IMG/VR virus record: IMGVR_UViG_3300023184_000048
Location: 52,742 to 116,741 of that record
Reading direction: 5' to 3' (one strand)
From: a virus
Length of the DNA: 64,000 nt
The notes beneath the pieces were generated by a model. The model saw nothing but the letters and a program-made list of their open reading frames with translations, made no database searches and was not told the DNA's origin. Position numbers and translations under genes: made by a program. Position 1 is the stretch's first letter, and each line of letters begins with the position of its first letter. Positions 1 through 64,000 of this stretch are shown piece by piece.

Positions 1-804
1 GCAACATTTAGGTATGTCGATGTTATGCGATATTTCCTTAAGCTTTATTATGCCAAGGATGGCGAAATTTATGTGAAAGGGTTTATCAGTCATGATGACG
101 AAACTGATAAGTTTAGACTCGACCTACTTTCTAAAATTTATTCCGAGAATGACAAGAATACAATTGAAGCATTTGCTTTGGGTGACTTGACGGATAAGAT
201 TGATACAAATAATCCAAATAATCCTCAATCTGGTCCTCCAGTTGGTGAGTATATCGGCGCAATGAAAAACTTAGGATATTCCACACCATTTTATGGATGG
301 ACTTCTGATTATTTTATTAATAGTCTTGTTTTTGGTTATGATCAGATTCTTGGTGAACATAAGATTCTTAAGATTAAATTTGAAGATATTAAGAAAAAAT
401 GGCAAACAAAATTCGTAGATGTGTTTAAGAGTATTTCGGGAGCACCAAAACCATTTGCTATCAAGAATAATTCTACTGATGAAAAGTTCAAAAGATATAA
501 ATTTCCTTATCCGGTGGAGGATGGTGTGAAAATGGTCGAGGCTGATATTCATAATGCTTTGACATTCTACAACTTGCAAGCATCCTTCTCAAATATTGGA
601 AGCACTTTGAGAAGATCTGGAAAATTTGTGGACATTTTCTCGACAAGAGGTGAACAACACCTTAAAAGTGATGAGAAGATCCTTGGGAGGTGGTATGTCA
701 CCGAAGTTCGACACATTTTCTTTGCTGATCTTTACACCAACCAATTATTCTGTTGTAAGACTTACGTAGGCCCAAATAATCTTTTGAATCATGAGGTCGA
801 TTGA
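1..804 (+). CDS. Baseplate hub/tail protein-like, C-terminal part (5' truncated by window)
   Basis: Frame open from base 1. C-terminal GRWYVTEVRHIF..LYTNQLFCCK resembles the gp27/hub-like terminal beta-barrel. Confidence 0.4.
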   Translation, partial: ATFRYVDVMRYFLKLYYAKDGEIYVKGFISHDDETDKFRLDLLSKIYSENDKNTIEAFALGDLTDKIDTNNPNNPQSGPPVGEYIGAMKNLGYSTPFYGWTSDYFINSLVFGYDQILGEHKILKIKFEDIKKKWQTKFVDVFKSISGAPKPFAIKNNSTDEKFKRYKFPYPVEDGVKMVEADIHNALTFYNLQASFSNIGSTLRRSGKFVDIFSTRGEQHLKSDEKILGRWYVTEVRHIFFADLYTNQLFCCKTYVGPNNLLNHEVD

Positions 805-834
805 CTTTATTAAAAACTAGAATATCATCAGGGC

Positions 835-1191
835 ATGGGTAAAATTAAATTCAGAGCTTGGACTGGTGAGAGATTCGTGGATGAAGATTATTTCTATATA
901 AGATATGGAAAGGTTTACACGATTACAGAATTTGATGGACTGGTCGATAAAAAATGGATTCCTCAACAATACACTGGATTAAAAGATCTTAATAAAAAGG
1001 AGATTTATGAGGGTGATGTTTTCGAAGGGTCTACTTATAAATGGGAAGCTGTAGAATTCAAAGATGGTAGGTTCCAAGTCAACCTCATGGGGGCTAGAGT
1101 ATATTCTTTGGAAGAGTTGTGTTGTGATATGGATCATATGCCACCAACAGTGATTGGGAATATTTTCGAAAATCCTGAGCTTCTTAAATAA
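835..1191 (+). CDS. YopX family protein
   Basis: IKFRAW...QYTGLKD.NKKEIYEGD...VIGNIFENPELL signature. Confidence 0.9.
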   Translation: MGKIKFRAWTGERFVDEDYFYIRYGKVYTITEFDGLVDKKWIPQQYTGLKDLNKKEIYEGDVFEGSTYKWEAVEFKDGRFQVNLMGARVYSLEELCCDMDHMPPTVIGNIFENPELLK

Positions 1192-1196
1192 TATAA

Positions 1197-1661
1197 GTGC
1201 TTCCTTTTAACAAAACATTCAATGATCTGATTTTGGAATATGCTCCAACCATGACATTGACAACTGATCAATATTACTCAGAATTGAGTAATTATCTTGG
1301 ACAGTTTGGAATGCATCTTGGTGAGAATAAATTCAATCCTGATTTAGATTATGTGAATCGTAAACAGATGGGAATTTATAAAGGTAAAGATCAAATCGGT
1401 AAAATTGAATTAAGAGTCATCAAAAATGTTTTAGTCCTTGATCATATTAAAAGTTATGGAAATTATTATAAAGAAAAGTTTGGACTGGTTGGAAAGATCT
1501 ACCCATTCCATTATCAGATGGCTCTACTTCACAATCTTACAGTTAAATCGAATGCTGTGAATGATATTACTTATAATGCTTTCCTAAAAACATTTAAAGA
1601 TTTCCAGATTAATAAAAAAGGCGCAAAATTAACAGCAATTCCGATAAACGATGAAATATAA
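1197..1661 (+). CDS. Hypothetical protein
   Basis: GTG start 6 nt after TAAATA. Confidence 0.7.
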   Translation: MLPFNKTFNDLILEYAPTMTLTTDQYYSELSNYLGQFGMHLGENKFNPDLDYVNRKQMGIYKGKDQIGKIELRVIKNVLVLDHIKSYGNYYKEKFGLVGKIYPFHYQMALLHNLTVKSNAVNDITYNAFLKTFKDFQINKKGAKLTAIPINDEI

Positions 1662-1663
1662 AA

Positions 1664-1915
1664 ATGAATGATAAACAAAGAGAGAAGAGACATAAAAAGA
1701 ATCAAAAGTCCAAACTCAAAAAGAAACTATTGAAGGAGATTAGACTTGATAAGTTTATTTTATGTTGTAGGCATAATTTGGTGGAATGGGGTTGCGACTG
1801 CTTCGCTGGGTGTGATTCCTGTGATTATGATAAACAATGTTCAAAGTGTCAAAGTCTTTACAGCCCATCAGATCGGGTAAACTTCTTAAATATTCTTTGT
1901 GATAAACACCATTGA
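1664..1915 (+). CDS. Hypothetical Lys/Cys-rich protein
   Basis: ORF track; basic N-terminus and several CxxC-like pairs. Confidence 0.6.
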   Translation: MNDKQREKRHKKNQKSKLKKKLLKEIRLDKFILCCRHNLVEWGCDCFAGCDSCDYDKQCSKCQSLYSPSDRVNFLNILCDKHH

Positions 1916-2819
1916 AATCCTCAGATCTATCCTTTTTACCAAGGAGGATTTAGCTGATATCACAAATCTTGGTGATACTTTTTCCGATAAAGATATCGAG
2001 TTCATGATCGAGTTCAAAAAGATTTATGAACTTGGTTTGGGGCAACTCAAAAAATTTTTAACAAAGCTTGATGAGGAGGGAAAAGACCTTGATACATATT
2101 CGATTCTTTATTATGTAGATATTCTGAATAATGGCCCTCTTGGATCATATGTAAGAGAATACACCAAAGATAAAAAGTATTTCAATAATACACCAGATAC
2201 TTTGGGGATAAACGGTAACAATAACTATTCTCCAATGAACATAGCAATGATTGGTGATCAATCTTATTCATTAGGATGTCATAATGATACCTATAATAAA
2301 TTGCCTAAATTTATCCAAGATGGGTTGAAAACAGCAGTATCAAAGACTGAAGATTTATTTAGAAGTTGTGTGAAGAGTTCCACAGTGGTAGATAACACTT
2401 TACCACTCGTTGACAAAGATGCACAATCAAGATCTGACCTAGAATCTAAAGGAGAATGGGTGAAAAAATCAATAGGTTCTTATTGTGTAAAAGATTCTTT
2501 TTATTATTTGGCGATTAAGAAGATCAATCAACAGATCTATGATAAGGTCAAAGAAGAATTGGGTGAAGAAGATTTCAGAGTGTTCTCAGATAAGAAAAAA
2601 TACGATCCATTCTCCTCTGAACAAAATGAATCAACATCAACCAATACGAAAATTGAAAAGAATTTTATTGATGGTGAAGACACTCAAAAGATTACTTTAG
2701 ATCTTCTTGGTGATGTATTTGATTCTGAGGAGAAACGTAAGGCAAGTTTGAAAATTTCAAATGTTTCTAAAGACAAGTATTATAAATTGAACTCAAATGA
2801 GGGTGTTCTCGGAGTTTGA
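1899..2819 (+). CDS. Hypothetical protein (possibly virion)
   Basis: 306-aa ORF; GTG 6 nt after TAAATA. Confidence 0.75.
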   Translation: MINTIEILRSILFTKEDLADITNLGDTFSDKDIEFMIEFKKIYELGLGQLKKFLTKLDEEGKDLDTYSILYYVDILNNGPLGSYVREYTKDKKYFNNTPDTLGINGNNNYSPMNIAMIGDQSYSLGCHNDTYNKLPKFIQDGLKTAVSKTEDLFRSCVKSSTVVDNTLPLVDKDAQSRSDLESKGEWVKKSIGSYCVKDSFYYLAIKKINQQIYDKVKEELGEEDFRVFSDKKKYDPFSSEQNESTSTNTKIEKNFIDGEDTQKITLDLLGDVFDSEEKRKASLKISNVSKDKYYKLNSNEGVLGV

Positions 2820-2875
2820 GTTCTTGACATTATTAAAAACTAGTTTATAATTTGTCTTCTTGATAAAATAATACT

Positions 2876-3523
2876 ATGCCATATCTAAATCATAACATTC
2901 CAACAATCACTTGTTTGATGAGAAACCAATTTCTTTTCAATCATGAAAGTGGGTTCGGTGAATATACGCCATGCGATGTTCATAGTGTCGCATCAATCGA
3001 AAAAAGAGTTCCATTATTCGAAGCTTTTTTAACCAATGGGGTCAATTGGACAAGACGACCAATCACAGCATTTTGTTGGAAAGAGTGTGATCCCGTGCCG
3101 TTACATCGTGCCATGTATTGGGATTGCTTTAGTCCATATATCGATGTCCAGATAAGAACAAGATTAAAAGGTCTTAGAGCCAAACTGATTACACCAGATG
3201 GAGATAAAGAATGGGGTGAATATATGTTTACTCTTGATTGGGGTTGGGAGAATAAATCCATTCTTGATACAAATTTTTCTGAAACACCAGAACATAAATG
3301 CGCCCATTTATTTAAAATGGATAATGGAAATTTTTATGCTTATCCCAATAATAGAATTATCTGGCATGATAAAGCGTGGACCGACATCTTACTTGATAAA
3401 AATCCGGGTTACAGAATTGATATGAATGTGTATAGTGTAGAAAACAATTGTTTGCAAAATACCGATTATAGTTATATGACTGAGTTCACCTCTCCAAAAA
3501 ATTTAGAACTTAAACGTCAATAG
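2876..3523 (+). CDS. Conserved phage hypothetical protein
   Basis: MPYLNHNIP..., YWDCFS, YMFTLDW, HKCAH..NG.F.AYPNNRI.W motifs recalled from T4-like marine/freshwater phages. Confidence 0.75.
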   Translation: MPYLNHNIPTITCLMRNQFLFNHESGFGEYTPCDVHSVASIEKRVPLFEAFLTNGVNWTRRPITAFCWKECDPVPLHRAMYWDCFSPYIDVQIRTRLKGLRAKLITPDGDKEWGEYMFTLDWGWENKSILDTNFSETPEHKCAHLFKMDNGNFYAYPNNRIIWHDKAWTDILLDKNPGYRIDMNVYSVENNCLQNTDYSYMTEFTSPKNLELKRQ

Positions 3524-4010
3524 CCGAAATCTTCTCAACTTCTTTTTCATCAACTTTACTTCTCTTAAACATCTCCTTGAGAAGATCTTCTCTGGAAATG
3601 AATAATCCTGACTTATTACCAAGTAATTCATTTTCATTATCAGAAACTTTAGCTTCGATTCTCATTTGCTCGATTTCCTTCTTGGTTTTATTTGAATTAT
3701 CAGCAAGTTGAATCTTGGATAAAGTGTTGACAGCATTGACTAAAGCATTTACGAGAGTTGCAGTTGATTCAACCATTTTAGAATCTCCTCCAGCTTCTAC
3801 ATCAAGTTTCAAAGATTGAACCATATCCACACAATCATGAATAATCGTTGAAGTTTTTTGAATAACGAAATCTTCCAGTTCTTCTCTTTTGAGTTCGGGA
3901 TGATCTTTTTTGACACGATTCAAAGAATTTGATTGATTTTTGATCTGGTTGATGATACTATCAACATCACGGTCGAGTTCATCATCAAAGTCATCTTCAG
4001 CATTATTCAT
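3510..4010 (-). CDS. Terminase small subunit-like (T4 gp16-like) protein
   Basis: Two long helices joined by GGDSKMVE and C-terminal GLFISREDLLK resemble gp16; late-type TAAATA-N5-ATG. Confidence 0.5.
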   Translation of the reverse strand: MNNAEDDFDDELDRDVDSIINQIKNQSNSLNRVKKDHPELKREELEDFVIQKTSTIIHDCVDMVQSLKLDVEAGGDSKMVESTATLVNALVNAVNTLSKIQLADNSNKTKKEIEQMRIEAKVSDNENELLGNKSGLFISREDLLKEMFKRSKVDEKEVEKISAIDV

Positions 4011-4015
4011 AAAAA

Positions 4016-4021
4016 TATTTA
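4016..4021 (-). promoter_or_regulatory. Late-type promoter TAAATA, 5 nt before ATG 4010
   Basis: Minus-strand TAAATA-TTTTT-ATG. Confidence 0.6.
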
Positions 4022-4051
4022 ATCTAAATATCCTTATATATCAACCCCTAT

Positions 4052-5113
4052 ATGAAAAAACTACTTTTATCACTTTTGTTAATTTCACAAATCTACGCTG
4101 ATGTCACAACATCTGGTATGAAGATTCTACCTAGACAAGATGCTCCGACTGATGGAACTATCAAGACTTATGAAGTTTTGAAATCTCCCGATGGAACTAA
4201 CTGGACTTCGGTTACAAACGGAACTCTTGTGAATGATAAAATCGAGAAAACTATAACCTTTCCACAAACAACTTCCAGATTCTTTAAATTAAAGGCTTTA
4301 TCAGAAGCTAATGGAAGTAAAAACTGTGCTATTTCTGAAATCAACCTAGTATTCAATAATACTAATTTGGATAGATCAAAATGGGTTGTATCAGCAGATT
4401 CAAGCACAGCACAAACTGGTAATAATTGGGGTGTTCCTAATTACGCCATTGATGGAAATGTTAATACTTTTTGGATGACTAAGTGGGAGACAGGCGGGAC
4501 ACTTTATCCACATGAATTTATTATTGATACAGGAACTTCCACTGTCACACCACCAGTCATTACGAACCCTAATGAATCTGGTCCGATTGTTACATTGACA
4601 TGGAATCCAAATCCCGAGACAAATATAACAACATATATCGTATCTTGGGGAGAATCTACCAAGAATTATACAAAGTCTTTGAATTCCTCAACAACCACTA
4701 TAACAATTCCCGGATTTGTTGTTGATAAGACTTATTATTTTGTAATTAGAGCAAAGAATGATAGAGGATTGGAGAGTTTAAATTCTGATGAATTGGCTGT
4801 TAAGATTATCGATAAGAATTTCCCAACAGCACCAATGCCTCCAGAAATTGCAAAGCCTGAAAGGTTTATTGAAGTCTCTATGACGATCAATAAATTGAAT
4901 CCTATTTCATTGGGGAAAATTCCTTATCCAGAAATTACAGGACAAAAATATAAAACATTGATCATCACAGAGAACGATCCAAAGTTCCCATCAACCACAA
5001 GATTTGTAAATGTTTTGATGATACTTCCGGGTGAAATTGAATACAAATCTATTGGAAAAATTCCATATCCAGTAGTGAAAGGACAGTCCTACACCTCCAA
5101 AATCACTAAATAA
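4052..5113 (+). CDS. Secreted protein: signal peptide + permuted F5/8C (discoidin/CBM32) + fibronectin type III + duplicated C-terminal motif
   Basis: MKKLLLSLLLISQIYA signal; PRQD..YEVLKSPDGTNW..SEINL and AIDGNVNTFW..PHEFIIDTG; FN3 TLTWNPNP..YYFVIRAKN..ES; GKIPYP repeated twice. Confidence 0.8.
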   Translation: MKKLLLSLLLISQIYADVTTSGMKILPRQDAPTDGTIKTYEVLKSPDGTNWTSVTNGTLVNDKIEKTITFPQTTSRFFKLKALSEANGSKNCAISEINLVFNNTNLDRSKWVVSADSSTAQTGNNWGVPNYAIDGNVNTFWMTKWETGGTLYPHEFIIDTGTSTVTPPVITNPNESGPIVTLTWNPNPETNITTYIVSWGESTKNYTKSLNSSTTTITIPGFVVDKTYYFVIRAKNDRGLESLNSDELAVKIIDKNFPTAPMPPEIAKPERFIEVSMTINKLNPISLGKIPYPEITGQKYKTLIITENDPKFPSTTRFVNVLMILPGEIEYKSIGKIPYPVVKGQSYTSKITK

Positions 5114-5120
5114 TTTTATA

Positions 5121-5336
5121 ATGAATTTTAAAGTAAAATATGTCATCAAACCTAATCATGTGGAGAAATCCTATGATATTTTTGAGAAAGATTGGAGGGG
5201 AGGGTTGACTTTCCACTCCCATCGTGATACTTATGAAGAAGCTCAGGAGGTTGTGGATGATTTAAATACCAAACCTTCCAAGATCGAAACTCTAAAATTC
5301 CTCAAGGATTTGACGAGTAATCTAAAACAAAAATAA
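5121..5336 (+). CDS. Hypothetical protein
   Basis: ORF track, operon spacing. Confidence 0.7.
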   Translation: MNFKVKYVIKPNHVEKSYDIFEKDWRGGLTFHSHRDTYEEAQEVVDDLNTKPSKIETLKFLKDLTSNLKQK

Positions 5337-5338
5337 TT

Positions 5339-6415
5339 ATGGATATCAAAAATCAGGTAATAGCCGCAAGACACAATGGAATGACTTATTCTCAAATTTA
5401 TGATGAATTTGGAATTGCCAAAAGCACAGCCCGAGATTGGTATTCTCGATACATTGAAGATTCTTATCAAGAAATTATCAATGACTCAGACACACCTGTT
5501 GGTTATGTCAACGACAATTTGCAAAGAGATAAACCTTCCAGATTCAAAAAGACTGAGGATGAAGTTCTTGAATTTTTGGCACAATTAGCTCCAATCAAGG
5601 TTACGCCAAAATATGAAAATCAATCGACAATTACTTTGAGTGATTATGCTGTTGTTGGGTCAGATTTCCACTTCGGTTGTCATGATCCAAAAGCGATTGA
5701 TATTTTCTTGGAAACCATTTTTCAAATTAAACCCAAGACTATTATTCTTAATGGTGATACCATGGATTTCTTAGCTATTTCAAAATATCCAAAGGATCTG
5801 AAACATAATTGGTCACTTCAAAAAGAGCGTGAAGAGTATCATGCATTCTTGGATGAATTGATTGGTGTATCTGGTGGTGCTGATATATATGAAACCGTCT
5901 CAAATCACTCAGGACAGTCCGTAGGTGGAAGATGGAGGCGTTACCTATCTGATAGAATTGGAGAGCTTGCTTGCCTACCAGAGATCACAGAAACACTAAG
6001 TTATGAGAATGTCTTCATGGGTGATTATAAGAACCGTATTAAGCATGTCGATTATGTTGATCTAAATGGTCTAATTGTTACTCATGGTGAAACAGTTAGA
6101 AGTGCTGGTGGTGCTTCATGTCTAGCAGAAGTTAATAAATGGGGTGCTAGTATCTTACATGGTCATACTCACAGGTTGGGAATGTCGGTAAAAAGAATTC
6201 CAGCTATTGGTAATAGAAGTGAACAACAATTATACGGATTTGAATCGGGGTGTCTTTGTTCATTAGATGCCGCATATGGTAGCGGAATGAACTGGAATCA
6301 AGGTTTTAGTATAGTAAGTCTTGATCAGGATGGTCATACTTTTGGGGTCGAGCAAGTTTCAATTATCGGTGGAGTTTCAAATATTTCAACTTTGGGAAAA
6401 ACTATCAGAGTCTGA
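5339..6415 (+). CDS. HTH + calcineurin-like metallophosphoesterase
   Basis: N-terminal HTH (TYSQIYDEFGIAKSTARDW); SDFH, NGD, SNH (usually GNH), THG, GHTHR motifs. Confidence 0.85.
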   Translation: MDIKNQVIAARHNGMTYSQIYDEFGIAKSTARDWYSRYIEDSYQEIINDSDTPVGYVNDNLQRDKPSRFKKTEDEVLEFLAQLAPIKVTPKYENQSTITLSDYAVVGSDFHFGCHDPKAIDIFLETIFQIKPKTIILNGDTMDFLAISKYPKDLKHNWSLQKEREEYHAFLDELIGVSGGADIYETVSNHSGQSVGGRWRRYLSDRIGELACLPEITETLSYENVFMGDYKNRIKHVDYVDLNGLIVTHGETVRSAGGASCLAEVNKWGASILHGHTHRLGMSVKRIPAIGNRSEQQLYGFESGCLCSLDAAYGSGMNWNQGFSIVSLDQDGHTFGVEQVSIIGGVSNISTLGKTIRV

Positions 6416-7054
6416 ATAAATCCATTTAAACCCTTTGTGGGTTTTCTTTCTTCCCCGACAGCAATGAACAATCATACTATGCATTGTCCCTAATTCATTA
6501 CAGCATTCTTGAATAGAATTCCATTCTTTGATGAAAGAATTATCCAGTGTGAGTTGATGAATTTTTCTAGTTTTTGGTATTATATGATTCATACCTCTTC
6601 TCTTTAGAAATATTAGTTGACTCAATGATAAAGTCTTACCTTTATGGCTAATTGACATTTTATTTTTGGTTTCCGTGGAGTGTTTTTTGCCTATCATCTT
6701 TATTCGTTGATCTTCTGGCATTTTTCCTTTTATATAGTCGGCACCCACACCACCATCAGAAAAATTCACCAGAGTCCCCTCATTTGTATTCCTCTTTCCA
6801 TATAGTTTAATAAAGTCTGTTTCTTTTGAAGAGATTTCGTCTTTTGAAAGATTTATACACATGATTTCAACTTCATAAGCAGTTTTTGAGGTTATACTGT
6901 TCCAGAAAGCACTCCTACCTCTTGTTTCAAACGCTCTTTTAAATCTTTTATTTTCATTTTTAGCACTAACACCAACATAAAAAACTTCATTGGTGTCTAA
7001 TCTAATGTGACGATACAAATATCCAGTATTTTGATTATCCCTTTTCAATTTCAT
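6386..7054 (-). CDS. GIY-YIG homing endonuclease with NUMOD3/NUMOD1-type DNA-binding domains
   Basis: YLYRHIR..EVFYVG, R.KR, E..FIK.YG, N; KHSTETKNKMS; C-terminal WNSIQECC..KTHKGFKW. Confidence 0.85.
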   Translation of the reverse strand: MKLKRDNQNTGYLYRHIRLDTNEVFYVGVSAKNENKRFKRAFETRGRSAFWNSITSKTAYEVEIMCINLSKDEISSKETDFIKLYGKRNTNEGTLVNFSDGGVGADYIKGKMPEDQRIKMIGKKHSTETKNKMSISHKGKTLSLSQLIFLKRRGMNHIIPKTRKIHQLTLDNSFIKEWNSIQECCNELGTMHSMIVHCCRGRKKTHKGFKWIYSDSDSFSQS

Positions 7055-7266
7055 TGTTCATCATCCTTTCTAATGATATAACCTTTACTTTTAAGAATAT
7101 CACTTATATTAATCCAAATATCCTCATCTTCTTTAAAATTATTACTAATATAAATAGTTCCATTCTCTAGCTGAGATGCTTCAGGTATCAACCCTTGTTT
7201 GAAATGATTGTAAGCTGTTCTATAAGTTATTCCCTTCTCCTTCGCGTAATCCGATAATTTCATCAT
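7051..7266 (-). CDS. Small HTH protein resembling the IS607 TnpA N-terminal DNA-binding domain
   Basis: MKLSDYAKEKGITYRTAYNHFKQGLIP..QL.NGTI; no serine-recombinase domain follows. Confidence 0.7.
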   Translation of the reverse strand: MMKLSDYAKEKGITYRTAYNHFKQGLIPEASQLENGTIYISNNFKEDEDIWINISDILKSKGYIIRKDDEQ

Positions 7267-7271
7267 ATAAT

Positions 7272-7277
7272 TATTTA
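7272..7277 (-). promoter_or_regulatory. Late-type promoter TAAATA, 5 nt before ATG 7266
   Basis: Minus-strand CTAAATA-ATTAT-ATG. Confidence 0.6.
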
Positions 7278-7341
7278 GTATATTTTACATATTTTTACAT
7301 ATTTTTCTTGAATTAATTAAAAACTAGAATACAATACGGCT

Positions 7342-7803
7342 ATGTTAAATCAATTTCATAAAAATAATTTGAAAGAGCAATGGGAAATCGATTTGGCTAA
7401 TGATTTTCCCGAATTTTTCCTAGAACCTTCAGAAGAGGTTTTGAAAATATGGGAGGAATATCATGAGACTGGTGATATGCCTAGAAATAAAGAAGACCTA
7501 TGCAACCTTAGATATGGTATGGAATTCAGGTCAGGTTGGTCAGGAATTGCTAGAGATCATTTTGAATCTATCAGAAAACTTATCCAAAAGGCTAAGGATA
7601 ATGGACATGATCTGGGTTATAAAGGTTTCATCATCAAACAAAAATGGCACACCTTGAGGGATCAGAGTGATCTTATTGGAGAAGATCGAAAGTTGTATTA
7701 TAAGGAATATTCTAATTTGGTGGAAGATCTTTATGATAAATCAACCAAGGTTGATGAAAAAACAGGAGAACCAATTAATCAAGCTTTTGAACGATTATTT
7801 TAA
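7342..7803 (+). CDS. Conserved phage hypothetical protein
   Basis: Cassette-N6-ATG; EFRSGW..IKQKW resembles the common phage GDGW..VKEKFG family. Confidence 0.75.
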   Translation: MLNQFHKNNLKEQWEIDLANDFPEFFLEPSEEVLKIWEEYHETGDMPRNKEDLCNLRYGMEFRSGWSGIARDHFESIRKLIQKAKDNGHDLGYKGFIIKQKWHTLRDQSDLIGEDRKLYYKEYSNLVEDLYDKSTKVDEKTGEPINQAFERLF

Positions 7804-7805
7804 TT

Positions 7806-8051
7806 ATGAAAAAGACTTATAGAGGATGTGAAATCTATTCCAACCGCGAAAAGTGCTTAGGTGGATGGTCGCAAGTTTATTGGGGTGCTTTCGATCTAAA
7901 GGATGGGTATCAAATTTCGTGTGATCACACTGAAGGACCAGTGAAAGACGGCGTGTTATATGCTAAGACATCAGTAGATGAATATCTAGATGAATATAAG
8001 TCTGATCAAGATAAACATTCTGATCGTTGGTCATCTCTTTATAAATATTAA
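7806..8051 (+). CDS. Hypothetical protein
   Basis: ORF track. Confidence 0.7.
   Translation: MKKTYRGCEIYSNREKCLGGWSQVYWGAFDLKDGYQISCDHTEGPVKDGVLYAKTSVDEYLDEYKSDQDKHSDRWSSLYKY
8040..8047 (+). promoter_or_regulatory. T4-type late promoter TATAAATA, 5 nt before ATG 8053
   Basis: Exact T4 gp55 consensus. Confidence 0.7.
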
Positions 8052-8052
8052 C

Positions 8053-8802
8053 ATGAATTTTAAAATGTTTTTTGAGAAAAATATTTCTAATCCTCTGAGG
8101 AAACAGCAGATCAAAGATGAAGGTGGTTACGAATTTCCAACTTCAGAAAATAAAAGAACCAAGATTGATGGAAAGTATCGTAAGATATATGAACACCAAG
8201 GAATTCAAGTTTTCTTAGACAGAACAATTACTTCTGATTTCTCACAAAGTTCATATAATATGAGAATGGTGAGATATTCAGTAAATGCTCTTTTAAGAGA
8301 ATTGAGAGGCATCATTCCTAATAAAAAAGGCAGGATAGTAATTACTGATGTGAGTCAAAACCCACTTGTTGGAAATAACATGACTACTGGTAAATCTGGT
8401 GGATTTTATCGTGATCGTATTGTTTATATTGATGAGTTTAGTGTGGATGATCCCAACATTTGGAAACATGAATATGCTCATTATGTTGCTGATTTGATCC
8501 CGAAACAAACTGAGCCGATGTTGTATAAGGCTTATCAAGAATTACTAGATTCTTATTGGAAAAAGGCTAAGAAGAAGAGAAGACCCAATTTAGAACCAGA
8601 AGACCCAAGTTTTGTGGTCAGTGTGATGAAGGCGGAAAATATGAGAAGGAATATTTCTAAGAAATTGGGATTTCCAAGTTACGGATTAATGAACGAACAT
8701 GAATTTTTTGCAGTCCTTATAGAAAACTGGAGTTCTCTTAGAAATGATCGAAACACGTATAAGTTTAAATCATTAGTGAAAGTTGTTCTTGGTAGATTGT
8801 GA
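8053..8802 (+). CDS. Zincin-like metallopeptidase (HEXXH)
   Basis: WKHEYAHY plus downstream YG..NEHEFFA; start moved to ATG 8053 (MNFKMFFE). Confidence 0.7.
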   Translation: MNFKMFFEKNISNPLRKQQIKDEGGYEFPTSENKRTKIDGKYRKIYEHQGIQVFLDRTITSDFSQSSYNMRMVRYSVNALLRELRGIIPNKKGRIVITDVSQNPLVGNNMTTGKSGGFYRDRIVYIDEFSVDDPNIWKHEYAHYVADLIPKQTEPMLYKAYQELLDSYWKKAKKKRRPNLEPEDPSFVVSVMKAENMRRNISKKLGFPSYGLMNEHEFFAVLIENWSSLRNDRNTYKFKSLVKVVLGRL

Positions 8803-8856
8803 TTGACATTTTCAAAATTCGAATTAAATACATTTGAATCATAATTAATATGAGCA

Positions 8857-9051
8857 ATGAATAACGAAAAATACGAGGCAGTGGTTGGGGCATATACTTT
8901 TATGCTTGTGGACGATAATACGATTGAAATCTGGTCTGATGTATCAGCAGCCTATGCTGATTCTTTCATTTATCTAAAGAATGGGGAAATAAAGAATAGA
9001 AAAGATTTTGACATGGAAATTATGTCTTGGTATTCGAGAAACAGTAATTGA
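8857..9051 (+). CDS. Hypothetical protein
   Basis: ORF track. Confidence 0.7.
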   Translation: MNNEKYEAVVGAYTFMLVDDNTIEIWSDVSAAYADSFIYLKNGEIKNRKDFDMEIMSWYSRNSN

Positions 9052-9081
9052 CTTCATTAAAAACTAGGATATAATGTGGGA

Positions 9082-9282
9082 ATGAAAGACATTAAATTTT
9101 CACTTTTTATTGCGCTCACCTTTTGGTCTGCGATCATATCCAATGGCTGTTGGATTTTATTCACACAAACTCCAAAGTTAAATCAGTCAGTCTTCATTCT
9201 AATATTTTTGGTTACGCTTGGACTATCATTTGCATATGTTATTGTTTTAATTAATAAATTTGTAGATGATCTTGGCGAATGA
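9082..9282 (+). CDS. Hypothetical membrane protein (2 TM)
   Basis: ATG 6 nt after cassette -10; hydrophobic segments. Confidence 0.7.
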   Translation: MKDIKFSLFIALTFWSAIISNGCWILFTQTPKLNQSVFILIFLVTLGLSFAYVIVLINKFVDDLGE

Positions 9283-9455
9283 AAATTATCAGAATCATAA
9301 TAGCAATATTTCGTCTTAACAAGAGAATTGTATGCGAAGAATCCGCAGGCCGTTCGCTTGTAGATTTCCACGACTATCCAGATACTGAACATAAAACACC
9401 ATGGCATTTCACGACGCATATCTGCGAAAGATGCCATAAGAAATTCATTATATGA
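9279..9455 (+). CDS. Hypothetical small protein (58 aa)
   Basis: ATGA overlaps at both ends; ends in CERCH. Confidence 0.6.
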   Translation: MKIIRIIIAIFRLNKRIVCEESAGRSLVDFHDYPDTEHKTPWHFTTHICERCHKKFII

Positions 9456-9664
9456 AACTTGAAATAGGAAAAACATATATTACACTTTCGGATTTAGATT
9501 ACTATCAGTCTTTACAGCCGAAAGGAACCATTGTAAAATACATAGGAACCAAACAAGGGTCTGAATATAGACCGATATTTTATGTTTTTGAATTTCCAGA
9601 TGGCAGTAAACGATATATCGGAGATACTGAAGATGATATGAGTCAAGAAGTTCAAGAGTATTAA
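9452..9664 (+). CDS. Hypothetical protein
   Basis: ORF track. Confidence 0.7.
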   Translation: MKLEIGKTYITLSDLDYYQSLQPKGTIVKYIGTKQGSEYRPIFYVFEFPDGSKRYIGDTEDDMSQEVQEY

Positions 9665-9669
9665 TTATT

Positions 9670-9999
9670 ATGAAACCTGAAGAACAACAAATTGTGATTG
9701 CCGAGGCTTGCGGGTGGACTGAATTCTGGGAGACGGAACGCCAAGGTTGGCGTTCCCAAAACCCCGATGGTAGCGGGGACAACTTCCTCCCCGATTATCT
9801 GAGCGATCTCAACGCGATGCATGAAGCTGTAAAAACTTTACCGCAAAATATTAAACCGCGCTACTTTGCATGTCTTTGTTCTGTTGTCTCTGGCGCAATT
9901 TCTTTATATGGATATTCAGAAGCAACAGAAGCCACTGCCGCAAAACGCGCAGAAGCATTCCTCAAGGCCTTAGAACTTTGGGATGAGGCGCATCATTAA
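9670..9999 (+). CDS. Phage ABA-sandwich-like conserved protein, GC-rich
   Basis: IAEACGW..PDYLSDLNAMHEA..ATAAKRAEAFLKAL; 78/140 GC counted at 9691-9830. Confidence 0.65.
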   Translation: MKPEEQQIVIAEACGWTEFWETERQGWRSQNPDGSGDNFLPDYLSDLNAMHEAVKTLPQNIKPRYFACLCSVVSGAISLYGYSEATEATAAKRAEAFLKALELWDEAHH

Positions 10000-10090
10000 G
10001 ATAATCTTCGGTTGCATAATCTTATTCGGATGGGTAATCATGGAGGTGATCGAACTACTATACAAAACAATTAAGCATGAGAGAAATTAA
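9983..10090 (+). CDS. Small membrane peptide (35 aa)
   Basis: MRRIIKIIFGCIILFGWVIMEV..; fills the gap between genes. Confidence 0.5.
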   Translation: MRRIIKIIFGCIILFGWVIMEVIELLYKTIKHERN

Positions 10091-10553
10091 ATTTAGAGTC
10101 TGGCACAAAAAATATAAGAAGTGGTTGACTGATAACGATTATGGAACTCATGCTTCAAGTAATTGGATGATGGATGTGTTTACTGGCAAAATCATTGATT
10201 TTGTCGATGATAATAATTCATATTCACCTACATTTTATCCGAATTATTATATGGATGCGCATTGTATCATTGATGAATCCCCATTTGGTGTTCAACAATA
10301 CACTGGGTTGAAGGATGCAAATGGTGTTGACATTTATGAAGGTGATATCGTAAAAATAATATACGATAAAGCAATAGGAGAAGTTTATTTTGATTCTAAT
10401 TTAGGTGCTTTTAGATTAAAAGATAAAAGCGGTAAATCCTACCCGATTACAACATATAGATTTGATGAGACAAATAAACCTATCGGATTGATTAATGTTG
10501 CAGATGAAGTAGTTGGAAATATCTTCGAAAACCCTGAACTTTTAAAACAATGA
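10077..10553 (+). CDS. YopX family protein (second paralog)
   Basis: MREIKFRVW..QYTGLKDANG.DIYEGDIV..VVGNIFENPELL. Confidence 0.9.
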   Translation: MREIKFRVWHKKYKKWLTDNDYGTHASSNWMMDVFTGKIIDFVDDNNSYSPTFYPNYYMDAHCIIDESPFGVQQYTGLKDANGVDIYEGDIVKIIYDKAIGEVYFDSNLGAFRLKDKSGKSYPITTYRFDETNKPIGLINVADEVVGNIFENPELLKQ

Positions 10554-10966
10554 ATACACAAGTTAAACTAATTATTGCAAACACGCAAACAGATACAGTC
10601 TATTTCAATTATGGTGATGATTATTCAGATATTACACGGATAATGATTGAAGATCATTCTCTATGGGAGGAAGTTGAGGACATTTATGAATTACAAGATT
10701 TTGTTGAAGATTATAATCGAAATAACAAGAAGACAGGCAGTTTCGCATTTTTGATAATTAAAGATGAACAAATTACAGCACAATCAGCAATTGAAAGCAT
10801 TCGAAAGAAACGAAAAGATATTATTGAAAAAGCTGAAGCCAAAGAAGAAAAGCGTAAAGAATTGGCGGAAAAGAAAAAAGAAGAAGCTCGTCTTAAAAAA
10901 TTAGCTAAAACACAAGAGCAAAAAAGGCTTCTTTTCGAACAACTCAAAAAAGAACTCAATGAATGA
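10550..10966 (+). CDS. Hypothetical protein with C-terminal coiled coil
   Basis: ORF track. Confidence 0.75.
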   Translation: MNTQVKLIIANTQTDTVYFNYGDDYSDITRIMIEDHSLWEEVEDIYELQDFVEDYNRNNKKTGSFAFLIIKDEQITAQSAIESIRKKRKDIIEKAEAKEEKRKELAEKKKEEARLKKLAKTQEQKRLLFEQLKKELNE

Positions 10967-11619
10967 ATACCCTAGTTATTAGTGATATACATCTTGGAAG
11001 CGCAGTTAGTCAAAAAGAAGCAGTCTTGCGCGTTCTCAATCTGGACTTTCAAAAACTCGTTATTAACGGCGATTTATTCGACAGTTATTCATTCAAGCGA
11101 TTTGATAAGAAGGATTGGGCGATTCTTTCTAAGATTCGAAAACTCAGCAAATCTCATGAAGTCATTCTTGTGCATGGCAATCACGATTCGGACGCACAAT
11201 TTCTGAGTGCCATCACTGGCATGGACTTTGTTGAGAATTACTTAACCGTGATTAACGGCAAAAGAATATTCTTTGAACACGGTGACAAGTATGATCATTG
11301 GATCAAACACAAGCCATTTATAACTTGGTTCTTTACGGGTGCTTACTACTGGATTCAAAAGTATGATAAGAATCATAGCGCATCCAGAATACTTAAACGC
11401 ATGAGCAAATCATGGATCAAGGCTAAAGACATCGTATGTAAAAAGTTTGTCGAGAAGCACGGTTCAAAGAATGATATACTTGTAGCTGGTCATACACATT
11501 ATCCAGAAGTAAAATATTTTGAACATTGCGTCTATATAAACACAGGATCTTTCTGTGATGATAAGTGTTCATATTTGGAAATTTACGATGATGGATCGTT
11601 CGACTTAAAATTTATATAA
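10963..11619 (+). CDS. Metallophosphoesterase, LpxH-like
   Basis: SDIHLG, NGDLFD, GNHD, EHGD, GHTH, NTGS. Confidence 0.85.
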   Translation: MNTLVISDIHLGSAVSQKEAVLRVLNLDFQKLVINGDLFDSYSFKRFDKKDWAILSKIRKLSKSHEVILVHGNHDSDAQFLSAITGMDFVENYLTVINGKRIFFEHGDKYDHWIKHKPFITWFFTGAYYWIQKYDKNHSASRILKRMSKSWIKAKDIVCKKFVEKHGSKNDILVAGHTHYPEVKYFEHCVYINTGSFCDDKCSYLEIYDDGSFDLKFI

Positions 11620-11620
11620 T

Positions 11621-11845
11621 ATGAATCCAATATTAATACATAAAGATATCCTAGATTCTGGTTGGAGTTGGAGTTCGGATAAAACGCCGAGTGATATTCG
11701 AGTATACACTAGAAATTCTGTTGAGGATTCTGTTTGGTATTCTATTATAAATTCTACTTATAGACCTGTTCGGAATTCTGTTGTGGATTCTGTTCGGAGT
11801 TCTGTTAATTCTAAAATCAATGAATACACATTTGACAATCAATAA
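11621..11845 (+). CDS. Hypothetical protein with (N/D)SV repeats
   Basis: NSVEDSVW..NSVVDSVRSSVNS. Confidence 0.65.
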   Translation: MNPILIHKDILDSGWSWSSDKTPSDIRVYTRNSVEDSVWYSIINSTYRPVRNSVVDSVRSSVNSKINEYTFDNQ

Positions 11846-11865
11846 AACTACGATACAATCATAAT

Positions 11866-12201
11866 ATGAGCATATTTGACGACAGACAATACCTACACGG
11901 TTTACCTAAACCCGGCCAAAAAGTAAAATACATGAATCCTACGAAGTTTGCGTTTCACACCAACGTCATTGAGGATGAGAAGAATCTCCTTGAACTTGGT
12001 AAGGAATACACTGTTCGTAAGGTGAACCTTAATAGCAGCAGCACCTATGTATTCCTTGAAGAGTTTTGGGTTGAAGGACTCGATGAATATCGCAATAATC
12101 AAAAGTGTTTTAGTATGCATGCATTCGAATGGGAGATGCCTGAAATCAATCTTGAAGAATTAATTGGTAAGAATCCAAGTGATGTAATGAATAAAATTTA
12201 A
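11866..12201 (+). CDS. Hypothetical protein
   Basis: TTGACA-N16-TACAAT-N6-ATG with degenerate cassette. Confidence 0.75.
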   Translation: MSIFDDRQYLHGLPKPGQKVKYMNPTKFAFHTNVIEDEKNLLELGKEYTVRKVNLNSSSTYVFLEEFWVEGLDEYRNNQKCFSMHAFEWEMPEINLEELIGKNPSDVMNKI

Positions 12202-12204
12202 ACT

Positions 12205-12483
12205 ATGAAAAATAAATTAACCGGAGCAGACGAAGACTTAATCTTCAAAAATAAAAAGTTTATTGAAGAATTATCAAATGTTCAAAATCTTTATTTTGAA
12301 ACATTATGCGAAGACCTTGAATTGAATGAAATTGGAAATGATTATATGTTTGATTATATTTTCAATGATCATGGTGGTATTGGATTTGATGAATATATTG
12401 AAAAATATGGATTCAAAGGTAAAGATATTTTTGAAGATAATGATCATGATTCGTGTGAATCAATTTTAGATAACTGTCATTGA
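12205..12483 (+). CDS. Hypothetical acidic protein
   Basis: ORF track. Confidence 0.7.
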   Translation: MKNKLTGADEDLIFKNKKFIEELSNVQNLYFETLCEDLELNEIGNDYMFDYIFNDHGGIGFDEYIEKYGFKGKDIFEDNDHDSCESILDNCH

Positions 12484-12484
12484 T

Positions 12485-12991
12485 ATGAATAAAGACATTA
12501 CACTACCATACGAATTAGCAACAAAGGATTTATCTCTCCAAGAAATTGGAACTATATTCACCATGTTCGCAACTCAAAGAATGTCACCGGAAGAAGTCAC
12601 CAAATGGGCCAAAGATGATGAGTATCTTGAATCTGTTGAGTATTTACTGGAACGAGAATATGTAAAAATCAGATATGATGAATATGATAATGCTATTATG
12701 GATATTGATCTAACTGATAAAGAACCAGAACCATTTTGGGAACTGTGTGATTATGATGATGAGAGTAATCCAATCTATCAACATCCATCTCATTTTGGTG
12801 ATGATGAATATGGAACTTATTTTTTCAAAATATATCCAAAATTAGTTGACTTAAAGATTATTTGGGTTGATATGTCAGATTCAGAGCTACTTGATAGTAA
12901 TCAATATTTTGAAAGCTTGGAGGAAGCGGAGGAGTTTTATAAAAAGCTTCTAAAAGATCAATTAGAATATATTTATGAGCAAGGGAGATAA
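12485..12991 (+). CDS. Hypothetical acidic protein
   Basis: ORF track. Confidence 0.75.
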   Translation: MNKDITLPYELATKDLSLQEIGTIFTMFATQRMSPEEVTKWAKDDEYLESVEYLLEREYVKIRYDEYDNAIMDIDLTDKEPEPFWELCDYDDESNPIYQHPSHFGDDEYGTYFFKIYPKLVDLKIIWVDMSDSELLDSNQYFESLEEAEEFYKKLLKDQLEYIYEQGR

Positions 12992-13160
12992 AGATAGAAC
13001 AAAAAATTTGGAATCTTACCGATCAAGTCCTCTTTGGGATAAGATTGGTAAAGATAAGAAGAAGTATGAAACATATACAGAATTTTCAAATAATTTCTTC
13101 AAAGAACATCCAGAATTATATGATAAATTAGAAGATATTAAGGGAGAAAATCTTGATTAA
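12975..13160 (+). CDS. Hypothetical protein
   Basis: ORF track. Confidence 0.65.
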   Translation: MSKGDKDRTKNLESYRSSPLWDKIGKDKKKYETYTEFSNNFFKEHPELYDKLEDIKGENLD

Positions 13161-13181
13161 AAACTAGAATATAATACGCTT

Positions 13182-13907
13182 ATGACTTATAATTTTAGAA
13201 GCGATTGCGTCATACTTTTAGGGGATACTCATTCACACCATACTCTATACGAAATGGTTATCAGGATTCCTAAAGATTCTGATTTGATTTCTCTTGGTGA
13301 TAATGGTTTTGCGTTTGGTGAAGATCGGGCAAAAGCAATTTATTACACTGATAATATGCTTAAACTAATTAATGATTTTTGTAAATGTGAAAATATTAAT
13401 CTGTATATTTTAATTGGTAATCATGATGCACCATACCCAGAAATTTGGGATAAAAAATGGTCCAATATTTTTCTGACGAAATCTGGAGATTATGGAATAT
13501 TTCCAAATGGTAAAAAGGCTTTGCTTGTTGGGGGTGGTATTAGTGTTGATCGCTGCTCCCGTAAACAGAATATTGATTATTGGTCAGAAGAAATAACCCC
13601 ATATATTACCGACATAGATAAATGTGATTATCTCCTCAGTCATGATTGTCCAGAGGAATTTAATCATCAAACCAATTCTTTATATAAAAGATTTCAATGG
13701 GCTTTAGATAAAGACCCAACACTTCTCGAAGATTGTAAAAAACAAAGAAATAATATGACAAGAATTTTAAAGGAGTGCGGGGCAGAAGAACTCTACCATG
13801 CACACATGCATAATAATATAACACAAACAATTGATGGTGTGTATGGCAGGTGTGTAGACATTAATGAATTATACTTTTTAGACACGAATCATGAGAGAAC
13901 AAATTAA
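13182..13907 (+). CDS. Calcineurin-like metallophosphoesterase
   Basis: LGDTH, GDNG, GNHD, GGGISVDR, SHDCP, HAHMH. Confidence 0.85.
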   Translation: MTYNFRSDCVILLGDTHSHHTLYEMVIRIPKDSDLISLGDNGFAFGEDRAKAIYYTDNMLKLINDFCKCENINLYILIGNHDAPYPEIWDKKWSNIFLTKSGDYGIFPNGKKALLVGGGISVDRCSRKQNIDYWSEEITPYITDIDKCDYLLSHDCPEEFNHQTNSLYKRFQWALDKDPTLLEDCKKQRNNMTRILKECGAEELYHAHMHNNITQTIDGVYGRCVDINELYFLDTNHERTN

Positions 13908-14481
13908 ACGTCTATTTCTGGACTGCGATGAATGTAAAATTTCGAGTCTATATGCTAATAATGTCCACCACGCAGATCAATTAATTGAAACGTATGGACA
14001 GTATTGGGAAGGTTATAAGTATTCCTTAAATGAGGGGACTGGATGGGATTCAAACATTGGGTGGTATGTCACCTTTATTAGACCTTGGGCTAAAGAATTT
14101 TTAAAATGGTCACAAGATACTTATGGTAGGGACAATGTCTATTTCCTTACCATGGGAACTGCTGATTACATTTTTAAAATGAATTCTTTATTAAAATTTG
14201 ACATCGAAAATGATCATATCTTGACAAGAGAAGATATTCACTACCCCAGATATAATTTTGATGATTCTAATAATGTCTTGGTAGATAATGAAAACTATCA
14301 ATATCACTCTTTTGGAAATGGTTTGAATAAGGTGAATTTCTTAAGTGGGTTGCCGCCCCAGAAGCTGGTCCAAGTTAAGCATTTTGATGTAAGGTATTTT
14401 AAACCTAAAAATGATAATGGTTATGTTGAACATGTCAAAAAAGAAATAATTAAAGCATTTGAATGGAAATATGAAAGTTAA
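13891..14481 (+). CDS. HAD-superfamily (FCP1/NIF-like) phosphatase
   Basis: LFLDCDE (DxD), IRPWAKEFL, FLTMGT..Y, VLVDN. Confidence 0.65.
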   Translation: MREQIKRLFLDCDECKISSLYANNVHHADQLIETYGQYWEGYKYSLNEGTGWDSNIGWYVTFIRPWAKEFLKWSQDTYGRDNVYFLTMGTADYIFKMNSLLKFDIENDHILTREDIHYPRYNFDDSNNVLVDNENYQYHSFGNGLNKVNFLSGLPPQKLVQVKHFDVRYFKPKNDNGYVEHVKKEIIKAFEWKYES

Positions 14482-14683
14482 AGAAATATACCCAGAAAAA
14501 ATTGTGATCACTTACGATATGGTGGTTGTTGAAAATGGGGAGGAGCAATGCTATACCAGACATAACGCAAATACTTGGAGCTTCTTCGTATCATATGGTA
14601 TTTATGGAGAGGATTATGATGTTGATGATGAAAAAGCTAAACAATTAGAAGCATTATTTCAGGAATACAAGGAATTGGTATAA
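14471..14683 (+). CDS. Hypothetical protein
   Basis: ORF track; start refined to ATG. Confidence 0.7.
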   Translation: MKVKEIYPEKIVITYDMVVVENGEEQCYTRHNANTWSFFVSYGIYGEDYDVDDEKAKQLEALFQEYKELV

Positions 14684-14709
14684 ATTAAAAACTAGAATAT
14701 AATAAACAC

Positions 14710-14904
14710 ATGATAAAAAAATTACTTAGAGAATTGCAGGAAACATTTAACTACACCGAAGAAGAACTGAACGAGATTCAAGAAGCCATGGAAGAATTTG
14801 GAAATTCTTGTTACGATCTTGGATTCAAGGATGGGTGCAAACAATTCGACATCGAACAGGAATACTATCAGGGATTCTCTTATGGTAAGAAGGAGGATCA
14901 ATAA
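14710..14904 (+). CDS. Hypothetical protein
   Basis: Cassette-N6-ATG. Confidence 0.75.
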   Translation: MIKKLLRELQETFNYTEEELNEIQEAMEEFGNSCYDLGFKDGCKQFDIEQEYYQGFSYGKKEDQ

Positions 14905-14906
14905 TT

Positions 14907-15107
14907 ATGGCAGCTAAGAAAAAAATTAAAGTGGATTATATAACCATTGAGAAGGAGGATACTATTTTAATTGCTCTTCTCGAACGATATTGGAAATTAG
15001 TCAAGATTGAAGATATTGGAAAAACGTTAGCAATTACAAAAGCGGTTGATAAATTAGAAGAATTCATTAATAAGCGTAAACAAGAAATCAAAGATGAAAA
15101 CGCCTAA
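14907..15107 (+). CDS. Hypothetical protein
   Basis: ORF track. Confidence 0.7.
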   Translation: MAAKKKIKVDYITIEKEDTILIALLERYWKLVKIEDIGKTLAITKAVDKLEEFINKRKQEIKDENA

Positions 15108-15474
15108 ATATACCGGAGTCGAAGTAAGAAAATTTGACCTTTTTGGATGGTTGATGTGTATCCTTGGGTTGTGGTGTATTTGGACATTCACGACAACCAG
15201 AGAGTGGACACTTGTATTTTTATCCTTTTTATGTTTTTGGGATTATGTTATCAGGGTATCATTTGGTAGGGTTTACAAACATGTCTATTATGATACAATC
15301 CTCTATCCAATGTATGAATTGGAAGTTGATATGGCAGATGAAACATATTTTGTATGTGCTGAAAATCAGGATGAATTAGATCTATATATGGAACAACATT
15401 ATCCTAATATGAAGTATAAGATTCTAAGAGAGACACATGTCGAGAGTTATATAAAAACTGAAGAATTTCAATAA
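15094..15474 (+). CDS. Hypothetical membrane protein
   Basis: Two hydrophobic segments. Confidence 0.7.
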   Translation: MKTPKYTGVEVRKFDLFGWLMCILGLWCIWTFTTTREWTLVFLSFLCFWDYVIRVSFGRVYKHVYYDTILYPMYELEVDMADETYFVCAENQDELDLYMEQHYPNMKYKILRETHVESYIKTEEFQ

Positions 15475-15499
15475 TTAAAAACTAAAATATAATACGATT

Positions 15500-16153
15500 A
15501 TGATTACCTATAAAAGAGGGGATTTATTGGACTATTTTAGGAATGACGAGTGTTCTGTGGTGTTACATAGCTGTAATACTTTAGGGGTGATGGGGGGCTT
15601 TGCTGGTCAGGTCAGACAACAATATTCAAAAGCTTTCCAAGATTATATAGAAGTTTATGAAAGTATTGGTTTATATTTGGGTTCTGTTATCACATCTGAA
15701 GTTGAGGATGGTAAGTATATTTTCAATATGGTCAATCAGGATAGTATCGGAAGAGGATCTAGAAAGGTTGACTATGAGGCACTATATAAGACTTTAGAAA
15801 CCTCTAGATATTGGGTTGATAAACTTCAAATTGAAGGCAATATTGGGATACCTTCAAAACTCTCGTCGGACCTTGGGGGTGGATCGTGGAGAGTTGTAAA
15901 AGCAATGATCGATGAAGTTTTCAAGGATCATGAAGTCCTTATTGTTGAATATGATACATCTGAGAAATCAAAATATGGATACATGTGTGATGAACAAGAT
16001 GTTGAAGATTGGGTTGATCGTATTGTTGGTGAATTGTATGGAACATCTTCTTGGATCGCTTTGAGTGCCATTGAAAAGTGGATGAAATCACCTGATTGTG
16101 ATAAAGGAGATTTGAGAAGAATTAAGGATATTGTTGACAAATACGTTGATTAA
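15500..16153 (+). CDS. Macro domain (ADP-ribose processing, T4 Tk.4/Poa1-like) protein
   Basis: ITYKRGDLL, HSCNTLGVMGG, IFNM.NQ, IGIP.L.SDLGGGSW. Confidence 0.85.
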   Translation: MITYKRGDLLDYFRNDECSVVLHSCNTLGVMGGFAGQVRQQYSKAFQDYIEVYESIGLYLGSVITSEVEDGKYIFNMVNQDSIGRGSRKVDYEALYKTLETSRYWVDKLQIEGNIGIPSKLSSDLGGGSWRVVKAMIDEVFKDHEVLIVEYDTSEKSKYGYMCDEQDVEDWVDRIVGELYGTSSWIALSAIEKWMKSPDCDKGDLRRIKDIVDKYVD

Positions 16154-16174
16154 AAACTAGAGCATAATACACAT

Positions 16175-16633
16175 ATGAATATTATCAGAACAGTAGCAGA
16201 ACCTCTAAAAAAACCAAGTAAACTTAAATGTTTTTGGTGGAAGCTTGAAAGAAAATGGCAAAATATTTGTGATTTCTTCAATCCTAAGAATGAATGGTTT
16301 TATGAAGATATTCCAAATCATTATGTTGAAAATAATGATTTGATTAAAATTGTTCTATACAAGACTCTTGTAAGTTATGTTGAAGTCGAAAAAGGACTTC
16401 AACATTCTGATTGGTCTGAAGGTGATGCTCCAAGCTATAAAGAATTGATAGAAGCTTGTTATGAGGGAATTACAGTAACACTCCCAGAACTTCAGAAAAT
16501 CATGGACTCTGTTCATTATCCTTGGACAGAAGATGAATGGAGATTGTATTCTGATACATCTGATGAATTTGATAAGACTGAACAATTGATTTGTGAAACA
16601 ATTGTAAAAATTAGAGGAGTTCTTTGGACATGA
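16175..16633 (+). CDS. Hypothetical protein
   Basis: Cassette-N6-ATG. Confidence 0.75.
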   Translation: MNIIRTVAEPLKKPSKLKCFWWKLERKWQNICDFFNPKNEWFYEDIPNHYVENNDLIKIVLYKTLVSYVEVEKGLQHSDWSEGDAPSYKELIEACYEGITVTLPELQKIMDSVHYPWTEDEWRLYSDTSDEFDKTEQLICETIVKIRGVLWT

Positions 16634-17040
16634 ATGAACAAGAATCTCTGAAATTTGTCCAGAGTGTAGCATCTGAAAATGGTATGCTCAATGTCGAAAA
16701 GGCAACACTAGGACAAATTTATTCATTTCTGGATTCTTTGAGTTGTAGTAGATCAATCCCTAAAAAGATTAAAACTGATAAGGTCTTGACGAAAAAGGAA
16801 AAAACGAAACTTAAAAATAATCAAAAAATTCACTTTAAACGTAGATTTCAGGAAAGAGTTGGTTATGTCTTGACAGATGAGAAGTATGATGTATTATGTG
16901 ATCTTATCCGAAAAGATGGTCATTTCTTATCAAAACATGAAGGTTCAAACCAATCAATCTTTTCGGTAAATTATGAAAGAATAAATTTGAAAGTGGTTTA
17001 TAATGCTTATGATAATATTTTGATTACTGTCTTGCCATAA
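16630..17040 (+). CDS. Hypothetical protein
   Basis: ATGA overlap; HFKRRFQER..ITVL C-terminal pattern. Confidence 0.7.
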   Translation: MNEQESLKFVQSVASENGMLNVEKATLGQIYSFLDSLSCSRSIPKKIKTDKVLTKKEKTKLKNNQKIHFKRRFQERVGYVLTDEKYDVLCDLIRKDGHFLSKHEGSNQSIFSVNYERINLKVVYNAYDNILITVLP

Positions 17041-17041
17041 A

Positions 17042-17326
17042 ATGAAATATAAAATTAAAACATCTTTTGGATGCACTTCCAATTGTATAGAAATTAATGA
17101 TAAGCTGTATTATTGTGAAGATCCTCGTTATGGTTTAACTGATGAAGAACGAAACAAATTTCATGATGACTTATTCAAACAAATCAGAACATTATTTGAT
17201 GATAGTAGAATTGGTGTGATCAATCTTATTGAAATGCTTGATGTTGAAGATGTTGAATATTCTGAGACATGTGAACAATGTTTTGATAGCGTGACCACCA
17301 CAACTTATGAAGAATTTGGAGATTGA
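17042..17326 (+). CDS. Hypothetical protein
   Basis: ORF track. Confidence 0.7.
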   Translation: MKYKIKTSFGCTSNCIEINDKLYYCEDPRYGLTDEERNKFHDDLFKQIRTLFDDSRIGVINLIEMLDVEDVEYSETCEQCFDSVTTTTYEEFGD

Positions 17327-17356
17327 CTTAATTAAAAACTGGAATATGATACACTC

Positions 17357-18391
17357 ATGAAAAAGCATTACTCATTCCCAAAAATTGGGCAATATCATCA
17401 AACTATTCGACACTTGAAACTTCAACACTCTTATCAGGGTAAGGATGAAAATGGTGATCCAATTTATAAAGAACCTGATGTGTGGCCAGTGGTTAAATTC
17501 AAGGGAACCGTAAAATTGCATGGTAGCAACGGAGCAGTTGTATTCTCTCCTCATGGTTCTTTCTATTGCCAATCCAGAGAAAATGTGATTGATGAAATTA
17601 AGGATAATGCTGGATTCGCTCATTGGGTGAATAAGGAAGGTCATAAAATTTGGGAAGATGTATGGCATAAAGTTGATCTGAATATTGATAAACATGATTC
17701 GCTCATTAAACTTATTGTGGTGTTCGGAGAATGGTGTTGTGGTTCGATTCAGAAAGGCGTAGCATTAAATGAACTCTCCAAGAGATTTGTAATTTTTGGA
17801 TTAAAGATTATATTTGAAGATGAGACTACTCGATGGATGGATTCTTCTGGAATTATAAACTCAGAAATTAGTGTTTATAATATTGAAGATGCGCCAACTT
17901 ATGAAATTGAAGTTGACTTAAATCGTCCAGACAAAGCCATTGAACAGATGAACACTTGGGTTGATGAAATTGATGCTGAATGCCCATTCGCTAAGATGTT
18001 TAATGTTTCTGGGCATGGTGAAGGAATTGTGTGGCGAGAAGCTGGAAAATTTGGATATGATACTTCATTCAAAACTAAAGGAGAATCCCACAGCAAGTCC
18101 AAAATCAAAAAGCTTCCTACTGTTGATGTTCAAAAGATGGACAATATTCAACAAGCGATTGATACTCATTGTCATGAAGATAGAATGCTTCAAATTTATG
18201 ATAAAGTTGTAGTGACTGAAGCTGATAAGACTCCAAAAAACATTGGATTATACTTGCAGAAATTGATCGAAGATTGCTGGACTGAAGAGGGTGATTCTAT
18301 GAGAGCTTCTGATATTTCTCGTAAGGATTTTGGTGCTGCTGTTTCTAAAAAGGCTGCTAAGTGGTTTCAAAACAAATTACAAGAATTTTAA
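17357..18391 (+). CDS. RNA ligase, Rnl2 family
   Basis: Motif I TVKLHGSN, SR, VFGEW.CGSIQKGV, GEGIVW, FKTK. Confidence 0.85.
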   Translation: MKKHYSFPKIGQYHQTIRHLKLQHSYQGKDENGDPIYKEPDVWPVVKFKGTVKLHGSNGAVVFSPHGSFYCQSRENVIDEIKDNAGFAHWVNKEGHKIWEDVWHKVDLNIDKHDSLIKLIVVFGEWCCGSIQKGVALNELSKRFVIFGLKIIFEDETTRWMDSSGIINSEISVYNIEDAPTYEIEVDLNRPDKAIEQMNTWVDEIDAECPFAKMFNVSGHGEGIVWREAGKFGYDTSFKTKGESHSKSKIKKLPTVDVQKMDNIQQAIDTHCHEDRMLQIYDKVVVTEADKTPKNIGLYLQKLIEDCWTEEGDSMRASDISRKDFGAAVSKKAAKWFQNKLQEF

Positions 18392-18594
18392 TGAAGACTA
18401 ATTGGGAAAAGATTGCTGATGATTTGTATAAATCATTGAAGAGAACTCCATATCATGAGTGTGGGGAGCTTGATCATGGTGGTGATAAATCTCATTATCA
18501 TAAATGTGACGAATCTTGTCCTGTGATAAAAAAGATCGAGAAATCCATAGAAAATTATCAGAAGTTGAAAGAATTAAAAACTAAAATACAATAA
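18391..18594 (+). CDS. Hypothetical protein
   Basis: TAATG overlap; ends inside the next cassette. Confidence 0.65.
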   Translation: MKTNWEKIADDLYKSLKRTPYHECGELDHGGDKSHYHKCDESCPVIKKIEKSIENYQKLKELKTKIQ

Positions 18595-18598
18595 GCTC

Positions 18599-18913
18599 AT
18601 GACAAGACGATATAGACTTACCAAAATCAAGGAGTGTGAAAATCCCGTAGTTAAAGCAGCACAAACACCAGCAGAATACAGAGCATCATTACACACTAAT
18701 GATGAACTATCACCTTCTGTTGATTATTATGTAGAGGGTTATCCTCTGGACACTCCAAAAGTAAGAGAGAATTTTAACTTTTTTCGAGATAATCGAAATG
18801 GTGTAAAGATTGATGGAATTATGTCAACATCTACTGTTAGGCAAATTCATGATTTCGGTGATTACATGGAAATAACTACAAGTAATAGTGTTTACGTTTT
18901 GACAAAATTATGA
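18599..18913 (+). CDS. Hypothetical protein
   Basis: Cassette-N6-ATG. Confidence 0.75.
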   Translation: MTRRYRLTKIKECENPVVKAAQTPAEYRASLHTNDELSPSVDYYVEGYPLDTPKVRENFNFFRDNRNGVKIDGIMSTSTVRQIHDFGDYMEITTSNSVYVLTKL

Positions 18914-19206
18914 AAGCATACCCAGCATACTTCTCGAAAGATCTTTTAAATCAATTTGCCACAGATGAGACACGTAATGATATTTGGAAATGGTTGAATT
19001 ATAATGCCCATGATAAAGGTTATGTGATGGTCTGCGAAGTTGATCAATATAGTTTGGAATGTGAACCTTATGATTTTCAAACACAACCAGATCCAATTGT
19101 GGTCAAATTTTTGAATGATGTGCTGAAAGAATATGGTGAATGTCGTGACCATGATTCGACGTTACCTAGCGGTGGATGGAAACAAATTGATATTATTGTG
19201 TTATGA
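18910..19206 (+). CDS. Hypothetical protein
   Basis: ATGA overlap. Confidence 0.7.
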   Translation: MKAYPAYFSKDLLNQFATDETRNDIWKWLNYNAHDKGYVMVCEVDQYSLECEPYDFQTQPDPIVVKFLNDVLKEYGECRDHDSTLPSGGWKQIDIIVL

Positions 19207-19979
19207 CAATCAAAGAACACGAAGCTTTTAAAAATTGTAAAGGAGAATTATTATTTTCCATAATCGGAGGATCGCGTCTCTACGGAATCGAATTGCCAGA
19301 TAGTGATTACGATGAAAGAGGAATTTTTCTAGCGACTGATAAGAAGTATACCACTGGATTTGACACAATTGAAAGCATTGTTCAGACTGGTGATGTGGAT
19401 TCTACTTATTATGAACTTGCTAGATATTTAAAATTACTCAGAAAGAGTAATACGCAAGTTATGGAGATTTTATTCGCTCCCGAATTGTCGATTGTTCACA
19501 ATACTGAAATTTTTAAATATCTCAGAGAGAATAGATATTCATTGATTGACACACATGCTCTTAAAGCTTCTTTAAAGGGTTATGTGTATAGTGAGATAAA
19601 ATTGGCGACGGGTGAGCGCAGTGGTCAACTTGGAGGTAAAAGAAAGGCTGCTGTTGAGAAATATGGATTCTCATTTAAAAACTTTGTCCAAATATTTCGA
19701 TTGATTAAAGTTGGAAAATTATTCTTTACAAGTGGAGAGTATATGGTAAAAGTTAGAGAGTTTGATGAAGATTATCATAATTTCTTAATGGAAATTAAGA
19801 CAGCCCCTGAAAATTTCACTTGTGAACAATTGAGTAAAATAGTTGATAAAGAATTTGAAAAACTGGTGAAGGTTATGGATGAATCAAAAATTAATTTCAA
19901 ATTTGATGTGGAACTAGCTGCGGATATTGTTGAAAGTGCAAGATATCATTATTGTGGAACAGATCCTTCTTGGGGTTGA
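19203..19979 (+). CDS. Predicted nucleotidyltransferase (pol beta superfamily, T4 NrdC.11-like)
   Basis: GGSRLYG...SDYDERGIF, D...YEL..YL.LL.K.N...E.LF. Confidence 0.85.
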   Translation: MTIKEHEAFKNCKGELLFSIIGGSRLYGIELPDSDYDERGIFLATDKKYTTGFDTIESIVQTGDVDSTYYELARYLKLLRKSNTQVMEILFAPELSIVHNTEIFKYLRENRYSLIDTHALKASLKGYVYSEIKLATGERSGQLGGKRKAAVEKYGFSFKNFVQIFRLIKVGKLFFTSGEYMVKVREFDEDYHNFLMEIKTAPENFTCEQLSKIVDKEFEKLVKVMDESKINFKFDVELAADIVESARYHYCGTDPSWG

Positions 19980-20004
19980 TTAAAAACTAGAATATAATAA
20001 ACAT

Positions 20005-20613
20005 ATGCCAACAGGATATACAGCAAGCGTAGGTGATGGTGAGGTAACAGAATTTAGAGATTTTGCACTTACATGTGCAAGAAATTTTGGTGCATGTTTT
20101 CATCAAAGAGATGATAATCAAAAAGATCTACCAAAATTACAAGAGGTCAGTGATTATCATCTTACTGCAAAGAATGAATATGTTCTTTATCTGAAGAATC
20201 TTAAGAGATTATCTGATAAAAGTTATATTGAACGCTACAAGGTTAAATTCTTTAATGATCAATTACATGTTAGGGAAAACATTCAAGATAAAATTAATAC
20301 CAAGCTAAATTATGAAAAGATGCTGGAAGCTGTAAAAAATTGGACCCCACCAACACCAGACCATGACAATATGAAGAATTTCATGATCTCACAATTGACA
20401 GAATCTATTGACTGGGATTGTGATTTAGATTATTATAATCGAGAGCTTGAAAGGCAACCTCTTTCAGATGAAGATATTTTAATTGCTAAAGCTGAAGAGA
20501 TTGAACGACTTGAGAGGGATATTGAATATCACACTAACAAATATAAAGAAGAAGTTGAACGTATTAATAAGAGTAATGAATGGATTCTTGAACTATATAA
20601 ATCACTAGAATGA
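20005..20613 (+). CDS. Conserved phage hypothetical protein
   Basis: MPTGYTA..F..F.L.CAR.FGA..H.RD; W.PPT.DH..MK.FM..QL..SI..DC. Confidence 0.8.
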   Translation: MPTGYTASVGDGEVTEFRDFALTCARNFGACFHQRDDNQKDLPKLQEVSDYHLTAKNEYVLYLKNLKRLSDKSYIERYKVKFFNDQLHVRENIQDKINTKLNYEKMLEAVKNWTPPTPDHDNMKNFMISQLTESIDWDCDLDYYNRELERQPLSDEDILIAKAEEIERLERDIEYHTNKYKEEVERINKSNEWILELYKSLE

Positions 20614-21230
20614 ATTACTTTTTTGTTAGACACCAAAAATCTAAGGGTAACTTGGACCCCTCATTGTATCATATAATGAACGATCATGAGATTGATCTAT
20701 GTCATGAACATGATCATCAATCAGAAAATGCTGCTGATAAAATTGTAGACTTGGCAGATCTTCACGGTGTGAGGGATAGATTATTTCATCTTTACCATTC
20801 TCCATTTCTGAGAACTAGAAAGACCAAGAATCTAATTCTAAAAGAATTAGCATATGATTACATTTTTCCAACAGTAAACGAAAATCCACTTTTGGGGGAG
20901 CGTAGGTGGGGAGATTTGAGGAATATAATCGAAAGAGAGGATAATACTGATAAGTATTTTGATTTTTATTATCAACCTTTAGATGGAGAGTCATTCATGG
21001 ATTGTTATCATAGATGTGTCACTTTTGATAATATGTTAAAACATCAAGTTTCTAACAAAGATAATGTTATTATTATTGGTCATGGTGAACAGATCAGGTG
21101 TTATCTGATGCATTTACTTGGGTGGACATTGGAAGAATTTAATGAACACAAAAATCCAGAAAATTGTGAGGTGATCATGGTGAAAGATGGTGTATTGGAA
21201 ACTTCTTTGAGAAAGAGAATTAAAAACTAG
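20610..21230 (+). CDS. Histidine phosphatase (phosphoglycerate mutase family)
   Basis: FFVRH, SPFLRT..T, L.ERRWG, GES..D, IIGHG. Confidence 0.85.
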   Translation: MNYFFVRHQKSKGNLDPSLYHIMNDHEIDLCHEHDHQSENAADKIVDLADLHGVRDRLFHLYHSPFLRTRKTKNLILKELAYDYIFPTVNENPLLGERRWGDLRNIIEREDNTDKYFDFYYQPLDGESFMDCYHRCVTFDNMLKHQVSNKDNVIIIGHGEQIRCYLMHLLGWTLEEFNEHKNPENCEVIMVKDGVLETSLRKRIKN

Positions 21231-21244
21231 AATATAATACGAAT

Positions 21245-21622
21245 ATGACATGGATTGAAATTACATTTTGGGTGCTCCTTTTTGGAGTGTTTATAATTGG
21301 GTGTATTGTATCTGATAATGATAGTCCACTATTCATACTACTGCCATTTATGTTTATTATGGTATTCGGAGCATTGCCATATCTGATCATTAGGGAGAAC
21401 ACAGAAGTTGTTATGGTGAAAGAGGAACCAGTAAAAATTTTATCAAATGTAATGGTTGATGGAAAGATGGTTATAATCACTGATACTGCTGAAAAGGTGG
21501 AGTTCACCGAATATAAAGATGTGATAGATATTAATTCTGGTAAGCAATTGATCAAGAGATTTTATAAAAAGGATGTTTATTACGGTCCTGATTCTTCTTG
21601 GGATAAAATTGAAATAAAATGA
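21245..21622 (+). CDS. Hypothetical membrane protein
   Basis: Two N-terminal TM segments. Confidence 0.75.
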   Translation: MTWIEITFWVLLFGVFIIGCIVSDNDSPLFILLPFMFIMVFGALPYLIIRENTEVVMVKEEPVKILSNVMVDGKMVIITDTAEKVEFTEYKDVIDINSGKQLIKRFYKKDVYYGPDSSWDKIEIK

Positions 21623-21966
21623 GCACAAATATACATATAAATTCTACAGGTGTTGTCAAAACTCCTAATGGCTCGGATAAAGAAATTTACAAACCATTTA
21701 ATTGCTGGCAAACACCTTCAAAAGATACAACTTGGATTATGGATCAAAAAGATCGCCTTCAAGCTTATAAAGATTGGGTAATGTCGAGAGAATGTATTGA
21801 AATGGAAGATATCCATGATATCTTTACGTGGGATGATGAGACTGACTATTATAAGGTAATAGGACAACAACCATATTCTGCCGCTAAAGAACATATCAAG
21901 GACTTGGAAGAATTTGTAGAAACAGAAGAGTCTTTGGGGTTTAATTTGAATGTAGTATCTTGGTAA
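21619..21966 (+). CDS. Hypothetical protein
   Basis: ORF track. Confidence 0.7.
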   Translation: MSTNIHINSTGVVKTPNGSDKEIYKPFNCWQTPSKDTTWIMDQKDRLQAYKDWVMSRECIEMEDIHDIFTWDDETDYYKVIGQQPYSAAKEHIKDLEEFVETEESLGFNLNVVSW

Positions 21967-21968
21967 TT

Positions 21969-22502
21969 ATGAGTCGTAAATATTTCACAGGGATTGGATC
22001 ACGTTCTTGTCCTAAAAATATTGGTAAAGAGATGACCATTCTTGCTTCTGAATTGGAAGAAATGGGATATTGGTTGCTTTCTGGATGTGCTGATGGAGCG
22101 GATAGTTTTTTCCAAAATGGTGTTAAAAATAATGCTCAAATCCTATTACCTTGGGAAGATTTTAATGTTGAACAACAACGTAAACATCCAACTCATGAAT
22201 ATCTTTTGAATGATAATGATGAAGAGGCTGATAGAATGGTTGAACAATTTCATGCTGCTCCTAAGAATTTAAATGATACTACTAGGAAATTTCATAGAAG
22301 AAATATTAGACAAATCTTGCCTATTGGAGAAAACCCATCAGAGTTTGTAATATATTGGACACCAGAAGGTAATTGGCAAGGTGGAACAAAAACAGCTTTG
22401 GAATGTGCTAAATTTCATGGTATACCAACCTTTAGTATGTATCATTTGACCAGACAAGAAATCCTGAAAGAAATTGAGAAGTTGAATTTTCTCTATAATT
22501 AA
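21969..22502 (+). CDS. SLOG superfamily (DprA/Smf-like) protein
   Basis: FTGIGSR..P, LLSG.A.GAD..F, RRN..QIL, FVIYWT..G..QGGT..A. Confidence 0.8.
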   Translation: MSRKYFTGIGSRSCPKNIGKEMTILASELEEMGYWLLSGCADGADSFFQNGVKNNAQILLPWEDFNVEQQRKHPTHEYLLNDNDEEADRMVEQFHAAPKNLNDTTRKFHRRNIRQILPIGENPSEFVIYWTPEGNWQGGTKTALECAKFHGIPTFSMYHLTRQEILKEIEKLNFLYN

Positions 22503-22523
22503 AAACTAAAATATAATACAAAT

Positions 22524-22934
22524 ATGAAAAACATTATAATACTCAGATCGTGTTCGAGTGCTGGTAAAAGTTCCTTCGCTAAACTCCTATGCCAACAAAT
22601 TGGTTGGGTTGAGTGCAATGCTGATTTCTTCTTTGAAGATAAAGAAGGAAATTATAATTTTGATTTCAATAAGATTGGTGATGCTCATGCTCAGTGTCGT
22701 AAAAGTTTCATGGAAGCTTTAAAAGAGTCCACTGTCACTGGAATTGTTGTGAGTAATACCAACGTTGAAGAAAAGCAATGGAAGTTTTATGAAGATGAGG
22801 CTAAGAAGGTTGGAGCAAGAGTTACTTTTTTGGTTATCGAAAAAAGGCATGATGGCGAAAATAATCATAACGTTCCAGAGACTTCTCTTCAGAGTCAGGA
22901 AGACAGAATTAGGAATAGTTTAAAACTGAGGTAA
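22524..22934 (+). CDS. P-loop kinase (AAA_33/polynucleotide kinase-like)
   Basis: IILRSCSSAGKSSFAK Walker A, NAD.FF, AH..C, IVVSNTN, HNVP. Confidence 0.8.
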   Translation: MKNIIILRSCSSAGKSSFAKLLCQQIGWVECNADFFFEDKEGNYNFDFNKIGDAHAQCRKSFMEALKESTVTGIVVSNTNVEEKQWKFYEDEAKKVGARVTFLVIEKRHDGENNHNVPETSLQSQEDRIRNSLKLR

Positions 22935-22935
22935 T

Positions 22936-23154
22936 ATGAAAAAGCAAATCAGAATCAAAAAGGGTATTCAAACTATTGAAGAATATGGATCTCTTGGATG
23001 TAAAAATAATTTACACGAAGTCTTAGTTCTCTTGAAAGGTTTGGAGTTTACTGAAGAGGATTATAAATTGGTGACTTTTAAACCAGATTTTAGTTCATGT
23101 CATTATGAGGGTGATCGACCAGATGTTAGAATGGAATGGCCAAATATTTATTAA
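22936..23154 (+). CDS. Hypothetical protein
   Basis: ORF track. Confidence 0.7.
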   Translation: MKKQIRIKKGIQTIEEYGSLGCKNNLHEVLVLLKGLEFTEEDYKLVTFKPDFSSCHYEGDRPDVRMEWPNIY

Positions 23155-23175
23155 AAACTAGTCTATAATATTCAT

Positions 23176-23616
23176 ATGTTGGATGCAGAAGGAATCATCA
23201 AAGTTGAACACGGTCAAAGAATGGTTGTTGACCTCGATGAAGATTTTACCAAATATTACAGCTATTTTATTCAACAGCGTTATTGGGTCAAGCCTTCATT
23301 GCCTCTTCACGGAAGTCATATCACTTTAACTAACAAAAAGTTTCATAAGGATGTTGATTGGGATCGAGGACTTGATTATCATGGACAAATTCTTAAATTC
23401 CAATATGATCCATATTTGATGGAAGGTGGATTTTTGAAAGGTTTTATCATGTTTTATGTAAAAGTATATTCTGATGAAATTGATCAAATCAAAAAAGACA
23501 TTGGTGTGATTGAGCCTGATAATTTTAGAGGAAGTCATGTTACAATAGCCAGTATCGGTAAGTCTGGTGGTGGAGTAAAATTATATTGGCCAGAATTAAT
23601 AACAATCAAAGGATAA
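23176..23616 (+). CDS. 2H phosphoesterase superfamily protein
   Basis: Two HxT motifs: GSHITL and GSHVTI. Confidence 0.7.
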   Translation: MLDAEGIIKVEHGQRMVVDLDEDFTKYYSYFIQQRYWVKPSLPLHGSHITLTNKKFHKDVDWDRGLDYHGQILKFQYDPYLMEGGFLKGFIMFYVKVYSDEIDQIKKDIGVIEPDNFRGSHVTIASIGKSGGGVKLYWPELITIKG

Positions 23617-23620
23617 AATT

Positions 23621-23908
23621 ATGATACATAGAGACGGATACACTGAATATAATAATGAGGAATTGAAGAAGCAAAACACCCGAGAATTATTGGCACACTT
23701 TGACAATATTCGCGCATATAGACAAAATGCTTTTAAGCATGTCGAATATCAACAAGAGCGATTAAAAGAGGCAGAATGGTCATTGAAACTTTATGATAAT
23801 TATTTGGTGGAGTTGAAGGATATCCTTTCAACAAGAGAAAATATTCCAAATAAACAAGAAGCTAAAGCTATCCGACAACAACAAGCAAAAGATAAGAAAA
23901 ATCGGTAA
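23621..23908 (+). CDS. Hypothetical coiled-coil protein
   Basis: ORF track. Confidence 0.7.
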   Translation: MIHRDGYTEYNNEELKKQNTRELLAHFDNIRAYRQNAFKHVEYQQERLKEAEWSLKLYDNYLVELKDILSTRENIPNKQEAKAIRQQQAKDKKNR

Positions 23909-23933
23909 TTAAAAACTAGGATATAATACTCGT

Positions 23934-24380
23934 ATGAATATTAGAGAACAAGCACTTGCCTTTGCCACTAAAGCACATAAAGGACAATTTAGAAAGAACA
24001 GTAAGTTGGAATATATCACACATCCGATTGCTGTTGCTGAAATTGCTGAAAAACTATATGTCGATTATTTGGGAACAGATAAAACAGATGATGTTTATGT
24101 TGCAGCGATTCTTCATGATGTGATTGAAGACACTAAATTCACGTATGAAGATATCGAAAAAGAATTTGATGGTTTTATAGCAAACAGGGTTAAAGGGTTA
24201 ACTAGAGGAGAGGGTGAGTCATATTTCGATATGATTATGAGAATTTCTGAAGGTTACTTCATGGATGCCATCATAAAATTAGCTGATAACATTCACAATT
24301 CATCTGATCTGAAGGAGGGATCTTTAAAAGATAAATATCGCTTTTCGCAACATATATTAAGAAGTAGATTTGAAACATAA
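23934..24380 (+). CDS. HD-domain hydrolase (SpoT/MESH1-like)
   Basis: AHKGQ.RK....YITHP.AVA, AAILHDVIEDT, IKLAD..HN. Confidence 0.9.
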   Translation: MNIREQALAFATKAHKGQFRKNSKLEYITHPIAVAEIAEKLYVDYLGTDKTDDVYVAAILHDVIEDTKFTYEDIEKEFDGFIANRVKGLTRGEGESYFDMIMRISEGYFMDAIIKLADNIHNSSDLKEGSLKDKYRFSQHILRSRFET

Positions 24381-24381
24381 T

Positions 24382-24693
24382 ATGCAAGTAATTATTACAA
24401 AAGTCAAAACTGTCGATATTGATTTGGATGCTGAACGTAAGAAAATCAAGAAAGGCTTTAATAAGAAATCCGAAAGAATCTATCGTGATAAGCTTCTTGA
24501 AGTGATTGATATATTTGAACGGGATGGATTTAATATGGCATGTGACGCTTATGATGAACTACCCTATAATGAAGTGGATGAATACCCTCTACAAGAGAGT
24601 ATGGGTATTTGGTGGTGGCAAATTGTCAATGATCAGAGTTTTAATTATCATGATAATGTCAAGCATCAGTATAAGATGGAAATAATTAAATGA
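24382..24693 (+). CDS. Hypothetical protein
   Basis: ORF track; start refined. Confidence 0.7.
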   Translation: MQVIITKVKTVDIDLDAERKKIKKGFNKKSERIYRDKLLEVIDIFERDGFNMACDAYDELPYNEVDEYPLQESMGIWWWQIVNDQSFNYHDNVKHQYKMEIIK

Positions 24694-24989
24694 CTAATTT
24701 AGAAATAGCGAAAGATATTCAAAAAGCTTATAAGCTTTTACTGGATAAAACGTCTTGGAAAGCGACCACGGGTAGTCATAAGGCTGCTTGTGATGTTATC
24801 AGCCAAATGACATCATATCATTTAGCTTTGAAAGCTTTTGGTTATATGACTAATGATGAAGGAAAATTGGTGAAATATAAACCAAGAGTCTTATCGGAAT
24901 ATGAACAACTGGTAATGAATACTACCTCTGGGAAAGAATCAGATGCTCAGAAACTGTTAGATTATATCTATACACACGGAATACAATAA
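24690..24989 (+). CDS. Hypothetical protein
   Basis: ORF track. Confidence 0.7.
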   Translation: MTNLEIAKDIQKAYKLLLDKTSWKATTGSHKAACDVISQMTSYHLALKAFGYMTNDEGKLVKYKPRVLSEYEQLVMNTTSGKESDAQKLLDYIYTHGIQ

Positions 24990-25014
24990 TTAAAAACTAG
25001 AATATAATCACAAC

Positions 25015-26106
25015 ATGAAAATCAAATTTAATGATTACAATTTGGAGGGTTTTAATAAGAAAGAGGTGTTGTTTTGTGGTATCGAAGCAATTTTAATCAC
25101 TCCTGATGATATTAAGTCTAAGTTTACCCAAGATAATAAGATCTTCAGATCATCAATTTGGTCCAGAGACGGTGAATTATTATCAGCTTCGTTTCCTAAG
25201 TTCAAAAATGCAGGTGAAGACCCTGATAATTTTCCAATGCCTAAATCTTTGGATGGTGTTGGTATCGTTACTAAAATCGATGGATCTACTTGTATTGTTG
25301 ATTTTGTCAATGGTGAATTTTCAATGAGAACCAGAGGAGTTTCATCATACTTGACACAGGCTAATTATAAAGATTTTGAGTTCTGTATTGAGAAGTATCC
25401 CAAAATCAAAGCTAGTATAATGAACAATCCTGATTATTCGTTTATCTTTGAAATTGTCACACCAAACCAAAAAATTGTTCTTGATTATGGCCCTGAGCCA
25501 GATGTTATCTTGATCGGTGCTATTGATAAGAATCAGTATTGGATTGTGGAACAACGATATCTTGATAATCTAGCTGAAGCTATTGGTGTCAAACGTCCAG
25601 AATATCATAATTTTGATTCATTTGAAGATATTTACGAATTTTGTAAAATCAATAGAACTATCGAAGGGTTTTGTTTATATTTTAATAATGGTCAATCGAT
25701 TGTGAAGGTGAAGACTGATTTTTACCTAGCATTGCATCGTCTCTTTTCGGGAATGAAGACTATCGGTAATGTGATTGATGTGTTCCTCACAACCCCAAGG
25801 TTTACGAAGTATTCAGATTTTTATGAATTTATCTGTGTAAATATGGACTTTGAGTTAGCTGAACGTTGTAAGGATGATATCCTGAAGGTTGTCGTAGCTT
25901 ATTGTAAGGTTCTGGAAAAAATTGAAATGATTAAAAATGTGATCAATAATGTTCGGGGTGATTCATTCACTCGTAAGGAACAAGCTTTAGACATCATGCA
26001 ACATTATGGTGGGGATATAAGACAAAAAATAGCATTTTTGTTATTGGATGATAAACCAATACCGGATAATATTTTAAAGATGTTTATAGAACATGAGTTA
26101 CAATAG
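25015..26106 (+). CDS. RNA ligase, T4 Rnl1-like
   Basis: SFPKF.N, motif I TKIDGS, TRG, FIFEI, EGF.L, VKVKT. Confidence 0.8.
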   Translation: MKIKFNDYNLEGFNKKEVLFCGIEAILITPDDIKSKFTQDNKIFRSSIWSRDGELLSASFPKFKNAGEDPDNFPMPKSLDGVGIVTKIDGSTCIVDFVNGEFSMRTRGVSSYLTQANYKDFEFCIEKYPKIKASIMNNPDYSFIFEIVTPNQKIVLDYGPEPDVILIGAIDKNQYWIVEQRYLDNLAEAIGVKRPEYHNFDSFEDIYEFCKINRTIEGFCLYFNNGQSIVKVKTDFYLALHRLFSGMKTIGNVIDVFLTTPRFTKYSDFYEFICVNMDFELAERCKDDILKVVVAYCKVLEKIEMIKNVINNVRGDSFTRKEQALDIMQHYGGDIRQKIAFLLLDDKPIPDNILKMFIEHELQ

Positions 26107-26910
26107 TTTGAACTTACACTTATCAAAGTGCCACCTAGTTGAATTTTGTGGTGTTAATGATAAATTACAATGTGGGCAGGATACTTTAGATCTATTGTTA
26201 GCTGAATCCCGTATATTTTCAATTTGAGCTTGAGTCCTCTTCAACCCTCTAATTTTAGAGGCTCCCTTTTCCACAGAATCTCTTGATCTTTTTTTACCTT
26301 TATGAGATTTAGAAATTTTATCTCTAGTTTCCTGTGGAATAGTTTTCCCTAAGTTTCTTAATCTATTCTTTTCTATGTCCTCCAGTGATCTCTTCTTACC
26401 TTTTTGTGCTATAGACATTTTAATTTTTGATTCTTCTGTGTGTTTTTGGCCCAATCTATTTGTGTTTCCCATTTTAGATAATGATAATTTTCTTTTTCTT
26501 TCGTCAGATGCTTTGTGACCCAAACAATAGGTGTTTCCTTTATGAAAATTTGATATTTTTCGTTTCGTTTCTTCTGTATGTTTCCTACCCAACCAAACTT
26601 TTGAGTTGGAACCCCTTTCAGATATATTATAACCATGAGGAGCAATTGTATTAAATCTCTTAATTAATTCTTCTTCCAAATTTAAAAGATCATCCTTGGA
26701 AAAATTGGGGAGATACTCAATATACACACTAAAATTATCGATGCCGTATTTTACAAATGCCTTATGAATTACTTGCTCCTTTCTATTTTTATGACTATTC
26801 AATCTTTTATGTATATTAACAGATTCTCCAATATAATGCTTATTGTTTATCGTGTTTGTTATTATATACACACCTCTTTCCTTTTTCAAATCTTTAAAAG
26901 ATATCCCCAT
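26098..26910 (-). CDS. GIY-YIG homing endonuclease with multiple NUMOD3 repeats
   Basis: GVYIITN..N.KHYIGES..I.KR..H, E..LI, GYN; repeated HTEETKRKIS-like units. Confidence 0.9.
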   Translation of the reverse strand: MGISFKDLKKERGVYIITNTINNKHYIGESVNIHKRLNSHKNRKEQVIHKAFVKYGIDNFSVYIEYLPNFSKDDLLNLEEELIKRFNTIAPHGYNISERGSNSKVWLGRKHTEETKRKISNFHKGNTYCLGHKASDERKRKLSLSKMGNTNRLGQKHTEESKIKMSIAQKGKKRSLEDIEKNRLRNLGKTIPQETRDKISKSHKGKKRSRDSVEKGASKIRGLKRTQAQIENIRDSANNRSKVSCPHCNLSLTPQNSTRWHFDKCKFKLL

Positions 26911-26915
26911 ATTAC

Positions 26916-26921
26916 TATTTA
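26916..26921 (-). promoter_or_regulatory. Late-type promoter TAAATA, 5 nt before ATG 26910
   Basis: Minus-strand TTAAATA-GTAAT-ATG. Confidence 0.6.
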
Positions 26922-26973
26922 ACAACTTTATATACTTTTGATATTCAGGTATCTAAAAACTAGATCAAAATCC

Positions 26974-27072
26974 GGTTTCAAAAAGTCGATGGCATTCCTT
27001 TTGCTTGACAATAAGGAGATCCCTGATACTTTGTTGAGGACAGCGATTGAAGAAACGATTGAAAAGATCTAA
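26974..27072 (+). pseudogene. Orphaned 3' end of the RNA ligase gene
   Basis: Translates ..MAFLLLDNKEIPDTLLRTAIEETIEKI*, versus ligase C-terminus IAFLLLDDKPIPDNILKMFIEHELQ*. Confidence 0.8.
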
Positions 27073-27101
27073 ATTAAAAACTAAAACATAATAAACATAC
27101 A

Positions 27102-28004
27102 ATGAACACGACACAGAAAAAACAAAATAGGAACAGTGATTTTTTTGAAGACCTTATCAAAGGATCTACAAAATCGTTCATCCCTAAAAAAGTTAAGACA
27201 AAACAAGCAGAATGGATTACAATTAATCCACTTCAGAGTAAGCATATTCTGAAGTTTTATAATAACGGAAATCGTCGTCCTTCGAAAAATCAAGTTCTCA
27301 AATATTCCAAGGATATGGAGAATGATAACTGGAAGGAGACTGGAGAACCGATTTCATTCGATAAAAATGGAAATGTTATCAATGGTCAACATAGACTTTA
27401 TGGAATGATTCTGGCAGACAAAGAATATGAATTTCTGGTAAACTATGGTCTAGATCGAGAAGTGTTTGATGTTATTGATAATGGTTTGATTCGACCCAAT
27501 TCAACAATCCTAGAGTTGGAAGGTCATTCGGATACTGTCAATCTATCTGCTCTCGTTCGTGCCATCATTGCTTACACCGATAATGGTAATTATGATGCGA
27601 AAGATTTCAAAGGAGTCAATCAAATTACCATTAGTCAAATCAAAGATTATCTGAAGGATAATGAGGATGTGGTAGATTATCTTGATCGATATAAGAAAAG
27701 TGCGGTTGTGTCATGTTCAATTTCGTCTTTTTGTTATTGGTTACTTTCCACTGTTGATAAGACCGAAGCTGAAAATTATTTGGATATGGTTTTTATGGGA
27801 TATGGACTGACCCCAAACACCATCGAGCATTATCTTTTTGATAAACTTCAACGTAACAAGAATGCAACACAAAACAAAATGACCAAGACTGCCATCATCT
27901 GTAATGTTATTCTTGGTTGGAGACGTTATATGGGATGGTCTAAGACTAAAGCTATGCAAATCACTTGGGATGTTCGCAAAGGCTTTCCAAAGCCAACAGA
28001 ATAA
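27102..28004 (+). CDS. ParB/Srx-like N-terminal domain protein
   Basis: NRRPS...V.KY..DM....W...GEPI.F...G.VINGQHRL. Confidence 0.7.
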   Translation: MNTTQKKQNRNSDFFEDLIKGSTKSFIPKKVKTKQAEWITINPLQSKHILKFYNNGNRRPSKNQVLKYSKDMENDNWKETGEPISFDKNGNVINGQHRLYGMILADKEYEFLVNYGLDREVFDVIDNGLIRPNSTILELEGHSDTVNLSALVRAIIAYTDNGNYDAKDFKGVNQITISQIKDYLKDNEDVVDYLDRYKKSAVVSCSISSFCYWLLSTVDKTEAENYLDMVFMGYGLTPNTIEHYLFDKLQRNKNATQNKMTKTAIICNVILGWRRYMGWSKTKAMQITWDVRKGFPKPTE

Positions 28005-28240
28005 TGAAACTTTTGCCAATTCATAGATATGATTCACAAACTCAATTGTCGAAATTGAAAGAAGTTTGCAATAAGATATATATCGCCAGAAATATCTCTT
28101 TAAGTCAAGAAGGAGTCATCAAACAACTTGAAGTGATCGACACATTATTCCGAAGTGATAATGAAGATTACGATATGTATGATGAAAAACAGGCTAATGA
28201 GAGATATGGTGATTTTGATGTTACAGAATTTCATTATTAA
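28004..28240 (+). CDS. Hypothetical protein
   Basis: TAATG overlap. Confidence 0.65.
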   Translation: MKLLPIHRYDSQTQLSKLKEVCNKIYIARNISLSQEGVIKQLEVIDTLFRSDNEDYDMYDEKQANERYGDFDVTEFHY

Positions 28241-28261
28241 AAACTAGAATATAATCAAGAT

Positions 28262-28645
28262 ATGAAGTTTGAAGATTTTAAAAAAGATTTTGATGAAAAA
28301 TTGGCAACTATGTCTGATGATGACCTTGTTGAGTCGTTCGCTGATATGGGAGTTGATGTAACTATTAAGAGAATGAAAACATTGCTATTTCTAAATCCGG
28401 GTTGGGGTGTTGATTTCATGCTGAAAAGAAGAATGATGGCCGAAAACATTGAACATCCATATATTTCTCTGTTTGAGGATTTGGAGAACAAAAAGACAAA
28501 CGATAAACTCTACAAAAAACACGAAATCAAATCAACTCCTGTCTTGATTGTTCTTGACAAAACAGAAGAGGTTGATAGAATAACAGGAGTAGAAGACATT
28601 CTAAAATATTTAAAAGACAACAATGAATCAATTGATAAAATTTAA
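28262..28645 (+). CDS. Thioredoxin/glutaredoxin-fold protein lacking CxxC, with N-terminal extension
   Basis: KHEIKSTPVLIV...EVDRI.G cis-Pro motif; PGWG at the active-site position. Confidence 0.55.
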   Translation: MKFEDFKKDFDEKLATMSDDDLVESFADMGVDVTIKRMKTLLFLNPGWGVDFMLKRRMMAENIEHPYISLFEDLENKKTNDKLYKKHEIKSTPVLIVLDKTEEVDRITGVEDILKYLKDNNESIDKI

Positions 28646-29291
28646 GTGGGATGAAAAAGATAATTTGTATTTTTCTTCTGATTTTCACTATAATCATAAA
28701 TGTGAAACTTGGGAAGTGCCTCTTTGGAAAGTAAGGGGTTATGATAGTGTTGAACACGCAAATGAATCACAAATCAACCAGATTAATAAATCTGTTCCAG
28801 AGAATGCTACTCTCTTTTATACAGGAGATACGGCTTTAAATGCTGATGAGGACATTGTGCTGGACCTCTGGAGTAGAATTAATTGCAAAGATATTAGATT
28901 CATTTATGGGAATCATGATTTGATCATGTATCGACTTTATAAACAAGAGCTTAAGAAGCAGTATGGCTTAGAGGGTGTTGAGCTTTATCCGCTCAAGATG
29001 AATAATGTGACTTATCTTGGAAATTATGCGGAGATTCAAGTGGGTAAGAAAAAGATTACCCTATGTCATTACCCTATCAGAAGTTGGAATCAGGCTGGAA
29101 GAGGTTCCATCAATCTTCACGGTCATTCTCACAATAATGATCCAACTAGAAATCCTGACTATCATCTTGGTAAATGCTTAGATCTTAGCTGGGATTGGAA
29201 AAAAGATGTCTGGACATTTGACCAAATCATGGATGTAATGTCAACTAAAGAGATCCATGTCACTGATCACCATGATGTGGGAGTAAGATAA
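28623..29291 (+). CDS. Calcineurin-like metallophosphoesterase
   Basis: FSSDFHYNH, TGD, GNHD, LCHYP, HGHSH. Confidence 0.85.
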   Translation: MNQLIKFKWDEKDNLYFSSDFHYNHKCETWEVPLWKVRGYDSVEHANESQINQINKSVPENATLFYTGDTALNADEDIVLDLWSRINCKDIRFIYGNHDLIMYRLYKQELKKQYGLEGVELYPLKMNNVTYLGNYAEIQVGKKKITLCHYPIRSWNQAGRGSINLHGHSHNNDPTRNPDYHLGKCLDLSWDWKKDVWTFDQIMDVMSTKEIHVTDHHDVGVR

Positions 29292-29294
29292 TTT

Positions 29295-29546
29295 ATGAAC
29301 GAAACAGAAATTGAAAAATACCAACAACTAATTAAAAAAGCAAATATGGAACTGGACACACTGACGTTTGAGGAGAAGGAAGAACTTTATAATTCATATG
29401 ATGTTCAATTGACTAAGGCGACACAATTGCAAAAGAAATTTAAAAAACTTGCAAAGTCGGTCGATACTGCTATAATTGAATTAGAAATTGAGCGTTTCCT
29501 TGAGACAGGTGAGATTGGTGATGCTCAAGACGTAGAATACAACTAA
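29295..29546 (+). CDS. Hypothetical protein
   Basis: ORF track. Confidence 0.7.
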   Translation: MNETEIEKYQQLIKKANMELDTLTFEEKEELYNSYDVQLTKATQLQKKFKKLAKSVDTAIIELEIERFLETGEIGDAQDVEYN

Positions 29547-29549
29547 TAT

Positions 29550-29810
29550 ATGACAACAACAAAACAAGAAAAAATGAAGACAGTAAACACAAAGCAAACA
29601 CGTAAGAACATGGAATGGTTGATGAATCCAGACCAAATCAAAACCCCAAAGCAGTTCAATGTTACATTTGAACGTGATGAAAATGGAAACTTCAATCTTA
29701 TGAAGGCTCTATATATCAAGAAGGTTAATCAACATGTGGAGGAATTTGTTCCAGTTGATGCTCGGGATATTGCGCGTGTGATGAATCGTTCGACCATCAA
29801 GGCTCGGTAA
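29550..29810 (+). CDS. Hypothetical protein
   Basis: ORF track. Confidence 0.7.
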   Translation: MTTTKQEKMKTVNTKQTRKNMEWLMNPDQIKTPKQFNVTFERDENGNFNLMKALYIKKVNQHVEEFVPVDARDIARVMNRSTIKAR

Positions 29811-29834
29811 TAGATTCATTCGTTGGACATAGAT

Positions 29835-29880
29835 AACCTCTGGGAATTTTAGAAATATTATTCCTAGAGGTTTTCTTTAT
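29835..29880 (+). terminator. Rho-independent terminator-like hairpin
   Basis: AACCTCTGGGAAT/ATTCCTAGAGGTT 13-bp stem (one G-U pair) followed by a T-rich tract. Confidence 0.7.
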
Positions 29881-29904
29881 TAAAAACTAAAATATAATAA
29901 ATTT

Positions 29905-30288
29905 ATGGGAATGTATACAGAGTTAGTTTTGGGCGTTGATCTAAAATCGGATACTCCAAATGAGGTTGTCGATATTTTGACATATATGTTAGCAATTGAT
30001 CAAGAGGATTTAACACCCGTAATTCCATATCATGAATTATTTCAAACTGAAAGATGGGAAGTTATGTTGCGTTGCGGATCTTCTTATTTTGATGGTGGGA
30101 CTCATTCAGAGATGTCATATGACAAATACGGCAGGGTGTGGAGAATTAATATTAGGTGTAATTTGAAGAATTATTCTAATGAGATTGAAAAGTTTATCAA
30201 TTGGATTTCTCCTTACGTTTCTACTAGAGGATTTGCTGGATATTCGAGATATGAAGAAGAAAGAGAACCAACTTTAATTTATTTTTGA
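29905..30288 (+). CDS. Conserved phage hypothetical protein
   Basis: MGMYTEL..; LKNY..EIEKF..WI.PY; GY.RYEE..EPTLIY. Confidence 0.8.
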   Translation: MGMYTELVLGVDLKSDTPNEVVDILTYMLAIDQEDLTPVIPYHELFQTERWEVMLRCGSSYFDGGTHSEMSYDKYGRVWRINIRCNLKNYSNEIEKFINWISPYVSTRGFAGYSRYEEEREPTLIYF

Positions 30289-30626
30289 TTATGAAACACC
30301 TAGAACATTTAAACCTGAAACCTTCCCATTTTAATAATGGTGTTGCATCATTTGATCAAGTATCACACTCCGATATTATCAAAGCAACTTCATCTGGTGC
30401 TGAGTATGATCCGACAGATATTAATAATTTAATTGTTATTGATGTTATTACAAACTATAAAGAACTCATGGCTTTTGGAATTATTGATCAACTGGGAATT
30501 ATGTATTTTCAAGGATTTTCTGGATTTCCCTTTGATTCAAAATGTGTTGATCATGTGGATAATTTGATTCCATATGATGCGAAGAAGAGAAAGATTAATC
30601 ATTGTAATATTTTTGTGGAGCTTTAA
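30285..30626 (+). CDS. Hypothetical protein
   Basis: ORF track. Confidence 0.7.
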   Translation: MIMKHLEHLNLKPSHFNNGVASFDQVSHSDIIKATSSGAEYDPTDINNLIVIDVITNYKELMAFGIIDQLGIMYFQGFSGFPFDSKCVDHVDNLIPYDAKKRKINHCNIFVEL

Positions 30627-30654
30627 TTATTAAAAACTAGAATATAATACATTT

Positions 30655-30876
30655 ATGAAAAATATAGAATTTGAAAAAAAATTTCTAGATGTCTTTAGTA
30701 TCCATATCTACAGTGAAGATCGTTATTTTAATGAAAAGGAGCATCTCCAACATACACTATACAAAAATTTTGTGACTGTTAAATTACTCAATTTTAGGAT
30801 TTTTCATACGTTTTGGAGAACTGGAAAAACCTGTGTAGGTAATGTCGCCTTTTCTAGTTTCTATATTAAAAACTAG
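30655..30876 (+). CDS. Hypothetical protein
   Basis: Cassette-N6-ATG; ends IKN* in the next cassette. Confidence 0.7.
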   Translation: MKNIEFEKKFLDVFSIHIYSEDRYFNEKEHLQHTLYKNFVTVKLLNFRIFHTFWRTGKTCVGNVAFSSFYIKN

Positions 30877-30890
30877 AATATCATAAGTTT

Positions 30891-31445
30891 ATGAATATCT
30901 TCCCAATTGCAGATAATTATTGTCCTATTAAATCTGCTCAAGAACTTTGTAATCGTCACAGTTCAAGAATGCCCTTAGAGACAGCGGGTATGTTATCCTT
31001 TGCATTTCCAGAAGGTGATACATCTATCAAAAACGATAGAAAAAATAGACACTATATCCACCCAGCTAGTAAATGGGTAAGAGAATCATTAGAAAATTTT
31101 GAATGGACTGTATTACATGGTTTGGCCCAATGTGAAGAATATACAATTCGATATAAACGTAGACATGCTTCTCAAGATTTTATAGAATGGGCTTCCGATA
31201 ATTATAAGTATCTAACCTTTAACGTTAATGAGTTTACACCATTTGCTAGATGCTTTGGACCATTCAAAGATTTGTTGGATTCGGAAGAATCAAATACATT
31301 ACAAGCATATAGAAAATTTTACCATTTAGATAAAAGAGATTTTGCCAAATGGCCACAGATCAAGAAAATACCTGATTGGTGGGATGATATAACAAATGAT
31401 TATGTGGATAAATCATTTGTTAATGGGGATTATTCAAAAAGATAG
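30891..31445 (+). CDS. Pyrimidine-dimer DNA glycosylase/DenV-related protein
   Basis: MNIF....CP..SAQ.LC.RH..RM.LE.A.MLS, HP...W.R.S..N..W, EY..RY.R.H, AYR.FY. Confidence 0.75.
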   Translation: MNIFPIADNYCPIKSAQELCNRHSSRMPLETAGMLSFAFPEGDTSIKNDRKNRHYIHPASKWVRESLENFEWTVLHGLAQCEEYTIRYKRRHASQDFIEWASDNYKYLTFNVNEFTPFARCFGPFKDLLDSEESNTLQAYRKFYHLDKRDFAKWPQIKKIPDWWDDITNDYVDKSFVNGDYSKR

Positions 31446-31474
31446 ACAACAATACAAAACTATTCATTTTAGAC

Positions 31475-31480
31475 TAAATA
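31475..31480 (+). promoter_or_regulatory. Late-type promoter TAAATA, 6 nt before GTG 31487
   Basis: CTAAATA-GTTTAT-GTG. Confidence 0.55.
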
Positions 31481-31486
31481 GTTTAT

Positions 31487-32245
31487 GTGAGTGATAAAAT
31501 AAATATACCAGTTGATATCAAATTAAAAATTGTTGAAGATTATAAAAATCTGATAAGAAATGATGAGATATGTTCAAAGTATGATCTAACTGCCCCTAGG
31601 TTGTATAATATTTTAAAGGAATATGATATTCCCAAAAAAGGACCAAGAAAATCAGAAGCTAGATCTGGTGAAGATATAAAATGTTTAAAATGTGGTTGTC
31701 AAAAACATCAATCACAATTTCCGAAAGTGAAGGGGGTTTATAGAACATTGTGTAAAACATGCCATTGTCATAATGAAAAAATCCGAAGAAGTAAAATGTC
31801 ACCAGAAGAGAAAAAACTTATAGGCGAGAGATGTTATAATATTGTCAAAGCAAAAAAACTTAAAGCATCTAGAGGAGAACTTCCACTATCAGATCAAATA
31901 TACATATGGGTGAATAAAATAACTGGGAGAAGAACTGAGGAAAGATTCAAAGAAAGAAAGAAATTATGTAAAAACATTTTAACCAAAAAATGTTATTCAG
32001 CCAGACAAATATTTCCCGATATTATATTCTGTTTTGTGAATAATACAGGTCAAAATAGAGCAATGATAGCATCTTTAGATAGAATTGATCCATCGAAGGG
32101 ATACACAGATGAAAATACCCAAATTATACCATACTGGTTAAACTCGGCCAAGTTGGATTCTTCACAAGAAGAAATAGACAATACAATAATTAATTATATA
32201 TTAAATGATCAGAAATTATTAGATTCCTTAAAATCAAAGATCTAA
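31487..32245 (+). CDS. Putative homing endonuclease (HTH + CxxC Zn finger + His-Me/HNH-like domain)
   Basis: CLKCG..CKTC; SLDRIDPSKGY...N.Q....WLN.AK. Confidence 0.75.
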   Translation: MSDKINIPVDIKLKIVEDYKNLIRNDEICSKYDLTAPRLYNILKEYDIPKKGPRKSEARSGEDIKCLKCGCQKHQSQFPKVKGVYRTLCKTCHCHNEKIRRSKMSPEEKKLIGERCYNIVKAKKLKASRGELPLSDQIYIWVNKITGRRTEERFKERKKLCKNILTKKCYSARQIFPDIIFCFVNNTGQNRAMIASLDRIDPSKGYTDENTQIIPYWLNSAKLDSSQEEIDNTIINYILNDQKLLDSLKSKI

Positions 32246-32584
32246 TCTAATCATCCAAGCAGCATTTGGCTGAGAACAAGTTATGACAATTTTCTTTGGG
32301 GTATTGAACATGCGTATGCTATTGCAAATGAATACACTGAACGTTACAGTAAGAGACATAAATCTGAAGATGTTCTTGATTGGATAGAATCAAATATGTG
32401 GCAGTTGTCATTTGATTCTAACGATTTGACTCCTTATGCCATTGCGATTACAGAGGATGCGGTTTGTAGAACATTGCCCGAATTTAATCAAGTTGACACT
32501 ATCAGTAAATACCGCTTATTTTACAAGTATGATAAAGCCCATCTTCATAAGTGGAAACAAAATAAACCAGATTGGATTGATTAA
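32246..32584 (+). pseudogene. Orphaned 3' half of a DenV-related gene
   Basis: Start-less frame NHPSSIWLRTSYDNF.W..EH..A...EYTERY.KRH...YRLFY..DK..KW..PDW parallels residues ~55-184 of 30891..31445. Confidence 0.85.
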
Positions 32585-32605
32585 AAACTAGAATATAATA
32601 AGCTC

Positions 32606-32704
32606 ATGATTGATAAAATATACTATGTCCTATATGGAATTTTCCGCCTTTGTTATATTGCTGTTGAGCATATTTATGAACGTATCGGTGGATTCAGAAA
32701 ATAA
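32606..32704 (+). CDS. Small peptide (32 aa)
   Basis: Cassette-N6-ATG. Confidence 0.55.
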   Translation: MIDKIYYVLYGIFRLCYIAVEHIYERIGGFRK

Positions 32705-32710
32705 GAAAAT

Positions 32711-33745
32711 TTAATCTGGAATTTTCCGACCAATAGAATTAAGAATTTCATTTCTTTTCTGAATAGCTTCTTCTAAAGTTTTTGCATTTGGTCTATATAT
32801 CTTCTCCCCAGACTGTATATAGATTCTATAATAACCATTATCAAATCCTATATTAGCATGTTTGATTTTTTTAGCTTTTTGTATGACTGTTTTGGGATGT
32901 GTGTAATTAGTTGATTTATACTGTTCGAGTTTTTCTGGAAAATTTAAATGGTCAAGATTTATATTATTGCACACATTTAAAAAATCAGCCATTTCTGCTG
33001 CTTCATCTTCAAGTGTAAAGGTTCCCAGCCTAGATTCAAAAGTTTTTGTATTGATGTGAATCCTCCAAACATTGAATCTAGGCTCGTAGCACACCCAATT
33101 ATATTTGGAAACTTTTAAATTCCTTTTCAGTGTTCTTTCTGGGGATGCGTGAATTCCTAGAATATAATTATCAAAATTTTCAGGAAAGTTCATCATCAGT
33201 TTAGCTGATTCATGATCAAATAGTTCTAAAAGTTTTACATCTCTAGCGAAAGCTGCATCTTGATCAGTTTTGAAATTTTTCTGAGAAACTTTCTTTCTAT
33301 TAAAAGTTATACAATAATCCCATCTTTCCATATCATTATTAAAATAAACGCCGATATAAATGGTCTTTCCATTATATCTATCTGAAAGCTTTTCTTTTTT
33401 TGACTTCTTGAGTCCCTCAACTAGAGAGATCTTCATAGCATCTGTGAATTCTCCAGATACAGAATTTTCTATAATATTATAACCATTTTTGGTAGTCAGA
33501 GAATTATACAAGTTTATGTAGTGTGTCTCTTTAATAAGAGCTGATCCCAGATCAATTGCAGTATCAATTTTCTCAATCTTGAATTTGTCTTTTCCATACT
33601 TTATCATGGCATTTCTCAACGGGAGATTGGTATTTTTCTTTTTGGAGAAATGGCCATTTAACCTAAGATTAAGTGGTTGTTTTGTTATTCCAATATAAAC
33701 CTTATCATTTACACTATTTGTTATTTTATAAATCTTTCTCTCCAT
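32711..33745 (-). CDS. GIY-YIG endonuclease with three AP2-like DNA-binding domains
   Basis: IYKITN..N.KVYIGIT...L..R..H, E...I, GYN; YIGVYF..AAFARD, YNWV..LGTF..EDEAA..AD, TLEEAI.KR; start refined to ATG 33745. Confidence 0.85.
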   Translation of the reverse strand: MERKIYKITNSVNDKVYIGITKQPLNLRLNGHFSKKKNTNLPLRNAMIKYGKDKFKIEKIDTAIDLGSALIKETHYINLYNSLTTKNGYNIIENSVSGEFTDAMKISLVEGLKKSKKEKLSDRYNGKTIYIGVYFNNDMERWDYCITFNRKKVSQKNFKTDQDAAFARDVKLLELFDHESAKLMMNFPENFDNYILGIHASPERTLKRNLKVSKYNWVCYEPRFNVWRIHINTKTFESRLGTFTLEDEAAEMADFLNVCNNINLDHLNFPEKLEQYKSTNYTHPKTVIQKAKKIKHANIGFDNGYYRIYIQSGEKIYRPNAKTLEEAIQKRNEILNSIGRKIPD

Positions 33746-33750
33746 ACATT

Positions 33751-33756
33751 TATTTA
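33751..33756 (-). promoter_or_regulatory. Late-type promoter TAAATA, 5 nt before ATG 33745
   Basis: Minus-strand CTAAATA-AATGT-ATG. Confidence 0.6.
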
Positions 33757-33803
33757 GTCCATAACTACCGAAAATCAATTAAAAACTAGATTACAATACA
33801 CAC

Positions 33804-35726
33804 ATGATTATTAAACATACTAGCTCGCCTGTCATAACTTCTGGAGATATGGAAGATTCCAAGATGGAGATTGATCCAAATAATTCAGACTTTGTTGCCC
33901 TTCTACTCAGAAACAACATCTACACCGATAAGATTTTAGCCCCCATTAGGGAGATTACAGTGAATGGCGTAGATGCCAATATTGAATCTGGTTCCAATGA
34001 AACTGTTCAAGTTAAAATTACATATGAATCAGGTTCGTATACTTGGAGTTGCCGAGATAATGGGTTGGGTCTTTCGGAAAATGATGTTAGAAACATTTTT
34101 GGAAAAATTGGGGCATCTAATAAAAGACATTGTAATAAACAAGCAGGTATGTTTGGATTGGGTTCGTTTTCCCCATTTGCTGTTGGGGATACATACCACG
34201 TTACTTCACATCATAATGGGTTGAAATCGATATATTGTGCCACTCTTGTTGCGGGTGATCAGGCCATTAATGTGGGTCGTCTTTATAAAGTGTCAGAAGA
34301 ACCAACCACTGAAACGGGTATTGAAGTATCCTTTGATATCACTAAGGATTATTGGAAATTTCACGATAAGACTAAAACATTTATTAATAATTTTCTACCC
34401 GAAACAAATGTTCAATACGAGGATCACAATGGCGAAGTCCACACACCCCTACAACCAATTCTGACATATGAGAAGAATGGATTCGTGATCAATGCATATG
34501 ATTCAAAGGATTATTATAATACTGAAAAGGTTTGGATTCGTATGGGTGGTGTTGTCTACAATCATAACCATAAACTTGTAAAATATGGAACATTCAAACA
34601 TCAACTTATTGTCGATGTTCCAATTGGAATGCTCACCATTCCACCATCCAGAGAGTCTTTAGATGTTTCGGCTAATAATGATCGAGTTCTCAAGGAGATT
34701 GATGATATTATTCTAGAAATTTATGAGAATGATAAGAAATCCCTTACGGTTCCAAAGTTTGGTGAATTTGTATCTGGTGAAAAATCAGGTAAAACATATG
34801 AAAGTGAATGGTGTAAGTATAATCTTTTTGAATTATTTCCTGATACGGAAAAGCTTAGGAGGATAACGTCATCCAATCACAAGATGTATGGCGATCCAAT
34901 CAAGCCTAATGCCAATGGTAAGTATATCATCTATACTTTTCCTGAAATTAGAACGGTTAAGAGTTGGATCAAACGTCTTGAAGCAGTTCTGACCATTGAT
35001 CCTGATTATTCTGGTTGTCTTGCAGTATTTCAAACTGCGAAAGTGATGGCTGAACTTAGTAAGAATACAGAGACTCTTGATGTTTCTGATTGTATCTTTG
35101 TGGATGTTAAGAGTCTTGGTCTTCCCAAGCTTGTAACTAATCCTAAAGATAAAGATGATGGACCAACCGAATATGTCATCTACAAGAACGGTGATAAGGA
35201 TTATAAGACGATTGATGGACTTGATGAAGATAATGATTCAGAGATTTATAAAGATGCTGAGTGGTATAAGTCTGAGAAGTTGACCCGTGATCAGTTCCTC
35301 AATCGTTGTATTGGTTGGGCTAATACAAATGATGATCGTCATGGTCATGGTAGAGATAATAGATTTTGGACTACTGGTGCTAAGAAAATGTATGATGGTC
35401 TTGTCGAACTTGGGTTTATTGAAATAAATTCTAAGACCTATAAAGACACCATGAGTCTTATTAGTTCCAGAGAACAAAAACAAAATGATATCTCTCAAGC
35501 TCAATCAAGAATCAAAGGTGTGACTTTCAAGATTGATGTTCTTCAACAAGTTGCTACTGCCATTGGTAAAAATCCCAGCAAGCTTGATCGTCTGAAAAAC
35601 ATCAAAGCTAAAATCTTGTTGGAAGATTCTCCACGCAGTCGTATCCTTAAACAAATTGAGGATACCTATAGCTATCGCACCAATTTGACTCGTTCTGATC
35701 TGCGAATGATTCTGAAAATGAAATAA
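33804..35726 (+). CDS. rIIA: rIIA-like protein (N-terminal GHKL/Hsp90 ATPase)
   Basis: IYTDKILAPIRE...N..DA, RD.G.GLS, GMFGLGS.SPFA, VDVPIG.L.I.PSRESL. Confidence 0.85.
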   Translation: MIIKHTSSPVITSGDMEDSKMEIDPNNSDFVALLLRNNIYTDKILAPIREITVNGVDANIESGSNETVQVKITYESGSYTWSCRDNGLGLSENDVRNIFGKIGASNKRHCNKQAGMFGLGSFSPFAVGDTYHVTSHHNGLKSIYCATLVAGDQAINVGRLYKVSEEPTTETGIEVSFDITKDYWKFHDKTKTFINNFLPETNVQYEDHNGEVHTPLQPILTYEKNGFVINAYDSKDYYNTEKVWIRMGGVVYNHNHKLVKYGTFKHQLIVDVPIGMLTIPPSRESLDVSANNDRVLKEIDDIILEIYENDKKSLTVPKFGEFVSGEKSGKTYESEWCKYNLFELFPDTEKLRRITSSNHKMYGDPIKPNANGKYIIYTFPEIRTVKSWIKRLEAVLTIDPDYSGCLAVFQTAKVMAELSKNTETLDVSDCIFVDVKSLGLPKLVTNPKDKDDGPTEYVIYKNGDKDYKTIDGLDEDNDSEIYKDAEWYKSEKLTRDQFLNRCIGWANTNDDRHGHGRDNRFWTTGAKKMYDGLVELGFIEINSKTYKDTMSLISSREQKQNDISQAQSRIKGVTFKIDVLQQVATAIGKNPSKLDRLKNIKAKILLEDSPRSRILKQIEDTYSYRTNLTRSDLRMILKMK

Positions 35727-35737
35727 TTTGTATAATT

Positions 35738-35809
35738 TTGAGGTAGATTTTGTAATCTCATTCTGATAGTAAATGATAAGAATGGCTGGTTCGATCCCAG
35801 CACCTCAAA
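35738..35809 (+). ncRNA. tRNA-like element (canonical acceptor + T arm, aberrant D and anticodon arms, no CCA)
   Basis: TTGAGGT/ACCTCAA; GCTGG-TTCGATC-CCAGC; AGATT/AATCT; CATTCT/AGAATG. Confidence 0.6.
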
Positions 35810-35843
35810 TCTTTCTGATTAAAAACTAAAATATAATACTCAT

Positions 35844-36062
35844 ATGAAGAGAGCATTTTGGTTCCACTACAATAAGCCTGAGTCGAGTAAGGTCGGTAAA
35901 CCTCAGATCACTGTTCATTATATGAATGCCTGCCATATCGTGGATAATGTCGTCATCAATTGTATGACTGCTGGAAGGCTTAGAAAGACTCAACCTAGAT
36001 GGGTTGTTGCTGGTAAGGCCAAGGAAATCATCTTTAAGGATGGAGTAGCAATTATTAATTAA
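35844..36062 (+). CDS. Conserved phage hypothetical protein
   Basis: Cassette-N6-ATG; FWFHYNKP.S. Confidence 0.75.
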   Translation: MKRAFWFHYNKPESSKVGKPQITVHYMNACHIVDNVVINCMTAGRLRKTQPRWVVAGKAKEIIFKDGVAIIN

Positions 36063-36083
36063 AAACTAAAATACAATAAGACC

Positions 36084-36344
36084 ATGACTGAAGAACAAAT
36101 CAAAGAAGAATCACTAAAGATTTACAATCAAAGAATTCAAGAAGAAAAGATTCAAAAGGCTGCGAATGAACTTTATGATGCTGCTAATAAGATGACTATC
36201 ATTAATAATTCTTGCCAATCCTTTTATGATAAATGGCTGGATGTTTCAAACAAATTAGTAAAGCTTAATGATGTTTGGCAAACCTTTCTCAGTGATAGGG
36301 ATTATAAAAAGTTTTGCGAAGAATATACCAAAATTTCAATTTGA
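36084..36344 (+). CDS. Hypothetical protein
   Basis: Cassette-N6-ATG. Confidence 0.75.
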   Translation: MTEEQIKEESLKIYNQRIQEEKIQKAANELYDAANKMTIINNSCQSFYDKWLDVSNKLVKLNDVWQTFLSDRDYKKFCEEYTKISI

Positions 36345-37120
36345 AAAGTAATTTAATCATTGGCAGTCATGCCTTATCCCATTGGTATTCGGATTTCAAA
36401 AGAGTTCCGATTGATTTGGATATCATGGATGAAACTCCAGTAATGAGTAGAAATCTTCAGCATTACTGGTTTGGTGACATTTCAAAACATATACTCGAAA
36501 TCAATAAAGATGAAAAGTATATTGATCCTGATCTACTCTATACTTTGAAGCTAAGTCATCTCGGCTTTGAGATCCATTGGAGTAAAAATATTTATGACGC
36601 TTTATTCCTAAAATCTAAAGGATGTGTGGCTGACGAAAAACTGTATAAAAGGCTTGTAAAATTTTTCACTGGAGTTCATGGTGTTCGTTGGGTTACTTTA
36701 AAGGGGAAAGACTCAACTACATTCTTTGAAGATGCTGTGACTCGCAAGTATGTTCATGATTCGATTCACGAAGCTGTTGCGGTTTATGACAAACCTCTGT
36801 ATGAAACATTGATTGTAAATGGTGTAAATTGTTCCGAAGAAGGATTTGACAAACTCTCATTGGCTGATAAAGTATTGATGACTAAGGAAGAAATTTGGGT
36901 GACTGCTCTTGAGCGTTATCATATTCCTTCAGATTTTAGGTGTGGTCATGCTAAAGCTTATGGTGAAAGTTTGAAGAAACTTGCAACAACAATGACCTCT
37001 GGATGGTTCAAGTTCTTCATTCTTGATAACTTCAATCTTTTGACTGGGTGTAAGGACAAAACTTATATTGAAAAATTTAAACAAGCAGAACAAAACAATA
37101 AACTAAGAAAAACAAACTAA
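36341..37120 (+). CDS. Conserved jumbo-phage protein, nucleotidyltransferase-like N-terminus
   Basis: IIGSHAL..W.....P.DLDI; YTLKLSH; Y.HD.IH..VA; probable TTG start overlapping the upstream TGA. Confidence 0.6.
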   Translation: MKSNLIIGSHALSHWYSDFKRVPIDLDIMDETPVMSRNLQHYWFGDISKHILEINKDEKYIDPDLLYTLKLSHLGFEIHWSKNIYDALFLKSKGCVADEKLYKRLVKFFTGVHGVRWVTLKGKDSTTFFEDAVTRKYVHDSIHEAVAVYDKPLYETLIVNGVNCSEEGFDKLSLADKVLMTKEEIWVTALERYHIPSDFRCGHAKAYGESLKKLATTMTSGWFKFFILDNFNLLTGCKDKTYIEKFKQAEQNNKLRKTN

Positions 37121-37121
37121 T

Positions 37122-37502
37122 ATGAAAGACGAAACTAAAACACAATTGGAAAACTTCATTCCGTCAAATAAAAGCATCAATTCTCTTTTTGATATTATGT
37201 CAGATAAGGAGAATATGGGATACTTTAATTTTAAGTATCAAGTTGATCGAAATTATGTTCAAGATTATACACCAATCAAATTTGAAGATTGGACCGTAGA
37301 AACTGAAGCTGATTTTGGTGGTGGTGAAGGTTCTGGATCTGAAAGATATCTGGTATTCAAATTTACTAAGAACAATGAAGAACCGACCTATTGGTATGTT
37401 CCGGGTTATTATGAGTCCTACAATGGTTCAGAATTTGAATTCGGTAATATGTATCAATGTGAACCTTATGAAAAGATGGTTACTGATTACCGAGCAATTT
37501 AA
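37122..37502 (+). CDS. Conserved phage hypothetical protein
   Basis: FGGGEGSG..Y.VF...GYY.SYNG. Confidence 0.75.
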   Translation: MKDETKTQLENFIPSNKSINSLFDIMSDKENMGYFNFKYQVDRNYVQDYTPIKFEDWTVETEADFGGGEGSGSERYLVFKFTKNNEEPTYWYVPGYYESYNGSEFEFGNMYQCEPYEKMVTDYRAI

Positions 37503-37546
37503 TTCATTAAAAACTAGAGTATAATAACAACGAAGCAAGAAACAAT

Positions 37547-38545
37547 ATGAAATACATTACCAACAATACTAAAATCATCCTATTCATTAATGGGAAGTCA
37601 ATCAGTGTCGAAAAGACTGATAAGCGTTATCCTAAGATCGTCAAGGTATTTGAACTACCTTCAAGCGAACAAGAGGATGCAGTTTTAAAGGTTCTTGAAC
37701 CTGCTGAAGTATCAGTCAAATCTATCCATGGTCAAAATGGCTTTGAAGTGGTTGATGAAGATATCTTCTACAAGGGTGAAAAGCTTCCTAATGCTTTTGC
37801 GACAAAGATCAAGAGCATCATTCGTGATGGTCTTCCTCTGGAACATTTTGAAAAGTTTTGGGAGAATCTCAAGGAGAATCCATCCGCCAACTCTATCAAT
37901 GAGTTGATTGATTTCCTTTCTAATAAGGAACTTCCAATTACTGATGATGGGTTCTTTATTGCTTATAAGGGTGTGGATCATGGTTATTATTCCATCCATG
38001 GGAATCTGGACACTAAGGTTCTGACTGGGAATGTTGATGCATCTGGACGCATTTATAATGCTGTCGGTGAATACATTTCGGTTGCTCGCAATCAAGTTGA
38101 TGATGATCGCAATAAACATTGTTCGTTTGGCTTGCACTGCGGGGCTTTGGGATATTCGCAATCATTTGGTTCTAAGACAGTTGTGGTGAAGGTAAATCCG
38201 AAAGATGTTGTATCAGTTCCAACTGATTGTTCCTTCATGAAATGTAGAGTATGTGCTTATGAAGTTGTTTCGGAATATACCCACGAAATTGAATCATCTG
38301 TAGTTGATTCCAAAGGTCAAGAAACAATTGTGACAAATGATACGAAGGATCGAAACCAATTCATCGAAAAGATTTCAACATATCTGAATCGTCGTGCTGA
38401 TCGTGGTTATGAAGAAGCTACAGTGAGACAAATTCAAAATAGTTTTTCACCTGCTTGGCCAAGTAAGGAAAGTATCCTAGACGCTTTACAACATTTGGGA
38501 TACTTCTGGTCCGAAATTGATGGAGTTCTTGTTGTAGAATTGTAA
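37547..38545 (+). CDS. rIIB: rIIB-like protein
   Basis: FW.NL..NPS....EL..FL....LPIT.DG.F.AYK.V; R.QVDDDR...CS.GLH; VVVKVNP.DVVSVP. Confidence 0.9.
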   Translation: MKYITNNTKIILFINGKSISVEKTDKRYPKIVKVFELPSSEQEDAVLKVLEPAEVSVKSIHGQNGFEVVDEDIFYKGEKLPNAFATKIKSIIRDGLPLEHFEKFWENLKENPSANSINELIDFLSNKELPITDDGFFIAYKGVDHGYYSIHGNLDTKVLTGNVDASGRIYNAVGEYISVARNQVDDDRNKHCSFGLHCGALGYSQSFGSKTVVVKVNPKDVVSVPTDCSFMKCRVCAYEVVSEYTHEIESSVVDSKGQETIVTNDTKDRNQFIEKISTYLNRRADRGYEEATVRQIQNSFSPAWPSKESILDALQHLGYFWSEIDGVLVVEL

Positions 38546-38561
38546 TAAGATTTGAATAATT

Positions 38562-38639
38562 GGGGGTGGGTTGTAAAATATTGACGAGTGTCAATATCAC
38601 ATCTGTTGTGTTTGTTTTTTCATAAAACAACCCACCCCC
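38562..38639 (+). ncRNA. Structured intergenic element: 13-bp stem enclosing two hairpins
   Basis: GGGGGTGGGTTGT/ACAACCCACCCCC; ATATTGAC-GAGT-GTCAATAT; CACA-TCTGT-TGTG. Confidence 0.6.
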
Positions 38640-38671
38640 TTATTCATTAAAAACTATAATATAATAACCAT

Positions 38672-39016
38672 ATGAAAAACAATACTAAAGAAACTATCCT
38701 CAAAACATATATTCGAGATAATGACAATAACCCTCGCGGTGTTGCTGTTGCTGTCAGGAATGATGATCGTGTCTCTTATGGATTTAGTCTCTTGAATAAC
38801 TACCGGGATAAGTTCAATAAGAAGATCGGAACTGCGATTGCTATCAATCGTGCCTCACAACCTTCATATGAACTTCCAGAAGTCCCTGAAAGGGAAACAT
38901 TGGTTCTTGATGCATTTATTAATCTCGAAAAGCGATCCTTGAAATACTTCAAGGATATCAATCCTGATAATATCGTGTTGAAGGGTCATCTATCCACTTT
39001 GCCTTGGGAAGAGTGA
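38672..39016 (+). CDS. Hypothetical protein
   Basis: Cassette-N6-ATG; D.FNKKIG..IA..RA pattern. Confidence 0.75.
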   Translation: MKNNTKETILKTYIRDNDNNPRGVAVAVRNDDRVSYGFSLLNNYRDKFNKKIGTAIAINRASQPSYELPEVPERETLVLDAFINLEKRSLKYFKDINPDNIVLKGHLSTLPWEE

Positions 39017-39186
39017 AATACGATTGGAATGAATTCCGAGTCTTTATTCCTGATGAGGGATTTAGATTGGTGTCACAATTGACAAATAAGGAAGCTAAGG
39101 ATCACCTATGTTCTATTATTGAATTGGTTGAATCCTTAGCTTCCAAAAATGAAGAATGTCTTAAATTAATAAACTTACAAAAATAA
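39013..39186 (+). CDS. Hypothetical protein
   Basis: GTGA overlap. Confidence 0.6.
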   Translation: MKYDWNEFRVFIPDEGFRLVSQLTNKEAKDHLCSIIELVESLASKNEECLKLINLQK

Positions 39187-39201
39187 TAAACTTATAATAA
39201 T

Positions 39202-39465
39202 ATGAAAATTACAAGAATGTTTGAAGCCAGTGATGGCACAGTGTTTAAGGAAACCGAAAGAGTCAAAGCGGAAGAACATGAGCTTATGATTAAGCTTCGT
39301 GGTCTTATTCAAACTCATGTTCGTGGTGATAGTTTTTCACCCACCGAAATTGCTAAGATCTTCTCACAAAAGAATGAGAGTGTTTATGAAATTATTCTTA
39401 AGCATCGTCGCACAATGGGAAGTATTAAGGCTGCTGAGACTACTAAGAAAAATCAATTTGTATGA
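39202..39465 (+). CDS. Hypothetical protein
   Basis: ORF track. Confidence 0.7.
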   Translation: MKITRMFEASDGTVFKETERVKAEEHELMIKLRGLIQTHVRGDSFSPTEIAKIFSQKNESVYEIILKHRRTMGSIKAAETTKKNQFV

Positions 39466-39674
39466 AAGCAACTAGAACAGAACCAATTTATACATTAGAG
39501 ATGACGGAATCTGAAGCTTTGCTTCTATTAGCTCTTATAGGTGACTTAACGTGGGTAGATTGGAAAAGACATCTTGATAATTATTCAGGTATGTTTGATC
39601 ATATCACTTCAAAGGATAGTGATGTTTTCTATAAAGCTATTATCTCTACCGGATTGGTCGTTCCCGATATTTAA
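39462..39674 (+). CDS. Hypothetical protein
   Basis: ORF track; resembles the neighbour 39696 (TLEMTE.EA..L...G). Confidence 0.7.
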   Translation: MKATRTEPIYTLEMTESEALLLLALIGDLTWVDWKRHLDNYSGMFDHITSKDSDVFYKAIISTGLVVPDI

Positions 39675-39695
39675 AAACTAAAATATAATAAACTT

Positions 39696-39953
39696 ATGAA
39701 AGCTACCACACAAATTAAAAAGATTGAAAAAACTGTAACCGTTGATGAGAAAATGATCACTCTTGAAATGAGTGAAAAAGAAGCTCGTAGATTGTTTTGT
39801 GTGTTGGGATCGATCTCACCAGCGGATTTTAAGAACAAATGTTCGGTTGATCTTAATGATGTTTTGATGGTGGGTGATATTCCTTTTGATTGGACTCCCG
39901 TTGATACAAATATCTATTACAACGCATTGTCTGATGTGATTGAAATTGATTAA
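39696..39953 (+). CDS. Hypothetical protein
   Basis: Cassette-N6-ATG. Confidence 0.75.
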   Translation: MKATTQIKKIEKTVTVDEKMITLEMSEKEARRLFCVLGSISPADFKNKCSVDLNDVLMVGDIPFDWTPVDTNIYYNALSDVIEID

Positions 39954-39974
39954 AAACTAGAATATAATACACTT

Positions 39975-40502
39975 ATGAAAACTAAATTTGATTGGGGTGA
40001 TGATATGATTGACAGTAGAGATTTGATTGCTCGTCATGAAGATCTTCAAGATGAATATGATGGTCTTGTTTCTGATTTAAAAGATGTCAATGAAGCATAT
40101 GTAGAGTATCAAGACAAGTGTGCTGGTGCTGTTGAATTTGATCAAGAAGAATTTGATAATGATGTTGATGACCTTCAAAAGAATATTGATGAAGCTCAAG
40201 AAGCTCTTGATCAATTCAATCAATCCTATGAGAAGGATGAACTTGACACACTTACTGAAGTGATTTCTCAAGGTGAAGATTCTCCTGATTGGAATCATGG
40301 TGAAGGTTTGATTCACGAATCGTATTTTGAAACATACACACAAGACCTTATTGATGATACTTGTGAATTGCCTAAAGAATTAAATTCTGGTCAATGGCCA
40401 TATAGACATTATGAGCTAGATCTTACTGCGGCATCTGAAGAGTTGAAAGCTGATTATATGACTATTGATGCTGGTGGTCACACTTATTACATTCGAGCAT
40501 AA
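39975..40502 (+). CDS. Acidic ArdA-like antirestriction (DNA mimic) candidate
   Basis: Very Asp/Glu-rich; IDSRD.I.R..L, LIHESYF..Y.Q.L..D, WPY.H..D..AA..ELK.DY. Confidence 0.5.
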   Translation: MKTKFDWGDDMIDSRDLIARHEDLQDEYDGLVSDLKDVNEAYVEYQDKCAGAVEFDQEEFDNDVDDLQKNIDEAQEALDQFNQSYEKDELDTLTEVISQGEDSPDWNHGEGLIHESYFETYTQDLIDDTCELPKELNSGQWPYRHYELDLTAASEELKADYMTIDAGGHTYYIRA

Positions 40503-40505
40503 CTT

Positions 40506-40670
40506 ATGGAAATTAACCTCTCACAAGAAGAATTACTTCAGATCTTATCTGAAAAATATAATGTAAAATTGGTTGAAATGCAACCTGTTGGTCAAATATC
40601 TTTGGATGGTGATGAAAAATTTCCAGATTTCTATTCCTTCACTGATACAGACTTTTCTAAATATGATTAA
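40506..40670 (+). CDS. Hypothetical small protein
   Basis: 54-aa ORF below the track cutoff. Confidence 0.6.
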   Translation: MEINLSQEELLQILSEKYNVKLVEMQPVGQISLDGDEKFPDFYSFTDTDFSKYD

Positions 40671-40974
40671 TTACAAATCACTCACAATCGAGGATCTCAA
40701 GAAAGATTATTCTGATAGATTTGGATTTATCTTTGCGAGTAATGTGAGGAGTTCTGATACAGCTATTGAAAATCTTTGTCAGACTTTAATCACTCATAAT
40801 ATTACTGATACATTACCGGAGTTTGTCAGTAGAGATTCTGGTAATACTATAGTATTTGTTTATCCCGAAGATTGCACATTTAAATCAGGGGAGTTTTATC
40901 ATAAGAGTCAAATGTTGAGACAAATGGGAATTGCTCAAGTTGATACATTGGCTGGATTTCTAAAGGATATTTAA
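40663..40974 (+). CDS. Hypothetical protein
   Basis: Start refined to ATG 40663. Confidence 0.7.
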   Translation: MINYKSLTIEDLKKDYSDRFGFIFASNVRSSDTAIENLCQTLITHNITDTLPEFVSRDSGNTIVFVYPEDCTFKSGEFYHKSQMLRQMGIAQVDTLAGFLKDI

Positions 40975-40995
40975 AAACTAAAATATAATACACTT

Positions 40996-41208
40996 ATGAT
41001 TACATTCTCTAAAGTTATCAGAAAATCTGGAAGCTCTATGAAAACTATTGAAGTTTCAAAAGATGAAAAACCTTTTGGATCACTGTGGACTTGGTTTGAA
41101 AAAGGTGAAGAACATCCTTGGCATGTTAAACCATTGACAAGAGAACATAAATTCTTTTACGGTAAAAATGGTCTGAAAATGGCTAAAGAATATATCAAAT
41201 CAGTTTGA
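40996..41208 (+). CDS. Hypothetical protein
   Basis: Cassette-N6-ATG. Confidence 0.75.
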   Translation: MITFSKVIRKSGSSMKTIEVSKDEKPFGSLWTWFEKGEEHPWHVKPLTREHKFFYGKNGLKMAKEYIKSV

Positions 41209-41234
41209 TTAAAAACTAGAATATAATAGAACAT

Positions 41235-41432
41235 ATGAAAACTGAATCATTTTTTCACCAATCCCATCCTTGGGTTGGAACTCAGCACTGTTTACGAGAA
41301 AAAGATGGAGAAGAATTTCAATGCATTAATGATCATACTGGATGTATCTGGAATGATGGACATAATACTTGTATGTTTGAAAGACCTTCTAAGAAACAAT
41401 ACGACTCACCTCTCAATCAAAAATTAGTATGA
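41235..41432 (+). CDS. Hypothetical Cys/His-rich protein
   Basis: Cassette-N7-ATG. Confidence 0.7.
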   Translation: MKTESFFHQSHPWVGTQHCLREKDGEEFQCINDHTGCIWNDGHNTCMFERPSKKQYDSPLNQKLV

Positions 41433-41647
41433 AAACACTGTTCACTTGGTTTCTAAAACTAACCACAAAAGATTACGATCAAAAGATCAAATCTGCTAAA
41501 CTAACATCCAAGATGATTATTGATTCTACTAATGGATCTATCAATCATTTCTATAATATGAATGGTGATCAGATTCGTGGTTATCATAAGCATATAAAGT
41601 TTAGTAATATAGACAACCAACATCCACTAACTAAAAAATATCAATAA
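41429..41647 (+). CDS. Hypothetical protein
   Basis: ORF track. Confidence 0.65.
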   Translation: MKTLFTWFLKLTTKDYDQKIKSAKLTSKMIIDSTNGSINHFYNMNGDQIRGYHKHIKFSNIDNQHPLTKKYQ

Positions 41648-41648
41648 T

Positions 41649-41879
41649 ATGAGACAAGATTTACAAGGTTTTTGCATAGGAGTTCTTACAGGTGCTTTTG
41701 CTTTAGGAATTTATTGTTCTTTTTTCGCACAAAATACTAAAATGTATAGGGATGGTGTTGAAGCTACCTATAAAGAAGCCTTTGCACAAGGTTTGATGGT
41801 TAAAGAAATTACCGAAGATGATAAAGTGATTTATCGTTTTATTGAGACGCACAAAATTGGATATGACGGAGAACAATAA
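41649..41879 (+). CDS. Hypothetical membrane-anchored protein
   Basis: N-terminal TM segment. Confidence 0.7.
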   Translation: MRQDLQGFCIGVLTGAFALGIYCSFFAQNTKMYRDGVEATYKEAFAQGLMVKEITEDDKVIYRFIETHKIGYDGEQ

Positions 41880-42285
41880 AAATAAACTAATTCTAGCTGG
41901 AACAGTAATTGCGTCATTCATTTCTGGGTGTGTTATAGGTAAGTATTCAAAAGGTCAATTTACTTTACTGAGATTGCTCTTAGGATCAATTCTATTGGCT
42001 TTTGCAATCGGCCCTGATACATTTGGCTGGTTTGGTATTATCTACTGTCTGAGGTGCTTTCTAGGTATTGCAGGGGCGTGTATTCTTGGTAAGATGACTG
42101 AGTATAATCTTCATAGTCTTGGTATGTTGATTACTGGTATTTTGGTATACTTTATCGCAATGGCACCTGATAGTTTTGATCTTGTTTCTTTCTATACAAC
42201 TATTAATCAAGATATTCTACAAATTGTGTTTCGGTTGATTGGTGCTTTCATGATTGTGGTTGGATTTAAGAAGAATGAAGAATGA
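41863..42285 (+). CDS. Hypothetical multi-pass membrane protein
   Basis: About 5 hydrophobic segments. Confidence 0.7.
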   Translation: MTENNKNKLILAGTVIASFISGCVIGKYSKGQFTLLRLLLGSILLAFAIGPDTFGWFGIIYCLRCFLGIAGACILGKMTEYNLHSLGMLITGILVYFIAMAPDSFDLVSFYTTINQDILQIVFRLIGAFMIVVGFKKNEE

Positions 42286-42410
42286 AAAGGATTTTAAAAA
42301 TAATTTTTATGGAAGTTCTATATGGTCTTGTCCCAGTTTTGGTTGGGTTTTACTTGGCAAAATGGGAACAACGAAATAAAAAGGCCAAAAATTCAGTGGT
42401 GAATGTTTGA
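42282..42410 (+). CDS. Small membrane peptide (42 aa)
   Basis: ATGA overlap; single TM. Confidence 0.55.
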   Translation: MKRILKIIFMEVLYGLVPVLVGFYLAKWEQRNKKAKNSVVNV

Positions 42411-42435
42411 TTAAAAACTAAAATATAATAATTAC

Positions 42436-42870
42436 ATGAAAAGCAATTACATTTGGCATTTGGTTGGATTTACTCAAGATGCTGTTGAAGGTTATCAATT
42501 CTCAAGAGAGATGAACGACTTGTATAAGTCTTTGAATGATACTCAAAGAGCTACAATGTTTCGTGAGTATAAAGAGAATTATATGTATGCTAAAGTTATT
42601 GGTCATTATCGACTCGGAACTTTTTCATCATTAGAAAAAGCTAAGGATATGATCAATTCTGGTTGTAGCGATCTTCATCGTTACCCAACTCTTCTCATTG
42701 AGAAGCATATGATTGACCATATTGATGCACAATGTTTTTGCGAAGATGAATGGGAGACTTGGTATGGTATCACCGAAGAAGGTTGGATCAACGATGGTTG
42801 GATCGAATCATGGGAATTTTTTGAGATTGATCGTCCTGATTATGTTATGGGAACCTGTGGGTGGGCTTGA
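42436..42870 (+). CDS. Hypothetical protein
   Basis: Cassette-N6-ATG. Confidence 0.75.
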   Translation: MKSNYIWHLVGFTQDAVEGYQFSREMNDLYKSLNDTQRATMFREYKENYMYAKVIGHYRLGTFSSLEKAKDMINSGCSDLHRYPTLLIEKHMIDHIDAQCFCEDEWETWYGITEEGWINDGWIESWEFFEIDRPDYVMGTCGWA

Positions 42871-42895
42871 TTAAAAACTAAACTATAATCATCAT

Positions 42896-43150
42896 ATGCC
42901 TAAGTTTAATAAACTACTCCCAGAGACTCACCAAATCTATCATGAAGATGATGGTTTTATCGGAGATATGGATTACTTTGAATTCAAAGATTTTAGAATT
43001 CAAATCATGAATGAACAAGCTTCTGGTTATTATGTCTTGTTCAATGGTTGTAATCTCTATATCGATAAGGATGGAAGAGTTGATAATTGGCCTAATGATA
43101 TGTATGGTTTGATTGATGAACAACTTAGAAAACTTTGCAAGTGGGATTGA
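42896..43150 (+). CDS. Hypothetical protein
   Basis: Cassette-N6-ATG. Confidence 0.75.
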   Translation: MPKFNKLLPETHQIYHEDDGFIGDMDYFEFKDFRIQIMNEQASGYYVLFNGCNLYIDKDGRVDNWPNDMYGLIDEQLRKLCKWD

Positions 43151-43152
43151 TT

Positions 43153-43335
43153 ATGGAACTTGACCAATTTATCGAAAAACTCAAGGAGAAGTTTTATAAC
43201 AAAAACACTTGGTTTAAATCTGGATCTGCTCTTCAAGATTCTGTGTGTGATACTATCAAATCATTCATCTTGAAGAAGAATCTGATCATCATTTCTAAAG
43301 CGGAATATGATCAATTAAAAACTAAAATACAATAA
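43153..43335 (+). CDS. Hypothetical protein
   Basis: Ends LKTKIQ* inside a cassette. Confidence 0.65.
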   Translation: MELDQFIEKLKEKFYNKNTWFKSGSALQDSVCDTIKSFILKKNLIIISKAEYDQLKTKIQ

Positions 43336-43339
43336 ATCC

Positions 43340-43501
43340 ATGGAAGAAGAAATTAGACATTGGTTTAGATGTTTTGGTCAAGATTTTGATAATTATACGG
43401 TGGCTGCTGAATATTGCGCTGATGAATTAGGACATGATGAATGGTTGGATGATTCTGATCATGTCCTCTGGGATGTTGCAGTTGACTATTATGAAAACTA
43501 A
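43340..43501 (+). CDS. Small acidic protein (53 aa)
   Basis: Cassette-N6-ATG. Confidence 0.65.
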   Translation: MEEEIRHWFRCFGQDFDNYTVAAEYCADELGHDEWLDDSDHVLWDVAVDYYEN

Positions 43502-43766
43502 TAAATTTATCATTTATGTAAAGTATGATTGGTCTTCTGGTGGGGATCTTCCAGAGCTTCTTGAAAATTTAGAAAATGTTTTCTTGGATTATAATTGGGG
43601 TGGTGGTTTCAAAACAGAAAACTTCAGATATGATCAAAAATATTTCTATTGTGATATGATTTCCGACATCTTCAAAGAAGATGATTATGTGTATGATAAC
43701 ACAAAGCCTTATATTCAAGGAATGATTTCGGGTTATTTATTGGCAAAGGGAATTGAAATTATTTAA
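43491..43766 (+). CDS. Hypothetical protein
   Basis: Start refined. Confidence 0.7.
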   Translation: MKTNKFIIYVKYDWSSGGDLPELLENLENVFLDYNWGGGFKTENFRYDQKYFYCDMISDIFKEDDYVYDNTKPYIQGMISGYLLAKGIEII

Positions 43767-43787
43767 AAACTAAAGTATAATACAATT

Positions 43788-44036
43788 ATGATTACAAGAG
43801 AACAAGTCAAAAAGATTTATGAAAACAATGGTGAATTTTCCTTTGAGATGGCTGTATATTGGGAAGATTGTAATGTAAATTATATGAATGAACTTCTTGA
43901 TGAACAGGTTGAAGACGGTCATCTTCTAGAGGGAATTGACTATGATCCCATTGGTGTTGATAATGGTGAAATTAAATTTTTGGTGACTGTTGAAGATATG
44001 ACTGGATATTTTGAAGAAGAATCAGAAGAAGATTGA
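43788..44036 (+). CDS. Hypothetical acidic protein
   Basis: Cassette-N6-ATG. Confidence 0.75.
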   Translation: MITREQVKKIYENNGEFSFEMAVYWEDCNVNYMNELLDEQVEDGHLLEGIDYDPIGVDNGEIKFLVTVEDMTGYFEEESEED

Positions 44037-44061
44037 TTAAAAACTAAAATATAATAGTCAC

Positions 44062-44736
44062 ATGCCTCTACTATCCGTAAATACAAAATTAAATAAAGGT
44101 TTAGCTCTTGGGATTAAAACCATGGGACTCCATTTTGCCCCCCATAAATTATCAGGTAAGAATGTATGCCCTAATGCTTCCAAGGGATGTAGTTTTTCGT
44201 GTCTCAACAAATCGGGAATGGGATTCTATCAGTCTGTTCAAGACGCAAGAATCAAGAAGACTCAATACTTTCTCAATGATCGTAATAAGTTTATGTTTGA
44301 GTTGAAGAAAGAAATTGAAACTCAAATTCGTAGAGCTAAGAAGAATGATATGATTCCTTCTTTTCGTTTGAATCTTACTTCTGATCTTGCTTGGGAAAGT
44401 ATCAAGCTTTCTGGTAAGAATTTGATGGATCATTTTCCAGAGATTCAATTTTATGATTACACAAAATCACCAAAGAGGATGCTTGACTTCCTTCTTGGTA
44501 AATTTCCTAAGAATTATCATCTTACTTTCTCTAGGTCTGAGAGCAATGATGAACATTGTCAAATCATTTCTAAACTTGGTGGCAGTATTGCAGTTGTTTT
44601 TAGAGGCAAACTTCCTGAAACTTATATGGGAATGCCTACTATCTCAGGCGACGAATCAGATGCAAGATTTCTTGATCCTAAAGGTGTTATTGTTGGTCTT
44701 GTTGAGAAGGGTCTTGCTAAGAAAGATAAGAGTTGA
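44062..44736 (+). CDS. Phage gp88-like protein (CX7CX3C, radical-SAM-like)
   Basis: LL..NTKL.K, VCPNASKGCSFSCL, RIKKT, FRLN.TSD..WE, QFYDYTK, NYHLTFS.SE, GDESD.RFLDP. Confidence 0.75.
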   Translation: MPLLSVNTKLNKGLALGIKTMGLHFAPHKLSGKNVCPNASKGCSFSCLNKSGMGFYQSVQDARIKKTQYFLNDRNKFMFELKKEIETQIRRAKKNDMIPSFRLNLTSDLAWESIKLSGKNLMDHFPEIQFYDYTKSPKRMLDFLLGKFPKNYHLTFSRSESNDEHCQIISKLGGSIAVVFRGKLPETYMGMPTISGDESDARFLDPKGVIVGLVEKGLAKKDKS

Positions 44737-44758
44737 TTTGTAGTAGAACCAGTTTAAT

Positions 44759-44965
44759 ATGAAATTACTAGCATTTATAGTGTTCATCTTATGCGTCTTT
44801 ATATCTGGTCCCCTATGGCTTATCAAAGCTGTATTGTCTGATAATTATAAAAAGAATTTGAAACTTTGGCATGGTGAATTGAAATCAGACATACTTACAC
44901 TACCATTATTTTGGAGTATGGTTGTTATGTTTTGTAATGGTGATGAATCAAAGATGGGGTATTAA
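44759..44965 (+). CDS. Hypothetical membrane protein
   Basis: Hydrophobic segments. Confidence 0.7.
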   Translation: MKLLAFIVFILCVFISGPLWLIKAVLSDNYKKNLKLWHGELKSDILTLPLFWSMVVMFCNGDESKMGY

Positions 44966-44968
44966 ATT

Positions 44969-45415
44969 ATGAAAAAGAAACATCTCATTGAAGCTCTTCA
45001 AAAGTTTAACGATGATGATCATATCATCTTTGAAGACTTTTCATCCTCTTATGTTCCAAAGATGGAAGCTGTTTGTGGTAGAAGTGAGGCTTATACGGCT
45101 CATTTTTGTGTATTAAAACCTAATCATGAAGGTGATTGCTGGTGTTCATCCAAGGATGTTAATTTTACACCTGATCCGAGAAATATGAAAGAGGTTATTG
45201 AGGATTTATACACCCAACTCAGAGAGTATTCTATTGATGATGATTTATGTGTATGTCTTCCTAATGGTAAATTTCTTGATATTGTTTGGAATATTCCTGA
45301 TAATAAATGGGTGTTAAAATATGAGAATCTCTCAACTGAGTTTGATTCTAAGTTGGATACAATCAAGTGGTTGGAGGAATATGGTGAGGAGTTTGTTGGG
45401 ATCATTAAAAACTAG
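44969..45415 (+). CDS. Hypothetical protein
   Basis: ORF track; C.L...H.G.C motif. Confidence 0.7.
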   Translation: MKKKHLIEALQKFNDDDHIIFEDFSSSYVPKMEAVCGRSEAYTAHFCVLKPNHEGDCWCSSKDVNFTPDPRNMKEVIEDLYTQLREYSIDDDLCVCLPNGKFLDIVWNIPDNKWVLKYENLSTEFDSKLDTIKWLEEYGEEFVGIIKN

Positions 45416-45429
45416 ACTATAATACTCGT

Positions 45430-45765
45430 ATGGCTGGAACTTACGTTACTATTCTTGAATCTGAGTTTGATAATATCTTTAAGTCTGAAAAAGGCTGGAG
45501 TAAAGAGTTATCTGGACAAGCTCAAGAGATTGTTTATACTAAGAATCTCAAGACTAAACCAAACCTTCAAGTAAGAGTTTATTCAACAATTCATAAAGAT
45601 TCTGGTCTATCGAGAACTGTCGGAAGCGACTCAATAAAAATATGCGCCATCAATACAGTTCTCAATCGTGGAGTTATCAAGACAAAAAGAATTCATAGAA
45701 CTTCTGGTTGGGATCAAAGAGTTACAGATAGGGTTATTGATGTATGGAATCAACTATTGTCATAG
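45430..45765 (+). CDS. Conserved phage hypothetical protein
   Basis: Cassette-N6-ATG; VRVYSTI....SR.VG.D.I. Confidence 0.75.
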   Translation: MAGTYVTILESEFDNIFKSEKGWSKELSGQAQEIVYTKNLKTKPNLQVRVYSTIHKDSGLSRTVGSDSIKICAINTVLNRGVIKTKRIHRTSGWDQRVTDRVIDVWNQLLS

Positions 45766-45914
45766 GAAGATTTAAGTTCCATCACTCATTTGTAAACACT
45801 TATAGAAATCTGCACATCGTAGAGACTAGAAGAAGACTGAAAGTTTGGTATACAAAATCTGAACAGAATCAAATTATTCATTATCTGAAGGAAAACAAAA
45901 TCATTAAAAACTAA
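45744..45914 (+). CDS. Small hypothetical protein (56 aa)
   Basis: Ends IKN* in a cassette. Confidence 0.5.
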   Translation: MESTIVIGRFKFHHSFVNTYRNLHIVETRRRLKVWYTKSEQNQIIHYLKENKIIKN

Positions 45915-45928
45915 AATATAATAAGAAC

Positions 45929-46654
45929 ATGACAAAAGATCAAATTAGAGCCTTTCAAGCCTACGCAAAAATGGATGAGAAACATGCCGACTATCTTTCT
46001 GTTGGTTATGGTGTCAAAGAAAAATTGACAAATATTCTAAGTGTTGATTACGAAGATCTATACCAATATGATAATCTTTTTTTTAAAAGAGGTTGGAATG
46101 GTAATGATGAGAGTTGTTTATACTATCTCACTTCTAAAAAATGGGATTCTATTTTCGGGATAAAAGAATCAACAAAATCATCCATGGAAGAAAAGCTCAA
46201 TTATGCCAAGAGTTTAATCGGGAAGCTTATCAAATCCCGAGAAAATGGCAATCAAGGAAAGGTGGAAGAAGTTCAAGTTCTTCTTGATTTCAGTAAATTA
46301 ACTAGTCCTTCATTTGAATTGAAGGCTCTATTAGACATTGAATTATCCAAGCATGGATATGTAATCGTTTTGTCTGGTTATTGGCTTAACGGAAATAAAA
46401 TGATTTATCCTATTACTGATTTTGATGTTGAGATCTTCACCAATAGTGTTAAGATCAATGGGTATGATTCTGTCGATAAAGGTGATTACTTTGAATTTGG
46501 TTGTGCTAAGATTACCAAAAAACAATTGAGAGCAGCACTAAACTTTATCACTGAAACAAATAGTGAATCAAAAGATTCCAACCGTGTGATTGAATCTGTT
46601 AAGATTGGTGCTGGTGAGTTTACTCTGAAAGATATCAAGACACTACTGAGTTAA
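45929..46654 (+). CDS. Hypothetical protein
   Basis: Cassette-N6-ATG. Confidence 0.75.
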   Translation: MTKDQIRAFQAYAKMDEKHADYLSVGYGVKEKLTNILSVDYEDLYQYDNLFFKRGWNGNDESCLYYLTSKKWDSIFGIKESTKSSMEEKLNYAKSLIGKLIKSRENGNQGKVEEVQVLLDFSKLTSPSFELKALLDIELSKHGYVIVLSGYWLNGNKMIYPITDFDVEIFTNSVKINGYDSVDKGDYFEFGCAKITKKQLRAALNFITETNSESKDSNRVIESVKIGAGEFTLKDIKTLLS

Positions 46655-46655
46655 T

Positions 46656-46877
46656 ATGAAAGAATTAGATCCAATCATTCGTAAGCTTTCAGAGTATTAT
46701 GATTTTGATATCAGATATGATGAAGAAATTGACATTTGGATAATCCAAAACAAATTCAAGAATAATAGAGATCAATTCAATTTCTATTGGACGATGGCGG
46801 ATTCTCCAGCTTGTGTTGATAGTTTTCTGGATGATCTTCGACAATACTTTTATGACGAAGGTAATCGTAGTTACTGA
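46656..46877 (+). CDS. Hypothetical protein
   Basis: ORF track. Confidence 0.7.
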   Translation: MKELDPIIRKLSEYYDFDIRYDEEIDIWIIQNKFKNNRDQFNFYWTMADSPACVDSFLDDLRQYFYDEGNRSY

Positions 46878-46879
46878 TC

Positions 46880-47284
46880 ATGGCTATTAATTTCTCTCGT
46901 CTGGAAGATATTTCAAAAGCTTTGATACCTTTGAATGAATCAGGTAGATCGTTTCATACCACTTTTGTTTATCGTGGTAATAAGCTTCTGACGATTGGTA
47001 TTAATAACTATCAGAAGAGTCACAAGAGGCATATCTATGGTGAATACAAGTCCACTAGAAATCAAGGTAATTATGAAGCTGGTTGTCATGGAGAATTGGC
47101 AGCAATTATTAGGCTAGGTCTTGATGATTGTTCTGGGTTGAAGTTTATCAATGTTAGAATTAATAGGAATGGTCAACCAGCGATATCAAAACCTTGCGTT
47201 AATTGTGAGCGTATAATGAAGCAATTATTATTAAAAGAGATTTGGTATTTTGATGGTGAGAAATACGTCAAAGAGAAGTATTAA
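46880..47284 (+). CDS. Cytidine/deoxycytidylate deaminase-fold protein
   Basis: H.T......L..G.N, CHGE.AAI (HxE), SKPCVNC (PCxxC). Confidence 0.8.
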   Translation: MAINFSRLEDISKALIPLNESGRSFHTTFVYRGNKLLTIGINNYQKSHKRHIYGEYKSTRNQGNYEAGCHGELAAIIRLGLDDCSGLKFINVRINRNGQPAISKPCVNCERIMKQLLLKEIWYFDGEKYVKEKY

Positions 47285-47306
47285 AAACTAGAATAAAATA
47301 GATTAA

Positions 47307-47564
47307 ATGGAACAAGAATTATACGCATTTTGGAAATACGATCAATATCCTTACACCCTTTATGGTAAGATTGAAGAGTTTAAAGGTGATAGGGTTTATA
47401 TTAAATCATATCAGAGTTGGTTTAAACCTTTTAAGGTTGTCGAAGGGAAAGATGCTTTGAGACTTATTTCTGATTTAGACTCAATCACCTATCGTAGAAC
47501 TTGTGAAATTAATGATATCAATTTGAAGTATAAAAAAGAGTTGGATTCACTTATTAAAAACTAG
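47307..47564 (+). CDS. Hypothetical protein
   Basis: Cassette-N7-ATG. Confidence 0.75.
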   Translation: MEQELYAFWKYDQYPYTLYGKIEEFKGDRVYIKSYQSWFKPFKVVEGKDALRLISDLDSITYRRTCEINDINLKYKKELDSLIKN

Positions 47565-47578
47565 AGTATACTATAACT

Positions 47579-47950
47579 ATGACTAATCTAAAACAAACAT
47601 TGTTTGAACTGTTTGGTGATTATCTTTTAGTTCCTTGCGAATTTAATACCGAACCAACTTATTATTATACATATAATACTGATGAACTTCGTGTTGATAT
47701 TGCAGATAATTATGGTTACTATCTAGTATCGGTTGATTTAAAATCTTGTTTTAACAAAGTTAGCCAATCACCTATTCATTTTACCTTCTCTGAATATGGT
47801 AAGCTTTCAAAGCGAAAGAAGAATAGAATCAACCAAGCTGTAAGATTTCTAATGGCTAATGAAAAAGATGCTGGAACATTCTTAGGAGAGATGAAAGCAT
47901 TTGATGATCTTGGTTGGTTGACCAGAAAAGAATATTACGCAACAATTTAA
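47579..47950 (+). CDS. Hypothetical protein
   Basis: Cassette-N6-ATG. Confidence 0.75.
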   Translation: MTNLKQTLFELFGDYLLVPCEFNTEPTYYYTYNTDELRVDIADNYGYYLVSVDLKSCFNKVSQSPIHFTFSEYGKLSKRKKNRINQAVRFLMANEKDAGTFLGEMKAFDDLGWLTRKEYYATI

Positions 47951-47951
47951 T

Positions 47952-48425
47952 ATGCACGCAAATTACATCAAAGAATGTTTCAATCGTAAAGATCAAGATC
48001 AAACGATTAGAGATATTAAAACTCTGATCACCAAACATAAACTCCAATTTGATGGGTTTATCGTTACTGGTATCTCTGGAATTGTTATGGGTTCAATTCT
48101 TTGCAGAATCCTTAGAAAAGATTTAGTGATTGTTCGTAAAGATGGTGATGGAAGTCATTCTTCTTATTCTGTCGAAAACTATAAACCAAATAAGAAATAT
48201 ATTTTTCTTGATGATTTGGTTTGTAGTGGTAAAACATTCAGGAATGTTGAGGAGAAAATGAATGTGGCATTTTCCGATTTGAAATACAGTTATCTTTATC
48301 CATTTGATAAAAAGTTCGACAAGAAATCTAAGATCATTGGTAAGCTTCTTTATTCGGGGGGACCAACTTACGATCCAATACGAAAATCAATCACCAAAGT
48401 ATATCAATTAAAAACTAAAATATAA
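47952..48425 (+). CDS. Type I phosphoribosyltransferase-like protein
   Basis: IVTG.SG, VIVRK....H, YIFLDDLVCSGKT PRPP loop. Confidence 0.8.
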   Translation: MHANYIKECFNRKDQDQTIRDIKTLITKHKLQFDGFIVTGISGIVMGSILCRILRKDLVIVRKDGDGSHSSYSVENYKPNKKYIFLDDLVCSGKTFRNVEEKMNVAFSDLKYSYLYPFDKKFDKKSKIIGKLLYSGGPTYDPIRKSITKVYQLKTKI

Positions 48426-48432
48426 TAAACGT

Positions 48433-48639
48433 ATGAGAGAATATACAATCATTTGGGTTGATAGTTGGATGTCTGGTAGTCATCGTCAAAGCATAACAAA
48501 AAAGAAATTTATTAGAGCTAATTCTGTTGAAGATGTTATGAATTCTGTTTATGGTGATGCCATCATTTATCTCTTTGAAGGGTTTATTCCTACTCTCGGA
48601 GAAGAGATTACAGAAGATTCAATCGAAACAATTAATTAA
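48433..48639 (+). CDS. Hypothetical protein
   Basis: Cassette-N6-ATG. Confidence 0.75.
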   Translation: MREYTIIWVDSWMSGSHRQSITKKKFIRANSVEDVMNSVYGDAIIYLFEGFIPTLGEEITEDSIETIN

Positions 48640-48660
48640 AAACTAAAATATAATAAACGT

Positions 48661-49173
48661 ATGAGCACTACAAACATGTCACTATCTGCTAACGATATCT
48701 TTAACAAAATCCTCGACTCTCGCGGACGTTTCGTTAAGGTTCGTTATAAGAGTAATCCTTCTACCAAGGCTGAATTTAAGGGTGTTAATCTTGAGAAGGT
48801 TACTACTACTATCATTCAAGCTGGTGTGGCTTATGAGAACCTTAAAACTGTTAAGGAAGCTATTGCATCTGGTGAACGTGATGAAGTTGGTGAACTTCCA
48901 TGGGGAGAATGGCTCGTTGTGGATGATAAGAGTTTCTATCCATACCTCATTACTCATAAAGATACTTTGTATCTTCGTATGACTCCTTCACAAACTGGTA
49001 ATCATAAGGGTGAAACTCATTACTTTGTTGATGGTGTGGAAGTTGATAAGGATAAGTTTGCTGGCTATCTCACTAACTCAGAAGCCAAGAAACTTCTTGA
49101 GAAGTCTGAAGGTCCAGTGGTTTATAACATCAAGTTGGATAATCTTCTTGATCTTCCAATTGCAGTTGATTAA
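48661..49173 (+). CDS. Conserved phage hypothetical protein
   Basis: Cassette-N6-ATG; LPWGEW...YP.LI.HK..YLR. Confidence 0.8.
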   Translation: MSTTNMSLSANDIFNKILDSRGRFVKVRYKSNPSTKAEFKGVNLEKVTTTIIQAGVAYENLKTVKEAIASGERDEVGELPWGEWLVVDDKSFYPYLITHKDTLYLRMTPSQTGNHKGETHYFVDGVEVDKDKFAGYLTNSEAKKLLEKSEGPVVYNIKLDNLLDLPIAVD

Positions 49174-49177
49174 TATT

Positions 49178-49363
49178 ATGAAATTCGATAAAAATATATA
49201 TGCTTATGAATTAGGTTATGGTCATGCTGATGGGTTCCATTATCCTCATGATGGAAAGAATCATAATCCTTATGAAAAGAATTCAAAACAATTTGATCAA
49301 TACGAAGATGGGTATAATGAATGGCTTGACAGGAATTTACACTATTCAAAATGCGCTGATTAA
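49178..49363 (+). CDS. Small protein with ribosome-modulation-factor-like NPY..Y..GY pattern
   Basis: AY.LGY..A....NPY......Y..GY; family assignment is weak. Confidence 0.5.
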   Translation: MKFDKNIYAYELGYGHADGFHYPHDGKNHNPYEKNSKQFDQYEDGYNEWLDRNLHYSKCAD

Positions 49364-49384
49364 AAACTAAACTATAATACTCAT

Positions 49385-49816
49385 ATGAAGATTACCAATC
49401 AACTATCGGAAAACGAATTTGTTATTGATCTTGGAGATACTCCAGTAGATAATAAGAATACTCATGTTTTAGTTGCTCATGATTATGTGATGTTTAAGAA
49501 ATTGGGAGTTATCTCAACCGATGATTCAAAGTATGAGAAAGACATCTATGGTAAGCATGGATTTTTGTCAAATGGTGTAAAGATTCCTGTGTTGTGCCAA
49601 GTTGGTATCAATCAAATGGGAAGTGTTATTGTTCCTATGCTTAATGAAAGAAAGGAAATGAAGACCGAACATTATAGTCGCTATACTTATAATGATACCA
49701 CTGTGACATTCTTCAATGAAGCTGGGGAGAAGATGATTGCTATTCCTGATGGAAATGGTGGGTTTGAAACTATCAGTGTTGCTCTTTATCAAAAGATTAA
49801 GAGCCTCAAGGATTAA
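49385..49816 (+). CDS. Hypothetical protein
   Basis: Cassette-N6-ATG. Confidence 0.75.
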   Translation: MKITNQLSENEFVIDLGDTPVDNKNTHVLVAHDYVMFKKLGVISTDDSKYEKDIYGKHGFLSNGVKIPVLCQVGINQMGSVIVPMLNERKEMKTEHYSRYTYNDTTVTFFNEAGEKMIAIPDGNGGFETISVALYQKIKSLKD

Positions 49817-49837
49817 AAACTAAACTATAATACTCAT

Positions 49838-50122
49838 ATGAATAACGAAGATAAGATTGATTTATTATTAGAAATTGTATGGTATGGTATCCATTGGGCT
49901 GAAGATAATATCAGTGAGAATCCTCATGATGGTAGTATGACGACAATAGCACATCAAATTGCTTGTTGTATCTGTCAATGGTATAATATTGATGGAGTTC
50001 CAACTAGTGAGACATATGATTCTTTGAATTTTGATAATCTCACAACCAAAGAAAAGTTAAAACATGATTTGGTTAATTGGATCTCCCTCTTACAAGAGGA
50101 TCATTATGCTGCTACTCATTGA
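49838..50122 (+). CDS. Hypothetical protein
   Basis: Cassette-N6-ATG. Confidence 0.75.
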   Translation: MNNEDKIDLLLEIVWYGIHWAEDNISENPHDGSMTTIAHQIACCICQWYNIDGVPTSETYDSLNFDNLTTKEKLKHDLVNWISLLQEDHYAATH

Positions 50123-50127
50123 TTGAT

Positions 50128-50322
50128 ATGTCTCCTAAATTCTATAACAATCTTCTCTATTATTGTTCAACAATTAGAGATACTTCCGAAAGTGCTGAAA
50201 CATTAGCACAAGAATTCTTAATAAAATTCAGTAATTTATCAAAATGGAATCAGGTTAATATTTCACTTATTATTGATAATGAAGGATTTGAAAAAGCATT
50301 TGAAGAAATAGAAAATTTATAA
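50128..50322 (+). CDS. Hypothetical protein
   Basis: Start refined. Confidence 0.6.
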   Translation: MSPKFYNNLLYYCSTIRDTSESAETLAQEFLIKFSNLSKWNQVNISLIIDNEGFEKAFEEIENL

Positions 50323-50544
50323 AGCCGTTCAACCTAATCAGTTGATAGTCAGAGGTGAAAACTAGATGATGAGAAATGGTGTGATAACCATAAAACACTG
50401 TGGCAATGCTCGTAATGATGGAAGCGTTAGTTGTGATATAATGGAGTTCAAAAGACTTTGAAGTTGTATCAAGTCTTCGGATAAGCAACCCATCTTTAAA
50501 TTTCAAATAAAATCATTCATTAAAAACTAAACTATAATACTGAT

Positions 50545-50838
50545 ATGAGAAAGATCACAAAACAAACTGTCGAAGCATTTGAAAATAATAAGAATTTTAA
50601 ATCTGGTAATATGGAAGTTTCTTCTGATCAATTTACTAATCGGATGTGGCTTCATGGAAATCTTATTGCATTGAAAGATCATGTGAATAATGTTTTCAAA
50701 GTATCTTTGGCTGGATGGAATACTCCTACCACAAGAGATCGTCTTAATGGTATTACTGGTGTATCCATTCATACTAAGAATGGACAAGCTTACCTTAATG
50801 GTAATAAGATGGATAATAATTATTGGTATATCATCTAA
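50545..50838 (+). CDS. Conserved phage hypothetical protein
   Basis: MRKIT...AF....GN..V....LHGNLIA..AGW.T.TT..RLN. Confidence 0.8.
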   Translation: MRKITKQTVEAFENNKNFKSGNMEVSSDQFTNRMWLHGNLIALKDHVNNVFKVSLAGWNTPTTRDRLNGITGVSIHTKNGQAYLNGNKMDNNYWYII

Positions 50839-51014
50839 TGAATCCTAAACTTAAAAAAGCTTTATTTGATGCTGAAAGTGTGGCTCACTTACAAGGTTAT
50901 GAATGGTATATCTTACCATTATCAGACACAGCAAGACTTATGTATCAACTTCTTATTGATAATGGTGTTGATGTGGATAAGGCAATTGATGAATCAGATA
51001 TTAGATTTAGTTAG
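50838..51014 (+). CDS. Hypothetical protein
   Basis: TAATG overlap. Confidence 0.65.
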   Translation: MNPKLKKALFDAESVAHLQGYEWYILPLSDTARLMYQLLIDNGVDVDKAIDESDIRFS

Positions 51015-51052
51015 ATTAAAAATAAACAACAAATAAAATAGAAGCAAAAAAT

Positions 51053-51502
51053 ATGGCACAACCCGTAAAGAAAATAGTAAGAAAGAAAGTAGTTGCTAAA
51101 ACACAAGAGCAAAAATATACAGAACTTCAAAATTTGATGGTTGAGTTTTTTGGTCTTGAAGTTGGTGATAGTGTTCAAGTTATCAGTGAAGTTGAAGAGA
51201 ATGAAAGTGGTTCTTGTAGCGACCAATCCAATAATATTGGAGAGATTTTGGCAATTGAAGACATTTCTATTGATGGTATATTTCTTTCAGATGAAAATTG
51301 GTATCCAGTATATGCTCTTAAGAAAGATTTAAATAGTTTCAAAATCAATGATGATTATACCGCACAAATTGATGATGATGGTTCTGTAATTATTGGTTGC
51401 ACTACTGTTGGCTTTGATCTTCTTACTAAGATTTATACTGCTGCATTGGCCAAGCATGAAGAGTATATTGATATTTTTGACGATGAAAACTATAACTCTT
51501 GA
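51053..51502 (+). CDS. Hypothetical protein
   Basis: ORF track. Confidence 0.75.
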   Translation: MAQPVKKIVRKKVVAKTQEQKYTELQNLMVEFFGLEVGDSVQVISEVEENESGSCSDQSNNIGEILAIEDISIDGIFLSDENWYPVYALKKDLNSFKINDDYTAQIDDDGSVIIGCTTVGFDLLTKIYTAALAKHEEYIDIFDDENYNS

Positions 51503-51755
51503 TCAATTCAGAGAACTAATCAAATCTGCTTATACTCTTGAAGTTGATGGATTAATTGTTCAATCATATTGTATCTTTGATAATCCAGAAAATGAATTCT
51601 TCCTATGGATTTCTTTAGATAATAACTTATTCATTAAGTTCTATTCAGATGATAATCAAGAAATTAGACATGATGAAAAGGGTCTGTATCTGATGGATGA
51701 ATTGGGAATCATTTTTGCGGTGATGCCAATTATGAAGGAAATTTTAAATGATTAA
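51483..51755 (+). CDS. Hypothetical protein
   Basis: Start refined. Confidence 0.7.
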   Translation: MKTITLDQFRELIKSAYTLEVDGLIVQSYCIFDNPENEFFLWISLDNNLFIKFYSDDNQEIRHDEKGLYLMDELGIIFAVMPIMKEILND

Positions 51756-51778
51756 AAACTAAACTATAATACACTTAT

Positions 51779-51964
51779 ATGAAAACACAATTCGTCGCAC
51801 CACAAAAGAGTCTTATCAGTTCGTGGAAGCATGAAGCTTTCACTAAGCCTAAGAAAACTGTGGAAATGATTAAGAAGTCTCTTGGCAATAAGCCTCAAAG
51901 TTTGATTTATATCAGGGGAAGTGTTGCCAAGGCTGGTAATGCCGAACATAGCAATCTTTATTAA
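51779..51964 (+). CDS. Hypothetical basic protein
   Basis: Cassette-N8-ATG. Confidence 0.65.
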   Translation: MKTQFVAPQKSLISSWKHEAFTKPKKTVEMIKKSLGNKPQSLIYIRGSVAKAGNAEHSNLY

Positions 51965-51975
51965 TCTTAAAATAC

Positions 51976-52185
51976 ATGTCAAATAATAAACAAGGAAGTT
52001 TAGGTAATATACTTGCAGCGATTTGTAGCTTTTTTATTCCCGGATTAGGTCAATTATTTCAGGGAAGATTGATGATTGCAATTGTTCAATTTGTATTGAC
52101 AATTATGCTTTGGTGTATATTGTTGGGTTGGATTATTCATATCTGGTCAATTATTGATGCTGCAAAGTTTAATCCCGCAGATTAA
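51976..52185 (+). CDS. Small TM2-like membrane protein
   Basis: LAAICSFFIPGLGQL.QGR...I...H.WSI.DA, a common bacterial membrane family. Confidence 0.75.
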   Translation: MSNNKQGSLGNILAAICSFFIPGLGQLFQGRLMIAIVQFVLTIMLWCILLGWIIHIWSIIDAAKFNPAD

Positions 52186-52206
52186 AAACTAAACTATAAT
52201 ACTCAT

Positions 52207-52647
52207 ATGAACAAAATCAAATTTGAGCAGGAATTGGTTCTTTCTAATTCATATAGTTCCAAGAATATTGGTAAACATATCAATGAAATGGAGCTTCGTA
52301 TTCATCCTCATGGCAAGTCTGGTTGTATCATTTGGAATTATTGGCCAGAGAATGATGAAGATAACATGGATGAAACTGTTATTGGTCTTTGGTTCAATGG
52401 TAATGAAGAAGTCGAAGATTATGATGGTGTCTTTGAACTTCCTACCGAAGCTTTAAAACTTATTCGTGATAATGGATATGGGTTTAATGAAGATATGAGG
52501 GAAAGTTATCCTGATCCCACACCAGAATTTACCAAAGAATATGTCAAAGGTATTCTGGGAAATCTTCTCAATGAAACAAAGTCTGATAACTGGGATTGGA
52601 ATGGTAAAAAGACTTTGATGATTCTTGCTGAAAGATTGGGTGTTTGA
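52207..52647 (+). CDS. Hypothetical protein
   Basis: Cassette-N6-ATG. Confidence 0.75.
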   Translation: MNKIKFEQELVLSNSYSSKNIGKHINEMELRIHPHGKSGCIIWNYWPENDEDNMDETVIGLWFNGNEEVEDYDGVFELPTEALKLIRDNGYGFNEDMRESYPDPTPEFTKEYVKGILGNLLNETKSDNWDWNGKKTLMILAERLGV

Positions 52648-52658
52648 GTAAATGATCT

Positions 52659-52766
52659 TATCACCAAGGGATTTGAATATCTCATAATAGCTTAATTAAA
52701 GCCTTCGTATAGTAACGATGAGTTCTGGTAATAATCCAGTTATGAGTAAAAAATCCCTTGGTGATA
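52659..52766 (+). ncRNA. Cloverleaf RNA mounted on a perfect 16-bp stem
   Basis: TATCACCAAGGGATTT/AAATCCCTTGGTGATA; CTCATAA/TTATGAG; GCTT/AAGC; TCGT/ACGA; CTGG-N7-CCAG. Confidence 0.65.
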
Positions 52767-52795
52767 TTCTTTAAAAACTAAACTACAAAAAGAGT

Positions 52796-52978
52796 ATGAG
52801 TCGTTCAAAGAAGAAAGATTATCCTAATATATTTGATTCTCGTAGATTTGATTGGAGTTGTAGGAATCATGGTTCATGTTGCTATTGCCAACATAATAGA
52901 ATATTCTTTGATGAGAAAGCTAGAGCTAAAGCTGATTTAAAAGAACAAGAAAAAGATTATCAATACTTAGAAGATTGA
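52796..52978 (+). CDS. Conserved small phage protein
   Basis: MSRS.K..Y...S.RFD.SCRNHG.C.YC..NR. Confidence 0.75.
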   Translation: MSRSKKKDYPNIFDSRRFDWSCRNHGSCCYCQHNRIFFDEKARAKADLKEQEKDYQYLED

Positions 52979-53025
52979 TTAAAAACTAGGTTAAAATAGT
53001 AACGTAAGCGAAACCACTACTTATT

Positions 53026-54552
53026 ATGCAAGATACACTTCAACAAATCGCTATTTATGATTGGGTTAAGAATCCTAATCCTGCTAAAAAGAATCTTATT
53101 GTTAAGGCTAGGGCGGGTTCTGGTAAGTCTAGTTCTGCTTGTAAGGCTATGCAGTATATTACTGGTAGTGGTCTTATGTTGGCCTTTAATGCTATGGCTG
53201 CTAATGAGCTTAAAACTAAGCTTATGAATATGGCTTTGCCTAATGTCACAGCTTCGACTTTTCATGCTGCTGGTAAAGGGATGCTCTATAAGGCTTTTGG
53301 TTATCATAAGGTCAATGCATCTAAGGTATATTTCATTACTGAGAATTATTGTCAAAGTGAAACACTAACTTATGCTCGTAATTTTATTGCGAAGTTGGTT
53401 GGGTTTGCTAAACAAAATGCCTTTGGAGTTAAAGGTGAAACTCTTATTAGTGATACACAAGCATGGATGGACATTATTGCTCATCATGATATTACTCTTG
53501 AGGCTGATGTTGATTTCCTCACTGTAATTGAGATTGCCAAGGATGTATTGATTGAGTCTAATAAAGATTTGAAGTGTATCGACTTTGATGATATGTTATA
53601 TCTTCCATTGATTTATGATGTGAAGTGTGATCAATACGATTGGCTTGTTGTTGATGAAGCTCAGGACACCAACCTTTGCAGGAAGATTCTTGCTCGTAAA
53701 CTTCTTAAAATTAGTGGTCGTGGTATTTTTATTGGAGACGATTTTCAAGCAATCTATCAATTCTGTGGAGCTGAGAGTAATTCTTTAGATCTTATTGCTG
53801 AGATGTTTGATTGTGAAGAATTACCACTGTCAGTCTCATTCCGTTGTGGTAAAAAGATTATCGAATCTGCTCAATTTTATTGCCCTGATATTCAGGCATT
53901 CGATAGTAATTCTGAAGGATCTATTACATACACAAAATATCAGGAGTTTGTTGATAATGCTCTCAACATTAAACTTGACAGAAGTGTGGGGATTCTTTGT
54001 AGGAATAATGCTCCTAATGTTGCACTTGCATTCGCCTTAATAAAGCAAGGAATAGGATGCAGGATCGAGGGAAGAGATATTGGTAATGATCTCAAGAAGC
54101 TTGTTAAGAAATGGAAGCGTGTCACTGATCTTGATCAATTCACTATTAAGCTTACTGAATTCTTCACCAAAGAATTTGAAAAGGCTAACTATGCTAAGAT
54201 GCAACTTCTTGAGGATAAGTTAGATGTTATGATCGTGCTCATTGAACGTGTGCAAAGTCTCGGTAAGAATGATATGTATTCTTTGGAGAAATTGATCACG
54301 GATATGTTTACCGACTCCACCGATGATAATGTTCCCAACGTGGTGACACTTAGTTCTATTCATAAGGCCAAAGGATTGGAGTGGGATACTTGTTACATGC
54401 TTGATATGCAACAATTTATCCCTTCTCGTTATGCAAAGCAACAATGGGAATTAGATTCCGAAAATTGCCTAGCTTATGTTGGTATTACTCGCGCAAGACA
54501 CGAATTGATTCACCTCACGGATGCACCTAAAAGAAGGAATAAAGAAGATTAA
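53026..54552 (+). CDS. UvrD/Rep-like SF1 DNA helicase
   Basis: ARAGSGKS, LAFN, TFHA.G, DFDDML, VDEAQD, GDDFQAIY.F.GA, LSVSFRC, LCRNN, SSIHKAKGLEW, YVGITRAR. Confidence 0.92.
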   Translation: MQDTLQQIAIYDWVKNPNPAKKNLIVKARAGSGKSSSACKAMQYITGSGLMLAFNAMAANELKTKLMNMALPNVTASTFHAAGKGMLYKAFGYHKVNASKVYFITENYCQSETLTYARNFIAKLVGFAKQNAFGVKGETLISDTQAWMDIIAHHDITLEADVDFLTVIEIAKDVLIESNKDLKCIDFDDMLYLPLIYDVKCDQYDWLVVDEAQDTNLCRKILARKLLKISGRGIFIGDDFQAIYQFCGAESNSLDLIAEMFDCEELPLSVSFRCGKKIIESAQFYCPDIQAFDSNSEGSITYTKYQEFVDNALNIKLDRSVGILCRNNAPNVALAFALIKQGIGCRIEGRDIGNDLKKLVKKWKRVTDLDQFTIKLTEFFTKEFEKANYAKMQLLEDKLDVMIVLIERVQSLGKNDMYSLEKLITDMFTDSTDDNVPNVVTLSSIHKAKGLEWDTCYMLDMQQFIPSRYAKQQWELDSENCLAYVGITRARHELIHLTDAPKRRNKED

Positions 54553-54576
54553 ATGTTGCATCTGTAATCTGCCGTG

Positions 54577-54582
54577 TAAATA
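54577..54582 (+). promoter_or_regulatory. Late-type promoter TAAATA, 5 nt before ATG 54588
   Basis: GTAAATA-TATAC-ATG. Confidence 0.6.
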
Positions 54583-54587
54583 TATAC

Positions 54588-55403
54588 ATGACAGATAATA
54601 TAAACAATGTCGAGACAGCAATCAAGAATGGTAAGTTCAAAGTAATCTCCAGACCAATAATTCCCATAGAAGATTTAAAGGTTGGAGATTATCTTTCATC
54701 TTATCATTTTGCAGATTCCGCTGTATATGCTAGGATATTGAAATCTATTGATAAGGTTTCCTACTCTGGGAAAGTATTGGTTGTGAGTGTTGATAATAAT
54801 ATTGTCAGACTAACTCCAGATAATGATTGTTTGGTTAGATATAGATGTAGAGAGAATGATCATTGCGTTTATGTAATGAAAAAGGGGAAAGCTTTCAGAG
54901 TTGGTATGAGTAAGATATGGCATGAGGATAATGGATGTGGTCCTTATAAAAGATTGGTTGAAGAGTCTGGTGATGAGTCTTGGATTTTAGGTATATTTCC
55001 ATCAAGAAGACATGCCCTTTTAGAAGAAGCGAAAGTATCAATAAGATTTAGATTACCCCAAACTATGTTTTCCTATAAAGAAGGTCGAGGATCATGGACA
55101 CAAGAAGAATTTGATGATGTTTGGGGTGAAGTTGATAATTATGAAGACGCTAAGAAAGCCTTAGAGTATTACAATAGAGATATTAACTATCCCTATTTTG
55201 ATAGATCTAAATTACACACTTCTATAAAAAGACCTCATGTTGTAAAGGCTTGTAATATTTTAAAAAATTCCGAAATGTTTATCCGCAACAAAAAGTGGAT
55301 GAACATTGATATCTCGGAGGATACTTATGAAGGTGATATCTATAAACTAATTGTTGATAAAGATAACAACTATTTTCTGAACAATATCTTAATTAAAAAC
55401 TAA
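54588..55403 (+). CDS. Free-standing intein-like (Hint) protein with internal GIY-YIG-like endonuclease
   Basis: PIEDLKVGD, YSGK, LTPD (block B, His lost), VYVMKKG..FRVG endonuclease, YEGDIYKL.V....NYFLNNILIKN* (blocks F/G). Confidence 0.7.
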   Translation: MTDNINNVETAIKNGKFKVISRPIIPIEDLKVGDYLSSYHFADSAVYARILKSIDKVSYSGKVLVVSVDNNIVRLTPDNDCLVRYRCRENDHCVYVMKKGKAFRVGMSKIWHEDNGCGPYKRLVEESGDESWILGIFPSRRHALLEEAKVSIRFRLPQTMFSYKEGRGSWTQEEFDDVWGEVDNYEDAKKALEYYNRDINYPYFDRSKLHTSIKRPHVVKACNILKNSEMFIRNKKWMNIDISEDTYEGDIYKLIVDKDNNYFLNNILIKN

Positions 55404-55420
55404 CCTAAAATACTAATATC

Positions 55421-55711
55421 ATGAACTTCATTCGATATGACAAGTATAAACTAGGTAGGTGGAATCATGATCCTAGATATCAAATGAGTATCATCGGAGA
55501 GATTGATGATATGTATATCGTCTGGGATCATGACTTCTGTATCTTTACCACTTGGATGAAGAGGAATGTCACTATCATAGATAACTCTGATGATGTGAAC
55601 TTTCAGAATGCTTATTGCATTTATATCAAAGGTGTTTATCATAGTATTAGAAAATTTGAAGACAAACTAAAAGATGCTGTTGAGAGGGAATTATCATTCA
55701 TTAAAAACTGA
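55421..55711 (+). CDS. Hypothetical protein
   Basis: Cassette-N9-ATG. Confidence 0.75.
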   Translation: MNFIRYDKYKLGRWNHDPRYQMSIIGEIDDMYIVWDHDFCIFTTWMKRNVTIIDNSDDVNFQNAYCIYIKGVYHSIRKFEDKLKDAVERELSFIKN

Positions 55712-55725
55712 AGTAAAATACTTAC

Positions 55726-55905
55726 ATGAAGCGTCAACAAATGATTTCTTATCTTGAAGGTATTATTTATACCGCAAATCTTCTTAAAGAGGATGTCAAT
55801 CTAAAACTTCCTGATAATTATGAGGATGAATTATTATCAGAGTTGGAAAGGATTGAGAATGACTTGGATTCAATTCAGGATTATATCAAAGATCCAATTC
55901 CTTAA
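55726..55905 (+). CDS. Hypothetical small protein (59 aa)
   Basis: Cassette-N6-ATG. Confidence 0.7.
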   Translation: MKRQQMISYLEGIIYTANLLKEDVNLKLPDNYEDELLSELERIENDLDSIQDYIKDPIP

Positions 55906-55918
55906 CAATCAATAACTT

Positions 55919-56068
55919 ATGTCTAAAATCTGTATCAATAATGAAGGTCTTGAAAAGTATTTGACAATCGGTAAGTCTTATACTATCCTAATGAAGTCTG
56001 AGACTCTTTATGAGATCTTAAATGATTTAGGTGTGAGAATGTTCATCGGAACTGAAAGATTTCAATAA
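55919..56068 (+). CDS. Hypothetical small protein (49 aa)
   Basis: CI.N.....YLT.GK.Y pattern. Confidence 0.65.
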   Translation: MSKICINNEGLEKYLTIGKSYTILMKSETLYEILNDLGVRMFIGTERFQ

Positions 56069-56093
56069 TTAAAAACTAGAATAAAATAACAAC

Positions 56094-56693
56094 ATGCAAA
56101 CCGTTAATATCGAAGATCTAAAAAGTAAAATCAATAAAGTTAAACAAACTATTGATGATGTAAAGAATTTTAAGAACATTAAGATTGGTTCTCGTCTAAT
56201 TTGGAAAGATAGTTGGAGTAATTGTGGTGTGGGTGAATATATTTTCACTTTTGTCGGAACCGGATATGTATTGGTAAACCTTGGAGAACATGGGGGTTAT
56301 TGGAGCTTTCCAATTGAGAATCGTGATGATGCCATCACTGGAATTATCAATCTAGAGTATGATGGAACCTTTAGACTTGTTGGTGATCCTCTTATTTCTG
56401 ACCTTGAAAAAGAATTGAAAGATCTTAAGGATCAACTTGAAGAAGCTCTCAATCCTAAAGATCTTAAATGTTCTGATGCTCCTGATGGTTGGTATGTTAT
56501 CAGTGGAAAAACATTTGATGGACTTTGGGCAAATAAGTCGATTCAAAAGGGTGATGTTGTCTTTATCAAAAATGGTATTGTCTTTATGAAAGATCACGGA
56601 AAGTTTTCTGATTCTCATGATCAGAATGAATATTGTATTGAGGGTCTTAGGAAAAGTGCATGGTATGGATATCTCGTTGAGAAACTCCCATGA
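56094..56693 (+). CDS. Hypothetical protein
   Basis: Cassette-N6-ATG. Confidence 0.75.
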   Translation: MQTVNIEDLKSKINKVKQTIDDVKNFKNIKIGSRLIWKDSWSNCGVGEYIFTFVGTGYVLVNLGEHGGYWSFPIENRDDAITGIINLEYDGTFRLVGDPLISDLEKELKDLKDQLEEALNPKDLKCSDAPDGWYVISGKTFDGLWANKSIQKGDVVFIKNGIVFMKDHGKFSDSHDQNEYCIEGLRKSAWYGYLVEKLP

Positions 56694-56863
56694 ATGTCAC
56701 TGAGTTTCAATCACTTAAAGATCTAAGCAATCTTATTCCTTGTAGGAAAGTTGCTTATGATAATTCTGAAGAGTTGAAGGTTTCATTATATGGTGAAAAG
56801 TTTAATGATCTATTAGCTTTCTATAAAGACCAATGGCACTACATCTCAACTATTAAAAACTAA
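56690..56863 (+). CDS. Hypothetical small protein (57 aa)
   Basis: ATGA overlap; ends IKN*. Confidence 0.6.
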   Translation: MNVTEFQSLKDLSNLIPCRKVAYDNSEELKVSLYGEKFNDLLAFYKDQWHYISTIKN

Positions 56864-56877
56864 ACTAAAATATTGAT

Positions 56878-57069
56878 ATGGAAACTCTTGAAGAAAAGTA
56901 TGAGGATTATACGGATGAAGAACTTTGTAAAGAATGGAATCGTCTGGAAACTTTGAAGTTATCCGATTGGGTCGAAACAAAGATGGATTATGTTGAATCA
57001 TTACTTAAGAGTAGAGGTGTGATTGCTTGGAATTATAAGGGTGAAATCACCCAAAGAGACAGAGATTAA
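56878..57069 (+). CDS. Hypothetical protein
   Basis: Cassette-N6-ATG. Confidence 0.75.
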   Translation: METLEEKYEDYTDEELCKEWNRLETLKLSDWVETKMDYVESLLKSRGVIAWNYKGEITQRDRD

Positions 57070-57093
57070 AAACTAGAATATAATACTACTATC

Positions 57094-57291
57094 ATGAAAC
57101 CATTTAATAAAAACGAACTTGAATCTTGTAAGACTATGGGTGATGCGTTTGATTTCTTTCGAAATATCGAAACTTCTGGTATTCAAAACTTTATCAAAGC
57201 CTTGGAAAATGCCAAAGAATATGTTGATATTACAATGAGGGATGAAAGTTTCCTTGGTTATGCTAAAGCTGAACTTCGTTATCGTTTATGA
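57094..57291 (+). CDS. Hypothetical protein
   Basis: Cassette-N9-ATG. Confidence 0.75.
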   Translation: MKPFNKNELESCKTMGDAFDFFRNIETSGIQNFIKALENAKEYVDITMRDESFLGYAKAELRYRL

Positions 57292-57473
57292 AATGTTTTA
57301 TCATTGTAATTTCTCCAACTGTTGATGGTTTGGATGTTCAAGAGTATCATGAACTTGCTACTCGTAAACAATTCAAATCTTATAAAGAAGCTTGGGATTA
57401 TACTTCTTTCTATGCTGAAAGTGTGAGGGATCGGGTGATTATTGTTGAGTGTCACCTTGGTCTTACCTATTAA
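57288..57473 (+). CDS. Hypothetical protein
   Basis: ATGA overlap. Confidence 0.7.
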   Translation: MKCFIIVISPTVDGLDVQEYHELATRKQFKSYKEAWDYTSFYAESVRDRVIIVECHLGLTY

Positions 57474-57497
57474 ATTAAAAATAAACAAAACAAAAAT

Positions 57498-57809
57498 ATG
57501 AAAACTGTTGTAAAAACTCTAGTGCCTTCCGATCAAACTCTTGTTGAAGATGTCAACGAGCGTAAATATTATGGATTTATGCTTGCTCATAGTTCTCCCG
57601 GACTGATTATTAAAGATAATTATCATGGCGAGGCGAAATATATGAGTATGTTTTTCTTTGATATCACAAGAGGTAATAAGTGGGGCAGGTCTTCGACTCT
57701 GAAAGAATGTATCAATCATCTTCTTTCTCATGATAATAAACATAATCCACCACAAGTATTTGAATTTAATACTTATAAAGAATTATTCAAATGGGCTTCA
57801 GAGCAATGA
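57498..57809 (+). CDS. Hypothetical protein
   Basis: ORF track. Confidence 0.7.
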   Translation: MKTVVKTLVPSDQTLVEDVNERKYYGFMLAHSSPGLIIKDNYHGEAKYMSMFFFDITRGNKWGRSSTLKECINHLLSHDNKHNPPQVFEFNTYKELFKWASEQ

Positions 57810-57834
57810 TTAAAAACTAGGTTACAATAATGAC

Positions 57835-58389
57835 ATGATGAAAGAAAAGATCCTTGCTAAAGTCGAAGAAAGTTTTCTTAAAGCCGAAGCTTATTATGGT
57901 CGCACTTTTCCAAGACCTAATGTTATCTTTAAAAGGAATGGAACTTGTGCTGGTTATGCTACAAGAGATTGTAAGACTCTGATGTTTCAACTGGATCTTG
58001 CGGAACATCATGAAGAGGATTTTATCCTTAACACTGTCCCGCATGAAGTTGCTCACAATATCCAATTTCATCTTTATCCTCGGAGTAAGGGTCATGGATA
58101 TGAATGGAAAAGTATCATGACAAGGGTTATGCGTATTCCTGCGGATCGTTGCCATTCTTATGATACAAGTGTTACTAAGACTAAAAAGCAAGGGACTCAT
58201 ACTTATACTTGTGGATGCAATACCATCTTTAATCTGTCAACCACTCTTCATAATAAGATTCTCAAGGGTCAAAATCGTCGGTGTCTGAAGTGTCATAGTC
58301 GTATCTTTCTCAAGTCTGATACTGCTGAAAGTCTCTTGAAACAAATGGAAGAGATTCAAAACAAACTTAACAATAAAAAAGTATCATGA
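57835..58389 (+). CDS. sprT: SprT-like zinc metalloprotease
   Basis: G.CAG.A, TVPHEVAH, GHG.EWK.IM, YTCGC...CLKC. Confidence 0.9.
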   Translation: MMKEKILAKVEESFLKAEAYYGRTFPRPNVIFKRNGTCAGYATRDCKTLMFQLDLAEHHEEDFILNTVPHEVAHNIQFHLYPRSKGHGYEWKSIMTRVMRIPADRCHSYDTSVTKTKKQGTHTYTCGCNTIFNLSTTLHNKILKGQNRRCLKCHSRIFLKSDTAESLLKQMEEIQNKLNNKKVS

Positions 58390-58547
58390 AAACTTGGGTA
58401 AAGGCTGGTAAACATGGTTGGATTGATGTTGATGATACTAAATTCATTGATATTAGCGAAGATATGTATGGGAGGGATGAATATACCTTCGAATACAAAG
58501 GTGAAGAATATACCTCAAATGTTGTGAGTGGCTCTCGACCGGGATAA
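58386..58547 (+). CDS. Hypothetical small protein (53 aa)
   Basis: ATGA overlap. Confidence 0.65.
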   Translation: MKTWVKAGKHGWIDVDDTKFIDISEDMYGRDEYTFEYKGEEYTSNVVSGSRPG

Positions 58548-58577
58548 ATTCATTAAAAACTAAAGTAATATACTCAT

Positions 58578-58985
58578 ATGTTCAAAGCCACACAAAATAA
58601 AGGATTCTGTATTAAATTTGAAAATGGTATAGAAGTATCAATCCAATTTGGAAATGGTAATTATTGCGAAAATCGTTCCAAGGAGAATAATAATGTTATT
58701 ACTTCTTGTGTGAATGCCGAAGTAATGGCTTATGATGAAGATCATAATGTTATTCTTGAACCTCAAGGATGGAAAACTCCTGAAGAAGTATTAGAATTGT
58801 TGAATGATCTTTCATCCCGTATGAGTAAGAAGGAAAAATACCTTAATGAAATTTGGCATAAGGGTTATGATCAAGGTGAGAATGCCAATGATTATAAAGA
58901 TATTATAAATCCTTATAATGAAGAGGATGAAGAACATGGTTCCTTTGCATCTGGTGTATATTCTGGATGGAAGGATAACAATTAA
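58578..58985 (+). CDS. Conserved phage hypothetical protein
   Basis: KGF.I.FENG..VSIQFG.GNYC.N..AEV. Confidence 0.8.
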   Translation: MFKATQNKGFCIKFENGIEVSIQFGNGNYCENRSKENNNVITSCVNAEVMAYDEDHNVILEPQGWKTPEEVLELLNDLSSRMSKKEKYLNEIWHKGYDQGENANDYKDIINPYNEEDEEHGSFASGVYSGWKDNN

Positions 58986-59006
58986 AAACTAAAGTAAAAT
59001 AAACGT

Positions 59007-59333
59007 ATGACAAGTCCTGAAGTTCTGGTAAAGATTAAACTTTCAATCGATGGTATTATTGAAAAAAGATTTAATACTTGTGAAGAGGCATGGGCATGGG
59101 AAAGAGAAATTAAACGTTATCATACTCACAGGAGAAGTATTAAGGATAGACAATTTGTATGGTGGTCATTTTATGTTGGATGCACTTGTCGTGGCAATAC
59201 TTATGGTGGTTATCTTAGAGGAAGTGAATATTCTCGCGGTGCTGAAAGTCTTGAAATGTCCAAAGTATCTGAAAGATACATTGCTAGTAAAAGAAGTAAT
59301 TGGACCTACCCAAGTGAATTGATTAAAAACTAA
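59007..59333 (+). CDS. Hypothetical protein
   Basis: Cassette-N6-ATG. Confidence 0.7.
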   Translation: MTSPEVLVKIKLSIDGIIEKRFNTCEEAWAWEREIKRYHTHRRSIKDRQFVWWSFYVGCTCRGNTYGGYLRGSEYSRGAESLEMSKVSERYIASKRSNWTYPSELIKN

Positions 59334-59347
59334 AGTAAAATAATCTT

Positions 59348-59605
59348 ATGAAAACCACTGAAATGATTCTTCCTACTTGGATGGCTTCAAGTCTTATTAA
59401 TGGAGATATGTCTGGAACCAATGATGAAGAAGCTGATAAAATTGATGATCTTCTTCTTTATGTGAATGAACATAATCTTGGTGAATGTGTGGATGTTTCG
59501 GATGATTCTAGTTTCTATAATCGTCCTCCTATTGATAGTATTTTAGCCTATGGCGAAACATTGGGTGGTGATTATTCGACTTATACTTTTCTCAGCAATG
59601 GTTGA
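59348..59605 (+). CDS. Conserved phage hypothetical protein
   Basis: LP.W.AS.LINGD.SG..DEE. Confidence 0.75.
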   Translation: MKTTEMILPTWMASSLINGDMSGTNDEEADKIDDLLLYVNEHNLGECVDVSDDSSFYNRPPIDSILAYGETLGGDYSTYTFLSNG

Positions 59606-59648
59606 GTTGAATGATTGAATTGATTAAAAACTAAAGTAAAATAAACGT

Positions 59649-59954
59649 ATGACAAAGGATCAACAAAACGCTATCAACTTTAAGAATGAGTGCAATCAAC
59701 TCGGATGGAACTATAATGTTCATGGTTCCATCGTGACTATCACTAAAAGTTTTACTCCCGGTGATAAGAATGGTTTTTGCGACTGTGATGGTGAATACTA
59801 TTCAATTCTTTCTCTTGCACCTTTAAAGGGTGGAAGTATCTGGGGAACTGATGGTGGTGGTATTGGTGGAATGTCTGCACTTAATTCTGGATTCTTTAAG
59901 ATGAATAAGTCCGGTAGTGGTAAAAGATTCCTTAATGAGTTGGCCAAACTCTGA
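59649..59954 (+). CDS. Conserved phage hypothetical protein
   Basis: Cassette-N6-ATG; GSIWGTDGGG.GG. Confidence 0.75.
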   Translation: MTKDQQNAINFKNECNQLGWNYNVHGSIVTITKSFTPGDKNGFCDCDGEYYSILSLAPLKGGSIWGTDGGGIGGMSALNSGFFKMNKSGSGKRFLNELAKL

Positions 59955-59983
59955 TTGATTAAAAACTAAAATATAATAAACGT

Positions 59984-60223
59984 ATGAGCAACAAGAACAT
60001 CGCTAAACTCTGGATCAATCAAACTAAACCCTTTGCCAAAGGTTCAAACTTTTTCTTCGAGGGAACTAAGATTTATTCTTATGGTTATCATTTTCTAATC
60101 GCTGAAATCGTTGGTGATAAAGTTATCTTTAATACTGAAAAGTATTCACAATCAACTTCCAAACATCAAAGTATTGTAAAAATGGCAATCTCTGGAAGTG
60201 GATTGACCTTGGAATATAAGTAA
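59984..60223 (+). CDS. Conserved phage hypothetical protein
   Basis: IYSYG.HF.IA..YS.STSKHQS. Confidence 0.75.
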   Translation: MSNKNIAKLWINQTKPFAKGSNFFFEGTKIYSYGYHFLIAEIVGDKVIFNTEKYSQSTSKHQSIVKMAISGSGLTLEYK

Positions 60224-60284
60224 TAAACCTCAAAAACAAGAGGGAATATTCATTAAAAACTAGGTTAAAATATAAACGTAACCA

Positions 60285-60515
60285 ATGACAAGTAACCTTT
60301 CAAATAAAATCGCCAAAAGTATTAGTAATCTCTCTCCAATGGAAAGGGATAAAATCATCCAAAGCATTCAAAGAATGAATGGAAAGATTACCTATTCCAA
60401 TCAGGATTTTGACAATGAACAATATCTGTCACAAGATTTGTATAAAGCTTGCAAAGACGATCAACCTTTAATGTATGAGGATACCGAACAAAGTATCTAT
60501 GGATTTGCAAAGTAA
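60285..60515 (+). CDS. Hypothetical protein
   Basis: ORF after a cassette. Confidence 0.7.
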   Translation: MTSNLSNKIAKSISNLSPMERDKIIQSIQRMNGKITYSNQDFDNEQYLSQDLYKACKDDQPLMYEDTEQSIYGFAK

Positions 60516-60546
60516 TCTCCATTAAAAACTAAAGTAAAATACTTAC

Positions 60547-60696
60547 ATGAACATCTTCGAAACCTATCTAAAGTTTACTGATCGTAATGGTAATGAGACT
60601 TTTGTTTCAATCTATCAGTATACTCAAGAGCATCAAGATACCTATCAAGATGATATGTCTGAGGTTCTTTTTAACTCTGAATTTGAGCCAATTTGA
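60547..60696 (+). CDS. Hypothetical small protein (49 aa)
   Basis: Cassette-N6-ATG. Confidence 0.65.
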   Translation: MNIFETYLKFTDRNGNETFVSIYQYTQEHQDTYQDDMSEVLFNSEFEPI

Positions 60697-60762
60697 GCAA
60701 TAATCTGCTCAAAATACATAATAATGACCTAAAGTGAGCAACTTTCTGCTCAAAATAATAAT
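60693..60762. repeat. Two dyads TGAGCA-N6-TGCTCA-AAATA, 41 nt apart
   Basis: 60694-60711 and 60735-60752. Confidence 0.75.
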
Positions 60763-60863
60763 GTGTAAAGTTCATGAAACCCTTATAAAACAAGGAAAGT
60801 AATGATAGAGATAAGGGAATAGCAAGAAAGATACATTAAAAACTAGATTAGAATATACTTACG

Positions 60864-61406
60864 ATGAAACCAATTACAAATTTGTTGAATGAAGTTGAAT
60901 TTAATAAACTTACACGTAATCAAAAACGTGTAAAGATTGCAGAAGATGTGATTTTTCGTATCTTTGCTGAAAATCTTATCGAAAGTAATGGTAGTATTCT
61001 TGGAGGTAATATTAAAGAAATTGTCGAGGAAGTTCCTCTGAAAGAAGCTATTAATAATACTTCATGTGAAGTATGTGCAAGAGGTGCAATTATGTGTTCT
61101 TGGATTGGTAATTTTAATAAAGTTACTTGGAATGATATTGATCCTTTATATCGTAGAATGATTGATTATAGTTCCAAAGGTTTCCCCCCACAATTACTCG
61201 AAGTATTTGATCAGGAAATGCTTGACAATATTGAAGCAGCATTTGAGCATTCTACTTTCGAATGGCATTATGATCACAATGAAACACAAAAGTATGTGGA
61301 TGCTTTTGAAAGATATGATGATGAAGAGGATGAATACATTGGAACTCCCATTGTTTTACTCATGGAATGGATCATCAAGAACAATGGTGATTTTCCCCTC
61401 CCATAA
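60864..61406 (+). CDS. Hypothetical protein
   Basis: Cassette-N9-ATG; C.VCA.GA motif. Confidence 0.75.
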   Translation: MKPITNLLNEVEFNKLTRNQKRVKIAEDVIFRIFAENLIESNGSILGGNIKEIVEEVPLKEAINNTSCEVCARGAIMCSWIGNFNKVTWNDIDPLYRRMIDYSSKGFPPQLLEVFDQEMLDNIEAAFEHSTFEWHYDHNETQKYVDAFERYDDEEDEYIGTPIVLLMEWIIKNNGDFPLP

Positions 61407-61440
61407 CAATCATTAAAAACTAGGTTAAAATATTACTATC

Positions 61441-61572
61441 ATGAAAACAAACGGATTCACACTATTGGAATTGATTCTTGGAATCTTTATTGGTTTGGTC
61501 GGAATTACAGTTATCTTGTATGTCATTACATGGATCATAGTTCTTTATCACTTCATTACCAAATTCTGGTGA
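61441..61572 (+). CDS. 43-aa prepilin-like peptide (class III signal, GFTLLEL)
   Basis: MKTNG|FTLLELILGIFIGLVGITVILYVITWIIVLYHFITKFW; cassette-N9-ATG. Confidence 0.75.
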   Translation: MKTNGFTLLELILGIFIGLVGITVILYVITWIIVLYHFITKFW

Positions 61573-61603
61573 TCATTAAAAACTAGGTTAAAATACTACT
61601 ATC

Positions 61604-61810
61604 ATGAAGCTCAAACAATACATCGGTAATACAATCTACATCGTCAATGATAACTATTTTGCTGATGGATTCTTTGGAAAACTTGATATCATTCAAAGTA
61701 GATCGGGAGAGTTCTATAATTATCTTGTCAATGGTGTTCAATTCTTTGATAGTGATATTATCAATATTGACAACGAATGTGTTGGTGATATACTTGTGAC
61801 TCTGAAGTAA
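61604..61810 (+). CDS. Hypothetical protein
   Basis: Cassette-N9-ATG. Confidence 0.75.
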   Translation: MKLKQYIGNTIYIVNDNYFADGFFGKLDIIQSRSGEFYNYLVNGVQFFDSDIINIDNECVGDILVTLK

Positions 61811-61820
61811 TACTTATAAA

Positions 61821-61897
61821 GGACATGTAGCTCAGTCGGATAGAGCAAAAATTTTCTAAATTTTAGGTCATTGGTTCGATCCCAATCATGTCCACCA
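61821..61897 (+). tRNA. tRNA-Arg(UCU)
   Basis: GGACATG/CATGTCC acceptor, GCTC/GAGC D stem, AAAAT-TTTCTAA-ATTTT anticodon arm, ATTGG-TTCGATC-CCAAT, encoded CCA. Confidence 0.92.
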
Positions 61898-61937
61898 ATT
61901 TTCAAATCATTAAAAACTAGATTAAAATACTACTATC

Positions 61938-62558
61938 ATGAATATCGAAACTAATAACTCTTGTAACTCTTGTAACTCTTGTAACTCTTGTAACTATTGT
62001 GACTATTGTGACTCTTGTGACTCTTGTAACTATTGTGACTATTGTGACTCTTGTTACTATTGTTACTCTTGTGACTCTTGTGACTCTTGTAACTCTTGTA
62101 ACTCTTGTAACTCTTGTAACTCTTGTGACTCTTGTAACTATTGTGACTCTTGTGACTCTTGTGACTCTTGTTACCCTTGTTACTATTCAAAAAATCTTAA
62201 AATGACTGAATACAACACATTTTGTTGGTCTGAACAATACAATGATGATAAGTCATTCCAACAAAAACGTTATCGTATCTTTAATAAAGAGTATTCAAAA
62301 TCTGCATACGTAAAAATTACATCAAAGATTGAATCCATTATTCCTAATCCCAATAAACTGAAGTTATCAGAGTTTTGGAAAAAGATCACTCAGGATCAAA
62401 TCAAATCTATCATGAATATTGAAGATCTTGAATTTGATGTGGAAGGTTTTGAATATATCACTGGAATCAAGGTTCAAAAAGAACTTAGTGAAGTTGAAAA
62501 AGCTATTCAACTTTTGACCGAAAAAGGATTACTGAAGGATGGAAAGGTTCTCTTATAA
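61938..62558 (+). CDS. Cys-rich tripeptide-repeat protein
   Basis: 25 x-x-C units, then YRIFNK-type domain seen in phage repeat proteins. Confidence 0.8.
   Translation: MNIETNNSCNSCNSCNSCNYCDYCDSCDSCNYCDYCDSCYYCYSCDSCDSCNSCNSCNSCNSCDSCNYCDSCDSCDSCYPCYYSKNLKMTEYNTFCWSEQYNDDKSFQQKRYRIFNKEYSKSAYVKITSKIESIIPNPNKLKLSEFWKKITQDQIKSIMNIEDLEFDVEGFEYITGIKVQKELSEVEKAIQLLTEKGLLKDGKVLL
61956..62180 (+). repeat. 25 x 9-bp tandem repeat (AAC/GAC/TAC)(TCT/TAT)TGT
   Basis: Direct reading of the sequence. Confidence 0.95.
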
Positions 62559-62571
62559 ATTATAATACTCC

Positions 62572-62671
62572 CATTCTCAATAAGGATTAATTATTGATTG
62601 TTAACCCTAGAGCAAAACAACTTTATTTGTTGTAGGTATAAGGAATGATATAAATGTCCTTATTGAGAATG
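62572..62671 (+). ncRNA. Candidate small RNA: perfect 15-bp terminal stem enclosing hairpins
   Basis: CATTCTCAATAAGGA/TCCTTATTGAGAATG; ACAAC-N7-GTTGT; TATAAT at 62561-62566 places the start at the stem. Confidence 0.6.
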
Positions 62672-62704
62672 ATTGATTAAAAACTAGATTAAAATACTCA
62701 TATC

Positions 62705-62872
62705 ATGAACGGTTACAAAGCATTTTACAAAGGAAAGTCAATCGAAATTTATGCCAATACTTCTTATGGGGCGCAACAATTAGCAGCAAAACAATTCAAG
62801 GCTAAAAAGTCTTACGATGTGACAGTCGTTCTTTGTGAGAAAGGAGAAGAGCAAGTGTTTCATACTGCCTGA
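62705..62872 (+). CDS. Conserved small phage protein (55 aa)
   Basis: MNGY.AFYKGK..E.YA.TSY.AQ..AA..FK.KK. Confidence 0.75.
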   Translation: MNGYKAFYKGKSIEIYANTSYGAQQLAAKQFKAKKSYDVTVVLCEKGEEQVFHTA

Positions 62873-62883
62873 TTGAATAACTT

Positions 62884-62951
62884 TCAGATTAAGGACATTT
62901 CATCTTGACATTACCACTGAGATATGTTAATATTGAATGTCCTTAATCTGA
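62884..62951 (+). promoter_or_regulatory. Canonical sigma70 promoter (TTGACA-N17-TAATAT) enclosed by a perfect 16-bp inverted repeat
   Basis: TCAGATTAAGGACATT (62884-62899)/AATGTCCTTAATCTGA (62936-62951); -35 at 62905, -10 at 62928. Confidence 0.7.
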
Positions 62952-63017
62952 CTAATCGGGGAGAAGGATAATGATATTTATTTAATCAATCAGTTATGAT
63001 TTAAAACATAAACTAAT

Positions 63018-63092
63018 TGTCCCGTAGCTGAGAGGTTTTAGCACTTTCTTTATAAGGGAGAGACGTGGTTTCGATTACCACCGGGACTACCA
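63018..63092 (+). tRNA. tRNA-Ile(UAU), with non-canonical U1-U72 and U53-A61
   Basis: GTCCCG/CGGGAC, GCTG/TAGC, CTTTC-TTTATAA-GGGAG, GTGGT-TTCGATT-ACCAC, encoded CCA. Confidence 0.8.
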
Positions 63093-63129
63093 TTTTATTC
63101 ATTAAAAACTAGATTAGAATACACTTACA

Positions 63130-63300
63130 ATGAACTACAAAATTACAAATATTGATTGGGATACTGATGGAAACGTGGAAGATTTCAATTCACTTCCACA
63201 AGAAGTTATTGTAAGTGTTGCTGATGAGGATGATATTGCTGATGCACTTTCTGATGCTTATGGATGGTGTGTCAAGTCTTTTGAATCCACCCCAGCCTAA
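63130..63300 (+). CDS. Conserved small acidic phage protein (56 aa)
   Basis: YKITNI.WDTDG...LP..V...D.IAD.LSD.YGWCV.SF. Confidence 0.75.
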   Translation: MNYKITNIDWDTDGNVEDFNSLPQEVIVSVADEDDIADALSDAYGWCVKSFESTPA

Positions 63301-63325
63301 TTAAAAACTAGATTAGAATAAGCGT

Positions 63326-63532
63326 ATGAAAGATCCTATTGAAGCTATTCGATTCGCTGGTTTTAGTCTTAAATTTGCTGAAGAAGTATTGATCAAAGCT
63401 CAAAATAAGGCCAATGAATCAGGCGAGAATGTTTACATCTGTCTTGATTACAGGAGTATCTATTATGTTTATCATTCCTTTCTCACAATGTCTGATGATG
63501 TAATCACCCACGTTGAACCAATTAAAAACTAG
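63326..63532 (+). CDS. Hypothetical protein
   Basis: Cassette-N6-ATG; ends IKN*. Confidence 0.75.
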   Translation: MKDPIEAIRFAGFSLKFAEEVLIKAQNKANESGENVYICLDYRSIYYVYHSFLTMSDDVITHVEPIKN

Positions 63533-63546
63533 ATTAGAATACTTTC

Positions 63547-63635
63547 GAGATTACCACTCCCCCGAAAGGAGAAGGAAAGAACATGTCACTGCAATAATAC
63601 TGCAAACCCTCACACCTGAATTGACAGGAAATCTC
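63547..63635 (+). ncRNA. Cassette-driven candidate small RNA (89 nt)
   Basis: Begins exactly 6 nt after the -10; GAGATT/AATCTC closing stem; CTCC/GGAG, TGCA/TGCA and CCTG/CAGG hairpins. Confidence 0.6.
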
Positions 63636-63674
63636 AATCATCTTCATTAAAAACTAACTTAGAATACTACTATC

Positions 63675-64000
63675 ATGGAACGTAAAACCAAACAACAAAT
63701 CATCGAAGAGACTTTCAATTACTACAATGAAGATCCTTCCCGTCGTGCCAAGACTAATGGAAAGTGTCAATACTTGGATGTTAATGGCAATATGTGTGCT
63801 TTTGGTAGGTGTGAAATCAATCCTCCTTTGTCTAAAGGTATCAGTGATAGTGTGACTGATAGGTTTGATGCACAAGAAGAGATGGATCAAGCTTTAAAAG
63901 AAGAATATCGTGGACATTCATTTGATTTCTGGTCTGATCTTCAAGCCTTTCACGACAATGAATATTATTGGGATCTTGAAGCTGGAAAGGTTGATGAAGA
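63675..64000 (+). CDS. Hypothetical protein (3' truncated by window)
   Basis: Cassette-N9-ATG; C.Y....G.MCAFG pattern; absent from the ORF track because there is no stop. Confidence 0.75.
   Translation, partial: MERKTKQQIIEETFNYYNEDPSRRAKTNGKCQYLDVNGNMCAFGRCEINPPLSKGISDSVTDRFDAQEEMDQALKEEYRGHSFDFWSDLQAFHDNEYYWDLEAGKVDE

What the first reader, a model, noticed from the sequence alone, without database searches (positions are those of the whole stretch)
63521..63635. A cassette that drives an RNA instead of a protein
Seen: the position where the ATG normally falls (6 nt after the -10) holds G63547. This is the first base of a GAGATT/AATCTC stem closing an 89-nt unit with three hairpins (CTCC-CCCGAAA-GGAG, TGCA-N7-TGCA, CCTG-N6-CAGG), and the next cassette starts 10 nt later. 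This independently supports the predicted +1 of the cassette and defines a probable highly expressed novel sRNA.
Basis: partly seen in the sequence, partly recalled or inferred. Interest (0 to 1): 0.7.

Follow-up and report, generated by a model that had tools for sequence, protein, structure and literature searches.

The report
Promoter cassette without a gene
In an uncultured T4-like phage that puts one strong promoter directly against the start codon of about 60 genes, one copy has no start codon or gene behind it. It probably makes a short non-coding stretch of RNA, but nothing tested shows this to be a folded, self-contained small RNA.

Summary
A perfect copy of the phage's repeated promoter lies at 63522-63541. 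No ATG sits in the usual slot. An 89-nt stretch (63547-63635) has ends that pair over 6 bp, it holds three 4-bp hairpins, and the next cassette follows 10 nt later.

The structure is no better than chance:
- Fold z-score is -1.2; 24 of 200 shuffles fold as well.
- The whole gap is among the three least structured of the 16 gaps scored, several of which reach z -4 to -7.6.
- No terminator follows.
- Rfam and tRNA searches find nothing.
- No copy or complementary target exists in the phage or in its closest complete relative.

In the local cassette subclass the ATG sits 9 nt after the -10, and that slot here reads ATT, followed by only 15 codons.

In favour of something special, the unit is a strong composition outlier (C 27%, T 17%, GC 45%). 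The relative G001 also has gene-less cassettes: one drives a tRNA and two drive short units.

Best reading (about 0.5): an empty cassette whose non-coding transcript runs into the next gene. A true small RNA remains possible (about 0.25).

RNA data and the DNA of close relatives could not be reached. The scan had already noted this cassette array on the same genome.

The parts
63522..63541 (+). Promoter cassette copy (box plus -10), 20/20 identical to the copies at 60836, 63102 and 63301. The stop codon TAG of the upstream 68-aa gene (63530-63532) lies inside it.
63535..63540 (+). -10 hexamer TAGAAT
63547..63547 (+). Predicted transcription start (G, 7th base after the -10). Inferred from the array's spacing; no RNA data.
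   Evidence: 46 of 63 cassettes have the A of ATG at this slot; in the 9-nt class a purine is here
63550..63597 (+). ATT in the start-codon slot of the local 9-nt cassette class, followed in frame by 15 codons to TAA 63595-63597. Contains a C5 run at 63559-63563.
   Evidence: reading of the sequence
63547..63635 (+). The 89-nt unit: 6-bp closing stem (63547-52 / 63630-35) and three 4-bp hairpins (63557-71, 63590-604, 63615-28). Composition outlier: C 27%, T 17%, GC 45%.
63566..63597 (+). Purine-rich Shine-Dalgarno-like run followed by a 4-codon mini-ORF (ATG 63583 to TAA 63597). The run shares the 9-mer GGAGAAGGA with the tRNA-Ile leader at 62960.
   Evidence: the phage otherwise shows no Shine-Dalgarno use
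63636..63645 (+). 10-nt spacer with no T-run and no terminator
63646..63674 (+). Next promoter cassette (9-nt class)
63675..64000 (+). Downstream gene, cut by the contig end. It belongs to a family also found in Cellulophaga phages phi38:1 and Calle. A transcript from 63547 would read into it.

Best explanation
This is an empty (gene-less) copy of the phage's early promoter cassette.

Shown:
- A perfect promoter copy is present.
- There is no ATG at either start-codon slot: G/A at the 6-nt slot and ATT at the 9-nt slot.
- No ORF of 30 codons or more starts behind it.
- No terminator lies before the next cassette, which starts 99 nt after the predicted start.

Inferred:
- RNA polymerase starts at about G63547 and makes an untranslated stretch of about 100 nt.
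- Having nothing to stop it, it continues through the next cassette into the gene at 63675. That gene's translated message comes from its own proximal promoter.
- The slot most likely arose by decay or replacement of a small ORF, or by local copying of the promoter. The three consecutive copies at 63102, 63301 and 63522 are identical.
- Such events fit a recombination-prone array of the PeSL type known from T4-like phages.
- The three-hairpin fold is incidental.
For: - Only 1 of 63 cassettes lacks both ATG and ORF. The local class puts the ATG 9 nt after the -10, where this copy has ATT followed by 15 codons.
- Fold z -1.18 for the unit and -0.71 for the whole gap. Other intergenic elements of the same phage reach z -4 to -7.6.
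- No terminator-like site follows the unit.
- No Rfam or tRNA hit.
- No paralogue or complementary target above shuffles in 117 kb.
- The structure model finds no second copy in the phage, in relative G001, or in other loci.
- G001 has the same promoter-against-ATG design and several gene-less cassettes that are simply followed by another promoter and a gene (141543, 150604, 177522, 177717).
- PeSL cassettes of T4-type phages recombine and delete or insert the ORFs between them (PMC2839356, PMC4122927).
Against: - The unit's composition is far from the phage's coding DNA: C at the 99.9th percentile, T at the 0.4th, GC at the 98.9th. A decayed native ORF would not look like this.
- The promoter is perfectly intact.
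- The predicted 5' end is paired from the very first base, and the pairing partner ends just before the next cassette (about 4% by chance).
- In G001 one cassette clearly drives an RNA gene (tRNA-Arg). One gene-less unit there has a 12-bp hairpin starting at the predicted +1, with z -3.8.
- The frame that is open across the unit has no homologue, so no ancestral gene can be named.
Confidence: 0.5

Rival explanations
1. A genuine phage small RNA. The cassette was recruited to make an early, abundant RNA of about 90-100 nt, C-rich and only weakly structured. Its 3' end would be made by processing, or it would act as the 5' part of a longer transcript. It might serve as a decoy or sponge for a host or phage factor.
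For: - Perfect promoter with no start codon.
- Strong composition outlier, as RNA genes often are in AT-rich genomes.
- The 5' end is paired from +1, and the unit fills the slot exactly.
- It lies in a 2-kb stretch with two tRNA genes and two strongly folded non-coding elements.
- T4 keeps two small stable RNAs of unknown function, rnaC and rnaD, right after its tRNA-Arg (PMC9697503).
- The relative G001 has cassette-driven non-coding units and a cassette-driven tRNA.
Against: - The fold is not better than shuffles.
- No terminator.
- No family match.
- No similarity to T4 rnaC or rnaD.
- No target complementarity in the phage.
- The phage's own tRNA genes use a different promoter type with a TTGACA -35.
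- Conservation could not be tested.
Confidence: 0.25
2. A functional long leader. The distal promoter gives the gene at 63675 a second mRNA form with a 128-nt 5' untranslated region whose 5' end is base-paired. This would change the stability or translation of that form compared with the near-leaderless form from the proximal promoter.
For: - No terminator lies between the two promoters.
- Tandem promoter arrangements occur in the relative G001.
- The 5'-terminal pairing starts at +1.
Against: - Both promoters are of the same class, so there is no obvious gain in timing.
- The closing stem is 6 AU-rich pairs around a 77-nt multiloop, so it is weak.
- The read-through transcript 63547-63740 folds no better than shuffles (z -1.0).
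Confidence: 0.12
3. A tiny peptide gene. Either the 15-codon frame from ATT 63550, or the 4-codon ATG 63583 mini-ORF behind the purine-rich Shine-Dalgarno-like run.
For: - ATT sits exactly in the start slot of the local cassette class.
- An AAGGAG-type run lies 6-11 nt before ATG 63583, and a similar pair precedes tRNA-Ile at 62960.
- G001's gene-less cassettes include one with GTG in the start slot plus 14 codons, and one with an 8-codon ATG frame.
Against: - By established knowledge, translation of mRNAs with no or nearly no leader depends on a 5' AUG, and AUU is a poor start.
- Genes of this phage show no Shine-Dalgarno use.
- The products would be 4-15 residues with no homologues.
Confidence: 0.06

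Closest known systems
PeSL (promoter-early stem-loop) cassettes in the hyperplastic regions of T4-type phages (Arbiol et al. 2010, PMC2839356; Comeau et al. 2014, PMC4122927)
   Same: Many copies of one strong early promoter flank small orphan genes in a variable region of a T4-like genome. Recombination between copies deletes or inserts the DNA between them, which would readily leave a slot without a gene.
   Different: Here the promoter abuts the start codon, giving messages with no or almost no leader. There is no terminator stem-loop in this slot, and the slot holds 99 nt of unusual composition rather than nothing.
T4 rnaC and rnaD (species 1 and 2 small stable RNAs) next to the T4 tRNA genes
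   Same: Non-coding phage RNAs of unknown function in the tRNA neighbourhood of a T4-type genome. T4 also carries tRNA-Arg and tRNA-Ile there.
   Different: No sequence similarity. T4 rnaC folds at -50 kcal/mol over 139 nt, whereas this unit is at chance level. In T4 these RNAs directly abut tRNA-Arg, whereas this unit is separated from tRNA-Ile by two genes and has its own mRNA-type promoter.
Gene-less cassettes of the relative G001 (211,724-bp complete IMG/VR genome, terminase 69% identical)
   Same: The design is the same: box plus -10 with the ATG 6 nt later. Some cassettes lack an ORF. One is followed by tRNA-Arg, two by a second promoter, and two by 53-63-nt units and then the next cassette.
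   Different: The box sequence differs. There is no sequence or model match to this unit. One G001 unit has a clearly significant hairpin, and this one does not.

Membership tests
This phage's own leaderless-mRNA cassette | Box plus -10 promoter consensus | tested here: met
   20/20 match to neighbouring copies
This phage's own leaderless-mRNA cassette | ATG 6 nt (main class) or 9 nt (right-end class) after the -10, opening an ORF of at least 30 codons | tested here: not met
   G63547 and ATT 63550; the longest in-frame run is 15 codons
PeSL cassette (T4-type phages) | Strong sigma70-like early promoter, repeated, flanking orphan ORFs in a variable region | tested here: met
   63 copies, all on the + strand, flanking small ORFs without homologues. 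Promoter activity itself was not tested.
PeSL cassette (T4-type phages) | Adjacent stem-loop that terminates transcription | tested here: not met
   No terminator-like site in 63533-63674; gap z -0.71
T4 rnaC/rnaD-type small stable RNA | Sequence or structure similarity to rnaC or rnaD | tested here: not met
   Local alignment scores are within shuffles (p 0.34 and 0.65)
T4 rnaC/rnaD-type small stable RNA | Stable discrete RNA processed from the tRNA cluster transcript | not testable with these tools
tRNA or tRNA-like RNA | Cloverleaf recognised by ARAGORN or the Rfam tRNA model | tested here: not met
   Only 61821-61897 and 63018-63092 are found. Nothing in the unit even at E up to 10.
Any Rfam family (including CRISPR repeats, relevant to RNA anti-CRISPRs, and ribozymes) | Covariance-model match | tested here: not met
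   The best matches overlapping the unit are noise: CRISPR-DR57 14.1 bits E 7.6, snoZ118 E 5.6, snoU13 E 7, all on the opposite strand
Structured small RNA in general | Fold more stable than shuffled sequence, and pairs kept by compensatory change in relatives | tested here: inconclusive
   The stability part is not met (z -1.18). The covariation part is untestable because no homologous DNA could be fetched.

The most novel reading that the evidence does not exclude
The cassette is a dedicated early gene for a C-rich, loosely folded RNA of about 90-100 nt. It would belong to a class of promoter-cassette-driven non-coding units shared, in architecture though not in sequence, with relatives such as G001. 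It would act on a host or phage factor, for example as a decoy or sponge carrying the purine-rich GGAG-type run, in a phage that otherwise has no ribosome-binding leaders.
Probability: 0.2. Interest if true: 0.55.

Novelty: new member of a known kind. Interest (0 to 1): 0.3.

Why it matters
If the unit is only an empty slot, it is a small illustration of how promoter-cassette arrays in T4-like phages gain and lose genes. It is also a useful internal control. It shows what the promoter looks like without a start codon, and it gives a clean place to map the transcription start of this unusual promoter-against-ATG system.

If it is a real RNA, it would add an early-expressed small RNA to the very few known from virulent phages (PMC8244752 notes how few are predicted). 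That would make the gene-less cassettes of this phage group worth a systematic look.

Tried and rejected
- **DNA homology:** blastn of 62600-64000 against 50,697 phage records found no match. An exact 19-mer of the unit was absent from IMG/VR. Promoter 21-mers gave only single chance hits in IMG/VR and one in GTDB genomes.
- **Flanking genes:** The downstream gene family has 13 homologues and 28 loci in metagenomes and IMG/VR, all at most 51% identical and with unrelated upstream DNA. The upstream 68-aa gene has homologues at 88% and 81% identity, also 68 aa long, on ENA/Logan contigs of 216 kb and 7 kb.
- **Closest complete relative G001:** It has no homologue of the region.
- **Structure model:** A covariance model built from the single sequence found only itself.
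- **Decayed-gene test:** The 45-aa frame that is open across the unit has no homologue. The 37-aa opposite-strand frame hit only repeat proteins. This does not settle the question.
- **Remnant of the tRNA-Ile region:** Two shared 9-mers and a T-arm-like 13-mer with a 2-nt gap are suggestive, but the local alignment is not significant (p 0.07).
- **Antisense regulator of phage genes:** The best complementarity is 12 nt, within shuffles.
- **TTGACA at 63621 as a -35:** No -10 lies at 16-18 nt, so this was rejected on reading the sequence.

Full report
**Setting**

The window is the last 64 kb of a 116,741-bp IMG/VR phage contig, estimated 57% complete. The phage has T4-type genes:
- large terminase, tail sheath and baseplate wedge;
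- two RNA ligases, a UvrD-type helicase and a GyrB-like ATPase.

GC is 33%. One promoter-like motif, a TTAAAAACTA box followed 3 nt later by a TAnAAT -10, occurs 62-63 times. All copies are on the + strand and all lie inside the window. By my count:
- 46 copies have the ATG 6 nt after the -10 hexamer;
- 9 have it 9 nt after;
- 3 have it 7-8 nt after;
- 4 have leaders of 13-28 nt;
- 1, the finding, has no ATG and no ORF.

Eight of the ten right-end cassettes (60837-63648) belong to the 9-nt class. Earlier notes of this scan on the same genome describe the same array. I re-derived it independently.

**The observation**

- promoter 63522-63541, with -10 TAGAAT at 63535-63540;
- G63547 as the 7th base after the -10;
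- closing stem 63547-63552 / 63630-63635;
- hairpins at 63557-63571, 63590-63604 and 63615-63628;
- next cassette from 63646.

ViennaRNA returns exactly this structure as the minimum-energy fold. It is not more than chance would give.
- MFE is -15.3 kcal/mol against -11.8 ± 2.9 for shuffles (z -1.18; 24 of 200 shuffles fold as well).
- The unit ranks 13th of 63 among the first 89 nt of all cassette transcripts, although it is much richer in GC.
- A 6-mer that finds its perfect reverse complement within the next 99 nt occurs at 4.4% of all window positions.
- The phage has 19 non-coding gaps of at least 70 nt, of which 16 were short enough to score. Several fold far better than shuffles: 38546-38671 at z -7.4, 52648-52795 at z -7.6, 62559-62704 at z -5.6, and 62873-63129 at z -4.3.
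- The finding's own gap scores z -0.7, among the three least structured of the 16 scored.

In the local 9-nt class the 7th base after the -10 is a purine, and the ATG follows two bases later. In that register G63547 is the start purine and the ATG slot, 63550-63552, reads ATT. Only 15 codons follow before TAA at 63595-63597.

One extra C in the C5 run at 63559-63563 would join this frame to the frame that stays open up to the TAA inside the next cassette, giving 33 codons. This is a reading of the sequence, not a demonstrated history. That frame has no homologue among 5.8 billion proteins.

**Searches for identity**

- ARAGORN and Rfam, at gathering thresholds and at E up to 10, find only tRNA-Arg(UCU) at 61821-61897 and tRNA-Ile(UAU) at 63018-63092. 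Matches overlapping the unit are noise on the opposite strand.
- No terminator-like site follows the unit. The whole 58-64 kb stretch has no more such sites than shuffles.
- There is no similar DNA in the phage collection or IMG/VR.
- No paralogue or complementary stretch above shuffles exists in the 117-kb contig.
- A covariance model of the unit finds no second copy in the contig, in relative G001, in five loci with the downstream gene family, or in the T4 tRNA region.
- T4 does keep two small stable RNAs of unknown function, rnaC and rnaD, right after its tRNA-Arg (PMC9697503). They show no similarity to this unit.

**Points in favour of something non-trivial**

- The unit is a marked composition outlier for this genome: C 27% (99.9th percentile of 89-nt windows between 20 and 64 kb), T 17% (0.4th percentile), GC 45% (98.9th percentile). 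This is unlike native coding DNA on either strand.
- The unit shares the 9-mers ATTACCACT and GGAGAAGGA, in the same order, with the region upstream of tRNA-Ile (62910, 62960). These 9-mers are rare in the genome. The overall alignment is not significant (p 0.07).
- Phage genes show no Shine-Dalgarno use. The AAGGAG-type run before the 4-codon ATG 63583 frame is therefore unlikely to work as a ribosome-binding site in this system.

**Relatives**

The closest complete relative I could read is G001 (211,724 bp, terminal repeats, terminase 69% identical). It has the same design with a different box: TTAAAACCGA, then AnTATAAT, then 6 nt, then ATG. There are 42 exact box copies and about 60 copies when up to three mismatches are allowed.

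G001 has no homologue of this region, but it does have gene-less cassettes:
- One (159450) is followed by an 8-codon frame, a leader of about 110 nt and tRNA-Arg(UCU).
- Two (141543, 150604) are followed by a TTGACA-type promoter abutting the next ATG.
- Two with a TAAGAT -10 (177522, 177717) are followed by 53-63-nt GC-rich units and then the next cassette. One of these units has a 12-bp hairpin starting at the predicted +1 (z -3.8). The other is at chance level and has GTG in the start slot followed by 14 codons.

Gene-less cassettes are thus a recurrent minor feature of this phage group. Some plainly drive RNA, and none has a terminator of its own.

Closer relatives exist. The upstream 68-aa gene has 88% and 81% identical homologues of the same length, so it is not a truncated gene.

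**Interpretation**

It is shown that this is a perfect promoter copy with no start codon, no ORF, no terminator and no significant fold. It is inferred that it fires at about G63547 and that the transcript reads into the next gene.

The most economical reading is an empty slot in a recombination-prone promoter array. This is the situation described for PeSL cassettes of T4-type phages, where recombination between cassettes removes or inserts the intervening ORFs (PMC2839356; PMC4122927). The three identical consecutive promoter copies fit recent local copying. I give this reading about 0.5.

A true small RNA (about 0.25) is kept alive by the odd composition, the intact promoter, the paired 5' end, the tRNA neighbourhood and the G001 precedents. 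A functional long leader for the downstream gene (about 0.12) and a tiny peptide (about 0.06) are less likely.

The finding is real as an anomaly but modest. The claim of a defined 89-nt three-hairpin sRNA is not supported by anything I could test.

Noticed in passing
window 62572-62671: A 100-nt non-coding element closed by a perfect 15-16-bp terminal stem. MFE is -35.4 kcal/mol at 28% GC, z -6.95, with 0 of 200 shuffles as good. TATAAT lies at 62561-62566 just upstream. It is a far better structured-RNA or terminator candidate than the finding.
   Followed up: partly
window 61767-61794 and 62905-62933: Both tRNA genes are preceded by TTGACA, N16-17, then a TG-extended -10. This promoter type differs from the box cassettes used for protein genes. 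The second lies inside a 28-nt-arm inverted repeat (62884-62951).
   Followed up: partly
window 62910, 62960, 63074, 63550, 63568: The rare 8-9-mers ATTACCAC(T) and GGAGAAGGA cluster within 650 nt: upstream of tRNA-Ile, in the tRNA-Ile T-arm, and in the finding. This may be a trace of local duplication, but the alignment is not significant (p 0.07).
   Followed up: partly
window 9670-9960: A coding stretch with up to 62% GC in a 33% GC phage. It looks like a recently imported gene.
   Followed up: no
window 38546-38671, 52648-52795, 29811-29904, 39017-39201: Intergenic gaps that fold far better than shuffles (z -3.9 to -7.6). They are likely gene-end hairpins or insulators of the cassette array.
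   Followed up: no
window 61938-62558: A 206-aa gene containing about 25 tandem copies of a 9-nt unit, which gives a 3-residue repeat rich in Cys, Asn and Ser.
   Followed up: no
whole contig (G000) and G001: Genes that lack their own promoter show almost no Shine-Dalgarno motifs (12 of 224 ORF starts in a crude count). The relative G001 uses the same promoter-against-ATG design with a different box sequence, so the design is conserved while the box evolves.
   Followed up: partly
G001:C1:196159-196232 (locus L189): ARAGORN calls a tRNA with anticodon CTA (reads the TAG stop codon) among 22 tRNAs of the relative phage. This is a possible amber suppressor.
   Followed up: no
G001:C1:177522-178300 (locus L188): Four tandem variant cassettes with a TAAGAT -10. 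Two have no gene. They are followed by a GC-rich 122-aa gene and a GC-rich repeat-like tail, which looks like an imported island.
   Followed up: partly
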